Assembly: GCA_964388035.1 (NCBI GenBank)
Contig: CAYLZE010000100.1
Span: forward strand, 1-16,491
Direction: 5' to 3'
DNA from: an uncultured archaeon
GTDB taxonomy: Archaea; Asgardarchaeota; Lokiarchaeia; Sigyniarchaeales; SOKP01
DNA length: 16,491 nt
The position numbers were made by a program, and so were the translations under genes. Shown here piece after piece: positions 1-16,491 of this stretch. Position 1 is the first letter of the stretch; each line of letters starts with the position of its first letter. The notes beneath the pieces were generated by a model that was not told the DNA's origin, did no database searches, and saw only the letters and a program-made list of their open reading frames with translations.

Positions 1-163
1 TTTAAGAGAGAAATAGGCACAAAATAGGATGGGAAAAATAATTTAAGCTAAATTTTTATTTATAATTAATTTTTATTTGATCTTTTCAGAAATTGCCACT
101 CCAGACGGGAGATAATTGGCTCTAAACGTTAATCAGACGCTTCAGGAGATAGATTGCTTCAAC

Positions 164-367
164 TTACTCCCCATCGTCTTCTTTTATGATAAAATGCTCT
201 CGAATCATTCGCCTTTTTATAATGGAAATAAATTCCTTAGTATCTGGAAACACGTATGATATTCCTTCACCATCTTCATCCAAAGCAATCTCTTTCGAAA
301 ATTTTCCCTCTACTTTTTTTCTCAAGTCATTTACAAACATGAATAATGAAAGGACCAGAGTCTTCAA
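164..367 (-). pseudogene. Short hypothetical ORF, probably part of a degraded gene
   Basis: 67-aa ORF with a TTG start. Protein-like sequence appears to continue upstream (ATG near 405, in other frames) and downstream past stop codons. No family recognised. Confidence 0.25.
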
Positions 368-480
368 AAAATGAAGTATTACGATGATAATACTCTATAA
401 GTCATTTTAAGATAAAATTCTACTACGATTAAAATCTGGACTCTAAATTTTTATATAACAACTCCAACTATTTGATTTAC

Positions 481-1029
481 ATGCCTCTATTCGGTCATCT
501 TGGTATTGCATTAATAACCAAACGATTCTCGCCCCAAGTCCCTCTCTGGGCTTTATTGATTGCCACGATGTTTATTGATATAATATACTTTATCTACCCT
601 TTTGATCCTTTATGGTGGTCTCACAGTTTATTCATGGCATTAATATGGTCAGGGATTGTAGTGGGTGCCACTGCACTTACTATGAAATATCTTCAATCGA
701 GAAAAAAAAGTACAATACGCACAAGACCAAAAGCATGCATAATCCAATCTAGCTTGGTAATGGAATTTATAGTTTTTAGCCACTGGGCGTTGGACTATAT
801 TGGATGGTAAACATTAGGTATTGGAATCCCAATTCTATTTAATGATTCCACCTTGATCATGCTTCCCATTCAAATGAGCCCCTTCATAGCGATTTTTATT
901 TTTGAAATCGATCCCTTCATCGTGGGTCTCTTACTTTTTATCCAATATAGAAAAAAGCTCAGAGAAGAGAAGAGTAAACCCTTGGAGGTTCAATATTCCC
1001 CGCGAATTATGAATGAAACAATGAATTAA
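481..1029 (+). pseudogene. Membrane-bound metal-dependent hydrolase (YdjM/DUF457-like) interrupted by an in-frame TAA at 808-810
   Basis: Motifs MPLFGHLG, MFIDI, WSHSL and FSHWALD plus hydrophobic helices. After TAA 808-810 the same frame stays open for 72 more codons (TLGIGIPILFND...FIVGLLLFIQYRKK...MN*) to TAA 1027-1029. Confidence 0.7.
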
Positions 1030-1486
1030 ATTATCAATTCTTTCTTTTCTTTAAATTATTTTAATTGAATTTCTTTCTACATTCATATAGAAATTAATAT
1101 CTTTAACTACATCAGAATCGCTGTGGCTCGTAATCAAAATTATAAATTTCTTCCGCTTTATAATTTGCTGTAATGCTGTAAAATTGAATTTTTTTCCTCT
1201 TGCTTTGTATCTACGAGTAAAATATAGTTTATTGCCTTCTATTTTAATTCATTTCCATTTTGCTCGTGCTGCTTAATATAATTCACGTGATCTTGGATTC
1301 TTTCCATATTAAATTGATTCGAAAGCTCTGTAATTGATACTAATGAAAATTCGAATAAATGTTTGAACTGGGAATTGAGTTCGTAACCGACAGAATTTCT
1401 AACAGAAAGTATGGCCACTAAGAAAGTCTTTCCCGGTTCCCGGTACTCGATGATACCTTGATGTTCTCCATGGAAAGATTTGGCTT

Positions 1487-2425
1487 TTATTTTGCGAGAT
1501 AGTTTTCCATGAACTTTTCGCCAAAGCGCTCCGAGACGGTTCGCACTTCTTCTATTCTATTTAATTCCATCATTAGCATGGCACTTAATACTTGATTTCC
1601 TAACATCATTGCAGAAAAGACAAATTTTCCTACTTCTGGCAAGGTTTCTGCTTTATAGATAACCCCCGTCTTATTAACTTTCACGGCACGTGGAATTAAA
1701 GAAGCTAAATCTGCACTCATTTCTTGTGGAAAGGATACTTCTACTTCAATGGGCAACTCAACGTGTAATGCTTTAAACTTGGGGAGATTTGAAAGAACCT
1801 CAGCTGTTTCTCTTTCAATCATGGTTCTAGCTTCATCTATTGGCAAGCAGAGGGTGGTTCCCTTGTCTTTTGATGTTTTCACTTGCACGGTTTCCGTCCC
1901 TGGCAAGAGTTCTGACACCTCTTTCGCTAAAACTTGATCTCCGGATACAAGGATTATTGGAATATTATATTCAGATAGAGCAATTGCGATTAAGTATGCT
2001 TCGTTTACCATCCTTCCATTAACTTTAACAATCGGACCTGCACTGATGGTATGACTCATGAACCCTTCGTTACTTCCTCCCATCGCATGAAATCCGATAA
2101 GGATCGCGGCATCCACGGTTTCATTCACAAAAGCATTCATTTTTTTTGAAAAGCAATCCCCCAAGAGCTTCGTTCCCTTTTCCACTTTTTTAGGAATCAA
2201 GTGCTCTTGGTTAGCACTATGAAAGTTAACAATACCAATCTCGCTGGCTCCTCCCTTCCTGAGCCCTCTAATTGCAGCATTTATATCTTCTGTTAATAAT
2301 AATCGACCCGATTCTTGGTATTCTTTTTTACCTTGAATCACTTGTCTCCAATTGTCTACTCCGGATACCCCTTCCATGTCTGCAAAAATTACCACTTTAT
2401 ATCCTTTTTCATGTTTTTCGGACAT
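1487..2425 (-). CDS. M55 family metallopeptidase (D-aminopeptidase DppA-like)
   Basis: N-terminal ADMEGVSGV Zn-binding motif, then NFH, IGFHA, MSHT, VNE, VSGD and VKTS motifs. Purine-rich SD-like GGATGGGGT upstream. Confidence 0.88.
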   Translation of the reverse strand: MSEKHEKGYKVVIFADMEGVSGVDNWRQVIQGKKEYQESGRLLLTEDINAAIRGLRKGGASEIGIVNFHSANQEHLIPKKVEKGTKLLGDCFSKKMNAFVNETVDAAILIGFHAMGGSNEGFMSHTISAGPIVKVNGRMVNEAYLIAIALSEYNIPIILVSGDQVLAKEVSELLPGTETVQVKTSKDKGTTLCLPIDEARTMIERETAEVLSNLPKFKALHVELPIEVEVSFPQEMSADLASLIPRAVKVNKTGVIYKAETLPEVGKFVFSAMMLGNQVLSAMLMMELNRIEEVRTVSERFGEKFMENYLAK

Positions 2426-2656
2426 TACTACCCCATCCTATTGAATATTCTTGGATATTTATTTCAAAGTCTCGCGCTTTTCTCTTAAATATCCCTTCAT
2501 ATAATATAATTAGAACTATTGGTGAGTTGCATTTAAACTTTTCACGTGTCCTATTTTAATCCTTTTTTATTATCTAAAAATTAAAAGGAAAGATTCCGGT
2601 TCTTTCCCGCTTTATTTAGTGGTTTACCACTCTCAGAGGGAGTTCCAAGTGAATAT

Positions 2657-2711
2657 AGAAAAGAAAAAAGGGGGCTTTTTTTTTTAATCATTCTTTTCGA
2701 ATAAAAAGCCC
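2657..2711 (-). terminator. Putative terminator of the MFS transporter gene
   Basis: Just downstream of the stop codon on the minus strand: GGGCTTTTT...AAAAAGCCC inverted repeat (2703-2711 / 2672-2680), followed by the pyrimidine tract CTTTTTTCTTTTCT. Confidence 0.5.
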
Positions 2712-2719
2712 ATTAAATT

Positions 2720-4099
2720 TTAAATTTGTAAAGTTTTTTCGCGTTTTTCTTGGTGGAGTGCTTCGAGTTTTGCTTGCATTTCTTTAAGTTTTTCTCCATG
2801 CAAGGGATAAAAATAGATGAAAATCAAGCTAATCGCGTTGAAAATGGCGGGAACCAGCAAAAACAATATTTTAATTCCCACTAATGCCGAAGCCGATTGG
2901 ATACTAGCACCTTGCACGAATCCAAAAACAGTAAATATTACCGTTGCCAGAATGGGCCCAAGACTATTCGCTGGTTTGGTAAAAAGGGCATTAATCCCTA
3001 AAAACATGCCTTCTCTCCGGGTGCCATGCAATATTTCATCTTCATCAACTGACAGGTACATTAATGCTCCCACAGTATAAACACCATACCCTCCGAAAAA
3101 TGTGTTCCATATAAGACCTATCCAAATTAATAGCTCTAATCCGGGAATAAGAATTAGGTAAAAAACAATTAATGCTCCGACGACTCGCAAAACTCCAAAC
3201 CTTAAAATGACTTTCCGCATGCCCCATGGTTTCTGCAATTTCAAGCATACGAAATAAGCAAAATATCCCACAAAGATAAAAATCATGAAATATAAGACCG
3301 TGGCCACGCCGCTATTAAAACCTAGAACAAAGTAAAATGCAAAAAGATAACTAAGACCTATACTTCCCACGAATACACCGCAAAAATTATAACCAATAAA
3401 TATCATGAATGATTTAGATTTGACGGTCGCTTTTACGGATTGCCATAATGGGAAGGGTTGATCTTTCTGGAATTCTGGTTTTTCTTTACTTACCACGACA
3501 ACCACCCATAAGAGAACCGTAGAAATAATAGCAATGATGATCATTAGCATTTGAAAGGAGGCATCGGTGGCTTTCATGGGACCCACTATGATAAGAAAGG
3601 GTAATAAAATGACAACGCCAAGGAGGAGCATCCAAAAATTCGCTTTATTCCTCTCACCAATATCCGCCGTCATTTCGGGTAATAATGCCATCCAACAGAG
3701 TACTACCAGGGTTAACATGGTATCAAACAAGCAGATGCTTATCGTAAAATGCAAGAAAATAACTAGTTGATTATCTAAACTCCAAGGAAACCATACCAGG
3801 AGGAAGGTTAATGCCCAAATCGGAGCACCATACTTGATGTAGATGAGCCTCCGACTACCCCACTTCTCTCTGTTTGTCCTATCTGAAAGTTGCCCCGCTA
3901 AAGGATCATTTAAAGCATTAATTGTCATGTAAATCACTTGCCCAATTACAAAAAAAATGGGTAATAATTGCAGATCGTTATAAAATAACTCAATATATTT
4001 GAGACCAAAGACATACCCATAGAGTGCAGTGGGCCCTGCACCGACAGAATATCCCAAGATCTGTCTGAAACTTAGTTTTTCTTTGTTTTGTGTGGACAT
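2720..4099 (-). CDS. MFS transporter, glycoside-pentoside-hexuronide (GPH, MelB/UidB-like) cation symporter
   Basis: About 12 hydrophobic segments; NALNDPLAGQLSDRT...WGSRR motif; VDEDEILHGTRREGMFLG motif; C-terminal FYPL. Start placed at ATG 4099 (the ORF track extends to TTG 4105). Confidence 0.9.
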   Translation of the reverse strand: MSTQNKEKLSFRQILGYSVGAGPTALYGYVFGLKYIELFYNDLQLLPIFFVIGQVIYMTINALNDPLAGQLSDRTNREKWGSRRLIYIKYGAPIWALTFLLVWFPWSLDNQLVIFLHFTISICLFDTMLTLVVLCWMALLPEMTADIGERNKANFWMLLLGVVILLPFLIIVGPMKATDASFQMLMIIIAIISTVLLWVVVVVSKEKPEFQKDQPFPLWQSVKATVKSKSFMIFIGYNFCGVFVGSIGLSYLFAFYFVLGFNSGVATVLYFMIFIFVGYFAYFVCLKLQKPWGMRKVILRFGVLRVVGALIVFYLILIPGLELLIWIGLIWNTFFGGYGVYTVGALMYLSVDEDEILHGTRREGMFLGINALFTKPANSLGPILATVIFTVFGFVQGASIQSASALVGIKILFLLVPAIFNAISLIFIYFYPLHGEKLKEMQAKLEALHQEKREKTLQI

Positions 4100-4398
4100 G
4101 TTCAAGACTTTTTTTTAAATGATATATTACCATTAAAGTTTCTTTCTTTTATATTATTTTTGAAAATTGAACCCTTTCATGTTAAAATTTTTAAATTTAT
4201 TCTGCGATGCATTAATTCTGGTTTTTCCGCTAATCCACGTTTTTGTTAGATTCGTTAATTTAATTGGTTCATTAAGTTTTTTCCTATATCTCTCGGTAAT
4301 ACATTTAACTAGAGCAAGGGGATATATCTCCCATCAAACTATTTTTAATATTGCATATTTATATTATTAGAAAATCACTAAAAAAAAGTTTAAAGATA

Positions 4399-5277
4399 AT
4401 GCCTAAAACATGCGTCAATCATATAGAAATCGAATACGAACTGCTCGGGGATCCTAGTTCAAAACCATTATTACTAATAGCAGGGCTGGGCAGCCAATTA
4501 CTTGCTTGGTCGGATGAATTTTGCCAACATCTTGTAAATCGTGGCTTTTTTGTTATTAGATTTGATAATAGGGACGTGGGCTTATCAACAAAATGTGAAG
4601 ATGCTGGCATTCCAAACTTCATGCAAATTAATGAAGCCCATGCTAAGGGAGAAAAACCCCAAGTATCTTATACCTTAGAAGACATGGCGGATGATGCTAT
4701 CTGTATCTTGAATGCTCTAAGCTTGAATAAAACACACATCTGTGGCGCATCCATGGGGGGAATGATTGCCCAAATCTTAGCCTACAGGTATCCCTCTCGA
4801 GTTCTTTCCCTCACGGTGATCATGAGCACGACCGGAAATCCTGCCTTACCTCCAGCAAAACCAGAGATCATGGCTCAATTTTTTGCTCCCGTGCCTTCAG
4901 AACGCGAGTTTTATATTGATGAGATGGTCAAGCGCGATAAGCTTATTCAGGGGTCTTTATCATTTGACGAAAATCAAGGTCGAGAGTATAGAGCACGGGA
5001 ATATGATCGAAGGTATTATCCCGAAGGTATCGCCCGCCAATTGGCTGCAATGGCTGTACCTGGGAATATTCAGCCTTATATCTCTCAGATACGCGCTCCT
5101 ACTTTGGTCATTCATGGGAAGGAAGATCCATTTTATCCCATCGAGGCAGGTAAAGAAATAGCTTCCACGATCCCCGATGCGGAATTATTGATTTTGGATG
5201 GAATGGGACACGGATTTCCTCTTGAAGTATTACAACAAATAATAGAAGCTATAGTGTGCAATAGCAATAAGATATGA
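4399..5277 (+). CDS. Alpha/beta-fold hydrolase (esterase/lipase-like)
   Basis: LIAGLG oxyanion segment, RFDNRDVGLS, nucleophile elbow GASMGG, HGKEDP (Asp) and GMGH (His) completing the triad. Start placed at ATG 4399 (MPKTCVNHIEIEYE). Confidence 0.9.
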   Translation: MPKTCVNHIEIEYELLGDPSSKPLLLIAGLGSQLLAWSDEFCQHLVNRGFFVIRFDNRDVGLSTKCEDAGIPNFMQINEAHAKGEKPQVSYTLEDMADDAICILNALSLNKTHICGASMGGMIAQILAYRYPSRVLSLTVIMSTTGNPALPPAKPEIMAQFFAPVPSEREFYIDEMVKRDKLIQGSLSFDENQGREYRAREYDRRYYPEGIARQLAAMAVPGNIQPYISQIRAPTLVIHGKEDPFYPIEAGKEIASTIPDAELLILDGMGHGFPLEVLQQIIEAIVCNSNKI

Positions 5278-5305
5278 AGAGAAGATAATTGGTAATTTTA
5301 CATTT

Positions 5306-5341
5306 TTAATTCTTCCAAATTTGAGGATCTAATGTGATCAT
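5306..5341 (-). pseudogene. Possible 5' remnant of a PIN/VapC toxin gene (MITLDPQIWKN*)
   Basis: ATG lies 7 nt after the AbrB-family stop codon. MITLD-x-x-IW resembles the first beta-strand and catalytic Asp of PIN domains, but only 11 codons survive. Confidence 0.3.
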
Positions 5342-5348
5342 GATTTAT

Positions 5349-5582
5349 TCAATTAATTTTTTCAAATTCAATGGCATTTTTTATGGTTATTTTTTTCAAT
5401 TTATCACTAAATTCTTCTGATTTTTTGATGAATTCTTCCACTGAAGTAAATTTTCGTAATATAATTTTTCCCTCTTGAACTTGAAAAACTATTCTCTCCC
5501 CCGATTTTAGATTTAACATTTTTCGAATTTCTATCGGAATGAGAACTCTCCCGTTATCATCTATTATTGATTCTGCATTCAT
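5349..5582 (-). CDS. AbrB/MazE/SpoVT-family DNA-binding protein (antitoxin-like)
   Basis: IDDNGRVLIPIEIRKMLNLKSGERIVFQVQEGKIILRK matches the swapped-hairpin signature. SD-like AGGTGG upstream. Confidence 0.88.
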   Translation of the reverse strand: MNAESIIDDNGRVLIPIEIRKMLNLKSGERIVFQVQEGKIILRKFTSVEEFIKKSEEFSDKLKKITIKNAIEFEKIN

Positions 5583-5919
5583 TTCATTCCACCTATAAAA
5601 TCATTCTCCACAAAGTGTACTTAGGCGGGGAATCTAATAAATTCATCAGTTACTTCTTCTGGTAATTTTTAATTTAGAATTTTAGAATTGTGCTCTAGTT
5701 ATTTAACTAATAAAAATTAGTCTCATCCTTAATGATGTTCTATCATTTATGCTCATGTTGATTTAAGGAATTCACTGCATTTTCCTTATCTAATATGCTA
5801 TTGAATCACTTTTAATGGATAAGATATACCATTTAAAATATTATTTTGATGTTGAAATATATTTGATTCCTTTCCAAGAAGTATAAATAAATATGAAAAA
5901 TACTTTCTAGAGTTAGAAT

Positions 5920-6144
5920 ATGACGGATAAATCAATAGATATTTCTGAAGAAGTTTATAAAAAGATAAAATATTTGAAACGAAAAGAAGAATCTGTTTCA
6001 GATTTCCTCAATCGAATATTAAGTGAGAAAAATCTAGATTCTAATAATGAATTGGAGGAGATCTCTAAAGATTGGGAAAAAATTGAGAAATTCCTTTATG
6101 AAGATCGTTTAAAAAGTAATATAACTAGAGAAATTGAATTTTAG
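5920..6144 (+). CDS. Archaeal-type VapB antitoxin (DUF217-like, RHH-type N-terminus)
   Basis: KSIDISEEVYKKIKYLKRKEESVSDFLNRIL matches the K-T/S-I-x-I-S-E-E-x-Y...K...ES-F/V-SD pattern. Lies directly upstream of a PIN gene. Confidence 0.78.
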   Translation: MTDKSIDISEEVYKKIKYLKRKEESVSDFLNRILSEKNLDSNNELEEISKDWEKIEKFLYEDRLKSNITREIEF

Positions 6145-6163
6145 ATGATGATTGAAAAATAAA

Positions 6164-6442
6164 ATGGTCGTTCTCGATACTGATTTCATTATTGGATACC
6201 TACGCAAAGCTCCAAAAATTATCGATCTTTTGCGTAATTTTGAAGAAAATAGAATAGATTTAAAAACAACAATTATAAATGTAGGCGAATTATATAAAGG
6301 AGCATATCTTTCAGCTAAAACATCAGAAAACCTAAAAAAAGTTAATAAATTTCTTAAAAGAGTAGAAGTATTGAATTTGAATATTGAGATTATAATTTCA
6401 AAAAATTATTTAAGATCTTCATGCCATAAGGCTTCATTTTGA
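6164..6442 (+). pseudogene. vapC: VapC/PIN-domain toxin, C-terminally truncated
   Basis: MVVLDTDFIIGYLR and TTIINVGELYKGA are PIN N-terminal motifs. Similarity ends at about VEVLNLN (near 6390), where the frame runs antisense into the trpG 3' end. The D-x-x-IAA and T-x-N/D C-terminal motifs are missing. Confidence 0.75.
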
Positions 6443-6983
6443 TGGATTCGGGATGGAATTGAACGCTTTCAACGGGATATTTCTTATGACGAACCGCCAT
6501 GATTGTGCCATCATCTGCCGTAGCCGATATCTTAAGGTCTTGAGGAAAAATGTCACCTTTTGCTGCTAATGAGTGATATCTTATTACTTGGAGCGGATTT
6601 GGAATACCTTTAAAGATCGTTTCTTGATCATGAAATATTTTTGATTCTTTTCCATGCATTGGACCAACTTTTGCTCTTCCAACATATTCTTGGTTTTTAT
6701 CTTCTCCAAAAGCTTCTACAATCGCTTGATGTCCCAAACAAATTCCTAAAATTGGGACTTTATCATAATATTCATTAATAATTGGAATTACTGAACCTGT
6801 ATCATATTTGGGATGACCTGGTCCTGGTGAAATTATAATTTTATCAATATTTAGGGCTTTTACTTGATCTAACGAAATTTTATTATTCTCTATTATGATG
6901 TCAGAATTAGGAGCTAATTGGCAGATATAATTGACTAAGTTATATACGAAACTATCATAATTGTTTAGAAAAAGAATTATCAT
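6390..6983 (-). CDS. trpG: Anthranilate synthase component II (glutamine amidotransferase)
   Basis: NYDSFVYNL, ISPGPGHP, GICLGHQ (catalytic Cys), MHGK, RYHSL and QFHPES motifs. TAATG overlap with the trpE stop codon. Confidence 0.95.
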   Translation of the reverse strand: MIILFLNNYDSFVYNLVNYICQLAPNSDIIIENNKISLDQVKALNIDKIIISPGPGHPKYDTGSVIPIINEYYDKVPILGICLGHQAIVEAFGEDKNQEYVGRAKVGPMHGKESKIFHDQETIFKGIPNPLQVIRYHSLAAKGDIFPQDLKISATADDGTIMAVRHKKYPVESVQFHPESIKMKPYGMKILNNFLKL

Positions 6984-8476
6984 TACTTTAACGCCTCTGC
7001 GATTCTAATTGATTTCAATATGCTATATAATTTATTATAAGTCTCTTTATATTCATCATCGGGTTGACTATCTGCCACAATACCTCCACCTGCTTGAGCA
7101 AAGTATGTTCCATTCTTTCCAAAAAGAGTTCTTATTGCAATAGCAAATGTCATGTCGCCATTGAATGCAAAATAGCCAACAGCACCTCCATACGGACCCC
7201 TCGATTCAGTTTCTAATTCTTGAATAATTTCCATTGCCCTTTTTTTTGGAGCTCCTGAGAGGGTTCCCGCAGGAAATATACTTTTTAAAACCTGATATCC
7301 ATCCAGTGGTGTTTTACTTTTAACTTTACTGACGATATGCTGAACTTTTTGATATTTTTGGATGGACATTAGCTCATAGGTATCAACAGAGCCAGGATAA
7401 GAAACCTTGGCGAGGTCGTTTCTTGCCAAATCCACTAACATGATGTGTTCTGCTTGTTCTTTAGGATCGGAAAGTAATTCTCGCTCCAATTTCAAATCTT
7501 CTTCTTCAGTCTTACCTCGCCTAATCGTTCCAGCTATTGGTACCGTATGAAGCATGTCCTTATTTTTAGAAATTAACGCCTCAGGGCTGCTTCCAATGAT
7601 TTTCACATCATCAAAATTGATATTATACATGTACTGAGAGGGATTCAATGTTCGCAACACCTCGTAAATAAGAATGGGATCAACTTTACTCTCGGTATAT
7701 AGTCTTCTCGAAATCACTGCTTGTATGATATCACCGGCATAAATGTATTCTTTTGTTTTTTCCACCATTCTTGCATGAGCATTCTTGCTGGTATTGGAAC
7801 GGAATCCTGATTCATCAATTTCCTCACTATCAAGGGAAATTTCTTTTTTTTCTTGATTGTCATGATTTCGATTAAAGAGCCTTAATTGATAGCGGATATC
7901 TTTATCTTTAGTATAATCATCTATGCTATTATCTATCATGAATAGGGCATTAGATTTATGAGAATAAACAAGAACCTTGGTATAAAGGCCCATGAGAATA
8001 TCCGGAAACTCCCCGTTAGCTTTATATCCCACGTAAGGTGCCACCACATCATATCCGATGTATCCGAGCATTCCTCCATAGAAAATGTTTCTCGGGAATA
8101 GTTCCGTGAAGGGAAGATTGGAGTAGGGCGTGAGCCTACTTAGAGTATCAAGTGCGATCATGTTATATTTCACGTTATCTTTAAATGGCAAGGGATCATG
8201 GGGCCTCTCTTCAGCAGGATCCTTAGATTCCAAATAACTTTTGACATTTTCTCCCCGGGCTGAAGATACATCGCGGATGGTAAACTGTTCTCCCCTAATC
8301 TCAAGCATAAAATCGGGTTTTAGGGCTATAAAGCTGAAGAGCGTTTCATTGGTATTTGCAGAAGCAGATTCCAGCAAGGCATGTTTCTTTAAATCGTATT
8401 TTCCTACTAAATATTTATAAAAACCAAAAATATCTTTCAAATTTCCAATCTTTTCAATATGTATGTCAAAATCCAT
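6983..8476 (-). CDS. trpE: Anthranilate synthase component I
   Basis: LLES, AGDIIQAVISR, NPSQYM, GSSPE, PIAGT, KEQAEHIMLVDLARND, FPAGTLSGAPK, RGPYGG and QAGGGIVADS motifs. SD AAGGAG upstream. Confidence 0.95.
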   Translation of the reverse strand: MDFDIHIEKIGNLKDIFGFYKYLVGKYDLKKHALLESASANTNETLFSFIALKPDFMLEIRGEQFTIRDVSSARGENVKSYLESKDPAEERPHDPLPFKDNVKYNMIALDTLSRLTPYSNLPFTELFPRNIFYGGMLGYIGYDVVAPYVGYKANGEFPDILMGLYTKVLVYSHKSNALFMIDNSIDDYTKDKDIRYQLRLFNRNHDNQEKKEISLDSEEIDESGFRSNTSKNAHARMVEKTKEYIYAGDIIQAVISRRLYTESKVDPILIYEVLRTLNPSQYMYNINFDDVKIIGSSPEALISKNKDMLHTVPIAGTIRRGKTEEEDLKLERELLSDPKEQAEHIMLVDLARNDLAKVSYPGSVDTYELMSIQKYQKVQHIVSKVKSKTPLDGYQVLKSIFPAGTLSGAPKKRAMEIIQELETESRGPYGGAVGYFAFNGDMTFAIAIRTLFGKNGTYFAQAGGGIVADSQPDDEYKETYNKLYSILKSIRIAEALK

Positions 8477-8509
8477 TATTTTTCTCCTTTTTCTTGCTCC
8501 TTCGTAATT

Positions 8510-9346
8510 TTATTTTAAAGTGGATTTAATTGTTGAGGTAAATTCTATCATATCCGCTTTCATTTGCTCAAAATCGTTCAAATTATTCTTAATGAGTTCA
8601 ATCATCGCTGAACCGATTATTACACCATTTGCCCCACTTTCAAGAATCAATGCTACATGTTCGGGCTTCGATATACCAAAACCCACCAGAACGGGCAATT
8701 TATCTCGGATTTGATGCTTTATTCTCTTGATAGTTTCCCTGGTTATTTGAGCAACCGTTTTCCGCGAGCCAGTCACACCCATGACCGAAATTAAGTAAAT
8801 AAAACCCTTGGCAACTTTTAGGATTCTTTCTAAACGCTCATCAGTCGTTGAAGGTGCAACGAGAAAAATGAGACAAATATCGTGCTTCTCACACGCTTTC
8901 AAGGTCAGGAAAGCTTCCTCTATGGGTAAATCTCCGATTACTATTCCATCCACGCCACTCTTTTTTAACTTGGCAAAGGTATTATCCAAGGATTCTTCAA
9001 TGGTGTCCGCCCCTTGGATTAAAATGTTATAATAAGTAAGAATCACGATCGGTTTCTTTATTTTTCCGTGAACCTCCCTAATTGCATCCAAGGCAAGATC
9101 CGTGTTTATTCCTGCATTAAAAGCTCTCACGTTAGCTTCCTGGATGGTGGGACCATCCGCAATCGGATCGCTAAAAGGAATGCCTATTTCTAAAATGTCA
9201 CTATAAGGTTCAATTGCTAAACAAAGCTCTTTAAATTGATTGATGTTAGGATCTCCTGCCACCAAAAAGGGCATGAAGAACTTATCATTTTTCCATTCCT
9301 CATCATAAAATAATTTCATGAGCCTATTCGAGTTTAATTCTGTCAT
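8510..9346 (-). CDS. trpA: Tryptophan synthase alpha chain
   Basis: AGDP, LEIGIPFSDPIADGPTIQ, YYN, DLPIEE, GVTG, VGFGIS and IIGSA motifs. Confidence 0.97.
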   Translation of the reverse strand: MTELNSNRLMKLFYDEEWKNDKFFMPFLVAGDPNINQFKELCLAIEPYSDILEIGIPFSDPIADGPTIQEANVRAFNAGINTDLALDAIREVHGKIKKPIVILTYYNILIQGADTIEESLDNTFAKLKKSGVDGIVIGDLPIEEAFLTLKACEKHDICLIFLVAPSTTDERLERILKVAKGFIYLISVMGVTGSRKTVAQITRETIKRIKHQIRDKLPVLVGFGISKPEHVALILESGANGVIIGSAMIELIKNNLNDFEQMKADMIEFTSTIKSTLK

Positions 9347-9371
9347 TTTTCATTACTTTCCTAATTGTTGG

Positions 9372-10583
9372 TTAAAATTTTATTTTAAATTCCACATGAT
9401 TTTTTATGATGTCCAAATCTTTTGAACCGCTTCCCGATAAGTTAATTATAACGATATCATCTTCTCCAAAATCTTCCTTATTTTTGTCAAGATATGCCAA
9501 GGCATGCGAGGATTCTAACGCGGGTATGATACCTTCCAAGAGACATAATTTTTTAAAAGCATTGAGGGCTTCCTCATCCGTCGCATCTCCCACCTTTAAA
9601 CGATGAAGGGTTTTTAGGAAACAATGTTCCGGACCAACTCCGGGATAGTCCAATCCTGCGCTAATGGAATGAGTTTCCATAATGTTTCCGTACTCGTTCT
9701 GGAGCAGGTATTGCATTGCTCCGTGTAATACCCCCTTGCGTCCCAATCCTAAAGCGATGGAATGTTTTTGGGTATCCTTTCCCTCGCCTGCCGCCTCAAC
9801 CCCGATCAATTGTACTTCTTCATCCTCAATAAAGTCGAAACTAATTCCAATACAGTTGCTTCCTCCTCCAATACAACTAATAATGGCATTAGGAAGCTTT
9901 CCCTCTGCTTCTAAAATTTGCAGCTTGGTTTCCATTCCAATTACCCGCTGAAATTCCCTCACCATTAAAGGATAGGGATGAGGGCCCACCACGCTTCCCA
10001 TTAGATAGTGCGTGTCATGCACATTAGAAATCCAATATCTTAAACCTTCATTAACCGCATCTTTCAGCGTTTTGGAACCTGATTTGACCGGAACGACTTC
10101 AGCGCCTAATAATTGCATTCTGTATACATTATAGGCTTGTCGCTTGACATCTATTTCTCCCATGAATACCTTAGTAGGCATTCCAAAATAGGCACCCGCA
10201 ATCGCTGTTGCAAAACCATGCTGTCCCGCACCCGTTTCTGCAACCAATTTTGTTTTACCCATCTTTTTTGCCAATAATGCTTGTCCCATGACGTTATTAA
10301 TCTTATGTGCCCCCCCATGATTGAGATCTTCTCGCTTTAAATAAACTTTGCAGCCAATATCTTCACTTAATTTTGCCGCATGATAGAGGGGAGTAGGTCT
10401 TCCACTATACTCCCTTAAAATTTGATAAAATTCATCATGGAAGCTTTCCTGAGCATTAAATTTTTTAAATGCATCCGTTAATTCCATTAAAGCAGGCATG
10501 AGAATTTCAGGAGCAAAAATACCCCCGAACTCTCCAAACTTGCCTAAATCATCCGGATATTTTCCAATATAATCCATATTCAT
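9372..10583 (-). CDS. trpB: Tryptophan synthase beta chain (TrpB1 type)
   Basis: [27 protein letters not shown] (PLP lysine), [33 protein letters not shown] and [12 protein letters not shown] motifs. ATGA overlap with the trpF stop codon; SD AGGTGG. Confidence 0.97.
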
Positions 10584-11239
10584 TTTCCACCTTGAATTTC
10601 TTGTTTTACTTTATTTACTCTTGTTAAAAAATTTTTAATTTTTTCTGGATCCTTTACTCCTTTTTTAGATTCTAAAGAACTGCTGACATCTATTCCAAAA
10701 GGTCGTAAGGTTTTGATTAAATCTTCCACGTTATCTTCATTGATTCCGCCAGCGATGATCAACTTAGCGTGGTTGATTCTTCGCATGACTTCCGTAATAA
10801 TTTCTCGTCCAAATAATATCCCGTTTCCTTCACTACTATCTAAAAGAAAGGCATGGAAATGTTGGTGGTAAGCGTTGATTTGCTTAATTACTTCCTCTTT
10901 ATTAGTCGGATTTACTTTCAACGCTACTATGAACTTTTTTCTTTCGTTCTCCGAAAACTTTTCTAACTCCTTTAAGTCCTTGATTCCGTGTATTTGATAA
11001 TAGTTCACTTTTACTTCCTCCAATACTTGTTGAATATCATTGGAATTTCTAGCCCTAACTACAACCACGATTTTAACATTACCGGGAATTTCTTCTAGAA
11101 GTGGTATCAATTGCCTTTTCTCCAAATTTCTGGGAGATTCGGGAACATTATACACGAATCCAAGTGCCGTGGCGCCAAAATTAATGCAATTTTCAATATC
11201 AATCTTGTTTGTGAGCCCGCAAATCTTTACATGTTTCAT
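10580..11239 (-). CDS. trpF: Phosphoribosylanthranilate isomerase
   Basis: VKICGLT, ALGF, SPR, QIHG, LLDS, AGGI...NV, GIDVSS and GVKD motifs. TAATG overlap with the trpC stop codon. Confidence 0.94.
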
Positions 11240-12063
11240 TAGAGCACCCCTCTTAATTCTAAAACTTTTTCAAATATATCATTAGACTTCATGATCGAAG
11301 TTCCAATCAAAAAGCCATCCACATTGTATTTAAGAAGGTCTTGAATCTCTTCATGAGAATGAATACCGCTTTCACTTATCACTTGCACCTCCTCTCCAAA
11401 AAGTTGTTTAATTTTGGGAGCTAATTTTTTTGAAACAGCTAAATTAATTTTTAAAGTGTTTAAATCGCGATTATTTATCCCTATTAAAGTAGGGTTCGTG
11501 CCATTTTCTTTTAACCGTTTAAGATCCTCCAATTCTTTTTCCTCGTGAATTTCAATTAGCGGTTCTAGATCATGTTGAATTGCCAAATCATGCATTTTCT
11601 CAATATCGACAATGGAATTGATTAAGAGAATATTTTTTACCCCCATTTTCTCTGCGATATCGAATTGAATTTCATCCACAATAAAATCTTTCATCAAACA
11701 AGGGAGGCTAGTTGCCCCCATGACTTTCATTAAATTTTCAAAAGAACCATTAAAGTACTCCGGCTCCGTCAGAACACTTAGACCCACTGCCCCTGATATA
11801 TCCATCTCTCTGGAAATCCTCTCGATATTGAAATTCGATCTGAGCTCCCCTAAGGTAGGAGAAGCGGGTTTTATCTCAGAAATAATGGAAATACCCTTTT
11901 CTTTTTTCAAGGCCACGCTTAATTTCTCCCTGTCATTTTGGATAAAAGCGGCTCCTTCTATTTCATGTAATATCCCTTTTTGTTCTTGGATGGTCTTTTT
12001 CCGACTCTCAACAATCTTTCTCAAAATATCTGACATCTCTTTTTTTATCCTCACATTCTTCAT
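11239..12063 (-). CDS. trpC: Indole-3-glycerol phosphate synthase
   Basis: SEIKPASP, SVLTEPEYFNGS, LMKDFI, LIEIH, IGINNRDL, ISESGI and LIGTSIM motifs. ATGA overlap with the trpD stop codon (alternative start MSDIL at 12036). Confidence 0.95.
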   Translation of the reverse strand: MKNVRIKKEMSDILRKIVESRKKTIQEQKGILHEIEGAAFIQNDREKLSVALKKEKGISIISEIKPASPTLGELRSNFNIERISREMDISGAVGLSVLTEPEYFNGSFENLMKVMGATSLPCLMKDFIVDEIQFDIAEKMGVKNILLINSIVDIEKMHDLAIQHDLEPLIEIHEEKELEDLKRLKENGTNPTLIGINNRDLNTLKINLAVSKKLAPKIKQLFGEEVQVISESGIHSHEEIQDLLKYNVDGFLIGTSIMKSNDIFEKVLELRGVL

Positions 12064-13130
12064 AAAATATGTTCTAATTGGTCTAAATTTCCTCCCGATA
12101 CTTCGATGAGTTCCTTTAATTTTGCAAGTGCACTTCCCGATTCAATTGAGTTTTTTGCAATTTCCATTCCTTCTTGAATATCTCCTACTGCATCTACGCT
12201 CATCAATCCTAAAGCGGAATTCATTAAGACGATATCCCTTTTTGCTCCGTCCTTTTGATTGTTTAAGATCCTTAAAGCTATCTTAAGATTCATTCCAAAA
12301 TCTCCCGATAATATGTCTTGAATCGAACAGTCGGGGATGCCCACATCTTCATTTGTAAGGGCATAGCTCTCCAACTTTCCCTCATGATATTCATGGATAT
12401 AATTAATCCCCACGGGAGCCATCTCGTCAATTCCGCAAGAATTATGAACAGAAAATACATGTTCAGCACCTAATCCCTCTCCTAATACTCTTGCCATTAC
12501 GGGTCCTAAGTATTTATCAAACACTCCTAAAACGTGATATTTAGCTCCCGCGGGATTGGTTAAGGGTCCAAGAATGTTAAAAACCGTCCTAATTTTTAGC
12601 TCCCGCCTCGTGGTAATCGCGTGTTTCATGGCGGGATGAAATATAGGAGCAAACATGAATCCAATTCCTACTTTTTCTATACATTCTTTCACTTTTTCCG
12701 GAGAAATATTGATATTTACTCCCAAACCCTCCAATAAGTCTGCACTTCCACAAGTACTGGTCACGGCTCTGTTTCCGTGTTTTGCAACCGATATACCGGC
12801 ACCTGCCACTACTAAAGCTGAGAGGGTACTCACGTTAAAGGTTTTTATCTTATCTCCTCCCGTTCCGCAAGTATCCAATAACTTGCCCTTTACTTCTGGC
12901 TTTATTGAATGTGCAAGATTCCTCATTGTTTTGGCAAACCCTATTATTTCTTCAATAGTTTCCCCTTTCATGCGTAATGCCACTAAAAAAGCTCCCAATT
13001 GGGAATTCGTAACCTTTCCTGACATGATCTCTCTCATCAAATTTTCTGCTTGGAGGGTCGTAAGGTCAACTCTCTCACTAACTTGCCTAATTCCATCTAA
13101 TATTTCTATTCCAATTCCTACTTCAACCAT
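12060..13130 (-). CDS. trpD: Anthranilate phosphoribosyltransferase
   Basis: LRMKGET, DTCGTGGD, FNVST, KHGNR, GSADLLE, FHPAMK, RTVFNILGPLTNP and GIDE motifs. Confidence 0.97.
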   Translation of the reverse strand: MVEVGIGIEILDGIRQVSERVDLTTLQAENLMREIMSGKVTNSQLGAFLVALRMKGETIEEIIGFAKTMRNLAHSIKPEVKGKLLDTCGTGGDKIKTFNVSTLSALVVAGAGISVAKHGNRAVTSTCGSADLLEGLGVNINISPEKVKECIEKVGIGFMFAPIFHPAMKHAITTRRELKIRTVFNILGPLTNPAGAKYHVLGVFDKYLGPVMARVLGEGLGAEHVFSVHNSCGIDEMAPVGINYIHEYHEGKLESYALTNEDVGIPDCSIQDILSGDFGMNLKIALRILNNQKDGAKRDIVLMNSALGLMSVDAVGDIQEGMEIAKNSIESGSALAKLKELIEVSGGNLDQLEHIL

Positions 13131-13140
13131 TTTTTTCTTT

Positions 13141-13147
13141 CCACCTT
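13141..13147 (-). promoter_or_regulatory. Shine-Dalgarno sequence of trpD
   Basis: AAGGTGG on the minus strand, 10 nt before ATG 13130. The same GGTGG core precedes trpB and the AbrB gene. Confidence 0.65.
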
Positions 13148-13178
13148 ATCTTGATTTATATTTAAAATTTTATTATGA

Positions 13179-13360
13179 AATTGTTCTGAATTTCTAAAAA
13201 TTGAAATTTTTTAAGATTAAGATTAGAATTTTTCCTATTCCTTGCTCTCTCGGTTTTTTAATCAGAATGATAAATTCTGAAACGAGAAGAAGGATTATTT
13301 AGTGTTATTTCAGAAAAAATTCAGAAAACAATTAGCCATTGCAAGTTTCATGCGTGCCAA
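13179..13360 (-). promoter_or_regulatory. Structured trp leader region (candidate attenuator): hairpin, U-tract and competing inverted repeats
   Basis: Imperfect hairpin at 13360-13332; U-tract at 13331-13311; long hairpin at 13294-13239 with perfect core TCAGAAT-5nt-ATTCTGA; long-range inverted repeat at 13333-13317 / 13193-13179. Confidence 0.55.
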
Positions 13361-13419
13361 CGCCAAGCCCAAATCCAAATTAAATGAGTTTTTAAAACTT
13401 TGAAAAAGTTAGCTATCAT
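13348..13419 (-). CDS. trpL: Putative trp operon leader peptide (TrpL-like), 23 aa: MIANFFKVLKTHLIWIWAWRWHA
   Basis: Manual translation: ATG ATA GCT AAC TTT TTC AAA GTT TTA AAA ACT CAT TTA ATT TGG ATT TGG GCT TGG CGT TGG CAC GCA TGA. Four TGG codons fall within 7 codons, on the operon strand, 217 nt upstream of trpD. Confidence 0.85.
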   Translation of the reverse strand: MIANFFKVLKTHLIWIWAWRWHA

Positions 13420-13455
13420 GCTTAATTCATCTAATTTGATCTGAGTTTGTTATAC

Positions 13456-13473
13456 TTATAAAATTCAGTTTCC
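13456..13473 (-). promoter_or_regulatory. Putative archaeal promoter (BRE + TATA box) for the leader and trp operon
   Basis: Minus strand reads GGAAACTGAA-TTTTATAA. The TATA-like box at 13463-13456 predicts a TSS near 13434-13430, just upstream of the leader ATG at 13419. Confidence 0.55.
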
Positions 13474-13589
13474 TTTTTATATCTTCTTCATTCCAATTTT
13501 TAACGGTTCCAATCATAAATTTTAATTACTTTCAAATTAAATACCTTCTATCAGATGTATTACGAAATTATCTATTTTGATTGATGTTC

Positions 13590-16253
13590 ATGAAAAAAGT
13601 AGAAAGGATTACCCTTGATGGGAATTGGATGCTGATGCAAGCGGAACGATCCATTAAAATTACCGCCCAAACCCCTGGCACGGTATTTGAAGCCCTATTA
13701 GAAAATAAGATCATCGAAGACCCTTTTTATGGGGAAAATGAGCATGAAATGGCATGGATATTCGAATCCGATTGGAGTTATGAAGGTACGTTCGAAGTAG
13801 AGGAAAAATTCTTGGAGCATTCTTCCATTTTACTTCGGTTCCACGGATTGGATACTATCGCAAGGGTGACTTTGAATGGATCTTCATTAGGTTCCACCAA
13901 TAACATGTTCATTACTCATGATTTTGATGTAAAAACCCTTTTAAAAAATGGCATTAACGTTTTGAAGTTAGAATTTACGAGTCCCACACGGAAAGCACGA
14001 GAAGAGATCGAACTTCACGGAGATTATTTGAACACCGGACAAGATGCACTTCCCGGAGTTCCTTATTTGAGAAAAGCGCAATACTCTTTTGGTTGGGACT
14101 GGGGTCCTAAATTGCCAGATATTGGGATTTTTAGACCCATTGAATTAATCGGTTTTGATACCGTGAAAATCGAGTCCGTTCACGCTATCCAGAAGTTTAC
14201 TTATAACGAAAATCCCTTAGAAAATGTTGATCCAGAAAGGATTCCTAATATCAAGATAGAGTCTGTCCAATTTAAAGTAAATGTCGAGGTAGATTCAACC
14301 ATGGAAAATATCGAAACTCTTGGCTATACCCTTCACTTGTCCTTAAAATTACAAGATAAGGAAATTATCACTAAGAACGCCCCTCTCAGGACAAAAGTGC
14401 AATCTTTTGAATTTACTATTAATGGTCCTCAATTGTGGTGGACCCATGATTTAGGCACGCCAGAGCTCCATGACTTGACAGTTTCCATTACCAGCGCAGA
14501 ACTAATTGATTATCATTCCCAAAAAATTGGAGTAAGAGACCTACAACTCGTCAGAAAGCCTGATAAGTGGGGTGAAACCTTCTATTTTCTCTTAAATGGG
14601 GTACCCGTGTTTGCAAAAGGTGCGAATTGGATTCCCGTTGACAGTTTCATTCCAAGGGGCAAGAGACTGGGACTTTATCAACAAAACTTGAAAGATGCAA
14701 AAGAAGCGAACATGAATTGCATTCGCGTGTGGGGTGGGGGAATTTACGAGGAAGACCTATTCTATGACCTTTGCGACGAGCTAGGTTTTTTAGTCTGGCA
14801 GGACTTTCCCTTTGCATGTGCGATATATCCTTATCATGAAGAATTCGTAGAAAATGTTAAGATAGAAGCAAGCCAGAACATCAAACGATTGCGACACCAC
14901 CCCAGCCTCGCGTTATGGTGCGGAAATAATGAGATTGAAGTCATGTGGGTATTTGCATTGGTTAATACGCAAATATTAAATTCAAATGAATTCCCAAACT
15001 ATATAAAAAGAATTCTTGATGCTGAAAGAAGTGCAAAAGTAAAAGCTTACGAAGAAGGATATGCAAAAATGTTTAATGAAATCCTTCCTCGACTGGTCAA
15101 GACTCACGATCCCACCCGTCCTTATTGGCCCTCTTCCCCATCAAATGCGAATCCCGAAAAACCCATTGATTTTGAAAATGCGAACTCCACAGATTTCGGG
15201 GACATGCATAATTGGAGCGTGTGGCACGGAGGCAAAGCTTTTAGTACATACCGGACTTGTGATTCTCGTTTCGTGTCCGAGTTTGGGTTTGAATCCTTTC
15301 CATCTCTGAAAACCATCAAGGAATTCTGTCCTCCCGATCAGTTCGACTTTAAATCCCCCATCATGCAAAATCATCAAAAAAATGCTGCGGGAAACAGTAA
15401 GATCATGCGATACATGAAAAAACGCTTTTCAATCCCGCAGAAATTTGAACAACAAGTTATTTTATCCCAAATAACGCAAGCTGAAGCTATTGAATACGGC
15501 GTGGAGCACTGGCGCCAAAATCGGAATGAAAACCATTGCATGGGGGCGCTCTATTGGCAACTCAATGATTGTTGGCCCGTCGCCTCATGGGCATCTCTTG
15601 ATTATTTTGGCCGATGGAAAGCCTTGCATTATCTTGCAAAACGGTTCTATCAACCTCTCTTCGCAAGTGTCAAGGAAGAGCAGGATCTAGTAGAATTCTG
15701 GGTTACTAATGATGGCAGAACGCCTCGTACAGTCACTTTAACCTGGAGTATCTTGAATTCTGGCGGAATCCAACTGATGAGTGGTTCTAAAAGCATGAAA
15801 GTACCCCCTTGCAGTTCACGTATCACGGAAGAGGTGGATACTTCCACCATGAACAAGGACAAAAATGAAATGAGGAATAATGTCATTTTTTATTCTCTCC
15901 GAGATAATGAGAACAATAATTCCATCATCATCCGCGGATTTCGTTTGTTTGACCATCCCAAATTCTTTACCCTCAAGGATCCTCAGCTTTCCCATATGAT
16001 TGAAAAACTACCAGACAAAAATGAAGCCCCCCCTACATATCGAATGACCATTATCGCAAAAAGTATTGCCCTCTACGTGCATATTGAATCTGATATTGTG
16101 GATTTTTTGGCTTCGGATAACTTTTTTTCCATGGAACCCGAAGAATCTCGAACGATTATTTTGAAAATTATTAATAATAAAAAGGCTAAAAACGTTTCAA
16201 ACGAGATAATTAGTAATTCATTTAAAGTCCAATCTCTTTATGATTTGAAATGA
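13590..16253 (+). CDS. Beta-mannosidase, glycoside hydrolase family 2 (likely cytoplasmic)
   Basis: FHGLDT, RKAQYSFGWDWGP, KGANWIP, NCIRVWGGG, WQDFPFAC, WCGNNE (acid/base Glu), DMHNW, FVSEFG (nucleophile) and YWQLNDCWP motifs. No obvious signal peptide. Start is one of 13581, 13584 or 13590. Confidence 0.93.
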   Translation: MKKVERITLDGNWMLMQAERSIKITAQTPGTVFEALLENKIIEDPFYGENEHEMAWIFESDWSYEGTFEVEEKFLEHSSILLRFHGLDTIARVTLNGSSLGSTNNMFITHDFDVKTLLKNGINVLKLEFTSPTRKAREEIELHGDYLNTGQDALPGVPYLRKAQYSFGWDWGPKLPDIGIFRPIELIGFDTVKIESVHAIQKFTYNENPLENVDPERIPNIKIESVQFKVNVEVDSTMENIETLGYTLHLSLKLQDKEIITKNAPLRTKVQSFEFTINGPQLWWTHDLGTPELHDLTVSITSAELIDYHSQKIGVRDLQLVRKPDKWGETFYFLLNGVPVFAKGANWIPVDSFIPRGKRLGLYQQNLKDAKEANMNCIRVWGGGIYEEDLFYDLCDELGFLVWQDFPFACAIYPYHEEFVENVKIEASQNIKRLRHHPSLALWCGNNEIEVMWVFALVNTQILNSNEFPNYIKRILDAERSAKVKAYEEGYAKMFNEILPRLVKTHDPTRPYWPSSPSNANPEKPIDFENANSTDFGDMHNWSVWHGGKAFSTYRTCDSRFVSEFGFESFPSLKTIKEFCPPDQFDFKSPIMQNHQKNAAGNSKIMRYMKKRFSIPQKFEQQVILSQITQAEAIEYGVEHWRQNRNENHCMGALYWQLNDCWPVASWASLDYFGRWKALHYLAKRFYQPLFASVKEEQDLVEFWVTNDGRTPRTVTLTWSILNSGGIQLMSGSKSMKVPPCSSRITEEVDTSTMNKDKNEMRNNVIFYSLRDNENNNSIIIRGFRLFDHPKFFTLKDPQLSHMIEKLPDKNEAPPTYRMTIIAKSIALYVHIESDIVDFLASDNFFSMEPEESRTIILKIINNKKAKNVSNEIISNSFKVQSLYDLK

Positions 16254-16439
16254 ACGCTTTTTGTCATTTCTCAATTTAATATAGATAGCAAATTTGAAAT
16301 GAAACATGCTAACTGTATTAAAAAGGTATAAGGGAAAGGTAAAAAATATACAATTTCTTCTTAAAAATCAATTCTCCTCCCATTCCTCAAGAATTAATTT
16401 TTTTTCCACTGATGATGCGATACATATAAATTATTTTAG

Positions 16440-16491
16440 CTAACTTTTTTGCTCTTCTAAAGCTTTCAAAAAAGCTCTCTCAAAAGCTCTC
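16440..16491 (-). CDS. Possible 3' end of a gene entering from the right edge (...RAFERAFLKALEEQKS*)
   Basis: Open helical-looking frame ending at TAG 16442-16440. Too short to assign. Confidence 0.3.
   Translation of the reverse strand, partial: RAFERAFLKALEEQKS

Follow-up and report, generated by a model that had tools for sequence, protein, structure and literature searches.

The DNA analyzed here, a stretch of 16,491 nucleotides referred to as the window, carries on its minus strand a tryptophan operon of seven intact genes whose ends overlap or nearly abut. All seven genes gave full-length Pfam matches, and the operon-encoded TrpB matches TIGR00263 with 589.9 bits. The 450-nt intergenic region in front of trpD contains 12 to 30% GC outside a patch of Trp codons, where the GC content rises to as much as 50%. 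This patch lies within a short ORF on the operon strand, which starts with an ATG at 13419, ends with a TGA at 13350-13348, and encodes in 23 codons the peptide MIANFFKVLKTHLIWIWAWRWHA; 217 nt separate the ORF from the trpD ATG (13130). The main features of the region are as follows.

13463-13450, minus strand: TATA-like box TTTTATAAGTATAA, about 40 nt 5' of the leader ATG and the best match to the TATA consensus, at -45
13419..13348, minus strand: leader ORF
13357..13377, minus strand: Trp-codon cluster, in which Ile, Ala, and Arg codons separate four TGG codons, the last Trp codon being 2 codons before the stop
13141..13145, minus strand: Shine-Dalgarno-like GGTGG, 10 nt before the trpD ATG
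13130..6390, minus strand: operon trpD-trpC-trpF-trpB-trpA-trpE-trpG

An earlier sequence-only reading of this DNA had pointed to the leader. Rereading the minus strand from 13419 to 13348 returned the same 23-codon ORF, and the other elements of that description were also recovered: the AT-rich setting, the TATA-like box TTTTATAAGTATAA upstream, and four TGG codons in an alternating W-x-W-x-W-x-W pattern near the stop. The latter occupy positions 13377-13375, 13371-13369, 13365-13363, and 13359-13357 (W15, W17, W19, and W21, within codons 15 to 21). As in a leader-peptide attenuator, the short ORF lies 5' of a biosynthetic operon on the same strand, and cognate codons cluster near its 3' end beyond chance (4 W in 7 codons). 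Judging by the TATA-like box, transcription would start about 13 to 18 nt before the leader ATG; the 5' UTR between the box and this ATG is similar to that of three relatives (L004, L005, and L046). The GGTGG element indicates that the mRNA from which trpD is translated carries a 5' leader. A further TATA-like sequence, TTTAAATATAAA, lies 20 to 35 nt before trpD and is a possible separate, second promoter.

Elsewhere in the window, a T7 run is found 3' of trpG, and small ORFs at 5349-6442 are antitoxin/PIN-like. The window contains no tRNA, and no Rfam family reached its gathering score anywhere in it; RF00513 (Trp_leader) and RF00230 (T-box) gave no match in the window, and a permissive Rfam scan of 13100-13520 (E ≤ 10) returned spurious snoRNA and miRNA matches only. 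None of the window ORFs has a regulator-like Pfam match, in agreement with the earlier remark that no trp regulator gene is visible there.

The window is one contig (C100) of a 5.47-Mb, 33%-GC genome in 211 contigs that is 96.7% complete with 7.3% contamination. Its closest TrpD relatives (63 to 71% identity) are encoded on contigs labeled as Promethearchaeota, Promethearchaeia, or Hodarchaeota MAGs, and the next tier (about 50% identity) comes from Bathyarchaeia and Hadarchaeales. A closed genome of the same order gave two full-length matches to the archaeal SSU rRNA model, at about 1,460 to 1,470 bits. In one relative (G017), the gene for TBP lies 10.6 kb from a leader-bearing trp operon on the same 436-kb contig (G017:C1), and in the genome of the window TBP and cimA, a leader-bearing gene described below, are on one contig, C21; among 14 control genomes, the TBP search gave matches in the four archaea only. 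The names of the TrpD relatives, the archaeal SSU rRNA match, and the linkage to TBP establish that the leader element is archaeal and belongs to a Lokiarchaeia-type branch of the Asgard group. The suspicion that the contig was archaeal, possibly Asgard, was thus correct.

Trp-rich leaders in this genome and its relatives

To place the leader in its genomic context, we listed short ORFs of 8 to 45 codons with ATG, GTG, or TTG starts in the regions upstream of crude gene calls across the whole genome (3,411 regions). Four W within 8 residues occur in 2 of the 12,181 upstream short ORFs: one precedes trpD, and the other precedes trpB2. A tblastn search with the seven Trp proteins of the window as queries found the trpD operon and trpB2 to be the only tryptophan-gene loci in the genome. 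The second leader, VSTLKLHSWAWHWLWR, is located 160 nt before trpB2 on contig C27; the trpB2 product belongs to the TrpB-like family NF009057 (647.9 bits). A W-rich ORF beside a class I aminoacyl-tRNA synthetase-like gene (KMSKS motif; contig C89) was discarded as a false positive, since it lies inside the neighboring 900-aa ORF in another frame.

The leader is conserved. A short ORF of 14 to 46 codons ending in W-x-W-x-W(-x-W) is present in 23 of 27 distinct trpD upstream regions of relatives, located 130 to 250 nt before trpD or, in genomes whose operon begins with an additional gene of 85 codons, before that gene; examples of its tail are WFWVWCWHA, WFWAWRWRA, WQWPWRWQ, and WTIWAWRL. A conserved Trp-rich ORF in relatives was what the sequence-only reading had proposed to look for, and it is conserved in position, reading frame, and Trp codons. 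In 30 of 35 Trp leaders the last Trp codon is 1 or 2 codons from the stop. The N-terminal halves cannot be aligned across relatives, and the frame is nonetheless open; the residues between the Trp codons are biased to Q, R, and P. Three relatives (L004, L045, and L046) carry Cys codons in place of some Trp codons and retain the frame. The trpB2 leader likewise ends in W-x-W-x-W in 18 of 29 relatives of the family, and in other families of the order 11 of 13 loci have weaker W-x-W leaders. Maintenance of the ORF and its cognate codons while the rest of the peptide drifts is the pattern of an attenuator. We found no comparable ORF within 2.5 kb of about 60 non-Asgard archaeal trpD loci (Bathyarchaeia, Hadarchaeales, and others), where trpD may not open the operon. 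Because of the genome-wide count and the conservation together, chance is excluded as the origin of the Trp-rich leader ORF.

Equivalent leaders precede genes for two other amino acids. An Ile-rich leader, MNRIIPKIGIIIIDIIGII, lies 113 nt before cimA, the gene for citramalate synthase (TIGR00977, 672.9 bits), the enzyme with which the pyruvate route to isoleucine begins. The pattern MK.KIIP...IIIGII(II), followed directly by the stop, is found in 21 of 24 relatives at a fixed distance of 106 to 133 nt. A Phe-rich leader, MKLNSSFEKLFFTLFTSPRE, lies 218 nt before pheS, and 11 relatives share the pattern ...FFxFF(I/N)(L/P)PRE before the stop. The leader amino acid is that of the downstream gene in all four leaders (trpD, trpB2, cimA, and pheS), and such a cognate match is a hallmark of ribosome-mediated sensing. 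The upstream regions of ileS, valS, leuS, and metS yielded nothing convincing (the ileS contig ends 182 nt upstream of the gene). A search for analogous leaders before other amino acid operons had been suggested earlier; it yielded the conserved leaders for Ile (cimA) and Phe (pheS), and no His-rich leader was found in the genome.

RNA folds and U-rich tracts

For 57 leaders, we folded the stretch of RNA made by the time polymerase arrives at the first U-rich tract. Free of ribosomes, these leaders have a single fold of appreciable size, a hairpin that overlaps the 3' end of the ORF, with energies of -9 to -34 kcal/mol in Trp leaders and -1.4 to -7.5 kcal/mol in the Ile leaders, which are rich in AU. 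Hardly any structure is left (0 to -5 kcal/mol for most) once a ribosome is placed over the stop or the last regulatory codon. The hairpin ends 1 to 2 nt before CUCUUUUU in about half of the Ile leaders. Phe leaders form a hairpin of 11 to 14 bp (-17 to -24 kcal/mol) that begins within the final three codons, and UGCGG and a U-run often follow it; their last Phe codon is about 8 nt upstream of the hairpin's 5' arm, a distance that a stalled ribosome could span. Across all classes, a hairpin precedes a tract rich in U and poor in G, and its 5' arm either contains the Trp codons or the last Ile codons or begins some 8 nt past the last Phe codon. In the window, the corresponding features are as follows.

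13320..13373, minus strand: predicted hairpin, with codons W17 to W21 and the His and Ala codons in its 5' arm, the stop near its loop, and a 3' arm that ends at the U6 run
13328-13325, minus strand: U4 run, read from the sequence
13314..13319, minus strand: U6 run (TTTTTT), 29 nt after the stop, a candidate site of premature termination
13226..13322, minus strand: predicted long-range helix of the MFE fold, pairing 13322-13311 with 13237-13226 and enclosing an inner hairpin at about 13294-13240

The window hairpin has a predicted energy of -9.3 kcal/mol when free; a ribosome placed over the last Trp codon or over the stop weakens it to -2.4 or 0 kcal/mol. In an 81-nt context it reaches -12.4 kcal/mol, which is not significant by itself against shuffled sequences (z = +0.14 to +1.28); the hairpins of relatives have modest thermodynamic significance (z = -2.6 to +0.2).

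Comparative evidence for structure comes from the B-type Trp leaders (28 leaders, aligned as A1); the window's leader belongs to a divergent A-type. In B-type leaders, the last Trp-Arg-Trp codons pair with sequence just 3' of the stop (GGCGU with ACGCC), compensatory changes turn this inner stem into GGUCU with AGACC, and a second, strongly conserved 45-nt hairpin with covariation follows about 100 nt further on. RNAalifold applied to whole leaders gave a 5-bp inner stem only, and the remaining helices were defined manually before being tested. For the 25 pairs so specified, pairing is seen in 88% of cells, compared with 28 to 50% when the partners are slid, and 12 pairs changed on both sides, compared with 6.9 ± 1.6 in shuffles, a number reached by 0 of 500. 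A model of the Trp-codon hairpin with its 3' flank, derived from 26 B-type leaders (R1), recovered the trpB2 leader of this genome with 41.4 bits (E = 2e-5); on the window it gave a weak match at the expected place, 13316-13398 on the minus strand (18.4 bits, E = 0.77).

The long-range helix predicted in the window would bury the U6 run in a read-through transcript, and a comparable helix is predicted in six of the seven other A-type leaders. Several further arrangements were considered and set aside. A kissing interaction between a CAUUGG motif and the CCAAU loop of a downstream hairpin was rejected by eye, its mismatches being uncompensated. Leaders folded with a ribosome in place gave no 2:3 or 3:4 helices of a classical four-segment switch between the stop and the first U-tract. 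Masking of the Shine-Dalgarno sequence likewise gains no support, with pairing probabilities of the ribosome-binding site that are the same in the free, stalled, and at-stop states of the 57 leaders.

The signal strength of the U-rich tracts differs among leader classes. At gene ends of this genome, runs of at least six T are found in 47% of 3' flanks, compared with 24% for runs of at least six A. Any 90-nt 5' region has a 28% background of at least six T, so the U6 run of the window is unremarkable by itself. The zone 20 to 60 nt after the stop contains 50 to 65% U and 2 to 6% G in the trpB2 and cimA classes, and it is weaker in trpD leaders, with about 10% G. Runs of at least five U within 90 nt of the stop occur in 8 of 16 trpD leaders, which is no enrichment over the 53% background, and in 16 of 19 trpB2 leaders; enrichment is significant at most for the latter class. 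A consensus scan for a bacterial-type terminator in the window leader found none. Archaeal transcription termination is not known to depend on hairpins. U-tracts act with aCPSF1 in archaeal termination (PMC8716108, PMC7515710), and FttA is hypothesized to terminate transcription when translation uncouples (PMC11616081).

Proposed mechanism and comparison with known systems

A conserved Trp-rich ORF before the trp operon, together with its Ile and Phe counterparts, makes it very probable that the leader ORF (13419..13348) acts as a Trp sensor read by the ribosome and controls the trpDCFBAEG operon. The sequence-only reading had suggested a translation-dependent Trp sensor, and it gains support from the conservation, the trpB2 copy, the Ile and Phe leaders, and the failure to find TRAP, a T-box, or any known trp regulator.

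We infer the steps that would follow: cotranscription with trpD, ribosome stalling, and termination as the regulated step. The leader ORF and the operon would be transcribed together from a promoter upstream of the ORF. When charged tRNA-Trp is scarce, the ribosome would stall at the four UGG codons near the ORF's 3' end and cover the 5' arm of the hairpin; the hairpin would be blocked, and polymerase would continue into trpD. When Trp is plentiful, the ribosome would complete the ORF and depart, the hairpin would form, and transcription would end in the U-rich tract, either intrinsically or with aCPSF1/FttA. As a whole, this explanation (a Trp-sensing leader peptide, cotranscription, stalling, and termination by hairpin occlusion) appears moderately likely to us. 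For its last element taken separately, premature termination by hairpin occlusion as the output, our confidence is tentative and a little short of even. Direct occlusion is the simplest model that fits all leader classes with the right sign. Against it stand the stability of the window hairpin, which is no greater than that of shuffled sequences, the background frequency of U-runs in trpD leaders, the negative terminator scan, the weak match of the B-type model to the window, and the TATA-like sequence TTTAAATATAAA as a possible second promoter before trpD. Because a ribosome waiting at the stop would block the hairpin as well, the model requires either quick release or a polymerase pause, and termination by FttA upon uncoupling (PMC11616081) would by itself have the opposite sign.

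Some of these observations could be accommodated if the Trp sensor is real and its output is instead trpD translation initiation, mRNA cleavage or stability, or protein binding to the U-tract, through a refolded 217-nt leader. The leader 3' of the hairpin is long and partly conserved, which simple termination does not explain; 7 of 8 A-type leaders are predicted to form the long-range helix, B-type leaders have the conserved, covarying 45-nt hairpin, and U-runs in trpD leaders are not enriched over background. There is also a bacterial parallel in mycobacterial Cys-rich leaderless small ORFs, which a preprint describes as cysteine-responsive attenuators of operonic expression (bioRxiv 10.1101/834739). 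We nevertheless regard an output of this kind as rather unlikely: the predicted accessibility of the ribosome-binding site (0.43 to 0.52) is the same in three ribosome states in all three leader classes, and the pyrimidine-rich, G-poor tract right after the hairpin resembles the gene ends of this genome.

The remaining alternatives dispense with a ribosome-read sensor. The UGG repeats, spaced by 6 nt, could be the site of an RNA- or DNA-binding regulator (TRAP-like or a repressor) with an incidental reading frame, as the strict UGG-NNN-UGG period, reminiscent of the triplet repeats bound by Bacillus subtilis TRAP, and the bias of intervening codons to Q, R, and P might suggest. This is very improbable, since the ATG, the open frame, and a stop 1 to 2 codons past the last UGG are retained despite upstream divergence, no homologue of TrpBP (PF02081; the B. 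subtilis control was detected) was found in the 96.7%-complete genome, and such a site cannot account for the same design with Ile codons at cimA and Phe codons at pheS. An independent small gene for a trans-acting Trp/Arg-rich peptide would have precedents, in that short peptides of this composition can be bioactive and some bacterial leader peptides work in trans (peTrpL, PMC7298713). Conservation here is confined to the Trp cluster, the ORF is linked to Trp genes only, and some Trp codons are exchanged for Cys codons in L004, L045, and L046 with the frame kept; we therefore give such a gene, or a chance ORF (which the genome-wide count and the conservation exclude), the smallest probability of all, close to negligible. 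The preferred reading remains a leader peptide that senses Trp through the ribosome.

Taking the four leaders together, we tentatively propose, at somewhat less than even confidence, that Lokiarchaeial archaea run a genome-wide set of leader-peptide attenuators (at the trp operon, trpB2, cimA, pheS, and probably more) in which a ribosome stalled at cognate codons would block a hairpin and thereby keep a Pol II-like polymerase from terminating prematurely at U-tracts. Attenuation by leader peptides is a standard textbook mechanism in bacteria, and full-text literature searches found no published description of it in an archaeon. A review of archaeal transcription-translation coupling (PMC8116511) does not contain "attenuation" or "leader peptide," the FttA structure paper (PMC11616081) does not contain "attenuation," and the uORF4u paper makes only the general assertion that uORFs act in archaea. 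If true, our proposal would represent the first amino acid attenuation in Archaea, an independent invention of the bacterial strategy, and, for the prokaryotes most closely related to eukaryotes, functional proof that transcription and translation are coupled. One Asgard genome shows the signature for three amino acids, and it is found across the family of that genome as well; functional ORFs of 16 to 25 codons have been overlooked by annotation in these genomes. The leaders provide a testable case, with defined sequences, of whether translation feeds back on archaeal transcription or RNA fate, and they may be a prokaryotic counterpart of eukaryotic regulatory uORFs.

The closest parallel in design is trpL of Escherichia coli and Salmonella (RF00513), in which a short ORF in the 5' leader also has Trp codons clustered before its stop; in trpL these lie within a hairpin followed by a U-run, as they are predicted to in the archaeal leader, and the logic would also be alike, in that a ribosome stalled for want of Trp-tRNA alters the fold of the leader. 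The element described here differs in its archaeal host, with a Pol II-like polymerase and TATA/TBP promoters, in its four alternating W-x-W codons in place of tandem WW, and in its much longer leader (217 nt) with extra predicted structure. Whereas trpL uses a 1:2/2:3/3:4 four-segment switch, a single hairpin would apparently be occluded directly in the archaeal leader. In this respect it resembles E. coli pyrBI and pyrE, where a translating ribosome prevents formation of a terminator hairpin overlapping the leader ORF and UTP is sensed via polymerase pausing. In both cases the ribosome would physically block a hairpin that overlaps the ORF; the pyr leaders differ in their bacterial intrinsic terminators and in sensing UTP rather than cognate codons.

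The pheS leader has counterparts in the E. coli leaders pheM and pheL (PMC3082878); in the pheST attenuator, the Phe-rich pheM leader likewise precedes a Phe-tRNA synthetase gene. In contrast to pheM, the end of the archaeal uORF falls within the 5' arm of one 11- to 14-bp hairpin, and the two have no sequence relationship. The mycobacterial polycysteine ORFs (bioRxiv 10.1101/834739) are similarly unannotated, rich in one amino acid, and located at or near the transcript 5' end, and they act as responsive attenuators. They are bacterial and use consecutive codons, whereas the codons of the archaeal leader alternate. Their output is reportedly largely independent of terminator formation.

Other known tryptophan-responsive systems are more distant. 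TRAP-regulated Bacillus leaders (PF02081) carry 9 to 11 GAG/UAG repeats, compared with four UGG here, and PF02081 was not found in this genome. Arrest peptides of the TnaC type have a conserved sequence that senses the free amino acid in the ribosomal tunnel, whereas the W-x-W cluster alone is conserved in the archaeal leaders. The characterized archaeal trp control is that of TrpY of Methanothermobacter, a DNA-binding repressor that acts at the promoter; no gene of this kind was recognized in the window. Both TrpY and the element described here are tied to an archaeal trp operon and to Trp; TrpY is a DNA-binding protein, whereas this element appears to be an ORF read by the ribosome.

A second Trp leader, at trpB2

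The genome that contains the window (G000) encodes a second Trp leader, which lies 160 nt upstream of the trpB-like gene trpB2 (NF009057 match, 647.9 bits).

Contig C27, locus L113:2054-2134, minus strand: Trp leader VSTLKLHSWAWHWLWR, ending in a stop codon, with a GTG or TTG start

Against the B-type leader RNA model (R1), built from the B-type leaders of 26 relatives, this leader scores 41.4 bits. B-type leaders carry a hairpin, placed between leader and gene, which shows strong conservation and compensatory changes in the alignment of 28 leaders (A1).

Alignment A1 columns 159-205: 45-nt hairpin, UGUGCAUUA ... UUGAUUUCCAAU ... UAAUGA.ACACA

Examples are found at relatives' loci L120, L125, and L008 and at the trpB2 leader in L113; the A-type leader of the window lacks this hairpin. 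An alternative pairing is possible, in which ACACAU, at the 3' base of the hairpin, would pair with a downstream AUGUG(C). trpB2 is present in 105 of the 121 genomes of the order. The distribution of the full trp operon is patchy, several genomes of the family included, and the TrpD query recovered no orthologue from the same-genus genome G001 (96% complete).

Variation at trpD loci and genes around the operon

In some relatives the first gene of the operon is an 85-codon open reading frame (ORF) between the Trp leader and trpD (likewise in L006, L037, L040, and L036), which has a conserved ...GPEKSKTAKFIAENY... stretch, matches no Pfam family, and is absent from the trp operon of the window.

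L002:1230-1487, plus strand: 85-codon ORF

In the trpD leaders of three further relatives' loci (L004, L045, and L046), TGG-to-TGT changes have turned two or three of the Trp codons into Cys codons, and the reading frame and stop codon are intact (STWFCICCWHA, stop); these leaders may be in decay or may still work with fewer Trp codons.

The window also encodes the following genes; among the small ones at 5349-6442, none resembles a trp regulator.

1487-2425, minus strand: D-aminopeptidase
2720-4105, minus strand: MFS_2 sugar transporter
5349-5582, minus strand: MazE/AbrB-like antitoxin, small gene downstream of trpG
5920-6144, plus strand: VapB-like antitoxin, small gene downstream of trpG
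6152-6442, plus strand: PIN-domain ORF (weak), overlapping the 3' end of trpG
13581-16253, plus strand: GH2 beta-mannosidase-like gene (890 amino acids), divergently oriented neighbour

Ile- and Phe-rich leaders at cimA and pheS

Upstream of the citramalate synthase gene cimA (113 nt) is an Ile-rich leader that is kept in 21 of 24 relatives.

Contig C21, locus L146, about 2186-2245, minus strand: Ile-rich leader MNRIIPKIGIIIIDIIGII, ending in a stop codon

Its last codons (GGAAUUAUU) are complementary to its first (AAUAAUUCC), and the 12-nt element that follows the stop codon, GAAAUUUUAAAC, is perfectly complementary to a stretch about 50 nt further downstream.

A Phe-rich leader precedes the Phe-tRNA synthetase gene pheS.

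Contig C113:11232-12224, minus strand, locus L189: pheS
Contig C113, locus L189, 218 nt upstream of pheS: Phe-rich leader MKLNSSFEKLFFTLFTSPRE, ending in a stop codon

The last codons and stop of this leader, which is kept in 11 relatives, form the 5' arm of a predicted 13-bp hairpin (−18.7 kcal/mol).
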